Part shown: one piece after another, positions 1-64,000 of the stretch | Position numbering within the stretch: the stretch's first letter is position 1 | Layout: the number at the start of each line of letters is the position of its first letter | Assembly (NCBI GenBank): GCA_965235115.1 | Contig: OZ249437.1 | Span: 49,104,001 to 49,168,000 of the forward strand | DNA from: Laetmonice hystrix | Lineage: Eukaryota | Length of the DNA stretch: 64,000 nt | Direction: 5' to 3' | Translations under genes and position numbers: made by a program | The notes under the pieces: model-generated | What the model was told of the DNA's origin: nothing | Database searches by the model: none | What the model saw: the letters and a program-made list of their open reading frames with translations, nothing else

Positions 1-223
1 ATTATACATCTCGGATCAGTCGGCCTGTGTTCCTATAGGTTTCTATCATAGCAGGCTCTCTTTGTGGATCTCAGGCCCATTATACATCTCGGATCAGTCG
101 GCCTGTGTTCCTATAGGTTTCTATCATAGCAGGCTCTCTTTGTGGATCTCAGGCCCATTATACATCTCGGATCAGTCGGCCTGTGTTCCTATAGGTTTCT
201 ATCATAGCAGGCTCTCTTTGTGG
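1..223. repeat. Tandem repeat, 78-bp unit, about 2.9 identical copies (may continue left of the window)
   Basis: Unit attatacatctcggatcag...tcaggccc restarts at 1, 79 and 157. Confidence 0.97.
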
Positions 224-3200
224 CTTGGAAAAAAAACTGGCAGAGTCACAAGCGGCAATGTTTCCAGCCACACCCCATTATGCCGGGCTCAGAAAGGGAT
301 GTCCCACCCACCATAAAATTTCACTTCTAAAAACCATCCGTGTGGTTCGAAAAATACTGGGGGATAACGGTTGCGGAATGTCGGCTCAGCCAAGCTGACA
401 TCGTTCTTGATCTCAGACCGACATTTAATGATTATTCTCTTGTTTCATGTAATCACCTTTATTTCTCATAAACATTTCGGTTATTCACACAAAAGACATG
501 GTCTTCTAACGTCACACACCCCAACCGTCGGCCTGCGCTGGTCGTTCAAACAGTGGAAGCAACAGTAGAGCCTTGTGAACTTGTAACAATAATAAGAGAG
601 AGATAGTATTTCTCTGGTCGGTAAAGTGGTTACGGTTGTCATGGGTGTCACATGGCCACGATTATTTCCTGTTATGTCTCTTCTTCCCGTTTTTGTGCCT
701 CCTCGGAGGAACTACTGGCTGTCTTGTACGACTCTTCTGACATCTGCCTGGCTGCCGAAAGGAGGGGAAGACAATTGGGCAATGACAAAACCATATGAGT
801 GTGGCCTGTCATGTCAGTCTCCCAGGGTTAGGTGATGCTCATTTGTGGGCCGAGCATGTATTGAGTTGCCATCTCACACAGGCTCAAAGGTGAAGAGTCT
901 GGCTGACAGTAGGTTCGTTCGGAGCCTAGCCGGGCCGAGGAGGAGAAGGAGGAGGAGGGGAGGGGAAGGAGGCGAGTCCCAAGTATGTGGTAAGGCTGGT
1001 GACGGCTGACAGACAGGCCAGCTGCCCAGAACAGCTGGCCTCAGCACAACTGGCTCCAGTTACTTCTCACACCGAGACGGCCGTAAGCCGAGCTCACCAT
1101 CAGCCGGCCGCCATCCTTGCCGAGCCCAGCCCTGCTCCACAAACTGGGTGAACTACGATCACCCTCATTCTACCACTGCTAGCACGGATTCTACACATCT
1201 AGAAAACCCTTCCTTTCTCTACTCTTATTAACAATATATTCAAGAAGACAACTTATAAACTGACAGAGGTAGCCGCTTTTCGTTCTGTCATATCCCCAAA
1301 CTTGTGAAATGATACCACTTCTATTCCCATTGGGCATTCACTGACGAGTGGTACCGCTTCTATTGTATGTCTACAGGGGTGTGTGTCTCATAATAGGACA
1401 TCCTGATAACTATTTCCCGATCCTACAATATGTCCTCATAATCCCTGTGTCCACCCTCCTCACACCCCTGGTTAAGTGAAAGGTCATAAACGCCACGGGT
1501 ACAGGCAGACCCGCCATGTGTTTTGAAAACGACGAATTTTCATTCAGTGATATGAAAAAATCGCACTGGGTTGATGGGCTGACTTTACTTATTTTTACTG
1601 GAAAATATACGAACAACTTTTCCTTGCTTATCCTAAAACTAAAAGCTTTTCTTTGAGATATATATTGGTCACTTCCTTCTGAGAATGTTATCCGCGCAGT
1701 ATGTTCTGTCGGTCCCATTGTTCATGCCAAAACCATCTAAAAATAAAAACTCTGTCTCTTAATAGAGTGACAGATTATCTTCTGTCATCACAATCTAACA
1801 TGAATAATACATTTCTGTCAATAGCATCACAGTTGGGACGATTCAAAAATGCATTACCCAGGGCCCGGCTGCACCTGCGTCATTTTGCTGGGAAGTTGAA
1901 CACCTGAGAAGAAGTAATGATTTTTTCAATGGAAAAAAGGGGGGTAAAAGTGCGGGCAAGTAAATGTGTGAGCAGTGATGTCTGTTTGGCAAGTAGTAAG
2001 CCATTGTGAATCCCAGGACACAATCAATGTTTGGTAGTGTCGCCATTCCGTTCTATGAGCAATCTGTACTTGGGAGCCTCTCTGCTGACCGGGGCCACCG
2101 AGATGGCTCTTTTACCTGACTACCTGTAATCATGAGAGGCCGATGACAATGGTGTCCTCGGCCCGCCGGCTGCTGGTTCACAGGCCTGACGCCAATGACC
2201 ACGTGCCACCGTCAGTCTCCCTCCTACTCGGTTTTATTATGAAAGGCCAGCAGGGAGGCACGGCCCCCCGGCCCCTGCTGACTGTCGGACCGGAGACCTT
2301 CTCCTGCCATTGCCAACACGGCAGCCACGTCGTCCCTTTGTCTCGCCTTTAGGGGAGTCTACTGTTATGTTTTTCCAGAAACCGAGATGAACTTTTGCAC
2401 CAGAACTATGTACTCGTGCTTGAAGGCATTCGCCTCATAAGATCTGATTGCGTTCTGGTGTGTTTCACTCATGCGGTTTTATTTCTGTTATTTCTAATGG
2501 AATAATTACAGGCGATCAATTATGAGCTTCATTACAAGGATTCACCACTAAGTGCTTGAAATTTACAGAATCAATATTTCAAACCATCGAAACATTTGTA
2601 ATTACTTTGGAGACAAATCTGGCATGCTCTAATCAGGAAACTATTCAACACATTACTTACATTCCCACTGCTTCTCCCTTCCTCATTTGCACACAACAGG
2701 ACCAATTGTATTTACTCCTCAATGTACCACACAAGCATGCATCTACAGTTTTTGTGTACACGATGTACGTAAAGGTTGTTTCTTTTGTCTCTCTCAGAAA
2801 GTCATAAAGTTCCTATTATGCCTACAACATGGTGTCCGCCCTTCTCGTTTCTCAAAAGCAGCGCCCACGAAGACCTCTTTGTCATAGAAGTCTTGGTGAA
2901 ATTGGTAGCTTGGGGCTTTACCCAGTGACGTCCTCTGATTGTATGGCATGGTTGAGGAGGGTGGGGCTTGAATTGTTCCCCCTTACCTCTGACACCACCA
3001 GCATGGGGCCTGCTCACACCCTGTACGAGCATCCAATGGAAGGATCACATGCTCAAAGTCCTGTTTGAAGTGGCCTCGGTAATAATAATGCCTACCAGTG
3101 GCCCCTATGCTGAGGTCAGCGTGGGAGCCAGGTGCGGGCAGGACGGTTAGCCAGGCCGTGCCCTGCCCCTAGCCCCCCGCCAGCCCTCCCTCCGCTCCAA

Positions 3201-4998
3201 CTAATAGAAGCATTTACAGAGACCAGGCGCCGGGCCGCCAACCTCTTACACATGTGACCTGTGCTCTGTGCTAGCTTCATCACCTCACAAGCCAGCCTCC
3301 CTCATCTAGCCATCCCGTCAACCCAGACAGCCGCCTTCATCACTCGGCCCACTGCCTCTGCTTTCACTTTTTTGATGATGTATTTCCCAGTTCATATTTC
3401 ACCACCACATGCTTTACCTCCCCCACTAAGATATTAATTATTGATCTAGAGGAGGCTAGCTTGTATTTCCTTACATTTTAACTAGCATAAATTTACATCA
3501 AGTCTCAAACGTCAAGCAAATATTATATATCACAATAAATATTTTTCTACTTTGTACAACATTCACATGCATCTTGCATATCAGACGTATTTTGTTTATA
3601 TTTATAGGAAGAACTGTGTCTTTTCTGAGCTGTCGGTCTTTGGAAACTGTAAACCCAGCTCACGTTGGACTAACCTCCCGACAGGAAGTGCACCGATTCT
3701 CTGCACCAAGGCCACGCTACCCCTGGGAAAAGGCAACTGCTTTCCTCAGCAGCCACTTGAAAGTTTAAATGTCAATGAATTATTCCACACCAGATTTTCC
3801 CAACACACGTTTAATTCAATTTACCCCTGGGGTAAATTGATGTAAAACTTCTGAGTAGCCAAGGACTGGGTGCATCTTGCATGGCTTGTCCCTACGGTCT
3901 CCTACATCAACAGTTAACAGTGTGGTGGTGCGGGCCTACATGAGCAGCTTCTTTAACAATTCACACACCCTTCCTCTGCCCCCCCTCCCCGCCCTCAGGG
4001 GGTCCAGGCTCTCTCCTCTTCTCTATCCTTGTCTGATGGCAGGAAGCTACAGGTCCACTGAAGCTATGTCTACAGTTAACCAATCTTCTAACCTCCTCAA
4101 CCAATCCTGCCGTTTTAACCACTCCTGTATGATCGGTATGTCCAGTCCTCATGTACCACCAGTCCTGTCTCTATGACACTTTCTGGCTACCGACGCGGCG
4201 GACCACTGCGAGACGTTCGCCGTCAACAGAAAGTTTTTCTTTCCTTTAAGACAAGCAATCATCCCTCATGGGTGTGCACTCATCTTCCCAATCCCAGACC
4301 AAACCTGGCAGGGCTCACTTGGAAATCAATGCGCTTCGTTTTCCCACATTGTTTCAGACTTCAAAGGCCCAAAAACTGCTGTCTGACGATCGAGAGTTGC
4401 GGCTGGCCATCCCCTCAGTCTGCATCTTGAAAGAGATTTCTCAGGGATGTCCTATTTAGCTTGAACATGTTCCAAAACAGTTAGAAAAGGTCAAGCAGGA
4501 TACAAGGAAAGGTCCCTGCGCAGCAGGAGAGATAAGCACGTAATAGGTCAACATAAAAGAGAGTGTCGACTGCCGGCTGGCCGAGTTCTTGACTGTGTGC
4601 CAACTCACGAATGCCTAACGATGAGTGGTGTACATTTGGGCTTGACCTGCTTTTGCCATTTTCCATCATTCGCAAATTAAATGATGCGTAGTGCAGCTCA
4701 CATAAAGTGTTTCATTTGAAAAGAGCCTCGAAAACCGTTTCAGCCCACATGCTTGGTTACGTGTGTGATGACTGAAGTGGGACCTTGCTTCCTGCACCGG
4801 ACGCCCTTAAGGACCTGCGCAGGCAACAAGTGGTCGCTGAATCTGCCATCAACCCGCTCACCACTAAGGGACTTTTCCAAGTTTTTCCACCCAAATGTCC
4901 CCTCAAGTAACTTTCAAGTATTGCCACATGTGACTGAACATTATGGAGTTCTATCATTTGGCGGTGAACAGCAGTTCTCTCCACACAAGAATGAAGAA

Positions 4999-5206
4999 GG
5001 TGGGTGGGTGGGTGTTTGGGGGTTTACGCCTTGCAACAGCCAGGGTCATATCACGGCGTTGAAGATGATGATGAAAGTCTTGGTAGAGGAAACCGGAGTA
5101 CCCGGAGGAAACCACCGTCCTTCGGGAAGGAACTGACTGACAAACCTTTCACACATGCAGCCCTGGCCAGGGACCGAACCGCAGTGGTGTGAGGAGATGG
5201 TCCTAG
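4999..5206 (-). mobile_element. tRNA-derived SINE with a conserved central domain (V/Deu/Nin/Meta-type superfamily), apparently 5'-truncated
   Basis: Minus strand reads a B-box-like ggttcggtccc, then the core ggtggtttcctccgggtactccggtttcctc, then a 3' end ...gccgtgatatg...ggcgtaaacccc and a (CCCA)n tail. This layout is typical of invertebrate, notably mollusc, SINEs. Exact superfamily not resolved. Confidence 0.8.
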
Positions 5207-5316
5207 GTGTCATGAGCAAACACCTTAGACCACTCGGCCACCCAAGGCCCCCGAATGAAGAAGGAGAAGGAAAGACTGTAGCGATTGTTGTGAAGGTGAT
5301 TTGAAGGTGAACTTAC

Positions 5317-5523
5317 TGCTGTGAGTGCCTTGCCGAGGGCGTCGCCCGTCTGTGAGCCCCCACCCTGTTGATGGGGTGCGCCGACCATGTCCGAGCCGTT
5401 GATGGTTGGTGAGGTGCTAGGGTAGCCTGAGGAGGAGCTCGGCGGCATCGTACTCCCCCGGAACGTGGACATGGGAGGAAGCCCGGACATCACCTCGTGG
5501 TTGGGTGACATAGTGTGGTAACC
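5317..5523 (-). CDS. TCF4/TCF12/da: E-protein exon (207 nt, phase 0 to 0): GYHTMSPNHEVMSGLPPMSTF...SQTGDALGKALTA, leading into the AD2 region
   Basis: Acceptor gttgtgttgcag|, donor GCA|gtaagt. LPPMSTF and SQTGDALGKAL are hallmark TCF4/TCF12 motifs. Confidence 0.97.
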
Positions 5524-6133
5524 CTGCAACACAACATCCAAACATTAACTGGGGACAGACAGCGTTAAATGGAAACTAAACGTATACACAAATACACATA
5601 CAGATAGGGAGGCTGATACTGAACAGACTAATATTATTGACAAAGAGCAGATTATCAGGGAGTAGGTTATTGGTTGTATACATGTGTGTTTCAGTGTGGT
5701 TGAAACCAACCAACCAACGACACCCATCAATCGTGTTAGATCCTAGGCCAATAGGTCAGATAATTCTGTTGTTTTTTCCCTAGGCTAATAGGTAACATTA
5801 GCAGGGAAAAGGGCGCACATGTTTCCGTTTTTATGAATTGGAACTTTGACATGTTGAGGATGGAGCAGTAGAAGCATCCAATGGGCCATATGTTAGTGAT
5901 TGGACGAGTACTCCAGATGATATTCTGGCCTCGTGCCGGTGGTAATCGGGGCAGGTGGGCTCATCTCCATCACTGGATGCAGCAGCAGCAGCCACAGCCG
6001 ACATGACACACCTGCAAGCCTTACTCTGTGAAGACACTGTGTCATTGCCATCTGGGTCAGCCAGCCAGCCAGCCAGCCGTCCGTCCATGGACCAGCAGTA
6101 TCCCATCAGTTGCAGGCGCCGTTATGTGTGCCA

Positions 6134-6549
6134 GTGATCAGCTGATCACCACCAGCAGGTGCCCCCTGTTACAGTAGTAGAGGCCGGGGGGTGGAGGACC
6201 CTCAGCTGCTCCTGTTGATAATGCTACCTCTAATATGTCTGTGGTGGTGGTGGGTGGGTGAGGCCTGCTGCCGGGCTGGTGCTGGCTGGGCACGTGGACA
6301 GGTGCACGGGCAGGTGTTTAAGTCGGTCACACTCATTGCTGCTCCATTCACACATGTTATATGTACGGGTATGTGATGGGCATGCCATTTAGTCAGCTGG
6401 TTTGGGGTCCCAATAAAGAGGACACTGACCTGATCAGCTGGCACTACGCTCAACTGTTACTACCCAAACCTGCTGGAAACCATATTGTACACAGAAGTGT
6501 TCCAGGCGAAGGCCAGCGCAGTTTAACCCCTCCCAATAACCCCCAGCTG
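6134..6549. promoter_or_regulatory. Homotypic E-box cluster (5 CAGCTG, 3 CAGGTG, 1 CACGTG), candidate intronic enhancer
   Basis: CAGCTG at 6139, 6203, 6394, 6435, 6544; CAGGTG at 6156, 6299, 6311; CACGTG at 6291. Confidence 0.5.
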
Positions 6550-9500
6550 TCCGACACGATTTCTACCGCCTCTGGCACCACTGTACTCCTTCAGTCATAT
6601 ACAAGAACCATGACCTCAGGTTGGCCTCAGTTAGCGGTAGTAAATATAGTAACCTAAATCACTGGGGCGCCCTGATAACGTCCCTTCATCCCTGGTGGTC
6701 GGTCCAGCTAGTTCGATCGTTGGTAGAGATTTAACATGCTTACAGAAATGTTCTCTCATTTTTCTCTTTCAGAACATTCTCTCCCGGACAGCAGTTGAGA
6801 GACCCGTCCTCCAAACTCTCCCTAGATGTGAATTTAACCCACCATCACCATGCTGTAAGGTGTGTTCACACCCGACCACATCAAAGCGTGGCCTCAGGTG
6901 GGCCTACCATCACTGTATCACCACACGCCGCCGGGTTCCAGTTACCTGACGACATCAAGGACTCCACCTCCCGAACCACCTCCACAACTACCGTCAAGGT
7001 CCCCATTACAAAAACAATGTGTCTTAGTGGCCATTGAGTGCGGCCTCTTATCGTTTGTCCGTTCAATGACTGTAGAGGAGTAATGAACCACATTAGGCGG
7101 TGTTTTGTGTACAAAGACTGGGGATGAGTCACACAGAAGGCGGTCTCGGAGACGTACGGCGGGGCCGAGCAGATCTCGCCGGGGCACAGTTCGCTCACCG
7201 ACCGGGGCACTCAGTGAGTGTGGTCAGGATCTCGCTGATAATCCTGAACGGGAGGAACCACACGGGGGTCAGCCTTCTCCCGACTCTAACCCGGTGACAC
7301 TCAACTCTTTGTTCCTCCTGTCTGTGACAGGAAGCAGTGACGACCCCTGGATACACCCAGCGGTTGTAGTACAGAAACTGGTACGCTATGCTCCGACTGA
7401 CTGACCGGGATCTACGACCAATGACCTCACTCAGACTGACCTCTGAGGGTTTCCATCACTACGGGCCCAGCAAACCCTGGTCCCTTACAATATCTCAGCT
7501 ACCGGTGGCCCAACTTCCTTCAACACAAGCCAGAGTCTGAGGGCAATGGTAAAAACATTTCCAAAATACAAATAGGTTGGCAGACTGTGCCAACAGTAAT
7601 GGTTGTATACTTGGGTTCTCCTTTCGCCCAAGCCGACTCCTGGCCCCGTTTTTGGAGCAGGGCTTGAGTCGAAATTTATTTCTCAAGCTCATGAGCTAGC
7701 TGTATGCTTTCAAAAAAAACTGGGTCCTGATCATGCAAGTCTCCTGAGAAGGGTGTGATCCTCTGGGACACGTGCACGTCGTCCTGAGCAGCCTCATCCG
7801 TCTCCTCCTTAGACCCTCATCTCTTTCTCTGATCAGCATCCTGTCCGAACCCCTCCTCTATCTGACCCCAGGTTGATCAATCAATTTGTCGGCCCCACAG
7901 TTGGTCGGACCTGTGCCGTTCTCCAGATCTCTGGTTTGAATTTACTGTTTGGATATGCGGCCACTGAGGCAAACTTTGTTGTTTATTGATCTGTTGTCCA
8001 ATCGATACTACTCAACATTCAGTGGTCACCTCTGGGCCGTACAATCCTGGGCCTCAGCCATATGGTAATCAATGGAACTTGGCCTTTAACACTGTCCATC
8101 CATTGCACCCCACGCTCCTACCCCACACAATACGGCCCGTTTTATCATATACAGCGACGTTAGTACGGATGTAACAGATGGTTTGACTCAACAATATTGT
8201 GTACGTTTACTGAGCGCAAAAATATAGCCAACGATAACTAGGCATTTATGTAGATTCTAAAAATATGCTTTGCATCTAAATAGCTATAGATGAAGTCAAT
8301 ATACATCTTGCATGATCCCACATGATCTTGTCAGCTGCACCATGTAGCTGAGGTCTACGACCGTCTGATACACGTCAGACCTGACCAGCCGAATACGGTC
8401 GCTCCAGTTGTAGTCTGGACCTCACCCACACCATGGAGCCGACGCCCTGCCCCTTCCAATTGATCCCAGTCCGACGTGTTATCACTGGCTAATACAGCGG
8501 ACAGCAGTGGCGACAATCCGGGCCGCACTTCAACCTTGGCCAGACGTTCAGCTTCCAACAATCAGCTGTCTGCAGGTTTCTACCCAACATTCAGGTTTTA
8601 CTCCATGGACTGAGTTCTAATTGTTAGATTCACATCCTAATAGACATTTACTTTACTTTGAAGCCTACAGGGACAAGACGACGGACTCTAGGCCCTGATA
8701 GGGGCCTCGCAATAAACTGGACTTAAGGCGAGTCAATACTGTGCTGGAACGAGAGTGTGACTCCAAGGTTTTTTGGTTTCCACTGATGTACGGAATTTGA
8801 GAATTCGTTTCCTTATGTTCGCTTTCCGCCTGTTTACTGCTACACCCCAATTGGCAATCTTTGTTTTGCAGTCTTTCAATTCGTTCCGAGTTGATGACGC
8901 TCCCAATTCTTTTCGATCTACTCCTATTCCCTGGTCCAATATAAGCGTAGGCCTACATGCCAACATATTCTCTCCTTTACTTTTTTTCATTTGTCTATAG
9001 TCCTTTAAAGACATCAAACAACAATTTTTAATATTTGCTAAAAAGCCTCCTAGCATACATTATTATACAAGTAAAGGTGTTGGCCTTGTGTGGGATGAGG
9101 TGTGCGTGGCAGGTCAGGGCCGGCTGTGTCGTATCACAGTTATGGACGTGTTACGTTATGATCCCTATACATGGTATCTCGGTGACATTGTGAAGCGTCA
9201 GCCCACACGGGTGGCGCCGTTCTCCACCCAACTCTTGTTGCCACCTCGTCTCTAGGAGTGGCGCTCACACATGTGTACCGTGCCTATGTTACGTGTCGTG
9301 CCGTGTTTAAGTGTGTCCCCGGATCCGATAACTTGCCCCACCTTACGTTTCTGCCTGCCCGAGATGCCAGGCGGGCCCGGTACCGAGGTACAGCCAGGCC
9401 GGGCTGCCTGCCGTCAGCTGAGCTCCGGCTGGCGGGTCGAGACGGGACTCGTGTACGAATAACACGCACCACCCAACGTCTCGGCCAACCAACGCTTACA

Positions 9501-10837
9501 GCAACACTCAGGTGACAGCATGGAACGCTACAAAACTTTATATTGTCGCCGTTTCTTAAAACAAATGACATTAAATTGATTGAATCTCTTTCCTTTCTTA
9601 AATCTCTCCCACACGCCGTGGAATGATCACGCCTTCGTTAGGCCTTCCGACTAACAAAATGTGCTCACAGGAAGAAGGAAGGTGAAGAATAAAGAAGGGG
9701 GGCTATACAGAAGAGAGCAGTTAAAACCGTTCAAATATACAAACTGATACCGTTAAAATACATGTCTTCCAAACCCTCTTGGTACCACTGCACTTCATGG
9801 TACTCATCACGTTTCCAGCGTAATGTTTTGGATCGATTGAATGGATTGACCAAAAGCCGCGGAGAAAATGTCATTACTTTTTTTTCCTTTCAAAGAGACA
9901 TTTCTTGGCAACTCGTACGCTGCGCAGCTTGAGCCTCTATCGTTAAACTGCTCCTGTTTTTCTCTTTCATTTATTAACTTGGTGTTTGTTTAGGCTGTTC
10001 CTGCTTCCTGTGTCGACTTTGTTTCACATTTACACAGTCCATGAAGCATGATTCAGCTGCTTTTAGAAGCACATCTCTAGCAGGCTAAAGCCAAATCACA
10101 CATCCCGGCGAAAACATGTTTTTTTTCTGTCTTGTAGCCTACGATCCCGCTGAAGCACTCCTCTTATCGCCCTGCACCCAATGGGGCGGAGCTAGGGCTC
10201 ACATAGGGCGAACTTATAAGTAGGACCTCAGCCCTTGGGTAGGAGCTAACCATGAGATTCACGCCGGCTATCACCAAGGTGATCTCTAGTCTGAGACGTT
10301 ACGTACTTCCCGGGAGCACACGGCATGATTTCTGACTATAGACTACCAAGCTTATTGGTGGCTCATATTGGACATCACTCGAACGAGACATGAGGGGAAA
10401 GAAACCGATCACATAAATTGATTCTGCCAAAAGCTCTCGTAACACTTCCATTGATATTATAGGAGCCTGGCTGTGACTATCCTAACAGCAGTTAGTCGAT
10501 AGAGGCAATACCCTTTTTTCACTACCAGACAAATGGTTTCGGTCTTGATATCTTTGTCAAACAGTTTACATTTGAAGGCCATTATACAACACTTACACAA
10601 CATTAACAACGAACACATCCACACTAACATGTTGTGGTGTTAAAGCTATTGAAACGTACGGCTACGCAACACTCATAAACCAATATATTCTAACTTTCGG
10701 AAACATTACAATGCATTGAATGTAGACTTGCCTTCTATTATCCATGGAATAAAAATGCACCTTTAATTTTTTTCTTTACTAAAGCCTTTCTAATCACTTA
10801 GGATTTGATAAAGAAAAGGAAAGTCACAATCACTTAC

Positions 10838-10986
10838 CATTGGGTCTCGGGGATGTGGCATGTACGAAGTTGCCTGGGAGTACTGGGAGCCCGAACTATT
10901 ATGTATCATCGCCGAAGGATAACTCGACGTCGGTAAACTGTTGTTCGTAGGCATGGACCACGGGTCGGAGTTGTGGGGCGCACCGT
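10838..10986 (-). CDS. TCF4/TCF12/da: E-protein exon (149 nt, phase 1 to 0): DGAPHNSDPWSMPTNNSLPTSSYPSAMIHNSSGSQYSQATSYMPHPRDPM
   Basis: Acceptor ctttgttttggcag|, donor ATG|gtaagt. Matches TCF4 DGHHSSDPWS...HPHERL. Confidence 0.95.
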
Positions 10987-13900
10987 CTGCCAAAACAAAG
11001 CAACACAGTGAGAACACTGCAGATACAGCAAACCACGATCACCCAGGCGACGGCGCCCTCGGCCGTCTGAAAGCTCGCCCCTCCACCCATCTTCTTCCCT
11101 TCAGGTCCTCACGGCTTGCACTCCAAGCAGGACGGTCAGCGCCGGGTGGCCGGCCGACGGCACCAGGCTCGGACAGCACTCGGCTGTCCCTCGGTCTTGC
11201 TGCTAACACCAGAGTTGAAACCAAAATGTTCAATATCATGTGTCCTCAAACACTGCTTGCTACAATCTTCACCAAAGTCTAACCACGTTCAATCTAATCC
11301 GACTCGTCGAAACCCTCGATCTGTATGATGCTGCTCCCGACTGTCCTCACTGCCCACACTGAGGAACCAACTGGAGAAGCTCCTCACCACCGCAGGCCGG
11401 TCTGGCCGGCCGGCCGGTTGGTCTCTGTATATTAGATAGTGTGAATGGCTCCTCACTGGCCGCTGGTGCTGGCCTGATCTGGCCAACCTCCCAAACTAAC
11501 ATCAATCACTGAAGCTCCCCGCCGGTGTTTTCCACGAGTGACTGATTCTGGTGTTCTCAAAGCTACTTCTGTCCAAACTAATCCACAGACAAGGTCCTAC
11601 CAAGACCCTCGATTTTGACCACAGAGGTGCCTGGAGGACACCTGTGCTTACATCTGTCCTGAAGGGGTTGGAAGAAAGACAACCCCAGGAGGCCCAGTAT
11701 CTGAGAGGTGTCTATCTGGAGGAGACGAATTCATAATCTTGTGTGACCCAAAAAAAAACTGTAAGCGGAAATCTCCCCTCTGTGACCCATCAGAATAATC
11801 CTCGGGCCTGTATCTACCGCGGTCTGGACCAGCCCACCTCACCCGTATTTATGTATTCTCTCTATGTCCGGCCAATTTGGCTGACATATTGTGGCAGGTT
11901 GGTCCATTTACAGAACTGGACAATATCTCACCCTTGTGAACACGAGATGAGCGCAAAACATCAACTCGTAACGCCAGCGGATGGAAAGCTTCTTTTCCAT
12001 TCGTCCATAAAATGATTCCGAGGACTCTATCTCTGGTCAGGCTCAACTGCCATTATTGGGCTTTCGTCCAGGAACACGTCCCTGAATGGAATCAGTAGCC
12101 ATGGCCTTGGGAATTCATGCATTCATTGGGTGGCAGGACGGAGCTGTTAAAGTGCCATTTGTGGAGTTGATGGAGGCGATCAGGTTGTCACAAGTGACCA
12201 CTTGTCAACCGATACCGACTGGTCGTCTATCCGTGATCCCTGTCCCAAGGTTATCGTCTCCAACCACTAAAAGTGGTCACTACTTGCCTGAGTTGAATAA
12301 CTACTCTCACCCAGTACTGGTACCGACCGCGCCACCCTCATTGTCTGCCGGGTGGAGGGCCGTCAAACATGTCATTGCTCTGTATGGATGAGGCCTGTAA
12401 ATGGCTTCGAGAGCCACAATCGCCATGTATCCGGCATAAAGAAGCTGGCTACACGCCCCAGACAATCCTGCGACAGGCTACAGCCGACGATACCAACAAC
12501 TGGTCAACCAATCCAACTGACAGCTCAATCACACCAGGCACGACTTCAGACAAAATCAATTTTGTGGGGCCAATTTCCATAAAGGCGGCTTGAGTGGAGT
12601 TTTATTGAGATCACCCTGAACCATCGGGAAAGAGCGGCGTGGTGCTGGCCGGGCGAGGCTACTGGAGGAGGCCAGGCGGAGCTCGGCCCCGTGTGGCACG
12701 GCTGAGGTACGGTTCATGGACCACAGGCACCGACCCAACATTCTTATAGATCCCCTTCTCCTCACAGTCTAACCTGCCAACCAAACCGACACAATATGGA
12801 TCGAAATATCTGTAGACCTCCCCGAGAAAACCACTTCATCGATTCACCCACTTCAATTCCCGTGAAGGCTCCTATCATGGAAGGAGAGATAACAATTTTG
12901 TGCTGGTTAATTTACCATGCCTTCCGACAACTACTTTTTCCGCTCAAGTCTCGCATGCAAACAGTGGCTCATAATCTCTGCTCGAGGCCGGCTATAAAAC
13001 CAGAGTCACAAAGAAGCTGTCCCACTTTCCGATAATTCGACAGTAATTAATCATCTCGAAAATCTCTCTAAATCTCTACTTTATGATGATTTTTCTCCCC
13101 TTCTGATCACAAAGCAAACGTACTCCGAGCCTCATCATTCCTTGCCTTCTTAGTCGCCGCAATATTCCCATACAGGCGCTATCTTTCAGCCTGGGTAGTA
13201 CTGCACCTGATTGGAATTCATATGCCCATTTATTAACAGGGGCACTCATGAGAAACCACCAGATTCTCACTTGACAAGCGGGCCGTAGCTAGCTTTCTAC
13301 ACACACGTTAGCACATGACTTAAAACATTAAACCAGACAGGAAACTTTAGAATCTCATAATGGCAGAAACAATTAAGTTGATCCTAATCTTTCCTTTTTT
13401 GCCAGTAGATTGAATCGGAAGTCTGTACCCCCAGCCGACCCATCATCCACGTGGTGGACACAAATTTAGACGAGTACCATCCTATGAAGTTATACCTCTT
13501 ATAAAGAGCATCCCATACCTAAAGTCACACCCATGACTGGAAGTGTGGTCTACATTAGGCTACTAATGTAGACAGTACATGAAACCAGATGTTAGTAGCG
13601 TAAATGGTTCGAGTTAACCACTGACACAGTCAGCCATACGGCATGTCCACTTCGGAGACAGCTGTGCATGGCTCTACCCGCACGGACCATCCCTCCAACC
13701 ATTTCACCAATATCACTTCATCAATATGTCACCATCGTTTAAACGACAACTGATTTCATTAGACTTCACATCTCAATGTCAAACCAACAGAGGTCTTTTA
13801 CAACAAAGTTACATGTCGGTGGCAAGCCTTGGCCTCTTATAAAGATACCACTTCCTTTCACGGTCAATGCTTCCTCAATGTCACCAAAGCCCTACATTTT

Positions 13901-15900
13901 TAACCTTCGGTTTTTTAAACCAATTATTTCCGTAGGAAGCCAAATCTCGAGTGACGTCCCTGAACAAGGGCCATCTTTCTCCTTTTTCTCTTTAGCCGTC
14001 TCTGGCCGTTCAAATGATTTAGCAGGAAACAAATTTGCCTAATAGAACTTCTACAGCTGTACTTTAACACGAACCATGCATGCAGCTTGCCATCTTAGCG
14101 TGGTATTTAGCGAGTGCCACTTGTGCCCGGTGCCAACCCAACTCTAGCCTTGGCACACCGTTACCTCTCTGCTGGAACTCAATGTAGCCGTTATACCGTC
14201 TGATTCAGACTGACATGATTGAGGCAATGAGCCCAGGAAACGAACCAGTCAGCCCAAAGCGTGCCCGTCCCTACACTCGGAGGTTCGGCACTGTCAAGTT
14301 GGGATCCTGGCGCTGCCTGTTGCCAATAATGACAGCTCCCTCCAATGGCTGTCAACTATAACTGCTGATCCCTCTCGCTGAGACCCGCCATCTGGCAGCA
14401 GCGTTCACCATTAATAACTACACAGTCAACAACAATAGAGAGAAAATCAATTGGACATGGTCGCCCCCTCCAGCAATTTTCTTATTTGTCTAGGATAACA
14501 ATCAAACACCCTTTAGGTTGAGCCCATCATATTTTGCGTTAAGAAAAGTGGTAGGGATTGTAAAAGTAATACTTTTTCTACCTAACATTTACGAAAAGTT
14601 CACCAGTCCGTTTTGTGTGGATGCTCCTATAAGTACGTTACCCTTGAATTATGTCGTTTCACCCAGGCCCTCCTAATCTCGCCACAACAGGGCCAGCCTA
14701 GCGACCACTCTGTGTGTCAGAGGCTGGCTGCCGCTCACACCAGAATAGATTCACTCCATGAACTTTGTCGGCAACTTTCTCAGGACTTTTCGCCGCTAAG
14801 GAATGCGATGGGTAAATTGGGAACGGAGCCGGTTAAACGATGGAGTTAATTCAATTAGGGGCCCGCCGTTGGTTTGTCATTAGACGAGACTGAAGTGGCG
14901 GTTTTCCTAATTAGATCTGATGTAGATGAAGCCTTTGATTTCCAGTGCTGGGCGGCGACATGTCAGCACCTCAGCGTGGGTACCACACTGAGGTGATGTC
15001 TTGAAAGGCCGTGGCTGAGGCTGTGGCCTCTTACCGCACTCGACAGTCCCGTCCCGAGGTCCGACAGACCAGCCCACAAACTTTCCACAACTACTGGTCA
15101 TTTCGGCTCGCAGTTGGGTCTCCAGCAACAAGATTTACACTTGAAGGGGATATCTTCGTGCCTTTGTACCAGCGCCAACCGTGTATCATGTTTACTGAGA
15201 TCTGTCCGTTAGAAGCTGGGAAAACTGGAGCGAGCCCTTGACATCAAAGTATTGGGTGGCTGCTACACTGCATGGCTCGTCGCAACCATCAACCAGTGCT
15301 GATAGGTGCAGTTCCTCCCCAACTGCTATCACTCAGCATTACTCAAAGCACTTCCATAATGTTAGAGGGAAGAGGGAGGGGGCGAGAGTACACCAAGACG
15401 AACTTCAACGGCTCACCAGGACTCACCATGCACGCTAAAGGACCCTTCTTTGTGTTTAAATGTACACCCATATCTGTCAGCTATGTATGACTGATGTACC
15501 ATCACTGTCGATTTTGGTTGAAAAACATCAGTTTGAAAAACTGATTGCTTAATGGACTGCACAACAGGTTGTAAGAAATATCGGGAATGATTTCCGTTAA
15601 CGTGCACTCAATGTTGGCAGGGCCACAGTTGTCAGAGACATTCACATAGAATGTTCTATACTTGAATAAAATTTGAAATAAATGGATACTTTTTTCATAT
15701 GTTTTATGTTAGTCATGGTTTTCACCGACATGCGTAAAACTCTACTACATTTAGATTGATTGACAACATTTTCTGATGAAAGAAGATTTCTGGTTTAATT
15801 CAGGTGGGCCGCCACAACAAGTGTCCGGACTGAGCCGGGACCACTTGTAGACTGGAATGATGCCGACACGTTCAGGTCAATGGGGGATTGGTTGGGAGGC

Positions 15901-16265
15901 TACAGCTGTAGGCTGTGATGAGTACGGCTTCCCATGCACCTGTGCCATATTGGTTAGGCTACAACCATAGCACTAATACATAGCAGGGCAAGCTCCATGC
16001 TAGAGAGGAGCCTGTCTTGTTAGGGCCATGGGATGCAGCTGCGTGGCTGGTGGCACTATCTAGGTTTGCAGCTGGGCCCTGCAGCTGGGTCCTGCTGCTG
16101 GCTTGCTGGTTCTACTGACACACTGACACAGTGAGGACAGGTCCCCAGGCTGCAGCGGCTGCGGCTGATGCTGCTGGTCATCAGGTTGGCCCTGGTGAGG
16201 CCGCCCCCCCCCCCTGCCCCACCAACCACCCACACCCATGGCCGACCGATCAGCCGGCCCAGCTG
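15901..16265. promoter_or_regulatory. Second E-box cluster (5 CAGCTG, 1 CACCTG)
   Basis: CAGCTG at 15903, 16036, 16069, 16082, 16260; CACCTG at 15937. Confidence 0.4.
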
Positions 16266-17254
16266 GATGGAATGAGGGTGCCGTCATCTCTCCCCTCCAA
16301 TGACCACACCTTTCAATCCCACCCGACCGTCTGGATCAGACTGACGCTGTCACACCTCTGATTCAGGGCGTTGCCACCAGGAGGCATCACAAGCAATGTA
16401 CTCCCGTCCTGCCGCTTGTGATTGCTGTGTTCAACCGTTTGGGTAACATCTCGAACGCTCAGGTTTGACACACACCAACAATAGCGTCCCAAGGACTGAC
16501 GTGATCGTATTTGGTATCTGCTTTAATGCGTATGAAACATAACACAATAATGCAATGGGATGACAATGGCACAAAAATGGCGTTGATGTACTCGACTCTT
16601 TCTTTCTGTCCTCCCCTTTTCATGGCGGTTGCGGGATGAGGACGACTTCGGGCAGGGCGGGGAGTATTTTCTTTTTACCTGAAGCTTGCGGCGGCTCGAG
16701 TCAATCCACCCCAGATAAAAGATAGGCACAAGTCCTCATTCCGCGGTACCAGTGAGAGGGTGTTGTAGCAGACAATGTAAGAGCGCAGTATTTTCTCTTT
16801 CAATTTTGGCTCACAATGTTGGTGGAACATATATGCCTTTCTGGATGGCTTCAATAGAGGGCAGCTTTTTTATGGAAACCTGTGCCGTACAGCTGAGCAC
16901 ACGCACTCAAGGCACAGACCGTGCTCCCGTTACCTTTACTATGTTACATTGTCCGGTGTTTCCACTAACATACAGCAGTGTACCGAGTCAAACTGCAGTT
17001 TTTTTAACTACTTTTTTTGCTTGCATGCAAAACATGTCTGAAAAACATCTCAACTATGCCAGGGTAGAAAAAAAGTAAGTGAGTAAAAAGATACAGGAAA
17101 AACATCGATTTTCTGGTATACATGTATTGTCGAGATAAATTCATACTTATAAGAAGAGCGGTATTTAAGAATGAGGGGTTTGTTTTATATCTTATGACAA
17201 AAAATGTTTTCTGCATAGACTAGACTTTAAAAGGAATGTCCGAAAGTATCTTAC

Positions 17255-17363
17255 CTGTACGTGTTGGGTAGGGGTATTCACCATACATGTTTGGCCCACC
17301 CGGCTTAGGGGACGGGTACCTGGATGAGTCTCCACTGAACTCATCAGGACTGGCCGAGTACAC
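17255..17363 (-). CDS. TCF4/TCF12/da: E-protein exon (109 nt, phase 0 to 1): [36 protein letters not shown]
   Basis: Acceptor ttttctgtgattgcag|, donor CAG|gtaaga. Matches TCF12 [23 protein letters not shown]. Confidence 0.95.
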
Positions 17364-17989
17364 CTGCAATCACAGAAAACACACCTTGATCAAACCATTC
17401 AGTGATCGTGAAATCTCTACGTTATGATCCCGACACACACCACGCAACAATTCATCCCTAATCGAAGGCGAATCCCTCCTTTACATGCACGTGGTAATCA
17501 ATAACCTCTTTGATGCTTATCACCTACAAATTAAAACATAAGTTGAAGGAAAACGGTTTCGGAGAAGGAAAGCTACGGTTTGGAGGAAGGGATGCTCCAC
17601 AAATTGTACGGAACACCAAAAATAAAACTTCAGTACGTCCTCTAGAATAAAACAGATTCATCGGGTCCAGAAATCTAATGCAGGGCCATAATGTTTTCTA
17701 GTAAAGTACAACACTGTACAGAACTTGAACCTGCTTACAATGACAGGACCGGCCAAGGCTACCCCATTCTGATCCCGCACAACCCGAGTTGACGTTTTGG
17801 TTAGCATGGCCGGCCTCCTCCCATCATCCTTCCAAACTCGGAGACCTTTTTGCCAGTGTTCAACGAGTCGGCACATCAAAGTGATGAAGCTCCCTAAAAT
17901 AGTCTGGATGACTGGTGTGATGAAAGCCAGGCCTCAGCAAGATTCAATTACTGCTGCCTAATAGCCAGATAGGGTTACCCGGACCTAAA

Positions 17990-18250
17990 TGATAGGCCTG
18001 CCAGTCAGCGAGCCGCCCGGCCGGTTCCCCCCGTCCGGCTCCGCGGGGACCCGGCGTGGACCCGGGAGGAGGTCCCGCACGAGCCGTTGTCGGGGGCGGG
18101 CGGGTGGGCGGGCTCCCTGCCGGGCGAGCTCCGTGGGAAGCCGTCGGCCTCTGGGTCGGACCAGCGAACAGTACGACCAACTCCAGCACCCTCGGTTCGC
18201 TAACACCACGTCAGCCTCCTAAAGAAAACCGGCCACTGCCGCCTCCCCTG
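17990..18250. promoter_or_regulatory. GC/CpG-rich island with GC boxes, promoter/enhancer-like
   Basis: Dense CpG, gggggcgggcgggtgggcggg GC-box run and CGTGGGAA at about 18132; about 0.6-0.9 kb upstream of the VYS exon on the minus strand. Confidence 0.4.
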
Positions 18251-21200
18251 TCATCACTCTCCTCCCCCGCCCTGACTCCCCAAAACGTTCCGAACGGTAT
18301 AACGGACAACTCCACAACACAATCACGTTTTGGAGACAACCAAACTCTCATGATAGAACCTCCCATCGCAGCTGCAAATCGGACATCTTCTTTCCATTAA
18401 AACTTTTTTTACTTGGCGGTGTTACAGTAGCAAGTGCGCGTTACGTTTTTGGGACACTCTTCTTCAGCGCTACTTGGTGAGACGTTTGGCCTCCTCCCAC
18501 GATTCTAATCTATATATGTGAAAGGACCAGTTAGACAATATCCTCATGTTTTATATACGATATATACGATATATACGGCAGGTGGCTGGTCGTCATACTA
18601 CTCATTACGTCTTTATTAGCTCTTTATGGTCTCAGGTGACATTGAATTTAATTGGTACAGAAGCAACAATACTTTGTGCACGATTTCTGCCCACATAGAG
18701 TTCGTCATAATGACTCATGGTAATCTGAATGTGACTGATACGGTGGTATCCTTGTATGATTATGTAAAACTTCAGGTAATCAGATCTTCTATAAGCAATG
18801 CGGGTGGACGGCACCACGAACTCATTGCTCTTCCCGACACCAGCTGTGTAAATCTCAGATATGAATGATCCAATTCTTTTACAAATTAACTTCCTGATCT
18901 TCCGCACGAACATTTATGGTCCGGTGCACCGGGAACTGTCCTCTGATGTCTTCCCAGTCCCATACATACACTGTCACTCCTGATGAAAATTTGAAACGGA
19001 TCCTTCAAAACCGTGAGCATATCACGAGCAGGGAGTCTGATAGTGAGATTAACATTGGCCGGCCCCGTGTCTGTAGTCGGAGAGACGTACACAAAGAGAC
19101 GTGGGCCTCATGCACCAAGGATGGTGTTCATTTTCGGCAGACTTATTTTGTGAACGTGTACCTCTCATTGTCAGCGCCCACCTGCCACTGATTCCTGCGA
19201 TGACACGCACAGTTTAGCGAGGTATTCTCTGCCGTGTAGCTCATGAAGCTCATATCGGGAATGTTCCGAGCGAGTGGAGTTATGACGGAGCGTGATATTG
19301 GCTGCTGAGCAGGCCAAGGGGCCGGGTTGCCCGCCACCAGCCGAGCCGAGCAAATCTCAGAGATAGCGCGTAATCACGGCCACATGACGCCAGTCTCAAC
19401 TCCATCATAGCCTTTCAACTCCCCTGTCAGAGATCATATCAGAGAAAACACATACACGGCACCACCAATATACTACTCATCAACATCAATTCATCAGTCC
19501 TCATCGCTCTGTCTCCACTCCAAACTTATCTACAACAGTTAATCATCAAGTTATTTCGTCCGAGTGGAAGCCTGCAGCTACTTAATCGACCTTGAGGATC
19601 GAGCTATTTATAACTACATACTATTTATTTCAGTAATTCGTTGATAATATTTGGAGCATTTAAACAGTTGTTCATAGTTAGAACCAAAGTTAAAAAACTG
19701 GAGAACTAGTCTACTCAAGTGAAATAAGTTTAAACTTGATTGTCGATTTGATGTCTTTTTTCCTTCCAAACATTTCTAAGTCGAAGACGACTGTTGGAAC
19801 CCAAAAATCAGGTTTGCATTAGCCAGGGAAGGGGAATGGTGTTATTGCCCCCTTTGGTAGGGCTTGCCCTTGATAGCCACTCAGTCACCGTAATGGTCCG
19901 TTAGTGTGGGCAATGTGGCCTTGGTACGAGGCCTGGCGCCACCCTCATAACCTTAGGTAAACAAATCGTCAGCTAATTAAATTACTCCATCACACTCTGG
20001 AGATGTGGCCTTTGCCTTGATGTGGTTCCTCTTATCTGTGGATGGGCGGCCTCCTATGGTGATGTGGGTCGTCACCGGGCCGGGGGTAGGCCAAGCCTGG
20101 GCTGGCGGGGTCCACACAGCGCAGATGACCGACCCACAAAGGAGAGCTACAGTCGCCAGGTAAGCTGATACCATGCCTATTGGCATGATAAAGCCACATA
20201 TCCGACCTGGCTCCAGACCTCCAAATGTTATACCTGTGGTTTTTACATCTCTTTGTGTAACCAAGCTCCAGCTTAACAAAAGGATATAGAAAGGAATGGT
20301 TTCGTTTGCACAACATCAATTAACTTTGTCACGAACTATGATTCTTAATGCACCCGACCAAGCGTCTAGGATTGACATTATTATCCTAGGGTCATATCAA
20401 ATATCTGACTTCGCCTTCAATTAATTGTGTGCAACTTTCATTTAAATTGACGTCAATCTATCGCATTTCTCTATTTGAACATTTATTTTTTCACTGACTG
20501 GATGTTTTTTTATATGACCTAGAGTACTTTATTTTAAGTATATGACATGACTGTTAAGGTGGCAAGGTTCGGACAATGACTGTAACCACTCATACAGTTT
20601 TCTCGAATACAGCCTTCCCTTTCAGATTCTGCACAGGTCAGGCAGCTTCTGGTCGTAGAGTGCATGACCTTACACAGCTGATTATAGACCGTGTAATCTT
20701 CACAAGTCTCAGCCCACTCCCTGATCCGGAGGTCGGGGCCCCTGCCAAAGTCCCAAGGACTTTCCTGATTAATTCCAGCCTTACTGATGGGGTCCGTGTT
20801 AGGTTAGACACTTGATGATCCCAACCCACCCGGTCAGGCTACTTTGTAGAGGCTGACATTATTTGCTGGAAGTACCTCCTACCCGAGCCAGGACAAAGGT
20901 TTAATAATTAATAATGGGGCTGTGATGTGGCGAGGGACAAGCCACATGCTATTGACCCAACATTAAGAGGGTTTATGCTGCCAGCCAATCCCTTCACACG
21001 TCTGGCCCTAAGCTGGTAACATCAAAGGATTCTCCTGACCTTGGGGTATCACTGGCCACCAGGGCGGAGACTCCGGCCGTTTACCAAGCCAAGGTCATGG
21101 CCACCTCAGGTAACGGTATACTGTCCTATTGATATTACATGTACAAAATGTACATCAGTGAGTGGATACTTCAACCAGCCACAGACACACACCATATAGC

Positions 21201-22499
21201 AGATTTTATGTCATTTCTTCAGAGTTTTCACTAACCAACTGGAGCCGGGTATTTAAATCCACTGATGGGGAGGATTACGACAGGCTTAGCATTCTTGTTT
21301 AGGACACTGACATGAAAGCATATAACTGGAGCATAACGCTGGCTTTTTCAAATATCTCCAACTATAATTATTGTGGCGTAAATATCTCCGACTATAATTT
21401 TATTACAATTATTGTGGCGTTTATATTTACGACTATGAGGTATTCACTATCAATCTGTCGAGCGGAAAAACCATACACTGCGAGTCTGGCATGTTATTTT
21501 TATATTATCACATGAATATCTTTTTTTTAAACAGTTACACGAAACGTCCTGCTGTAGGATTTATTTCTGGTGGGTAGACATGACACAAGCTGGCCAAGAG
21601 AAACAATCACGTAATCTCAAATTATGACGAATTGCGTTTTCCTTAATCGTTCATCTATAACAATTAAACAACTAAAAGTGACCCCGGTCATCAAATTTGG
21701 TTAATTTACAAAAGGCTCCCATTACAAATACAATAAGATGAATAAATAAATAAATAAATAAATTAAAAGGTATCATTGATTTTTAGTTACTTCTTTTTTC
21801 CTTCCGTATTGAAACTATTCTTTTTACTTTGTGCCAGTGACATGCAATAATTTAAAGAGGATAATGAAACTGTGAAGAAAACAATCAATTCCCTTTGAAA
21901 GCTTGAAAAGTTGGCATGTTATGAGATGATATTGATCAAAGTCATTTCCTGCTATCAAACCTGTCAACATTCAATAGCATGTCATTAACCGGTTTTACAG
22001 CACCGTTACGTGCGACGCTTTCGAGGGCGAAAAATTCTAAGACTGGTGCAAAATCGATCTGTCTGACATTCTTAATCCCCCTCAAACTACGTAAGCTTTC
22101 ATGGGTCTATAGTCCAGCCACAGTTTTTATACTGAGCACGGCGGAAAGATTCCGTTGTTATCTTGTGCATCAAGATAACCTAATTACTAAATTAGATTTC
22201 TTCTGTCACCGTTAGGAACTTAAAATAATCCTGGAAATCCTGCTCCTAACTGCACTTCCCGCAACCATATTAAAAATTAAAGTACTTAGCAATTAAAGTT
22301 CGCTTGGTATTGCTTCCACTAAGTATACCCTTTGGCTGATAACGGATATTTTTTGGGGTATTCTGCATCACACCGCTACGCCGAGCAAATTGTCTGGTCT
22401 TTCTATCCGGACTGGGGGTCAGTCCATTTAAAACAGACTATGTACGGCCAAAACTCGGGGATATTATAACATAAGGGCACGGGATTACGTAAAGGTAAG

Positions 22500-22609
22500 C
22501 AGTGGCGTATCGGGCGGGGATTTGATCATTTCAACGTATGGACCCCCCCCCCCCCGACCAATCTTTTGGAACCCCACAGCCCCAGACCAATCCTGGGTAT
22601 ACGCCACTG
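22500..22609. mobile_element. 110-bp MITE with 11-bp TIRs CAGTGGCGTAT/ATACGCCACTG
   Basis: Perfect TIRs, internal poly-C run, flanked on both sides by GTAAG. Confidence 0.8.
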
Positions 22610-22801
22610 GTAAGAGTTCCTATTATAGCAGGGAGGTGTCCCCTCCACCGATACAGGTGTGAGGGACGCATACATTGTGAACAACTTCTCTCGTTCCCAG
22701 AGACAACACCTTACATGTTAAAGGCACGTAGTGTCGGAGTCAATCAATACACCTTCTGTGAGGGTCGTGCAGAACGTTTTCTAGTATGTAGACGTACTTA
22801 C

Positions 22802-22861
22802 GCTACTCAGTTTGCCTGGCATGTAGACAAATGGACGGTAATACGGGTAGGTACAGAACAT
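22802..22861 (-). CDS. TCF4/TCF12/da: Alternative first coding exon (Alt domain): MFCTYPYYRPFVYMPGKLSS
   Basis: ATG at 22859-22861 with A at -3 and an upstream in-frame TAA; 20 codons; donor AGC|gtaagt in phase 0. Lies in the intron directly before the VYS exon. Resembles the HEBAlt/TCF4-A start MYCAY(P/T)...GK. Confidence 0.8.
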
Positions 22862-22950
22862 CCTGGCCGCTGGTGAGAAGGCAGCTAGGTGATCACAAAC
22901 ACGATGATGATCGGCCGATTATACTAACTCCTCCTGGAGCGGACACTCAC

Positions 22951-23230
22951 AGCCACAGCACAGTTAACATCCACAGCGAGCCGGGAAGGAGCAGTCGTAA
23001 CCAACAGAAACAAACCAAGAGAGAGAAAAAGGCCACAACCAAGGCTGACAAACTTTGTCAAGTTGTGTTAAAGTCTCCGTGTCATGTTGGAGCTCAGCCC
23101 GTGGAGGTGGTGGTAGTGGTGGTGGTGGTGGTGTGGCTGACAGCAAACGTCACTCCGGTAGGTAGAGAGACCAGAGAGCAGTCAGGAAGAGCAGAGTAGT
23201 AGCGCGCTGACAGTAGTCGTATTCGCCATG
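22951..23230 (-). promoter_or_regulatory. Probable non-coding 5' exon and promoter region of the Alt transcript (upper boundary approximate)
   Basis: Donor GCT|gtgagt at 22950. Pyrimidine-rich acceptor ctgccttctcaccag| at 22870 gives an 81-nt intron. Leader-like CT/CAC-rich sequence upstream. TSS not determinable from sequence. Confidence 0.45.
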
Positions 23231-25494
23231 TCCGCATGCCCTGCATCCCTCTCCCCCTCACTCTATAAACTGCTCGGCCAAACTCACACCACCATCAATT
23301 TCCACACTTTGCTGCCCTCCTCACCGGGTGATTCCATTCTCACGGGGAATCCCGTGTTACCCTCTCCTCCTCCTCCCGTCTCTCTCCTATGCCTGCTGGT
23401 CGAGCCCATTCCACTTTCTCCGGGGGTGGGAGGCACAGGCCGGCCACATCCCCAAAAATACACATGCATACGCACACAGACACTTGGAGAAATAAATCAC
23501 TGTGTCAAAAAGAGCATGGGGGCCAGGATGACATTCGCCAGAATCCCTCTTTGTCCCCTGGCCTCCAACCAAGCTGCCCTCTGTTCGCTCCCCTAGACAT
23601 TGTTCTCTACACATTTCAGAGACAGAAAAGCCAGGCACACATTGGCTTTGACTGGCACCCTTCGGACACCACCCCAGTGTATCAATTAGTCCACTTTACA
23701 GTTGAAGGAAAGACTACAGTGTGATGAAAGCCAGTATTTTCTATTTGGGCTCTAATAGGTTCTTTTAAAAAACCTGTTGACATGTGCAACCTGTCGCCTG
23801 GCCGAGCCTAGCACCACCATACAGTGAAGAACTTAGGTGACGACCCACACATTTACAAACTAGCGTCGGGAGGGTGTAAAACACTGCTGAGGTTGTATTT
23901 AACTTGACTAGCAGCGAGATCCGGGGGTTCTGTCCCCGGAGAGGGGGGTTGACCTTATCTAGCGATGTTTTTGGCTTGCTGTGTTGACCAGTGACGAGTG
24001 TACGGCTTGCGGCTGTCAATCCCAACTCCAACCTCGAAACCTTTGGCTGGCTTGTGAACTTTTTTCACTTCCACACCATTTTTTCATCAGGGTAGAAGCT
24101 CAGCATGTTTTCCACTCTTTGCAGTGTAATGTCTTTTTCCTTTGTGCCAGGGTTAGCTTTTTAACAAAGCTGAGCATCATCGTAGGATGTCCAGCATGTA
24201 TTGACATCAATATTGGTGTGTAAGAAGGGGCCGGTTCTGACCCAGAGAATGACTTGGCAAGCACCCGCCCTCCCCCCCCCCCCCCCACACACCCCACACA
24301 CGCACGGAGAGGGCCAGCCCGCCCCCGCCCCTGACATGCCACCTCTCCAGGCAGAACTGTAGGAAAAACCTCCCCTAGCCACGACAGATCGGGCCAATAA
24401 ATGAGGGTGAGCGGCGAATGTGACAGGAACATAGGCGGACAGATGTTGGCTGGACCGACCAAGGCCGACACCGACAACGGCCGCAGTCTTAATGACAGCC
24501 GCATCACTTCATGCACAGCGCCTCGCTCACTGACCCAGCTAACTCTACTAATTGAAAATAGCAAACAAGTACTAATTGAAAATAGCAAACAAGAAACATA
24601 CCGCCCCAAACAGGACTGGAAATCACGCCAGAGCAGTGGAGCATTTCAAGTGATCATGTACCTTATTAGGGGCAGCTAGCATTCCAACGAAACACGGATG
24701 AAAAATGGACAACTGATTTCGGCGACGACCTGACTCAATTTTTGACTGGCCACTTGAATGTGCCAACGGGAACCCTTTGACTGAGTCAAGTGGTGGCTTG
24801 GAAACCCATGGAAGCACAGTTAGCCTGGGAAAGTAGGCGGCATCGCCAGCTTCTTCTGACTGCCTTCACAACATCAAATGGATGAGCAGTTGGAGTTTAC
24901 CTGGCAGAGTACTGACAGAAAACGTCAGCGAAAGCAACATTTCATCTCTAATTGGTCCAAGCTTTTTTCATCTGCCTTCCCTGTAATGTAACTAGACATG
25001 TACATTTGTCTTGATTACACAAAAACCGTGGACGGCTTTTACTGCCGAGGATGGTTTCAAAACAAAGTTACGTTTATTAATGTACTCTTTCCATATGCTG
25101 TTTGCCGTTTTATCCCTCATGTACTTGAATAAAACAAAGCCTAATTTTGACATTGAATTTCAAAGGACCACCGACCTGACATATTGTACGTATCACAACT
25201 GTTGATGTTTTTATTTCTAAATTAGACAACAACCTTACACAGGTGTCTGAGACTATTATATTTCTGACAGCTGGTTGGGGATATGTCTATTGGTGACTCT
25301 CAACTTACGAGTTCTACATCTATAGTTTAATATCTTCTTTTTAATCAATCGATCAGGCATTACTCTTGCCTTATACGCTCTCCCACCTTCTTCGTCTTGA
25401 CCAAGTGACAATTGATGACCAATGATCAGCAGTACAAGCCCTCTAACAGAACACTGACCTAGACCGATACTGTTGACCCTGTGGTGGGAACAGG

Positions 25495-25740
25495 TGTACC
25501 AATTTAGATCTACCCCCCCCCCCCCCCCAATTCAGCGTACCCCCGCTCCCATTCAACATGACCCTCTTCCAGTTTTAAATGACAACACAACCCTAAATAT
25601 CCCTAACCCTAAACCTTAGGTTATGGTTAGTTAGGGTTATTTTGTCATTTGAGACTGGAAGGGGTCATCTAAACCTAGGTTCAGATGATCAGCGTATATT
25701 GAATGGGGGGGGGGGGGGGGTCTACATCACACCTGGTACA
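25495..25740. mobile_element. About 245-bp foldback (palindromic) non-autonomous element
   Basis: Outer arms tgtacc..(C)n..ccattcaa and ttgaatgg(G)n..ggtaca. Inner stem 25559-25597 pairs with 25631-25669. Loop contains ccctaaccctaaacc. Confidence 0.7.
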
Positions 25741-28700
25741 ATGGAAGCCGAGGCGTTGCTCGGTCCCCAGGTGTGACACCTGTGTACTGGATGCCCAGAT
25801 CTGGACTGGGACGACCAGCGCAGGAGACGGTCCTCTTGGAACCCTCCAGTAGTAGGGCGCCAGGTGTGTCGTGTCGCAGTGACACCCACATGGGGTGGGG
25901 GGTGAGGGTGGAGGCACAACTCACTCCACCCCACTACACATGCCAACAAACACGGCACGTGCTCACCTCCTGGACCCAACTAAACACCCTTTCATTTTAT
26001 CTAGTCAAATGTTACCCTACACTTGTCATGTAAATCACGACTGACAAGAAATTCCCCCACTAATGCTACTTGCGGAAGGATAAGGTACAAGATTTCTTGT
26101 AAGACTGTTAAAGCATATGAAACAAGTAACCTGAGCTTTAGACATTGCATATGTTTTACTTTTCAGTGTTATCAAAATCTGGTTAAAAAAAGAGTAGGGG
26201 CTGTTGTTGTACGTATGTTTTCGCTATGAATAAAATATGAGCGTCCATTATAGAAATGCCCAATCGTGCGCTATATACGATATGTCTCTTCTTTTTGAAC
26301 GCTTTCTATATCTAATTCTGCTATGTGCTGCTCAGATTGCTGTAGTTCCGCAATCTATAGGGACTAGCTTAACTCCGCAGGAACCACAACTTTTAAAGCA
26401 TTAGCGTTCCCACACTATTTAAAAAACCTGTTTTACTGTTTTACTGCAGCATAATAAAATGTCAACTGACGGAATGCATATCTTCCTGGAGTTTTTCTCC
26501 ATTCTTGAATGTTTGGTCATTAAAACGTAATCTTGTGGGAATGCAATTGGATATACCGTAAATAGGAGAAGGCTGATGCCACGGCAGTTCAAAGCTTAAT
26601 CTGGCATGACAGCCTGTCCAACAAGTGAGCCTGGCAGAGTGACGAGGAGGAGTGGGGGGATTACAGGTAACTAGTTGTGGGGGAGGGATGGGAGGCGCTC
26701 ACCTGTGGGGTGGTGGACAGGTGCTGGGACCAGGTTAGGACAAGGCGGGGTGGGCTCTTCGTGATCCCCACTAAACAAGGCTCCTACCAACAGCAATGTA
26801 ACAACAACCGTCGACATTGATCTGAGGAATTATCACCAACAAACCACCCGGGCGTGTCTCTACCACCGTGTTCTTCCGTAATCAACTGACTGAAACAACA
26901 CAGTAAATCACACACACAGACAGGGGTACATTATGTGTCTGTACCTATTTACCGTTTGGCCAAGTCAAGGTAACTGAGTTCTGGTTTTGGGCCCTAAGCA
27001 CAAGCAGCAGGACCTCAGCTATAACATTCGCTGCCGTGGTCCGGTGTCCCTCCAGGTGGCGGTACCCACATAATGTGGTACCGAGGCTACTGCACTGACA
27101 GCGTACTGCTATAGCTATAGCTGACCAGGCTGCCCACACTCCTGGAATGCCTTGCATGGATGATGACAGCCCAATACTTTCTGTGTCGGCATCTGTGAAT
27201 GTCATCAGTGACGAGCTCCAATAGGAAACTCTCTCACAGACTTTGGTTAGAAACCACACACCATGCAATGCTTATTACACTGATCCAATCCATGCTCACT
27301 CACGGCCAAACTCACTGGTCAAAGTCTGGCGAATAACACAAGGAATGAAATAAATGCTTTTTATTTCTATACCATTCGGATTCAAAGTAAAGACGATATT
27401 TAAGAATTGCGTGCACAGATTTCCTCCTGAGCAAGCCCCTCACCCGGGCAGGCTGGATGGACAGTGTTAAACTCTGTATTGACTCACGCTGCCTTTGTGT
27501 TGATGGCGGGGCAGCCCGGGTTAGGATCTGGTAAACGTCACACCTTGGTCAGGTATTCTGTCAGTCGACTGTTAATTATTGGCAGCTCAGAGCGCTCGGG
27601 GTGAAGAGTGGGGAGGGCAGGAGGTGACAGTATCCAGGGCAGACCCCCCAGGCCCCCAGGGTCTCTGGTACCCCATCAGTGTCCAGCTGTTGATCTCTCC
27701 ATGCCCCAACCAGTCGGTAGACCACGGCCTCGATCATAATTAATAACAACATATCGTCAGGCATCGTCGCCTGTCAGATCAGACACTGTCAAGATCAACC
27801 GTCTGACGAGCACCAGCAATCGGGCAAATGGACACAAAGAAAATTTATGGCAACTCGGGGTCTACTATTTACTGCCTGGATGTAACCATCATGGGTCAAG
27901 CACATTTTACACCCATGGATTATATAAGCTGTTTGATAATAGCCAGATGATCGACAGCACGAGTCTCATGAAACGCGAGCCTACTGCCACCTTATTTGTC
28001 ATACTGCCCTCGACCCAGCTTCATATAGACAAACACTTTGGTTCCGTCGACACTAATGGGCTGAGACTGGGCAATGTGTTCAGAGAAGGCATCACCAGAT
28101 CTGACTGAATGAAGGGTGTGCTACTACAGACTAACCCACCAAATATTGATACTGTCCTAACTATGCTGGTCGTGCCCACGGCGCCGGCCAGTGGCTCTGA
28201 AAACACACAGAGCCACCTGGTGAATTACGGTCAAACTAACCGATGCCGCGACGCTCGGAGGGTGAGGTGAGCTTGTTAGATCCGATTTGGATAAACTTAG
28301 TCAAAGATTTGAGGTTCTTGCGCCTAGCATTTGGAAAGGATTTCCAATTCCAAATTAAAAATGCAAAACAGGCCCTGCACGTTAAACACCTTTTGTCACT
28401 AATCGGAATGAGTTGGGGCTAGAAGATCGTTTATAGATATACGGTTGTCCTGGTTGTCCTGGTATCAACCAGCTCCTCAGGATCATCATTCCCAAATGGT
28501 CTGAAGAAGCTGAACTAAAAATGTTCTCAGACTCCCGGTGCTAGACAAACCGGACACGCTCCGTCCTGCGGGCCTCACACTCGTCCGTACCCCCTCACGG
28601 CCTGCCTGGGTCAACGTGAGCCGACACGGGGAGATTTCCCCTCACCGACAGGGGCGACAAGAGAGCCTAATAACCCAGCCGACCCCGAACTCACGCTCTC

Positions 28701-29113
28701 CCCGCCATAACCACCGCTGGCTCGGCCAATCGTACCCCAATCTGAGATAAGATAAAGGACTTGCCAATCTCCAACACTCAGCATGGGCCCAACCATCAGC
28801 TCTCCAACTCGGCTCTGACTAATATCAGACCAGATGGGAAACCCGCCAACCTGTCGGCCAGTCTCTTTCCTTTTCTCATTATTCCCGTTGTCTACCTATC
28901 TTAGACACCATTTCCTACAACTGCCCACAGCATGAGCCACAACTCGGCAGCATCCCGCCTACTACCAAATAGTTCCCACTTCGATAAGTCAGGTAGGCAC
29001 TAGGCAGTCGTGTTTAACTGAGGTAACCTTGACTTCCTACGTGTTTGGCTGGTCTACCATTGTCTGGACAACAGATTGGTGTCTTCACTTTCATAAAGTG
29101 AGCGAACAGCAAA

Positions 29114-29555
29114 NNNNNNNNNNNNNNNNNNNNNNNNNNNNNNNNNNNNNNNNNNNNNNNNNNNNNNNNNNNNNNNNNNNNNNNNNNNNNNNNNNNNNNN
29201 NNNNNNNNNNNNNNNNNNNNNNNNNNNNNNNNNNNNNNNNNNNNNNNNNNNNNNNNNNNNNNNNNNNNNNNNNNNNNNNNNNNNNNNNNNNNNNNNNNNN
29301 NNNNNNNNNNNNNNNNNNNNNNNNNNNNNNNNNNNNNNNNNNNNNNNNNNNNNNNNNNNNNNNNNNNNNNNNNNNNNNNNNNNNNNNNNNNNNNNNNNNN
29401 NNNNNNNNNNNNNNNNNNNNNNNNNNNNNNNNNNNNNNNNNNNNNNNNNNNNNNNNNNNNNNNNNNNNNNNNNNNNNNNNNNNNNNNNNNNNNNNNNNNN
29501 NNNNNNNNNNNNNNNNNNNNNNNNNNNNNNNNNNNNNNNNNNNNNNNNNNNNNNN
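29114..29555. other. Assembly gap (442 N)
   Basis: Run of N. Confidence 1.
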
Positions 29556-32500
29556 TTGAGTTTATCTTGTCTGAGCACAAATTTTTCTTTAATGTCATTT
29601 CCCCTCTTTAACCGTGGCAGTACATGGTTTCAAACTTATTAGGACACAACAAGATGAGTACATATTGCACGGCTGTGCAGCAGTTGACCGAACGACTCTG
29701 AGCTTACCCAAAACTAATCAGAGTAGCCGGATATCAGACCGACTTCAAGGACTGTCGTTAGAGTACAGAAAATATAGTCATTAGAATTGAGCCTGCTCAC
29801 TGGAATACACAGTGACACGTCGGGTGTGTGTATCCTGAGGGCAAGGAGTTCTGGTCGGTGGAGTGTGAAGCTCCTGGTCAGCTCCTGGCCCCTGCTGCCC
29901 CAGGCTAAGTGAGGCTATCAGACGTGCTCTAGGTTATCACTAGTCGTGAGATATCGCCATCTTGACACTCTCAGTCTGAGCCCACCCAGTCTCATACAGG
30001 GCAACATAGTATTTCCAAATAACCCTCTCTCATCGGACATTCAGCCCCTTTCCCCTTCAATACTTATCACTACAGTCAAGGGTGTATTTTGTACAAGATA
30101 CAGGTATTCTTTTCTTTAAAACTGTTTACAGGATTGCCTACTTGTTCCTTGTGAAACTCAGCACATAAGGCTATGGGTGCCAGAATTTATTTTCAATGTG
30201 AAATTCCTTTGTTTCAAGGTAACTCGAAAACAAGTTCCCAACAGTCTGGGAGGAAAGGTCAATCTCATCAAAACTGCCAACTACAATGTGGAGCGGGTCT
30301 TCCCAAGGTCAGTTTGAACCAATCCCACTCTAGGAGTAGGATCTGGCCGTCTGGTAGGACCAACTACAGGACCGTCACCACACTAACAGCTGGTTCTCGT
30401 CAGCGTCCGTCACTGACCTCGACTCCTTACTGTCTCCCCTGACTCTCACCCTGCCTTCACTTTGTCATCTCATACTGGACAACACAGATATCTGGTCGTC
30501 ATGGCAACACCTCACACCACCACCCTACCCCATCCCAGGGTGCATCTCTCCCAGGCTCCTACATAAGCTCTTATAAATTTATTGTACATTAACCCAGATA
30601 CTAGGCGGGCACGTAAAATTAAGCCTATCTCTTCCCTTTTTTTCCTGCGGTCTGGGCGGGGCAGTTCAAATCTTCAGGATTCCCTGAAGCTTACGCATAT
30701 CCCCCCCTTCTGCCTACCCCCCCCCCCCCCCCGACATGCTACCGTTCATCCCACCAACGAGTATACTCGCTGATCCAACGTAAATCTAGTTCCAGCCTGG
30801 TCGTTATATTTGGCCACAATGTGTCGGTGATAGGGATAGGATCATACTGCCAGCATTGAAACCTTCACACCCCCTGCTGGCGGGCAGGGTTCACCCCGAT
30901 ATCTTCCTCGTCTCATCGTTGGCCTCTGTCTCAGAGAATGACGTTAACCATCACCCCCGTCAACGTACACACCGTCGTAAAAACAAACCCCTCTACTTCC
31001 GGTATTTAAAAACCAACCTTTAGCTGGGGGCTCCCTTCAATAACGGCACGGTAAACAGAAGGCTAGTGCTGGCTCCACGCAGACCCGTGGTTTAATGTGA
31101 CCAGACCACAAGGATCTCTTTAATCTGGAGCCTAAATCAGGGGAGGGTCCACAGTGAGCTGTAGTTATTGGTGTGTGTAGGGTCCCACAACACTGGCCAA
31201 CCCCACCCAGTACCTCTCCCGGCGGCCAGCTAGAATTTCTCAGCCAGTTTATGTTAGCACGACTCGGTCGTAGATTTCCAAACTCCCACGTTGTCTGATG
31301 TCGGAGGGCTATGTATCTGGCTCCCGTTGTGACTCCCCCCACTTCAGGTCACAGGAGGCCGAACTGAGCCCCCCCCCCCCCGACACCATCCCCAAGTGGG
31401 GGCCCTCCCTGGCCACGGCCTTGGAGAGTCGCAGCGTCTTTATAACACCCCCGCCAGGTCAGAGACCTCCCAGCGCCAAGCGGCCTTTCTACAGGCGGAA
31501 AACCCGTCGGGTTTTACATGCAAACCAAAGGGTGTCACATACATGACATTCTTTGGTGCGTGTTTTGTAATTCCTACAGAAGTAAAGGACGTAAAGCCAG
31601 CGTACTTGATCTTTTCTCCACCCCCCCCCCCTCCCCCAACCACTTACCAATCGCCTGGTGCGGCCCTTCTGGGAACCGTTCCCATTCCCATTCTGGTTTT
31701 GCCACCAAGTGGAGACGAATTAATAGTACGAGGCGACTTTTTTAAAGGGTATGACGTATGTAATACTGCACAGTCTTATAGACTTCTTTCCGCGCGTCAA
31801 TCGTGTTGATATATCATGACACTCAGTTTAGGAACCGTTTTTTAATCAAGAGTAAAACAGGCGTGAACTTGCTGGGCGCGGGGGCTCCACTGATTGTGGT
31901 GGAACATTTCATTATAACTGATGACGCCTTGCCGGGCTCCACTGCAGTCGTCTGCCCCATCCAATGAGCACAGCCGTCAGCTCAAACAGGACAATGACGA
32001 ACGCTCCCCAAGCACAGACACCCCGAGCGATAAGGTCCCCTAATGAATTACCAGTTATGGAGTTCATCAGCCTCCTCTCCCGTCCAATTAAAACAGGGCC
32101 AGAGTTGAGAAGGTTGAGTGCTCACTCACCGGCTTGCCACCGCCATCACCCTAGCCTTTAACGGCACCATCCCATTACGTATTCATCATCACCTTCATTC
32201 ATGAAAATCAAACAGCGCTCACACAGGGGAAAAATCTCTAAGGAAACACCATGTAATCACTAGACGATTTCTTCCTTTAACTGTTCAGTATTTATTGAAG
32301 GTGCCTGCTTTCAGAGGTGAAGACAGAGTACAGACTTTCGTTTGGTGTCAATGTTGGCCACCAACACAAGTGCCAATTTGTTGCCAACAAGCGTGGCCCA
32401 CAAACAAACCGAGCAACTTAAAGCAGATCCCCAGACTCTTACAGTCGGCGGTGTGAAGCAGATGGGACCACTTCCAGCCAGGTCTGTCTATAGAACACTG

Positions 32501-33456
32501 GTCGGGCCTGCACCCTGTCTCAGGCCTGGCTCTCTGTCTCAGGCCAGGCTCTCGACTGCTTGTTGAACACCCACAGCCTGGATTCAACGCGACCACGTTG
32601 TTGTGACGAGGTAGTGCCGAGCAGCACTCCCTCGACATGGAAACACATGTAGCACTAGCACGACAAGATGTTTCTGTACAAACTATGGCATTGAATTAAC
32701 ATATTCTGAATATACGCAGTCTTCAGTGAGCAACATCAACTATGCTGATAGACTTTTGTTTGATGGTTACGTTATAACGATATCGTCAACTTGTATCGAA
32801 TTAATAACAATTTCATCAAATACGTTAACGAATAACGACATAGATGATAACGAGGAGTTTAGTAAGAATGAGCCCCTCTCTAACCGCCTTTTCTGAACTC
32901 AATTTTCAACGCATCCAATACAACAAAAGCTCCATCTTTAAATGGTATTTGTCGTCGAAGGGAGACAAAGAGATGACCCAGTTTGATGTTTGCTACCTGC
33001 ATCACCCCACTTAGTATTAGTATAGGTGATGATGGTGGATGCTGGTCGCTAAACCATAAACAGTTTCTTCTAGCACAAATTGGTTACGGCTACATCTATC
33101 CGACCTGGAATCTATCAGGATCATGAGTAAAGATAGATTCATTAGGAATTAAATCCTGCTAGATTAGCTGTGTAAGAATCCTTCATTCTCCAGGCACAGG
33201 TGTACACAATACTAATGATTACCTCGAATCATTTCGGGTGGTCAGTTTGAACTGATGACACGTGGCCACACTCACGTGGTCACACCAGTTTCCTGCCCAC
33301 GTGGTTGGTAAGGTTTCGGGTCACATATTCTAAGAGTTTTAGGAAAGTTCAGCCCTTTATAACGTTCAGACTTTTATTAATACAACTTTGACATAAACTA
33401 TACAAATAATGACCCTTTCTTATTATTATCACAGGAATTAAACAGGGCCAGAAAAG

Positions 33457-33707
33457 TTATGAAATTACATGTTCCTACAACGCCCTATTGTATGTTCTAC
33501 AACCGACAACCTCCTCGATTATTTCAGTGAACTCCATAAAAACTTTTTTATGTCCTGGCCCTTGGAACATATATTTTTTTTATGAAATTACATGTCTCTA
33601 CCACTTTCAATAACGCCCTATTGTATCACCTACGAATGTGACAACCTCCCGATTATTTCAGAACTCTCTAAAAAAAACTGTTTATGTCCTGGCCCTTGGA
33701 ACATACA
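33457..33707. repeat. Diverged tandem duplication, about 125-bp unit x2
   Basis: ttatgaaattacatg...acgccctattgtat...gacaacct...gattatttcag...ttatgtcctggcccttggaacata occurs at 33457 and 33580. Confidence 0.85.
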
Positions 33708-36117
33708 TGAAACACTTTAAATAGGTTGTAAAGCACCATTCAGTTTGAGACGTTGACAGATGAACTGGAATAGGACTGGTTTAAAGTCGGGGGCGGGCGG
33801 ACCCCCTTCTCCCCCAGCCTCCAGCATGGCTGGACTGGAGGCCGGGAGTGTGGCACCGTAGTCGGGTGGTGTGGAGGGGGGGAGTGGTGGGTACACGTGA
33901 CCCAGTGACCGCCAACACCGACCGACGACCAACCCGTCTGTGGAGGGCAGCACAAGCCATCATACCCCGGCTCTGTACGGGAGGGAGCTGCCGGGCCAGG
34001 CAGGCACTTTTTCTACACGTTGGCGTTCTACTTCTACTCGTGACCACTACCACTTTGTCTCTGTAAGGACGCTGAGAAATAAACGGTTTCCAACCTGAAA
34101 TCCCTGCGGTCTGCAGTAGTAGAACATCTTACTGAAGTTTCCACCTTGGGCTTCGAACCCTCACTCCTCCACAATACTGCTCCTATTGCAGGTGGCTTTA
34201 TGTCCAGGTCCTCAGGTAGTCCGTGTTTGATCTGTTCAGTTTCCGCATCACTAGCCTGTACACATCAACATCTCAAGTCACTATGCGATACTCCCCATGA
34301 GTCACCGCTGCATGTATCCAAATATCCTTTGAGATACTCCTCCTGAGTCAGTGTTGCACGTATAAAGGATTCCTATGAGACACAAGGTCCTATAAGTAAC
34401 TCCTCAATGACGCCTGGTAATGTGTCGCCATACTGAGACTGCAGCCATTGCTGTGAGGTGGACAGAGGATGTTTGAGAGTGGGCTGTCGGTTGGAGTTGT
34501 GTGGACTTGGATCACCGCCTCCCGCTGGGGGCTCCATGCGAACAGCGAGTACTCGGGGTGCGGACCTCAGAGCACAGCGAGCCACTGCCCTCACCATCAG
34601 TGACCCAAATTGCCCAAAGTTTACCACAGAGCACACAGGACAGGGAAGTCCTCCAGCCCTGGTGCCCTGTGAGGATGGCCTGAGAGGGCGGCCCGAGGGG
34701 TGCTGGGCATGCTGGGCTGTTTATTGTTGAGGCCAGCACAAGCAGGCCACTTGGATGCTGATGTGGGTGGATACCAAAACATCCCCACGCCAACTTTCTG
34801 GTGCAGTATAGACCTCGATATGCATAACAGTGTGATCTGACCAAGTCACAAGTGACAAGTTTTACTTCCTAGTGCGCCAGTTTACTATGAGAACACTGCG
34901 AAGGAGAAGCAGTGGCGCGGAAGAATATAGGATAGGCCTACCGGAGCTACACTCAGAAAATTAGAATTATAAATGATTATTTTTATTTTTAAAGTGACTG
35001 GTCTGGAGGAAGCGTTGGAGAAAATTGACTACTTTGTGATTACTTTTGTTGTACCCATATTGTGCTCTTAATAAGGTACGAGGCTGAGGATTAAAAAAAC
35101 TCGTTGGTTGAACTAACTGAAAGGATCCGTTCGAAGGCAACAGACTTTTGCGTTGGTGGTTTCCCTCCTATCACACCGCTGCCTAATTAACCCCCTTTCT
35201 TAATGACACATCTGCAGCGTCTTTTTGGGTCGGGCCGTAACTATAGCAACTTGTTGTGTTGCCTGTGATGCGGTGTTTTGAGGTACCTTATAATGAGCCC
35301 CTATGGGAATTCTCCGGGAAGTCCCATTTGGCCTGAACATGACAGTTAATATGCTGGCCTCTACCTCCTTTCCCCTCCGTGGTCTCTTCGTTCTCATCAA
35401 CGTGTGTCCCGTGTACAGAGCTTACCGGTGGATGGCGAGTATCCCGCCCACCCAAACATTGTCTCTCTCTCTCAGTGGTAATTAACAACAGTCTACTGAC
35501 ATCATTAGCTTGATTTATGCCTCCCTTTAATTGCCACAACTGACTCTGAAAATGGCGGCGATATTATCAAAGTCGGGTGCCGTTAATCTCAATCACCGTG
35601 GCCCTGATCAGGAGACAGACCTCCAAATTACACCAGACTTCGGCCTCACACACACCATTCATCACATTTTCTACACTTTCACCGCCAAAACTTTAGTTCG
35701 AAAAGCGAAAGTGTAACTTTTGGTTCCACAGCTCTTGAGATTTCCTTTCAATAACTTGGTTGATTCAATCAAACTGTCATTACTGCACACATAATTTATC
35801 AAACTTTAAACACTTTGTCAATACTTAACAAATATTATATGCGCGTAAACCTTTTAAAGCCCTCGAGACAAAGGCCATTATCTAAGAATATCGTTGGACC
35901 CTCAACTAAAGCGTTCTGGTTTTGGATTATGCTACCACGGGATCGTTTTTCGTTTGTACCCAGACTTCCTGCTGTGCTCTTGATGAGAAAAAGAGACGAC
36001 ACACTGTGGAAAGCCTTTGTTTTTTCGTAACGTCAACCAAACGTTCATTTTCTCCCGAACGGCACTTCAGGCTGGCCTCATTACCGGGCCTGAATTGGTC
36101 GAGTCAGTTTTGGAGTA

Positions 36118-36162
36118 GGGTGGGGGTGGGGGGTGGGGGTGGGGGTGGGGTGGTGTGGGGGG
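36118..36162 (+). repeat. (GGGGGT)n G-tract, G-quadruplex-forming potential
   Basis: gggtgggggtggggggtgggggtgggggtggggtggtgtgggggg; seven runs of at least 3 G. Confidence 0.75.
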
Positions 36163-39100
36163 TAGAGGTACACGCCTGATGGTAGTGGAGGCATGACACA
36201 TCCAAAGGACTTGTTGCTCGCAGCAGCTGCTCTGTTGACACAGTTCATATTTAACGGTTGACATCATAAATTGGCCGACTGGAGACTCCCACGAGATCAA
36301 TCAATAATGTAGGCAAACTTCACAGGTAAGTCCAATCAATAGGATTGGTTACATGTCTCTACTCGGCAGGCTCTGTACCTGGTCGATCAACCCCCCACCC
36401 CCAATCGTCCAAACCCTGCACAAACCGGGCAAACACCTGGCCTAAACTCAACAACTTGTTGAGTTCATCATGTCTCGTCTGTTGTGCCTTATTTGTAGGG
36501 CGTGTCAGCTGACTCGGCCAAATGTGGACTTGGGCTCATTGACATCAATAAAAATATGACTTAGCGAACACTTAACATAGTCTATATTGTATTCTGTTCC
36601 TTTACTATACTTTAATTGTTGAAATGTATGGCCTCTTACATATAACAAAACGTTAATCCTCGGACGATTATCTTGTCCTGACGATATAACTAAGAGAATA
36701 ATGTCATGCGGGAATCGACCATATTTCTGATCTAGCTCGACTTGTGACAATCATGCCCGGAGAGAAAGCGCGCCGAGCCAGACTGAACCAGTTTCACAAA
36801 GCTCCGATAGGTTTTTCCATCTGGCCGCCCTAACGTACCACAAGCGTGGCACTACATACGGTCACGCTTTTGGTGCATTCGGTATCACTGGAGCGTTTGA
36901 GAGAGTTCCTAAGAAAGTAGTTCCCGAAACCGAAATTTTATAACCCAAATCCACCAATTGTTTTTAATCTATAAGTATGGGTAAGATTTTACTCGTTTCA
37001 TGGTTGGATTTTAGCCAGTTTTGATTTGGAAACTAGGTTTCCAAACGACTTGAGAGACAACATGAAGAACTGGTTAAACCTTTTGTAATGTTTCCCAGAC
37101 TTTATTTCAGAGTACTTTGAAATGTCGTTGATTCCTTGGCCGAGTCAATCCATTTCAATGTTCTTGGTATATAATGAACTTTTCAGACTTCCAACCGTTC
37201 AGTGAAAGGCATCAATGAAGGCAGCACAAAGTGACATTGATAGGATGTAGTACGTGGTGGCACTCCTTCACTGGGTACACTCTACAAACCTTCAAAAATA
37301 TGAATATAATTGCCAAACCGCCCGATCAACTGAGGCATCTAATACGTGTACATGATTTACTGTGATAGGGACCTTCAGAAGGCAAGTAAATCATCATTGT
37401 GTGCCTTCCTTTGGGGGCAATGAATGCCTCGCCCTGTCGGGTGGCCGGTGACAGGCGACTAACAATACATAAGGCAGTTGCCCCCTGCTGTTCCACTGCT
37501 TAGTTTCAGATTAGAAAGGCGATAGTGGCAAAGGTAGCACACACTGGGGGTTCCTAACACCCCATAGTCTAACACGGGAACCTCGGGCCTACCTATAGCG
37601 GTTGCGTGGGTGGCTGACATGCCGGTGCTTTGTTCAGGGAGTTAACAACCTCCCTCCCTCTCTTTCCAACGCATTTGCGGCTGGTTTAGTCACCCCCACC
37701 TACCCCTCACCCCTCTAGATGCCTGCCTATTCTGTGGACACATCACTACTTTCTGCAGCTCCATCTGACCTCATTTCTGCGTTACTCATCCGTAAACAAA
37801 TCAACATCAACTCGGTTATCAAGGCGTACTTATTTCTACACTTCACATACAACTCTTCTGAATTCGACTGATTTCTCCTTGGTGGAGAACTACTTTCGCT
37901 GTTATTTTGTGTGAATTTTATAACTAGTCGACTGCCCCATCCACAACCAGACGACTTGACGGTACTACAACACTACTGCAGTCCGATTGGTAGCTCATCG
38001 CACCGTGGCTGTTATCACAGTCTTGAGAAACCACTGTAGGCCAGTCAAGTTAATACACTTACTGATCCTGGTTACAGTGTTGACTGTTGTACTTGTATAA
38101 AACTGATAACCACTGAAACGGTTGAAACATAGCCGTTTCTCATTGTGAGGGTAATTTTGATGCATGTTCATAGTTATTAGTCTATAATACTATAATAACT
38201 TATTCCTGCCCTTCAACCACCACCACCACCACCACCCATGCCAGTGTGTAGGTACCTACCATATCAGCCACCGATAGTGGCCGTAACTCGGCATACTGGC
38301 TGTTGTCTGGTTCACAGAACCTCATCGCGAGGGTAGATCCGAAATCCAGCTTGGCAGCGGGTCACTGTCCCCTTACTAAACAAAATAACGTCCTTGAGGA
38401 CAGCAGACTTGTGTCCGCGGCACGGGTCAACGTGTGTCCCCCTTGTGGGTCAAGGCACGTGTGCGACTACCGGGACAGCGGGTACTAGCCTTAATATACG
38501 TGCGGCAAGGTGTACACCAATGGGGACAATGGAAGGGAACCGACTTCACGCTTCGTCAGCCTCGGACGCTGCTTTTTGATTCCCCTGGCCTCACCCAGTA
38601 AAACAATGATGCCGAGTGCAAACAATTAAAGGCCTCCTGCACCAGCGGTCGGAGGGGGAGGCCCGGTCGCACGCCGAGTGTGTGTTCCCGTTAACCCGAC
38701 CCGGCCTGAATCAAGTCGGCAGGAAGTCTGCTGTTCAAACACTACGGCCGTCCGAGGTGGGCCTCCTGGCTGTCCGTCCTACGGGTATGTCCCTTCTGAT
38801 GCACCAGTGGATGGGCAGTCGATGACGGGATGGGGATATGATGATATCAATGGGCGCGGGCGCCCCAACTGCCTGTTGCTCTTGTCCGAGTCTGGGCCGG
38901 TTGGGTCGGTGGGTCTGTCAGACAAAGGTGGTTGGAGAACAATGTTTCATGCTCCGTAGACTACCGCGGCGGCGATATCTGGGGGACTCGCTCGCAGTCA
39001 GCCAACTGCGAACTGGAAACATCGCGCACGCTATGGTCCAGTGAGCCCGCTCCAAAGCTCCCTGACCTGTCCACGCACCGCTATTTTAATATCAATGGGC

Positions 39101-42100
39101 CTTCTAGGCCAGGAATTGTCATTGAAATGAACTCGACAAAGGTGGCCGCGTGGGGAAGTGTGCCTGCCGTGTGCCGCCGCTTGCTGCCTGGGGCCACGAC
39201 CGCCCGCCCCGCCGCCCGGCCGACCCGCCAAGCCACTCAATCCTTCACACACCTTAATGGCTGCCTGCCTGCCAACCTCTCCACTGGGTCGGCCTACCTG
39301 GCTCTCTCCGGTCCTGCCGCCACAGGCCTCCCCGGTTGGGATTAATGACCCTTTTGTGACATAGAGAGCGTCATTGTTTCAATACACTGGCATTGTTCAG
39401 ATTGATGTTAGTGCCAACAGTCGACCCCTGTGGACCGCAAAACCGCGGTACCTTAATCCGCCTTCAAAGATACAGCCGCTTTTACACTTCTGTCAGACAT
39501 CTCACAGCTTTTCTCTCGCTGTGCCGGACCCCAAAAATGACCTTCAATGGCGAGCATGTTCATCTCTGACCCTAGGCCTGCCCAATGTCCAACGGTAACT
39601 CATTACACTACTGAGTCGTTGCACAACTTCAGTCGCACAGCCAGCGAACGTACTCCACAAAAACATGTACCCTATACTCCTCTAGCATGTGCAAAGCAAC
39701 ATCTTGCCTGCATTGGGTCTCGGCCAAATATGCAAATGAACTGGCAACAGCTTGCAGCTCCATTTTTCCATGACTGGCTGTGTCTGTCTTTATCTGACAA
39801 TGACTAACATTATAGTGAACGTGTATTCAATACATATTGGTTGGGTATAAATCGAGATATAAAGCCCAAATAAATTCAACAATCCACATCGAAGGTACTC
39901 TACAGTTTCAGCTATGTTCAGCATACCAGACTGACCCCTGGGGGCAAAGATAAGAACTAAAAGTATCTTTCCGCTCATGTACCTGTATGTCATTATTTTT
40001 CCCAAACTAACTCCGCGAATATAAAACCGCAACTTTTGCTGCCTCTATAATCGTCCAAATTTGTGCATGCTGTTTATGATAATCGTATTGATTCCACGTT
40101 GTTTTATTACGGGCTGCCATTAGTTAATTCTATCGATTTTTTAGTGGAAAATCAATGTGCGGACAGGAGTAGGAATATGATGTGCACCTTTGACGGAGGC
40201 CCAAATATTGTCCCGTGGCTGAGTCAATAATCATGTAGCGGCAGACAACCAAGCTCCCATTTCCTCCCCACACATATTAGCAAAACGGTCGATACTGTGC
40301 ATCTCCAATATTTGAAGATCTAATACACTTCGTTGAGAGCCAATAAGCTGCAGCTTCGGGGCCACTGTACCACGGTTACATTCCAAGTGGTTAACATTAC
40401 TCACATCATCAAGTGCAACGATTAGCACGCCCGAAAAGCTTATCGAATAGAAAATGCTTTGAAAAAAATATAACACGCTGCAACTTGGCAACGATTAGTA
40501 CTAATGACATTTCGAAGTCGTGGTACGTATATTGTCGTGCTTAGTTCCTTTTCTACTGGTAACGAATGGGTTCTTATCAAATATCTTCTCGTTTTTGAAA
40601 GTTAATAAATTAACGCTGTCCTCACTCTTGATTAGATCCCTTTACTGATTTGTTTATTCCCAAATTTCCTTTTAAACAACATACCAATCATATTATTTGC
40701 ACCTGCCCATTGTAGCTATTGACTACAACCTGCTAGCCATCATTCTAAACCACATCATCAATTGCAATGTGTTATGACACCACCTGATTGAGGAAGCAGG
40801 TTGGCTTTACGCTACTAGGCCCGAGTACTAACCATATGTTTCTTGGCCCACGTGAACGGAAACTGTTAGAAGAAGAAGAAGACTTGCCAAGTGACACAAG
40901 ACCTCGGGACCAAGACGACGTCCATAGATCACCAACACATGTGGTACAGACAGTCGTGAAGTCACACACTAGGTGATGATATTCTAGTCTGTAGCCATAT
41001 TTCATAGCAGACATATAGCCATCTTTCAATGGTTTTCTAATATTTTATGGCTATCCATCTGAAGAACTGTTAACGTGTTTGGAACACTTTACAGACACTT
41101 ATTATGATAAGTTTATGGCTGTTTCCTGATCTGCTGGTTCAGTGACTTATTTTCAGATCGTCTCATCATCCATATTCAACGACTTCTTACCACTCTGTCT
41201 GCGCGGACATGACCGTGAGCCTGAGGGGCCATCATTTACCGGTTCATGCCCCAAGGATTTGGCCAATATGTGGCCTGCTCCGCGTCTCGTCCCTACCTGA
41301 GAGGTGGTAGCAACCTTCACTTTGATCTGCTTTATTAAGCTGGCAGATCGACCGACAGGTGAGGACGTCGGTGCAGAGGGTGTGCTGCCAACACCAACTA
41401 ATACGCAAACCACCGAGCCAGTGGCTGCTGCTGCTGCTGCGGCAGATCGAGGCCTCCCCAGTTCCATCAGCGGCCGGGTGGAATCCTGCACAACCATCAC
41501 CCGGCCGACCTTCACCTCTCACCAAATGGGACATTTGGATGCTTTAGCAAGTCAGCAAGAAACATCGCCCAGATCATCGCCTGAAATGAACACTCTTTGT
41601 TTCAAACTCCTGTGTTTCTTCTCAGAAACAGGGAATACAAAATTACCGTATATTTTCTTTTCAAACCAATTTCGTACCCGCAGCCTACCCGGAACTAACA
41701 ATAGATATTCCTGTTTTTATAGCTCTTTCCGGGAGGAGCACATTCTGACCCTATTTCTATTTGCCACAATCTTTTTTAGGTTATGTTCTTTTCACTATAT
41801 CCTAGAGGAATGATTTAAATTTTCATTTCAGAGAAACCACACATAACATTATTACTGACATGTTTACTGCCTCGATAAAGTATCTTAACGAACACAACCC
41901 TGAAGCTTTCAGAAGGAATTTAGGAAAGCACCGTTCTTGGAGCATTGCCTCCTAGTCCACACTATACTTTTTATGTTCACTATACAGGACACAAAATATA
42001 CGTGTGCTAATGTACACCAATATCATTTAGAATGGGTTAGGTGTCTAATTCTTCTATCTGTTTGGTAAGGTCTGCTATATTGTCTTCCCAGTAAATATTT

Positions 42101-43628
42101 CATCTGCCCAAAGAAAGAAATCATTCGTCTGATTTTTAAAAAGGATATTAAAACACCGGTAATTAAGTACGTTGACAACCACGGGACACTCCCTAGTCTT
42201 CTACTTACCTTACTCTTCTCATACTCGACTTAAGACACACAAATAAACGATCACGGAAACCTTACGAGATGAACAAACGTCACATTACAAGGGGGCATCT
42301 AGAGGCACACCACATTAAAAGGGACTGAACATTTCGGAGGTCATTGATTACCACGAATCTAACTAAGAATGTTTATCATGTACCGTTGATCCTGGTGGAC
42401 CATAGGTTAACATTAACGGCAGGATAACAAGCAAAGTGAGATAGCGTTATTATATTGCACCTTGATATCCCGCATGTTTAGTTACAAGGGAAGGAAGGGG
42501 CTGAGAAACAACTCGGACACTAAGGTCACTGATATTTCATAGACACACTCTCAGACCTAGCGCACATTGTCGGTGTGTTGTTCATTCGGGGTATTATTAA
42601 ATGGGTACTTACATGATTTTGTGAATACTACAATAAATGCAAAAACAGTTGAGAGATTAGTCCACTGGAACATTGCACAATAATTAACGAGGTTCAAGTA
42701 CGGTACGGGTAATCATTAATACAATCGTATTTTGACTATAAAACTTAGCAATACCGAGCTGGAGCCTGGCTTACAACGGAGCTCAAGAAGGTAGCTAGCT
42801 CTTGCATGACGCAGGAGGGGGAGGAGGGCTTCGTTTGTTTCCGTCGTCTCCTGTCTTTGTGTGCGGTAGAAGGGTGGGTTGCAAGGGGTGGAATGGAGGT
42901 GGTGCGGGAGGGGGAGGGTAAGCTGGCCCTGAGCTGCCGCCGCCACGGTGGTACATCCTGTGTGAACATTTGCCAGGTAGCCTGGGCACACTGCCACACC
43001 TTTATGACACTCGCTACTGCTTAACTGGCAGATAAAAACGCCTAATCAATTGTCTTTCATATGGTGCACACCTGAACAATACCTGTTTATAGCATGCGCC
43101 TGGTTAACGTGCCGCGCCAGTCATGCCCACAGGGCGGTGTCTGCGAGGGTTGATATGATGTCAATAGCTCAACTACATGACATTTTATCATCATTCAATC
43201 CCAAACAACTCTTCAGACCCCTTTTCCCACGACCCGCCGCTTCTGGGCCATTCTGTCACCCTAATCCTAACTATTTCAAGTGCAAACATAAATCAACTTC
43301 CATAAAAGTGTCGGATAAGCGATCACCACGATAAAACTTGGTTCATCACCTCAAATAGGAAAGTTGTACGACCAGATACAAGGGTTTCCAAGAACGGTGC
43401 TGTAAGGATATCGAAGGAGGACGGGTTTAACCGGGCCCTCTTTTAACGACACCCAAAACCGTACCCATCCATGGCCGATCAGAATAACCTGACATATCAT
43501 TCACCCAACAATCACGGTTAGATTCACAGACTTCTCACACTTGTATGCCAATCAACAATTCTACTCTGAAAATCGATGGGGGTGGGCAAAACTCTAAACA
43601 ATCTGCCCAGCGAGCAAGTTATCATGAT

Positions 43629-43871
43629 ATATGATATGTATATAACTCATTGGTAGAAGGTACTGTTCCCCTTTTAGATCCTATCCTATGATATGATATG
43701 TATATAACTCATTGGTAGAAGGTACTGTTCCCCTTTTAGATCCTATCCTATGATATGATATGTATATAACTCATTGGTAGAAGGTACTGTTCCCCTTTTA
43801 GATCCTATCCTATGATATGATATGTATATAACTCATTGGTAGAAGGTACTGTTCCCCTTTTGGATCCTATC
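43629..43871. repeat. Tandem repeat, 62-bp unit, about 3.9 copies
   Basis: tatataactcattggtagaagg recurs at 43639, 43701, 43763 and 43825. Confidence 0.97.
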
Positions 43872-44277
43872 TTGTCTTATTGTCGGCGTTATTACTTTTC
43901 TATTACTGGTGAACCTAACCGGACTGTACGCCCCCGTTACTAATCCAAGTGTGAGTGTTGTATAGGTGTTGTGTACAATGAAAACCACCATGATTAATGC
44001 GACTGTAGGGAGTTGGGTCTCCCTCCACTCCCGACCAGCTGGCCCGCTGCAACCAGTTACAGCCATCTTATATGACATATGATAGAACCATCCATCACCA
44101 CCAAGCTCGGTTACAACTTCACGTGCAGCATGTGCCCACCCGTCGCCATGGCCGCCACACACTGTCACCAACAACAATAGCAGTTAGATCCTCCGTCCCT
44201 AAGACATTAGATAGACAGCTCGCGCATTGTTCAGAGTGACTCATCTTCAACTTAAGACTGAGGTCAATTATACTCAC

Positions 44278-44330
44278 TGAGCCACTTTTCCTCCGTTTGG
44301 ATTCCTGTGTAAATTTTCCTCCTCGTCCTC
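44278..44330 (-). CDS. TCF4/TCF12/da: E-protein exon (53 nt, phase 1 to 0): (G)GRGGKFTQESKRRKSGS, basic NLS-like
   Basis: Acceptor cattttctttttaacag|, donor TCA|gtgagt. Supplies the phase 1 to 0 link needed between the 46697 and 17363 exons. The KRRK basic patch sits where vertebrates have the KKVRK NLS exon. Confidence 0.85.
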
Positions 44331-46696
44331 CTGTTAAAAAGAAAATGATAAAAAAATATTAGAAACGTACTAGAAAATTCCAAAAAGAAATGAGTACATT
44401 CCAGTAGATTAACTTATTTTTTTTCTTTTTTTACATCAGACTGAGAATTCAATTGCATCAGCCAACACGCATAATGCCTTTCCGCATATTCTTCAGCAAG
44501 ATTAACAATAAAATTACTAAGTAGTACAACTGGAAAACGAATCCTTTAGACAAAACCCTGAAACGGTAGTTCATTTTTCGTTATTTTTCTGTTTACTCAG
44601 TTGAACTTCTTGATCTTTTTCTTGGTTTAAACAAGAACCTGATAACTGAAGATGTTTCGTCACGCAGGCTTGTAACATTCTAGGTTTCTGAGAATAAGCT
44701 TGACACGCTCTTTCGTGATTCTACAGGTGTGGAAAAAAGTACAGTGTATCTGCACACATGAAAGGTGTCAAACTGGTCGGACAGGCTGTACGTAATTCTT
44801 TCACAATTCAGATTATTTAAACTGCCCTCTGATCAGTACACTCATTGCTCATCCTTCGTCTTGACAAGTGTCTGACCTGAGCAGTGATTACGACGGAAAC
44901 CTTTGGTTGTAGTCAGCACGCTGCACCTATATACGCCAGCTGTGGAGCGTGGAGTGAACGTTTTAACATTGAGACACCTACTCGGAATGTACGCGTGGAC
45001 AGCGAGGTAACAATGAGGGGCACATAGAGATCATCCCGCCAGTCGTCCCCGGATTCACTTGTCACCAAGGTGGGGAAGGTTTCTACTACCTTCCTGCTAT
45101 GATCACATCTGTCTGCAGTTATCAACCTGTCCTGTCTAACCTCACACCTCTCTTCATAAGATATGGGCAAGATATTTCTAAAGACGTTTCATGTCTCTAG
45201 GGATTTCTCCGAAAACATGCAGTTAGCAGAATGATGGTTTTCGGGGTAGACTGGATCAGGACCTAGGGGTATTAAAACCAGCTCCAGTTTACTTGGAGTT
45301 CTACACGAACGACAATCTCGATCTGGGAGTTCCCCCTCCCTCTCCCTCACCATCTGGTCCATCCTGACAAGACAAGGTCACATTCTCCACCGTTTTTTTT
45401 AAATAATGTGGATTGCAGTGAGTGGCTGGGAAGGTCAAAGCAGTATGACCCCGGTCACAGGTCACAATGGCCTGTACAGTGGAAGCATTTATTGTGACCA
45501 TCTATTAAAGGTGTTCCCACGCCGGCCAAACAGATGTTACCACTGGATTTACGTCGACTCGAGTCAATCTAACACTCTCACTACACACACACCCATAGGT
45601 AACACACACACCCATAGGTAACACGGTTCTTTTGGAGGCTGGCTTCTACCGAAACACAACACAGCATTCCATTCACTCAATCTACTCACTCACCAACCAG
45701 GCATACAAATCTCTCTGTCATAGCCGTCTCTAATGAAGCAAGGATTTCTGGGTGGCGGAGTTTGGTGATTGGCAAGCACTGTTGGTCATCTTCAAGGCGA
45801 GAAAATGTATTCAGTCCGGGGCGATGAAGGTCGTACGGGAAGAAAACCGCACACCGGGTCAACGCCCTACTCGTTTCAATAAGTAACAAGACAAGGACCC
45901 CTGCATGAAATATTTCTAAGTATTCTTTGTGGACACTCACACCTGTTACCTGTGCAAGTCAGAAGTAACTCAGTAAAAGGAGCGAGCAATAATCATAACC
46001 AAAAACAATGTTGGCAACAGCAGCCACTCCCAGGCCCGCATAACATATTGACGTGCCCTCACAAAATATCTTCCAAAAATTTCTTAGATACTCGGCAGAA
46101 GCATTTAATATAGCATTTAATATTCTTATATATTATTATATTATCATTAAAACAACAGACACCATCAATCGGTATTATATGGCTGTGTCCCGGAACGTTC
46201 AAGTTAGTCAATGTAAACTGGACGACAATGTTAGATGCGTAATTCCCACTTTAGTCTTTGCCCTAAACCCTATGTCAACATGATTTGTATATTAGATGAC
46301 GGTGGAGGCCACATTCCACGGGTGCTGTATCATCTGGTTTCATTCACACGGGCCCACAAGGCAGCAGTAATATCAGGTGCTCTCACAGATCACACAGCCC
46401 TGCCTTCTCACGGCCAGCGCCGTCCCAAGTACACCCAATGCACAATTGATGCTGTCATCAGATAACTCCGATATGCTGGTGCCAGGGCAGGCCTGATTTG
46501 TGACTTTTCGGCATCTTCCTCTCCCGACTCACATTGTACATTGAAGTGGTCTTCAATAAGGGCAGACCATTTGATATGTTGGGGGGAGGGGTATGATTTT
46601 TCTTTCTCTGCAAACAATTTTCTATTTAGAAAACCAAACAAGACATCACTGAATTAGTGACGAAGAGAACTGCAGTAGATGCACGTGTGTACCCAC

Positions 46697-46811
46697 CTCG
46701 TAAAGATTCGTCCATAGAGCGTTTATTTGGGAAGTAATATGGTGAGCCAGGCTTACCCGCCTGCATGGGGTCTGGTGACATGGACATCCCACTGGGCAGC
46801 ATTGTCGTACC
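46697..46811 (-). CDS. TCF4/TCF12/da: E-protein exon (115 nt, phase 0 to 1): GTTMLPSGMSMSPDPMQAGKPGSPYYFPNKRSMDESLR
   Basis: Acceptor ttgtttgtttcag|, donor G|gtgggt. GKPGSPYY matches TCF12 GKPGTAYY and TCF4 TKPGSQYY. Confidence 0.92.
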
Positions 46812-48177
46812 CTGAAACAAACAAGGAAAATCAAACGTTAAATATATTACCTCCATAATGACATTACACTCTCAGAGATCCAGACAGGTCACTGCCATAC
46901 GTTTCGATGTGAAAACGAGTAATTTTATCGGTGTACCTCCGCCTGGAGATGATCATCACCTCCAAGTTGGAGAACTGCTGTCAAGAGACATCTCAGATAA
47001 ATAAATGGCGCATGATCTCCTATTTGTCATGCCGAACGATTAGGTCATATCATTGCATTGATTATATGGTGGATAAACCGATGTCCTAATATTTGCTTGC
47101 CTGAATAACTCGGTTCCAAACTTTTATTGATTTAAAAAACATTTTTACAAGGTCATTCTGTCAATGCCATACCAACTCTTTCACACAACGCTTTTTCAAA
47201 AGATACAATTCCTTGCTAAACACCTTACCAAGAGGCTTTGCTTATTTATTTTGCCGAAGATCTTGAGACTGTTAAGAATATTATTACCAAAATTCGACCA
47301 TAGGTTCGACGAACAAGCCTGACTCTCTCCTAAATTAGATAACGGTCACAGAGGAAGTACTCTCTAAACAAAATATCAAGACAAATAGAGCTCTTTCTTT
47401 GCTATTCACGACACGATGCATGGCCGTCTTTATATAAGAAAGCAGCCGGGTGGCAGACAAGGCGTCCAAGACCTGGCTGCGATCTGTGTGAGGTTAGCTG
47501 AAGGCAGGCGAAGGGTTAGGGTAGAACGACCCGTGTGGGTATCAGGTGTGTGGACTGGGGCTCAGGTGGGCTACAGGTAGGATCAATGGGGCCCCGAGGG
47601 TCGGGTGGGGGGAGGGAGAAGATAGAAGATGTCTTGTCGCTATACCGCCCTGGCATCACACACTCTGTGCTGTCTGCAGTACAATACAAGTAGTACAGCT
47701 TGGATTAGGGCTTGACGACTACACGCTGCGTTCTGACCGTTACCCACGGGGAAAAGGTCCACGATCCTGCTCCCTGTGTGAAATGGGTCTCTTGGAGTCT
47801 GTGTGGATCTTACAGACTGACCCTCAGGGCTCACCCTTGTACTAACTGGCCCCTACAAGCACGCAACCTTACAACCATTCCCCACATTATGAATCGCATC
47901 TATCCCCGGTATTTTTTCCTGCCCATGGGCATCCTTTGTCTCTGCAGACATGCTCTCCTCCAGGGGAGAACTCTACGTGACCACTTTGTGACCATTCTGT
48001 CTCACGGTTTGTGTCACCGTGTCTGTGATGCCTGAACAGTGTGAAAGACCGGTCTACCTAACGACAGTTGTACACCCGCCTGTGAATACCTTCCTTACTA
48101 ACGCGACACTTCAAGGAATCCATGATACTACAGAGAATGTGTCACTATAACATATTGATTACCAAATCTTCTGGTTA

Positions 48178-48335
48178 CAGGGTTTCCTGCTGGCCGATTG
48201 GGGGGGGGGGACTCCACAAAATAATCAGTTACTCCCCCAAAGTTTTCTGACATTTTTCCAAAATGCCCTACCCTAGCCCCCCCCCCCGTCCTTCAACTCC
48301 CCCCTTCCCAAAAGTGAAATCCTCTAGGAACGCTG
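48178..48335. mobile_element. Degenerate MITE-like relic (CAGGGTTTCCT ... AGGAACGCTG)
   Basis: Imperfect terminal inverted repeats with internal poly-G and poly-C runs; no recognisable TSD. Confidence 0.35.
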
Positions 48336-48665
48336 CGATAAGCTCGAATTCAGGCATGGGATGAAAACAGCAATGCCTTGGTAGAATATTCCCAGGGAGA
48401 AGAGACACAACAGAAAAGGTCTTTAAGAGTAAGTTCCGTGATTGCTTCTCATCAATTGTTTCATGACCGATGTAGCGTGTATCCCATCGCTGTCACATTC
48501 ACGCTCATCGGATTATTATTGTAATACACCACTGTAAATCCAGGATTAAATATTTTATTTCTTTTAATTCTGGATCTGCTGTTAACATTACACGTCGTCT
48601 ACTGCCGACATGCACGTATAGGCGTCACATTGCAGTAAATCACAATATGCATTCAGTATTCAGTC

Positions 48666-49300
48666 CTGGTTATCATACCAATGGTTACTGGGTATCATAC
48701 CAATGGTTACTGGGTATCATACCAATGGTTACTGGGTATCATACCACTGGTTACTGGGTATCATACCACTGGTTACTGGGTATCATACCACTGGTTACTG
48801 GGTATCATACCACTGGTTTCGGGTATCATACCACTGGTTACTGATTATCATACCACTGGCTACTGGGTATCATACCACTGGTTACTGGATATCATACCAA
48901 AGGTTAATGGGTATCACACCAATGGTTACTGGGTATCATACCAATGGTTACTGGGTATCATACCAATGGTTACTGGGTATCATACCAATGGTTACTGGGT
49001 ATCATACTAATGGTTACTGGGTATCATACCAATGGTTAATAGGTATTATACCACTGGCTACTGGGTATCATACTAATGGTTACTGGGTATCATACTAATG
49101 GTTACTGGGTATCATACCAATGGTTACTGGGTATCATACCAATGGTTAATAGGTATTATACCACTGGTTACTGGGTATCATACCAAAGGTTAATGGTTAT
49201 CATACCAATGGTTACTGGGTATCATACCAATGGTTACTGGGTATCATACCAATGGTTACTGGGTATCATACCAATGGTTAATTGGTATCATACCAATGGT
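48666..49300. repeat. Minisatellite, 22-bp unit GGTTACTGGGTATCATACCA(A/C)T, about 29 copies
   Basis: Clear 22-nt periodicity with recurring variant units. Confidence 0.98.
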
Positions 49301-50240
49301 TGATGAGCCTCATACCAATGTTTATCTATCAAACATCTCATATGCACACAACTATGGTGCTGACATGGACCTTGACATAGTTGAATGATATGATGCAGTC
49401 TCCAAATGCCAACGACGAGGGCAGGGCCTTGGTGGCTATTAATAATTGCTGCCTGCCAGCTGAGGAGGTCTCGGGGCCCGGAGACATACGAGCGGCTGGC
49501 TCAGATCACGGTCGATCCTTACCACGGCTCTCCGCCCACCTGGAGTGTGTCAGTCCCAACCTCTACTAATTACCGCTCATCTAGGCCTGCTCCCACCCCC
49601 AGCCCTCGCTGTCCTCAGGGCTGACTGACTGCTGAGAGGCGGCAGGTCATTGGGACGACCACTGGCTCCCTGGCTGACGACACGAGCTGCTCGCTCGTAC
49701 AGTTGACCTGTCCCGGTCAGTGCATCTTTAGCATCAGTATCTGGCTTCACTCAAAACATGGGGTTGTTATAGTCGCTCCGTGATTTTTCATCCCCATCAC
49801 ACATCATCTTCACCTTACCCAACATGAAGGGCCACTCTTCCTACACTGATCTAGTTTTATGTTTTAGCTCACGTAAAAAATTGCCATCTTTCTAGATGTC
49901 GATATTTGATCCACACTAAGGGCCAAATACTCGGTGATTGCCCATGGGACGAATGCACATAATGTCTTCACTCTCCAATGTCCTCAAGGTCAATCCAACG
50001 GTTCCACCAAGAAACTTGTTGTACGACTTTGTTCTGTTTGTTGATTGTTGTGTTTATTTTTGGTTAGGGCGGGGTTGGTGTTTACTATTGAGGTAGCGGA
50101 TCCACTCAGGAATGCATCAATAGTTTTTGGTAGAAATGGTGGGCACCGTCCTTACATCTCAAACCGCGCCGACCACCGACAGACCGCGGCCCATCGTTCT
50201 GGTTACCCCGCCGACCGGAGAGTCCTCCCATGGCCCACCC

Positions 50241-50295
50241 GCCGACCGACCCGCCTGACGACCGACCGACCCGCCTGACGACCGACCGACCCGCC
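50241..50295. repeat. Short GC-rich tandem repeat (gaccgaccgacccgcctgac-type unit, about 3 copies)
   Basis: ccgaccgacccgcctgacgaccgaccgacccgcctgacgaccgaccgacccgcct. Confidence 0.8.
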
Positions 50296-53170
50296 TCAGG
50301 GGCGGGCTGGACTGTGTCAATCCCCTGGATCGTCCCACGCCTTGACCCGGCCTGCTTACCCCGATACACCACAACCGACCAGGTTGTCATCCTCCTGCTC
50401 CTGTCACGAGGTACGACCAGCTATAGGTCTTAGGACCCTGGGAGATGGCAGTAGATAGGGCATGAACTTCTCCATTAAACCTTCACACTGATGGGGCACC
50501 GAGAAACTCTGCACAATACCAGGAGGGCGTAACGAGGGCATCTGGGACAGTCAAAACAATACTAACTTGATTAGCACCAGTCGGACCTGGATATGGCCGA
50601 GTTCACAATAGGTAGTCATTGAAAGTTAAATCATCTCTCGGCTTTATCTACATACTGCCATGATAATATTATGTGGACGGGAGAGGATGACGCCTTCCCC
50701 GAGGACGCTTAATGTAAATCTATCCGCGTACGAATCCGGTTGTCGGCAACAGGTGCACGTTGTGGACTAGGTGCGTATCTCCTCACTTGAATAAAAACTA
50801 ACTTTTTAGCTGATGAAATAAAATCTTCAAGCTTTAAAGTATAACCTGTTGGTAAATGTTACTCGACCAAGGCCTCTGTCTTGATGGTTCAGGTTGCCCC
50901 TTCCCATCTAGTTGAGTGAGAAGGCACGTGCCGCCAGCCCGGGCCTACCATCGAAGCACCTTGGGCTGTGTCGGCCTCACGGAGCAGGTGTAAGGCGAAC
51001 GTGCGCGGGCCCCAGCTGCCTGCCATCACAAGGCTCGGCAAAAAACTCCAACAAAAAACAATGTTGACACATGACACACAACCGCACAATGACAAACCTT
51101 TTAACTATGCCACAGCAACGTTCCTCGTCATAAAAGCTGCCTCTAATATGATCCAAATTTCCCCCCGCTTTCCTTTCAATGTGCAAAAAAAGATGACTTT
51201 TCCAAAATGACAGAATCTGAAGCACTATGAATACACCAAAACTATTATTTCTTTAACTTCTCTTACAGATATAATTCGTTTAATGACATGTCAGTAATAG
51301 ACATAGATCTATGGATTTCAATAAAGCGTATCCGAGTAGAGAACAGCAGGTCTACCGTTTATGATTTGTGATCAAGCTCAGATCAAATGAACACAGCCGT
51401 GATAAAGGATGCAGGACACCTATAGTGGTGGTCATTGAAGTGGCCAGGTGCTGGCCTGCCTACCATTGGCTGGACGCTGGTGGAGGTGGGAAACTGCTCT
51501 GTGAGGTAGATACCAGGGTACAGGTAGATCCAGTTGTGGTGATGACACAAGCCTGACATTGGGATCATCCTCTGGCCTGACACAGCAGCCACTTTCACGG
51601 CGGGCTCAGCGCTCACAGGAACTACCCGCCGGCTCGCCACCCCCTCGCTGTGGGTCTGACGTTGACTAAGTGTCCCGATTCTACACCTGCCAGGTGGTCT
51701 AAAGTTGTGCCTTTGATGTTTGGTCCGGGTCGATATTGGAGATGATGAATGAAGCCGAGGGCCAGTTGTGGGTAGAACCAGCCGCCGTAAGGAGAGAGGG
51801 CCCGGGGTGGGGTTCCTCCACGTCAACCACCCAACTACTGAAAGTCCCAGGGTTAGCACGACGGCCTAGATCCACTGAAGCAGGCCAAGTCAGTCACGGT
51901 GTGGGGGAGGAAGATGAGGGGATGGTATCGTCGACCGCCAGCACGCACTCTGACACGGCGAGAATGTCAACAAGTCCGTCTCCTCCTCCTCCCGCCTACA
52001 TTGTCAGTCAGTATCTCCTCCTCCTGCCCAGGCTCCTCCTGGTGAAGGCGACACTTCTGCAGCCTCCAGCGTTAAACAAAGGGGACATCGGGAGCCCCAG
52101 GTCACCAGTCATCCCCAGAGATCACCACTGACACTCCTCCATGTCGACAGCAATTCACCTGTACCTAATGCTACATGCAAGAACCTTGCTTGTGCCTGCA
52201 ATGTATCAATAGCACGTACCCAGGTGCCTGGTCCTGTATAGTTCCGCCTTCACAGCGGTCGGCAGCAGACCCATGTGGCTCCAATGGTTTCAGAGGTGGC
52301 CTGGCCTTGAAAAACCAAACCATCCTATACTACTCAAATGGTAGGACGACGACTCGCCACTGCTAATCGGGACCACTTTGTGCAGCAACACAAATTCCGA
52401 CGTTTCTCTCTGGAGTTTTCTCGCCCGCACAACTATGTATTGATGCTGATCATTAGGCTATAGCTGATGATTGTAAAAAGTTCATTTTATTGTTCCCATA
52501 GCACAAGCCCTAAAGGTCCTTGCGGATATCTTTGTTACCTTTTACCGGGCCTCTGTGACATTCTGCTGTCCCTGGTAACATCCCTAACCCCCTCCCCCCG
52601 TCCCCCACCCCCACTCCATGTATCACCGGGCCATACTCGTTCTTAAATTAGTACCCTGCTAATTAGGAGGTGGCCATGGCCAAGACGTGGTCCCATGTGC
52701 GGCCGGTGGTCGGGCGGTAAGACGGAGGAGAGAGATGTGCGTGTGCCGGCCTGGCGAGGAGTCAGCCTGGCCTCAGGTGTCCTTTCCAGGCTAATCCCCG
52801 GACTCACAATACCCTGCCTACTCGTGGCTAACACCGCCAGCCACGCTCACAATCAGCACCAATTTGTAAACACTAACACGAGCAAATTAAAAAGGGCATC
52901 ACTTTAATCGTGAGAAATGTCACTCACCCAGATATCCTCCCGCGGCAAGAAAACTGTTCACAGATTCTCGGAATATATCCCACACTACAATGTTCTTATC
53001 CACCGGAGTATAAGTCATTCACTCAGATAATACAAAAAAAGAAGTCTTTTGGACTCAAACTGTCTCACTACGCACACCCGCCAAGATCTATCTATTGCTA
53101 TTTTTGGGTAAATGCACAGAGGAGTTGTGCCATGCTTAGGCCTACTTAGTGATTCATATAGATCTGTCTA

Positions 53171-53561
53171 AAGCCCGGCATACACGTACGACTGTTTAGT
53201 TGTGCAACTGTCAAAGACTAAATAGTCGTGCGTGTATGCCGGGCGAAAAACAGCAAGATATTTTTGCCCGACTGTTTGATCTAGTCGGGTCTAGTCGGGT
53301 CTACTCGCTACGTGTATGCACTCGTGTATGAGTCGGCCGGTCACTAGCCAATCACAGCGCTCCTGTCAGATGCCCGCTAGGTGGCCGGAGTACTTTCACT
53401 GACTGCCGCCAGGATAACGTGCACAAAGTGCTCAAAGTCACGCTGTATTAGTCGTTACCAGTCGTAGCGTGTAAGCACCCTGGTCAGCCCAGTTGAGACG
53501 CACGACTATTTAGTTGTTGACAGTTGCACAACTAAAACAGTCGTTCGTGTATGCCGGGCTT
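53171..53561. mobile_element. 391-bp MITE with about 63-bp TIRs, flanked by TA
   Basis: Left arm aagcccggcatacacgtacgactgtttagttgtgcaactgtcaaagactaaatagtcgtgcgt (53171-53233) is the near-perfect reverse complement of 53498-53561. TA at 53169-70 and 53562-63. Confidence 0.9.
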
Positions 53562-54443
53562 TACACTTAGATTACGAAAGTCTAATCGATTTAATATCCA
53601 ACACCATGATTTGAATGACATTCAAGTGTCAATTTGGCGGTCATATTTCCAATAAAGGACGATTTAAATCAACTCCTAGTTTGGCCAGCGCTGGCATTTT
53701 GGCAGGTCATGTGACTGATGGTGCACCGGTGGGCGATTTGAGAGGTGGAGACAATTAAAACCCAGGGCCCTACTCTGGGATTGGGGTGACACCGTGCCAG
53801 TCCAACCCTACCAATGCTGACTGCAGGCTGACAGAGCCCCTCAGAATCAAGGCTGACCTAAGCCAGACTCCACCGACTTCTTTCTCTCTCTGCACGCCCC
53901 CACCCTCATACACACAACCGACAGCCTTCCAAGACCTTGAGAAACCTCCCTCCGCTGTCGTGCCCATAATGTTTGACATGGTTGAAATTATTTCATCTAC
54001 AAGATATCCGAATTTAATACACAAAGACATTCGAATGTCAACTCAATTTTTCATTTGACTCAAAGAGAAGTCTGCATGTATAAAGTGTCATTCAAAATGT
54101 GCACCAATCATTAAAAGGACAAGCATCGAAATGTTTTGGATCATCAGTTACACATGAAAGTAGCGACCATTCACAAGACCACTTTTATTTATTGCTCAGC
54201 TATTACAAACCAATCCCTGACTGCTAGGCATGAGGTAAGCAACTACTGGCTTGACCTGCAGTCTAATCTAATGATCTAACAACAAAAACTGTAATCTTTA
54301 ATGCAAAATGGAGCCATCTCATTTGAAGTCGTTCTCAAAACATATTTTCAAACGTTGCAAGTGAATGCAAATGCAATCCTTATTGTGTTTATTGGTCAAG
54401 ATGTATGTAGATTGCTGATTTTACATGTCCTGTTGGTCAAGTT

Positions 54444-54780
54444 CTGTGTATTGTTGTTGCTTCCATCCTGTTGACGGAGCACTGTGTATCAGTTTCGGCT
54501 CAACTTTTCCCGTTGGCCGAGCTGTGTGTATTGTTGACTCCACTCGTTCAGTTCTGTGTATTGTTGACTCTAGTCCTCCCGTTGGCCACACTGTGTATTA
54601 CTGTTAAATGAACTCATTGGCCGAGAGGTGTATTGTTGTTGGCTCCACTCGTCTTGTCCTGTCCCACTGGGTGAGCTGTGTATTGTTGTCACCTCCCGTC
54701 CCACTGGGTTAGCTGTGTATTGTTGTTGTCTCCCCCCGTCCCAATGGGTTAGCTGAATAATGTTGTTGTCTGATTCCGTC
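54444..54780. repeat. Degenerate tandem array with core ctgtgtattgttg, about 9 units of 30-48 bp
   Basis: Core at about 54444, 54482, 54524, 54554, 54591, 54628, 54676, 54713 and 54753. Confidence 0.75.
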
Positions 54781-54898
54781 CTGCCGGACAAGCCAGTGTC
54801 CCGCCGGACAAGCCAGTGTCCCGCCTGACAAGCCAGTGTCCCGCCGGACAAGCCAGTGTCCCGCCGGACAAGCCAGTGTCCCGCCGGACAAGCCAGTC
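54781..54898. repeat. Minisatellite, 20-bp unit ccgccggacaagccagtgtc, about 6 copies
   Basis: Direct reading of tandem units. Confidence 0.97.
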
Positions 54899-57800
54899 TC
54901 ACCGCCCCCTCCCCCCAGACGACAATTGTCCCTCAGGTAGGAGGACCATGGCAGTCAGCATGTCAGTGCCACTCCTGCCTGTTCGATGTCTGTGGCCGGT
55001 CAGTCAATCGGACCAGCTGTGACGTCGGCCAGCTGGACACAGTGGTCATTCATGTCAGCAGAGACAAATCTATCTTAATTTTGCCATGCCACACCGTGCC
55101 GCACCCAGCCCGAAATGAGTGGCCGCCCAGAGCCGACACGGTCGCCACCGCCATTATGAGTCATCTTCCTGGTCTCAACTACCGATCGGCCTGTACGTAC
55201 AGCCCAGCAACAGTCTCTACTCGGGCCGGTCTGGCCACTGCAGGGGTCCGGCTGGCTCGGTGGACATTGTTCCAGGTCAATGATGTGGGGAAGTGGTATG
55301 GACTAACGGTTACTAACCTGATCTCACACCTGAGATAGTGGTGACAGTTGGACAGCTCATGCACACCTCTCCTCCGCTGACATACCGAATCATTTAATTT
55401 TCTCAACCCTTTTATAATTAACGCGTACTCCCAGATTGAATGATTAAATATGGCTCGAGTTCCACTGATCTATTCGCCATTTAGGCTGGTACTCCACCAC
55501 AGAAAAGATGGCAAGAAGCATTTATCTCATAGGCCGCATGCTCCCGGTTTCGCTGTTATTTATTCCAGAGTTACTTAACGTTTGCTTGACGAAGCTAAAT
55601 AAAATATCTTCTTTGCTTCATCTTTACGCACTGTTAATACAACAAGCAACGTTTGTCGATTTTTTTTATTTATTTCATTACCATTAACCACATTAATTTT
55701 TATCAGTCAGCCTACTATACTACTTGCATTGAACGGTTTCATTTCAAAGTTCTTTAGTCAGGTCCCAAAGGTAGCTCGATCAGCTAACGGACTCAACCTG
55801 ACGTGTTGTCGGCACTTTCCCTGTGACACTGGGTGCAGGTGTGCCTCACCTGGTCGACTTTGTTTGGTTTCTTGCCGTTCACTGCCTGTCTTAGCGCCAC
55901 ATCTTAGGCAAGCGGCGCCGTGCCTTTTGACACGCTTACCTGGCGGAGATGACCACCTTTGTTTACCTGCGTCATCAAAGATGACCATCTCCAGTGAATG
56001 GACAACGTCAGCGTCTGTGACGGCCAACCCGCTCAATGCCAGCAGACGACGACGGACTGGGCGGCCGTATCACAGCTGTGTGTTGGGAGACGGTGAAGCA
56101 GGAGTAATACGTTTATGGGATGTCTGCAGGGTGTCAGGTGCACCGCCTTCTCATATAGCCTTGGTGGTGTTGAGCGTGCCACGGAGACCAAAAACCCCCT
56201 CCCTCGTCGACTTTAAACAATGCCCGCCCATTCAGAGTGGCGCCGTGACACATTTCTCCATAATCCACTGCCATGAATAGCACACCTCACCTTTGCTAGC
56301 TTTGCGTTAAATCACTTCAAACAGCCACGCAATCAATACATACCTAGTGATTCAGAGCACTAAGAAACAATAACGGTGGCATGTTAGGTACTTGACATTC
56401 TAAACTTTCTTAAAGTCCTAATATTTGATCAGCACAAGCCGTTCATGGACCAACTTTTACAAAAGATGCCACTATAATATTGTGTAAAAAGACAATCTTA
56501 AATTTCGCACGGTACTTGTCATATCTTGCTCATGCCTTCGACCGTTAAACAAATGAAATAGTGAAGGATCAATTGTTCCAGCCTTGGAGCCAAACAGGAG
56601 ATTCTTTGAGAGTGCGGTCCCCAAACTAAGAGGCCGAGTTTGGAGGGCGGTTGACAGCAGTGGAGTTGTTGTGTACGAGACCGGCAGAGATTCCGCCATG
56701 TCGGGCCGCCGAAGCTCCAAGTCAGACCCTTGGTACCAGAACGGGGTCTAATTGGTGGGAGGGCATCAACCACTTGTGTAAATAGCAGGGTGCGGCAATG
56801 TTTATACCAGTCCCGGTCGCTGCCTGGCTGAGGCGGGACCTTGGACTGAGGCGCACGGGTGGTCTGGACCACACAGCGTTTGCTACACAACAATGCAATG
56901 TCATCGCCAGTGAGCAAAGTAAACACGTGCACCAGTAACATGCAATCTCTACATAACAATGTCTTGTATATTACAAAAGGTATCGCAAGAAATAAACTGT
57001 CGGCATGTATGATTAGATCTTTTAACAAGACCCCCCTCGGTACGCACAGATAGTCGTGTGTCCAAGGTTTTCTCTCACATCCTGCGCCTTCCGAAACAAG
57101 AGCGCACCAAAAACTAGAGAGCGCTAATAAAAATTTCTCCTTATATTTTCCTCCTCCTCAACAATTTCCTATTTGTGATGGGTATAGGCTTATCACCACC
57201 ACCTGTGTTGTTTTTGAGTGACAATTTATTTTCCAAAGGTACGTTGGGTAAGACATTGGCTGCAGTGTTATTGTCATGTTATGTTGGACTAACCTGTTCC
57301 AGGTGTGAGACGCAGGTAAAGACAATAGGAAGATCTACACGCGGGTAGACCACACAGGCATCTTAACAGACCACACAACTAACATTTCATAATTTAACTA
57401 ACAGAATTAGGTTTCTATAGCCTGAAAGACAACTTTCAACGCGATCATGAATAAACTTGCATAGTCCAAATTACTAGACTAGATATGTAAATCTTTCCCA
57501 AATAGATTATTTGATCAAGTAATCCAGGTGAGTGAGTAATGGTGGGTTTTACGCTGTGCCCGCCATCTAAGGCCATCTTCACGGCAGAAGTAATCTAGGT
57601 AATTTTCTACCCAATCAATCAAAAGTGAATGAAGAAGATGCTTATTTTATCATTGGGTTGACCTCCCTGGTCACAGTTGTTCGGCAGCCTACAGCTTTTC
57701 TAACAGGTGTTAGAAGGTGGTGCCTCCTCCCATTGTACACATCATATTTACTCTGCTATAATAAGTTAGCCTACATAAAACTACTTTTACACCGGCTTTT

Positions 57801-60530
57801 TGGTTGCGGGGGGTAAAAATACAGGTTGCGCTTGACACGTCTTTTTACTGAACTGCCGTTCGATGTTTCTGCAAGCAATACCATAAGGCTGCTTTTCGAT
57901 TTATGAAACAAAGTCCAAGTGAAAAAGAACACGAAAACTCCAGGGTTATTAATGCGTTTGCTTCAGTAAATTATTCCTTCTGCACAATTTCTGTCTTTAA
58001 AGAATCTTTCAGAAACTGTATCATTAGTTAGCGCCTCATATTTATTGATAAGAGTACATATATCTTCCCTGGCCATCTTTCTTTAAACAAGTTACTTAGT
58101 AAGATAAATATTCTTTCCGAAAACATGGACGGGAATGGTTGTTGAGAAACAATTAGTCCCAGTCGCGCACGTACTGCTACCGTCTGCTGGTCTATGACCT
58201 TGACCTGTTTGGAGGTCACTGGGGGGTTGCCCTCTGATCCTCGGCTGTAAGCCCCGTGCCAGTTTGTCCCGACAGACAGCACCAGACTGGACGGTGGGAG
58301 GGCAGGGAGGTGGCTAGGAGTCAGGATCCCAGGGCCCCCCCCCGTGCTCCTCGCTTCACATGGTTAACCTGGCATTATGAATTCATACGGGGGTTCTGCC
58401 CTGTATCAATTATAGCCACTGAGTTCTTGCTCGTGTCACTGCCCCGGCCATCACCCTGCAGACCTAGGATCACCCAGACAAAGCAACTTGTCTAGCCGAC
58501 ACACAGTGCCAAATGTCACAGGTCCTTGACCACCGGGCAGATCCCAAACGGCTACTAGTGAAGCCAACTGCCCAATGTCCACCAATTTGACCTCCATTTC
58601 TGCATCATTAAACTTTAACCTTGTGTACATTCAGATGGAGAAGCTGACTGGTCGGTCAGTCCACATGGACCCTTTGCACGACAAACTGGAGGTCTTGGTC
58701 GCCCCCTGTCTCTATTATTTGACAACTTCCATAAAGACTAAAGTAATTAGCCGGCCCTGCTGACCTATAAATGTGGTTAAGCTGGTGGACATTATTTTGG
58801 GAGCGTGCGCCAGTCCCCACGGCCTGCTTGAGGCGGCGTGGCCGGGCCTGTTTGGTATCCCTGTCCATTAGTCTGGCTATTTAATACTTACACCGGCCCG
58901 CCCAACCCAGCACACGCTGCCCCCCTCGGCTACCTGCCGGCATGCCAATCAATTCAATATTTCCACCTTTATTCGGCCTAGTAGGCAACGGCAAAGGCAT
59001 AACAGTATAATGTAATGAGATTTGAAGAACTTCTTGCTGTTGGTGGGTGTAGGTTGGCTGGGCGGTCGGGCAGGCCGGAGGATTGTGGCCCGAGGTCTCA
59101 GGTGGTGCGACACATTAAGTAATCTCATTACAGACCTCGAAAACATCGTACTGCCACAGCGCACAAAGCACTTAGCCACCACTCCAAATGTTTGCCAAGG
59201 AAATGGCTGATAATTTGACATTTCCTTCGTATCAAAGAGTTATTAGTCTCTGCTTTAATATTTGTTCCGTGTAAAATATTGGACTTGCGGAGACAGGCCG
59301 CCTTGCTCGGCTCACAATGGATAGCAGTCATTTTTCATGTGGCCTTAATTTGTAGCCGAGCAGTGAGCCTGCCGATCTCATTCATTTCATCTACACTTGG
59401 TAATGACAGCCCCCTGCGAGCCGCAATGATATTTGGCTGAAGTTACTGAAGGGTGGTTTGTGTTACGCTGTCAATGAAGCCTGAGCGTAATTGGCACTTT
59501 CAGCACTAACCACACAGCTTCCTACCAGGCCAGCAATAGGCAGGATCCACACCAAATGAGCGGCCAATTAAGGCCTGCCCACCAACTCATCACAGCGCTC
59601 ACCCCCTGCTTCAACCGACCCTGCCTCCAGCCGAGCTTCACATCTATTTGTTAGCTGGGCCTTGCTAACAGGGTCGGAGGATAATTGAACATGTGACCCT
59701 TACACACTTCACTTTAATTGCCTGCTCAAAAATCCATTTTAAGCACTTTGAAAATCCGGCGGGATATTTCCCTTCCTTTGGGACACTTTTGCCCCTTTAT
59801 CTCGGCTTTCACCGTTTTCGTTGCATACTTTTTTAATTAGACACCCCAAACAAAAAAATCAAAAACAAAAACAATTTTTTTAACCCATAAAAATCGAAAA
59901 TGGAAAATGTTCTTCCCGATTATTTTCCTCAGCTGACGACCATTTGATATAAACACCTTCTTCCTTTATTTATCACACATAATGTAGCTGCAGTATAACT
60001 ATATAGTCAGTAGGTATGGCTATTAACCATAGAAATACGGACAGATGAGGACACGATCAGTTCGCAAGTTCATACAGTGATAACGTCCACATTGGTCCAA
60101 ATCCACATCCATACGCAAGTTTGGAAAATATCTAAGAAATAAATAAATTTACTGACGTTTATATCTGCTCTCATGACCGACAAGGACTTGTCCAACATGA
60201 TTTGTTTCTTTCATTGTCATCAAGAACGGTGCTGGTGGTTCAGAGTCAACCACTGGACCAGTGTCCCAGAATACAGGTCGCCGACACAGTGCTGCCACCT
60301 GTCTGTAACACGACGAACTGAGGTCTCCACCAGCAGGGGTCTCTGTCCTACAAGATGCAGCGACAGACACCAGTTTCGAATGCCCCCCAGGAAATGCGAT
60401 CCCTCAGACAGAATTTTCTTTAAATGTGAATCTCGGTTTTTTTCGATCACTAGAGGTGTAGCATTCTGTTGCCTGTAAAGTTTCTTTAAGGCGTGAAACT
60501 GTGAACCATTGTTCTGATCGTCTTCACCTG

Positions 60531-60616
60531 ATTGCTGGGTGATTTCTGAGACCGAAGTCATTGCTGGGTGATTTCTGAGACCGAAGTCATTGCTGGGTGA
60601 TTTCTGAGACGGAAGC
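60531..60616. repeat. Tandem repeat, 29-bp unit attgctgggtgatttctgagaccgaagtc x3
   Basis: Units start at 60531, 60560 and 60589. Confidence 0.95.
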
Positions 60617-61680
60617 CAGGTACGAGCAGCGTGGAGCAGTTGATGGCGATGGATGGCTTACCTGACGACTGTAGAGTTATATTCGTTTGACACCTCAGGC
60701 GTTACCCGGTAAACACTTCCCGTTCGTGATTGCTCTAAGTGCAGCGTTAATTAGGCTTCCGGCCTAGAACCTGCAAGCAAGACTTTTTCTTTTGTCTGGA
60801 GAGGCCAAAGAAACCTGATTTGATTATTCTGTATTATACTATTTCCTGATTAGCAGGCGTCATTTCCATCGTTCCCTGCGCTGCCAGTAAACCTTGACGT
60901 CAACATACGGCTGACATGCTCATCATGATTACGGAATTTTAATTCGTTTGGCATCTCTACCTGAAAAATACGTCTGACTCCCAAACATGAGTAGGACCGA
61001 CCACACAATGAGTCTTTTGGGTTTTAATATTAATCTAATTATTTTATATCTATAATTTCTTCATACCGGGACGTCAAAATGAACTTCCATTGCTCCGTGC
61101 CCGCATCGTGTTTGAGAAATACTGAGACAGGCATCAACTTTTATCATAGCCGTGTCGGCACAAGTCAGTAGGCTGCCGAATAGTCCGGTGGAAGGACTTC
61201 TGTTTTCGTAACGCTGGGTGTGGGAGTGATACGGCCGTGGGGGATTCTATATCTATATTCTTACCCGTGACGTCACGGCAGTTCACTGACTTAAGCCGAT
61301 GTTTCCATCACAGCTCGACCTCACGGTCGCGGGGGTTCAAGGTGACGCGAGAGCAGAGAAAGACAGAAGAAGTTTAGGTTTGCCTGTAGGCCTACATTAC
61401 ATAAGACGTAATCCTTGGCGAGGCCAACAACCAGCAATGACTACAAAATGACCCTTGCCCTAAGCACCTAACCAGCCGCTGCCGACACGCTCCTAAGTGT
61501 TCTGTGTGCCAAGACAACCTCCCCTGTGAAGATACATTCGCGTGTTACACGTGTATTTGTCGGGATGTCCTTGACGGACGAGCTGGGTCCGTGAAATGTG
61601 TTTGTGGCGGTGCCAGTCCGGTAGCTGGCCTTGAGATATTTGTCTTGAGATGAGATGCTACCACTGGATCCTTCCATCTC

Positions 61681-61790
61681 CCCACGCCATCTCCCCTAAC
61701 TCCACATCTACCCCACCCCCGCTCGTATACATACCCACGCCCACCTCCCCTAGCTCCACATCTACCCCCCCCCCCCCACACACACACACA
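61681..61790. repeat. Short C-rich duplication plus poly-C and (CA)n
   Basis: cccacgcc..ctcccct..ctccacatctacccc occurs twice, followed by a C run and an (AC) repeat. Confidence 0.7.
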
Positions 61791-62003
61791 TTAGGTCGTT
61801 GGAAAAAGATATTATCGGGTCATTTTTATACCTTTTCCCAAAATAATAAAAGAAGAAACTAAGGATTATGTCTAATACGGACAGATTATGCCCCCCCCCC
61901 CAACTGAGGACAGCTTCCCACGCCTCTGCTTGATGGGGACCTACGAGAAATACCAAGGATATTCACAGGAAAGGCTGCACCAAAATAAGTTAAAGTTACG
62001 TAC

Positions 62004-62056
62004 CTGTGGTTCCCTGGAAGAATATCTCTGATTGTAAGGCATTTCATTGTTTTTAT
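62004..62056 (-). CDS. TCF4/TCF12/da: E-protein exon (53 nt, phase 1 to 0): (D)KNNEMPYNQRYSSREPQ
   Basis: Minus-strand acceptor tttttctctttcag| at 62057 and donor CAG|gtacgt at 62003. Open frame fits the next exon. Positionally similar to the vertebrate xKTERGSYSSYGRE exon. Confidence 0.8.
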
Positions 62057-62864
62057 CTGAAAGAGAAAAAATACAAACGTGTAAATATATCAAACAGAAA
62101 CCATAGTTTACCCATCAATTTTCAATATGCTGCCACTCACAACCTAGAACAAAGCGAGAGAATAATTGCGAATGGGATCAAACTTTTATCTTCACCACAG
62201 GACGGTCAATCCTATTTGTATTTGTTACTGTCCTCGTGACCAGCATTTTCAAGCAAGATTTCAGAATCAACCATATTTAATATCGCAGTACTCCAGTATA
62301 GGCCGATACACTCATCTGACTACTGCTCTTCCACCTAGGCAATCATCTAATAACTTGATACACACAGTAATCCATCCACCTGAATAATCCTATCAGAGAA
62401 TAATCTACTATCATCATAATCCAATCTGCCTAATGCCACGGCTGCGTTATTACAAAAAATCCTTCTGGTTTATGTGAAGTCATAGCAGATAAAGCAAAAC
62501 TCGGTCTGTGTGTCAAACGGGCCAAGTTAACTTGTTCCCGGGAATCTAAAATCTCGATGGAAACACCCGCCCCCCCACCGTTCCGGATACTCTCAGGTAC
62601 CACCCTGGATATTTCCCAAATCCGAAGCGAGGGACGAGTGGATGGGGATAGATCCAGGCCTGATGAAGGAGGGTTGAAGCTGGTGACCTGGAGACGGTAG
62701 TGGATGCTGACTGGGTACGAGACACGCATCCCACATCTCCCATCTTCCCAATTGTCTAACATCTTTGGCTAATGGATGAGTACAGGGCACTAACAGCACA
62801 TTCAGGCCATACTGTTTGTATTCTAGCTAGGTTTGTGTTAGCTGTTAAGTGACCGATGGTCAAA

Positions 62865-63537
62865 TCGTCGGTTTTTTCTCGAACCGGCGAATCTGCAAAA
62901 AGGTAGTTTTGAGTAAAACGCATTTGAAAATTTGTGTTTTTTATTTACTTTACTAGTACAAATTTAGAAACGGTCAAGCTGCGATGAATTTCTATTAAAT
63001 AACCACGAGTGATGAAGCGTTCGATGGGCCCTTTAATCATGTGATCATGTGACCTGACACCTGGCGGCGGCTGCGTAAATTAACCTCGTCATATTCGCCA
63101 CTTTGAGAAAAAAAAAATTTGCGTTCATATTATGGTCAGGGGTAGATTCGCCGCAGATTCGCCACTTTGAGAGAAAAAAAATCTCAATTTGATAGATCTG
63201 CCGCAGATTCGCCGCAGATTCATCGCATGCAGGGAACTATATAAGTCTACCCAGTATATACATAGCACATTCGCTGCTTAGAAAAAAAAGAAATTAAGGC
63301 TTCGGTTTCCATAGTTACGTCTCGGACCGGCGAATTGCTGATTCGCCAGTATGAGAAAAAAAAATTATACCTTTTATGCATATTCGCCACATACATTAAT
63401 TGGATATCTCACTAATTAACAAAGATAAGAAGATAACATTTTGGATGAAGTTAGTATATGTCTAATCTTACAAGAATATAATAAAATCTCAAATTTGGCA
63501 AAAGTGCAGATTCGTCGGTTCGAGAAAAAACCGACGA
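62865..63537. mobile_element. Non-autonomous DNA-transposon-like element with about 32-bp inverted repeats and internal ATTCGCC motif repeats
   Basis: tcgtcggttttttctcgaaccggcgaatctgca (62865-) is inverted at tgcagattcgtcggttcgagaaaaaaccgacga (-63537). About 7 internal attcgcc copies, several followed by actttgagaaaaa. Confidence 0.75.
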
Positions 63538-64000
63538 AATGACATGCTCCAGGCATCCATCAACTCCCTCAGCCACTGACCACAACAAAACTAAGCCCAG
63601 CCTGTAACCATATTACCATGACAACTGCAAATGATAGATTCACAATTTATAGGATTTTAACCTCGTTTCTTTGCGAAGACCGAGGCCCTCCTCCTTCTGT
63701 AGTGGCTTGGTCACCAAATCAGTTCAGACGAAATTACCGCTGGCAATCTGGGCAAATTACCCAACCAAAAGTCTAGAATTTGATTACTGCAGGGCATATT
63801 TTTGATGAAATACTGTTGTGGATCAGGCAGAAATCCGTTTATCCATAATAAATAAACACTTTATAGGGCTCCCCTAATCATTTTGGACACAAGGAAACAC
63901 GTCTCGCAGTTTTTTATGAAAATTAAATCAATTTGTCGTCCTCCCTAATTTCCAATCTAACTGCCTAATCTGACTAAATGCCTATTTTATGTGATGTGTG

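What the first reader, a model, noticed from the sequence alone, without database searches (positions are those of the whole stretch)
22802..22861. Hidden Alt first exon: an invertebrate HEBAlt/TCF4-A-like short E-protein isoform
Seen: on the minus strand, ATG TTC TGT ACC TAC CCG ... GGC AAA CTG AGT AGC|gtaagt gives MFCTYPYYRPFVYMPGKLSS. It has an upstream in-frame stop, a purine at -3 and a consensus phase-0 donor that joins the VYSASP exon in frame. It is too short for the ORF track. Established (recalled): vertebrate TCF12 (HEBAlt, MYCAYPVPGMGSNSLMYYYNGKT) and TCF4-A (MYCAYTIPGMGGNSLMYYYNGKA) start from a 23-aa Alt exon in exactly this intron and splice to VYAPS, dropping AD1 and the NLS exon. 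An Alt form has also been described in sea urchin, so the concept is not new. Inference: this locus has a dual Can/Alt promoter system, and the M-[YF]-C-x-Y-P...GK signature is conserved in a lineage where it may be unannotated.
Basis: partly seen in the sequence, partly recalled or inferred. Interest (0 to 1): 0.85.

Follow-up and report, generated by a model that had tools for sequence, protein, structure and literature searches.

The report
Expressed Alt first exon of E-protein
A 20-codon exon inside a large intron of this invertebrate's single E-protein (TCF4/TCF12-like bHLH) gene is real, conserved and spliced into RNA, giving a short "Alt" isoform like vertebrate HEBAlt/TCF4-A; it is a sound annotation but a new example of a known arrangement.

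Summary
On the minus strand, ATG 22861 to AGC 22802 encodes MFCTYPYYRPFVYMPGKLSS, followed by GTAAGT. It is closed upstream in all three frames. It lies in the 26.9-kb intron between the KRRK (NLS) exon (44330-44278) and the VYSASP exon (17363-17255) of a single-copy E-protein gene.

One public run from the same sample (X4) holds a 293-nt contig reading 22945..22802 | 17363..17255 | 10986.., the predicted junction with GT..AG ends. Three DNA runs cover the intron unbroken, and the joined sequence is absent from the assembly. So the contig comes from spliced RNA.

The exon is the only alignable island in about 3 kb against the tubeworm Ridgeia. That match starts at the ATG and ends just after the donor, with 8 synonymous-only and 4 replacement codon differences.

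Gene models with the same kind of leader joined to the VY exon exist in Ridgeia, Lamellibrachia, Mytilus and Bulinus.

Not shown: the transcription start (the contig ends at 22945), tissue specificity and function. The concept is published for vertebrates and sea urchin, so this is a new member of a known kind.

The parts
22802..22861 (-). Coding part of the Alt exon: ATG plus 19 codons (MFCTYPYYRPFVYMPGKLSS), ending in phase 0
   Evidence: Covered by the spliced X4 contig. tblastn to Ridgeia and Lamellibrachia Alt-form models gives 77% identity. blastn island against the Ridgeia locus has E=1e-8.
22862..22945 (-). Transcribed 5' leader of the Alt exon, at least 84 nt. It has no upstream ATG and has stops in all three frames.
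   Evidence: The X4 contig reaches 22945.
22796..22801 (-). Splice donor GTAAGT of the Alt exon
   Evidence: The joint has ends CT..AC on the plus strand, which is GT..AG on the minus strand. The same GTAAGT is found in Ridgeia and Lamellibrachia, and GTGAGT in Bulinus.
17364..22801 (-). Intron removed between the Alt exon and the VYS exon (5438 nt)
   Evidence: table 5: skips 5438, 1 contig in X4, depth 13.4. The DNA runs X1-X3 cover it without a joint.
17255..17363 (-). First exon shared by Can and Alt forms (VYSASPDEFSGDSSRYPSPKPGGPNMYGEYPYPTRT), 109 nt, ending in phase 1
   Evidence: Covered by the X4 contig.
10838..10986 (-). Next shared exon (D GAPHNSDPWSMPTNN...)
   Evidence: The loose end of the X4 contig maps to 10957-10986, abutting the acceptor. 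tblastn; boundaries.
5317..5523 (-). Shared exon (GYHTMSPNHEVMSGLPPMSTFRG...QTGDALGKALTA)
44278..44330 (-). Can-only exon with the basic cluster (G GRGGKFTQESKRRKSGS). It ends in phase 0, is the canonical partner of the VYS exon, and is skipped by the Alt form.
   Evidence: Splice-aware scan. tblastn to cephalopod, nemertean and Owenia proteins.
46697..46811 (-). Can-only exon (TTMLPSGMSMSPDPMQAGKPGSPYYFPNKRSMDESLR)
62004..62056 (-). Probable Can-only exon (DKNNEMPYNQRYSSREPQ)
   Evidence: Weak tblastn matches with good AG/GT boundaries. Further Can exons lie beyond the window at about 68.3, 69.7 and 117.2 kb in window numbering.

Best explanation
The locus is the animal's single E-protein (class I bHLH; TCF3/4/12, daughterless family) gene, on the minus strand and more than 140 kb long. 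Within the 26.9-kb intron between the NLS exon and the VYSASP exon, transcription starts at or a little upstream of 22945 (inferred). The resulting exon has an 84-nt or longer leader without ATG, followed by ATG 22861 and 19 further codons. Its GTAAGT donor is spliced to the acceptor at 17363 (shown). The mRNA then continues through the shared exons, with the junction 17255|10986 also shown. The product is a short 'Alt' E-protein. It starts with a Tyr/Pro-rich 20-residue leader and lacks AD1 and the NKR...KRRK basic region. It keeps AD2 (LDDAIHVLR) and the bHLH. By analogy with HEBAlt and TCF4-A (inferred, not tested), it would have altered activation strength. It would depend on NLS-bearing bHLH partners for nuclear import. 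It would be expressed from a separately regulated promoter in a restricted set of cells.
For: The gene is an E-protein: AD2 and bHLH exons lie downstream of the window, and there is tblastn collinearity with mollusc, annelid and vertebrate E-proteins. The AD2 exon is single copy. Position: the Alt exon lies between the NLS exon 44330-44278 and the VYS exon 17363. RNA: X4 has one 293-nt contig, depth 13.4, joining 22945-22802 to 17363-17255 with GT..AG ends and then running into 10986. X4 covers only exonic bins, while X1-X3 cover the intron unbroken. The joined 30-mer is absent from the assembly and the exon is single copy, which excludes a retrocopy. Start codon: ATG 22861 is the first ATG of the contig, and all three upstream frames are closed. 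Selection: against the Ridgeia locus the only significant alignment in about 3 kb runs from the ATG to just past the donor (22861-22789, E=1e-8). It has 8 synonymous-only, 4 replacement and 8 identical codons (sequences). Orthologous leaders are joined to the VY exon in gene models of Ridgeia, Lamellibrachia, Mytilus galloprovincialis and Bulinus. Their genomic ATG-to-GT[AG]AGT exons are shown for three of these species. Alignment consensus: MFCTYPxYxPxVYxPGKxS. Vertebrate Alt leaders retrieved here share M-Y-C-A-Y-P and the |VYAPS junction. Functional analogies: PMC3346973 (Alt exon with its own start site, 23 aa), PMC9385190 (Tyr motif controls HEBAlt activity), PMC3137626 (TCF4-A lacks the NLS and enters the nucleus via partners).
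Against: X4's library type is not on record, so calling it RNA is inferred from its exon-only, intron-less contig. Only one contig from one sample supports the junction. Its 5' end at 22945 directly follows an AG (22947-22946), so an upstream leader exon cannot be excluded. No cap or 5' data were available, and there is no CpG or core-promoter signature. Similarity to the vertebrate Alt peptide is confined to about 6 residues. No expression pattern and no protein evidence were available.
Confidence: 0.8

Rival explanations
1. The exon is real and spliced but is not a first exon. It would be an internal exon fed from an upstream non-coding leader or from the canonical promoter. Inclusion in Can transcripts would close the frame (a poison exon), or translation would re-start at ATG 22861.
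For: The X4 contig stops at 22945 immediately after an AG, and X4 has no coverage at 22946-23239. A graph branch at a splice junction would end a contig there. All three frames upstream of the ATG are closed, as expected for a frame-closing insert.
Against: The sequence before that AG is only about 50% pyrimidine, whereas the real acceptors of this gene are strongly T-rich. An AG at a given spot has about a 1 in 16 chance. Conservation begins exactly at the ATG and shows a synonymous-rich pattern, so the peptide is under selection, which a mere poison exon does not need. Gene models in four other species start at this exon. The vertebrate homologue has its own start site (PMC3346973).
Confidence: 0.15
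2. The exon is a lophotrochozoan alternative first exon that arose independently of the vertebrate and sea-urchin Alt exon. The shared M-[YF]-C-x-Y-P start and position would then be convergence. This rivals only the homology claim, not the structure.
For: Only Y5, P6 and one further P are invariant across the seven leaders. The vertebrate tail ...SLMYYYNGK has no counterpart. Mytilus and Bulinus lack the Cys. Other lophotrochozoan models use quite different short leaders before the same VY exon (Tubulanus MDYAELKPLQ and MILPW, Sinanodonta MFYLPRPLRPVAQ). This intron therefore readily hosts alternative starts.
Against: The intron, the phase-0 donor, the acceptor exon, the size (20-28 vs 23 aa), the Tyr/Pro-rich make-up and the first residues are all shared. 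A paper citing the sea-urchin study says that non-gnathostome E-protein loci resemble HEB/E2-2 loci in structure (PMC6433000, citing Schrankel et al. 2016, Dev Biol 416:149).
Confidence: 0.2
3. Chance open frame plus an artefactual contig (chimera, contaminant or retrocopy).
For: Five other ATG..(15-40 codons)..GTRAGT phase-0 frames occur on this strand of the window by chance. Only one contig supports the junction.
Against: The contig removes two consecutive introns at exact GT..AG borders and carries the sample's own allele at 22850. There is no joined copy in the genome. The peptide and donor are conserved across two phyla. 0 of 200 simulations reproduce the motif plus donor.
Confidence: 0.02

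Closest known systems
HEBAlt (TCF12 Alt form) and E2-2Alt / TCF4-A / ITF-2A of vertebrates
   Same: Both are short ATG-initiated exons in the intron immediately before the VY[AS]PS exon. Both have a phase-0 donor, begin M-[YF]-C-x-Y-P and are Tyr-rich. The product lacks AD1 and the NLS region but keeps AD2 and the bHLH (PMC3346973, PMC3137626, PMC9385190).
   Different: This leader is 20 residues rather than 23. The vertebrate ...NSLMYYYNGK[TA] half is replaced by ...YYRPFVYMPGKLSS. There is one gene here rather than two paralogues. The start site, expression domain and activity are untested here.
Sea urchin SpE-protein Alt form (Schrankel et al. 2016, Dev Biol 416:149; paper not held, known here from its title and from PMC6433000)
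   Same: An invertebrate with a single E-protein gene that gives both Can and Alt forms.
   Different: The sea urchin is a deuterostome and this genome is a lophotrochozoan. I could not obtain the sea-urchin leader sequence to compare, nor check which other phyla that paper surveyed.
Alt-type gene models of other lophotrochozoans: Ridgeia piscesae NP493_182g03041, Lamellibrachia satsuma 'Transcription factor 12', Mytilus galloprovincialis VDH91719.1, Bulinus truncatus 'Transcription factor 12'
   Same: The leader is clearly orthologous (80, 80, 50 and 60% identity). The junction to the VY exon is the same, as is the exon anatomy in the three species whose genomic exon was read (Ridgeia, Lamellibrachia, Bulinus). 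In Mytilus a Can model (VDH91718.1, with AD1) and the Alt model lie on the same contig.
   Different: Those are unnamed automatic models, and the two siboglinid ones start at a non-conserved ATG 10 codons further upstream. This genome has no such model in the protein collection, but here the junction is seen in RNA.

Membership tests
E-protein (class I bHLH: TCF3/TCF4/TCF12, daughterless) | AD2 / loop-helix motif (LDDAIHVLR) and an E-type bHLH (RRxANNxRER...RVRDINEAFKELG...QTKL...LEQQVR) in one gene | tested here: met
   Both lie on the minus strand downstream of the window and are collinear with mollusc, annelid and vertebrate E-proteins. Homologues carry Pfam HLH.
E-protein (class I bHLH: TCF3/TCF4/TCF12, daughterless) | AD1 helix (LxDLLDF) at the canonical N-terminus | tested here: inconclusive
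   Only the second half (QMFSPPVPG) was found, at about 117.2 kb in window numbering. The DLLDF exon was not found in the 60 kb fetched upstream.
Alt isoform of E-proteins (HEBAlt / E2-2Alt type) | Unique exon in the intron between the NLS-region exon and the VY[AS]PS exon | tested here: met
   NLS exon 44330-44278, Alt exon 22861-22802, VYS exon 17363-17255.
Alt isoform of E-proteins (HEBAlt / E2-2Alt type) | Exon supplies the start codon and about 20-23 residues, and joins the VY exon in frame in mRNA | tested here: met
   It holds the first ATG of the contig and all upstream frames are closed. The spliced contig in X4 shows the junction.
Alt isoform of E-proteins (HEBAlt / E2-2Alt type) | Own transcription start just upstream of the exon, independent of the canonical promoter | tested here: inconclusive
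   The contig ends at 22945 with no upstream coverage in X4. No 5'-end data were available and there is no CpG signal.
Alt isoform of E-proteins (HEBAlt / E2-2Alt type) | Alt-domain sequence similarity | tested here: inconclusive
   M-[YF]-C-x-Y-P and the Tyr richness are shared with Sorex TCF12 X7, Catarrhini TCF4 and hagfish TCF4. The rest of the vertebrate domain, including the YYY motif in its vertebrate position, is not aligned.
Alt isoform of E-proteins (HEBAlt / E2-2Alt type) | Restricted expression and distinct transcriptional activity relative to the Can form | not testable with these tools
   No RNA runs labelled by tissue were available for this organism.

The most novel reading that the evidence does not exclude
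The Can/Alt dual-start architecture, with a Tyr/Pro-rich M-[FY]-[CY]-x-Y-P leader spliced in phase 0 to the VY exon, would date to the protostome-deuterostome ancestor. The leader would then be an ancient regulatory module (for example tyrosine phosphorylation, as for the HEBAlt YYY motif) rather than a deuterostome or vertebrate innovation. In this lineage it would combine with clusters of alternative AD2 exons (two) and HLH exons (four) to give a large isoform repertoire from a single gene.
Probability: 0.55. Interest if true: 0.45.

Novelty: new member of a known kind. Interest (0 to 1): 0.33.

Why it matters
This adds an RNA-supported, cross-phylum-conserved isoform that automatic annotation of this genome would probably miss, because the exon has only 60 coding bases. 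It extends evidence for the Can/Alt switch of E-proteins to Lophotrochozoa (annelids and molluscs). That bears on how old this regulatory device of haematopoietic and neural bHLH networks is. It also gives a consensus (MFCTYPxYxPxVYxPGK) for finding the exon in other genomes. It does not change the concept, which is established in vertebrates and sea urchin.

Tried and rejected
- Two searches for sequencing runs found no run on record as RNA. Only run X4, of unknown type, proved informative once its contigs were laid on the window.
- Schrankel et al. 2016 is not held. Full-text searches for its content, for the peptide string and for lophotrochozoan Alt forms gave only reference-list mentions. 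The phyla that paper covered therefore remain unchecked.
- The search with the first 60 residues of the Ridgeia protein found only the two siboglinids.
- The N-terminal profile search among short proteins returned only vertebrate Alt fragments. No echinoderm, hemichordate or amphioxus leader was obtained to bridge the two consensus forms.
- The Mytilus Alt model could not be located on a contig.
- No full-length protein closer than about 70% identity to this genome's gene exists in the collection. The species could not be placed more finely than lophotrochozoan, with the leader closest to annelids.
- The CpG observed/expected profile shows no promoter-like peak at the exon.
- No conserved non-coding block was found upstream of the exon against Ridgeia.
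- Pfam has no model for the Alt leader.
- Earlier scan notes hold nothing on this locus.

Full report
**Observation**

The minus strand from 22861 to 22802 reads ATG followed by 19 codons, MFCTYPYYRPFVYMPGKLSS, and is followed directly by GTAAGT.
- An in-frame TAA lies 20 codons upstream, and A is at -3.
- The next exon begins after ...ttgcag at 17363 (VYSASPDEF...) and ends at 17255.
- The donor is phase 0, so the join is in frame.

M[YF]C.Y occurs once in all six frames of the window. About 0.17 are expected per simulated window, and none of 200 simulations gave the motif followed by an open frame and a consensus phase-0 donor. The motif was chosen after the fact, so this is only a first filter.

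**Host gene**

The window is G000:C2:49104001-49168000 of a 627-Mb assembly. I fetched 40 kb downstream and 60 kb upstream and ran tblastn with E-proteins recovered by an exhaustive profile search. This shows one long minus-strand E-protein gene.

Can-only exons:
- about 117.2, 69.7 and 68.3 kb in window numbering, outside the window
- 62056-62004
- 46811-46697
- 44330-44278 (GRGGKFTQESKRRKSGS, the basic or NLS exon)

Then come the candidate exon and the shared exons:
- 17363-17255, 10986-10838 and 5523-5317
- further exons below position 1, including AD2 (LDDAIHVLR), the basic region and the HLH exons

The AD2 exon is single copy in the genome. The candidate exon therefore lies in the 26.9-kb intron between the NLS exon and the VY exon. 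That is the position of the Alt exon of TCF12 and TCF4 (PMC3346973).

**RNA evidence**

No run is on record as RNA. Four runs of one sample hold the sequence, and I laid them on 17240-23239.
- X1-X3 cover the whole stretch, introns included, without a joint.
- X4 is a small run (59 million letters) and contributes a single 293-nt contig at depth 13.4.
- That contig covers 22945-22800, skips 5438 bases with ends CT..AC on the plus strand (GT..AG on the minus strand), and resumes at 17361-17255. The cut can shift by 2, which gives exactly 22802|17363.
- It then carries 40 further letters. These map to 10957-10986, ending at the acceptor of the next exon.
- The contig also carries the sample's own allele at 22850, a synonymous ACC to ACT change.

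The joined 30-mer is absent from the assembly and the exon is single copy, so a retrocopy is excluded. Two consecutive introns are removed at exact borders, and X4 covers exons only. This is what spliced RNA looks like.

**Start codon and 5' end**

Within the contig, ATG 22861 is the first ATG, and all three frames of the 84-nt leader contain stops. No reading frame can enter from upstream, so the protein must start at MFCTYP.

The contig ends at 22945, and X4 has no coverage at 22946-23239.
- An AG sits at 22947-22946, so an upstream leader exon cannot be excluded.
- The preceding tract is only about half pyrimidine, unlike the T-rich acceptors elsewhere in this gene.
- There is no CpG or conserved non-coding signal.
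- 'Own promoter' therefore remains an inference from the vertebrate precedent.

**Conservation**

The profile search returned a Ridgeia piscesae model (P0008) beginning MDTLDARKQA-MFCTTYPYYRHLVYMPGKLGA|VYSPNPEEF, and a near-identical Lamellibrachia satsuma model. Further Alt-type N-termini are shown below.

| Species | Leader and junction |
|---|---|
| Mytilus galloprovincialis VDH91719.1 | MFYSYPVYPPIGMYLPTKVSG\|VYPPAP |
| Bulinus truncatus | MFTSSYTYPMYPPPFVYLAPGSQSKGNY\|VYSPGP |
| Mizuhopecten | an Alt-like stretch with an upstream extension |

In Mytilus, a Can model with AD1 lies on the same contig as the Alt model.

Genomic loci show the same anatomy: an ATG-started micro-exon with a phase-0 GTAAGT donor in Ridgeia and Lamellibrachia, and GTGAGT in Bulinus. 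In Ridgeia a 3.4-kb intron leads to the VY exon.

Against Ridgeia, the only significant DNA alignment in about 3 kb runs from the ATG to just beyond the donor (22861-22789, E=1e-8).
- It starts at the MFC codon, not at the siboglinid upstream ATG.
- It has 8 synonymous-only, 4 replacement and 8 identical codons, plus one codon indel (sequences). This is the signature of selection on the peptide.

The seven-leader alignment gives the consensus MFCTYPxYxPxVYxPGKxS.

**Comparison with vertebrates**

| Protein | Leader and junction |
|---|---|
| Sorex TCF12 X7 | MYCAYPVPGAGSNSLMYYYNGKT\|VYAPSP |
| Catarrhini TCF4 | MYCAYTIPGMGGNSLMYYYNGKA\|VYAPSA |
| Hagfish TCF4 | MYCAYPVPGMGANSLMYYYNGKT\|VYAPP |

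Shared with the present exon are the intron, the phase, the acceptor exon, the size class, the Tyr/Pro richness and the first six residues. The second half is not alignable. Homology is likely but not proven. No echinoderm, hemichordate or cephalochordate leader could be retrieved to bridge the gap.

**Mechanism**

Shown:
- The exon exists, is transcribed, and is spliced to the shared exons.
- It supplies the only possible start codon.
- Its peptide is conserved.

Inferred from the structure:
- The product lacks AD1 and the NKR...KRRK basic region.
- It keeps AD2 and the bHLH.

Inferred from vertebrate work:
- A separate promoter (PMC3346973).
- Activity modulated through the leader's tyrosines (PMC9385190).
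- Nuclear entry by piggy-back on NLS-bearing partners (PMC3137626).

**Novelty**

The Alt/Can arrangement is textbook for TCF12 and TCF4. It is published for the sea urchin (Schrankel et al. 2016). A citing paper states that non-gnathostome E-protein loci resemble HEB/E2-2 loci (PMC6433000). Alt-type models already sit unremarked in the annotations of several lophotrochozoans.

What is new here:
- RNA support in this species.
- The explicit lophotrochozoan consensus.
- The demonstration of purifying selection on the micro-exon.

I rate it a new member of a known kind, of moderate to low interest. I could not read the 2016 paper, so the protostome extension may already be in print.

**Organism**

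No full-length protein closer than about 70% identity exists in the collection. The leader is closest to siboglinid annelids (80%). The best overall matches are molluscs, annelids and nemerteans. This genome is therefore a lophotrochozoan, possibly an annelid. No model of its own E-protein was seen in the protein collection.

Noticed in passing
L003:410-1530 (window numbering -19590 to -18470; G000:C2 about 49084410-49085530), minus strand: Four tandem helix1-loop-helix2 exons, each with an AG acceptor and a G|GTA donor in the same phases. One is of the 'QPMTKLMVLQQAVNVI' type and three are close copies of the 'DKPQTKLSILQEAVSII' type. They look like a four-way mutually exclusive cluster, comparable to E12/E47 of TCF3. 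The Lamellibrachia model strings two such exons in series, so the duplication is shared with siboglinids.
   Followed up: partly
L002:5776-5850 and L002:1735-1959 (window numbering -4224 to -4150 and -8265 to -8041), minus strand: Two AD2-type exons (QAQMEERLDDAMLVLRGEAE, 20 codons; QTRMEERLDDAIHVLRNHAE..., 75 codons), both phase 0 to 0. Ridgeia has the same pair (L012:24085-24138 and 25586-25639). They are probably alternative exons.
   Followed up: partly
window 23096-23142: A CAC/CACCAC-type simple repeat 150-200 nt upstream of the end of the RNA contig. DNA contigs of all runs break there.
   Followed up: no
P0095 (Haliotis cracherodii TCF12-like isoform X9), residues 1-20: A second Tyr-rich leader (MYSYPGFYASRYYMHHP...) is spliced further upstream, before the NLS-region exons. 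P0102, P0105 and P0027 show other alternative leaders (MSCMY...) joined to the MFSPPV half of AD1. Lophotrochozoan E-protein genes therefore have several alternative starts.
   Followed up: no
window 29114-29555: An assembly gap or masked run of 442 N inside the NLS-exon to VY-exon intron. It was left untouched.
   Followed up: no
window 22850: A heterozygous G/A (plus strand) in the sample, seen in DNA runs X2 and X3 and in the RNA-type contig of X4. It is synonymous (ACC/ACT, Thr4 of the leader).
   Followed up: yes
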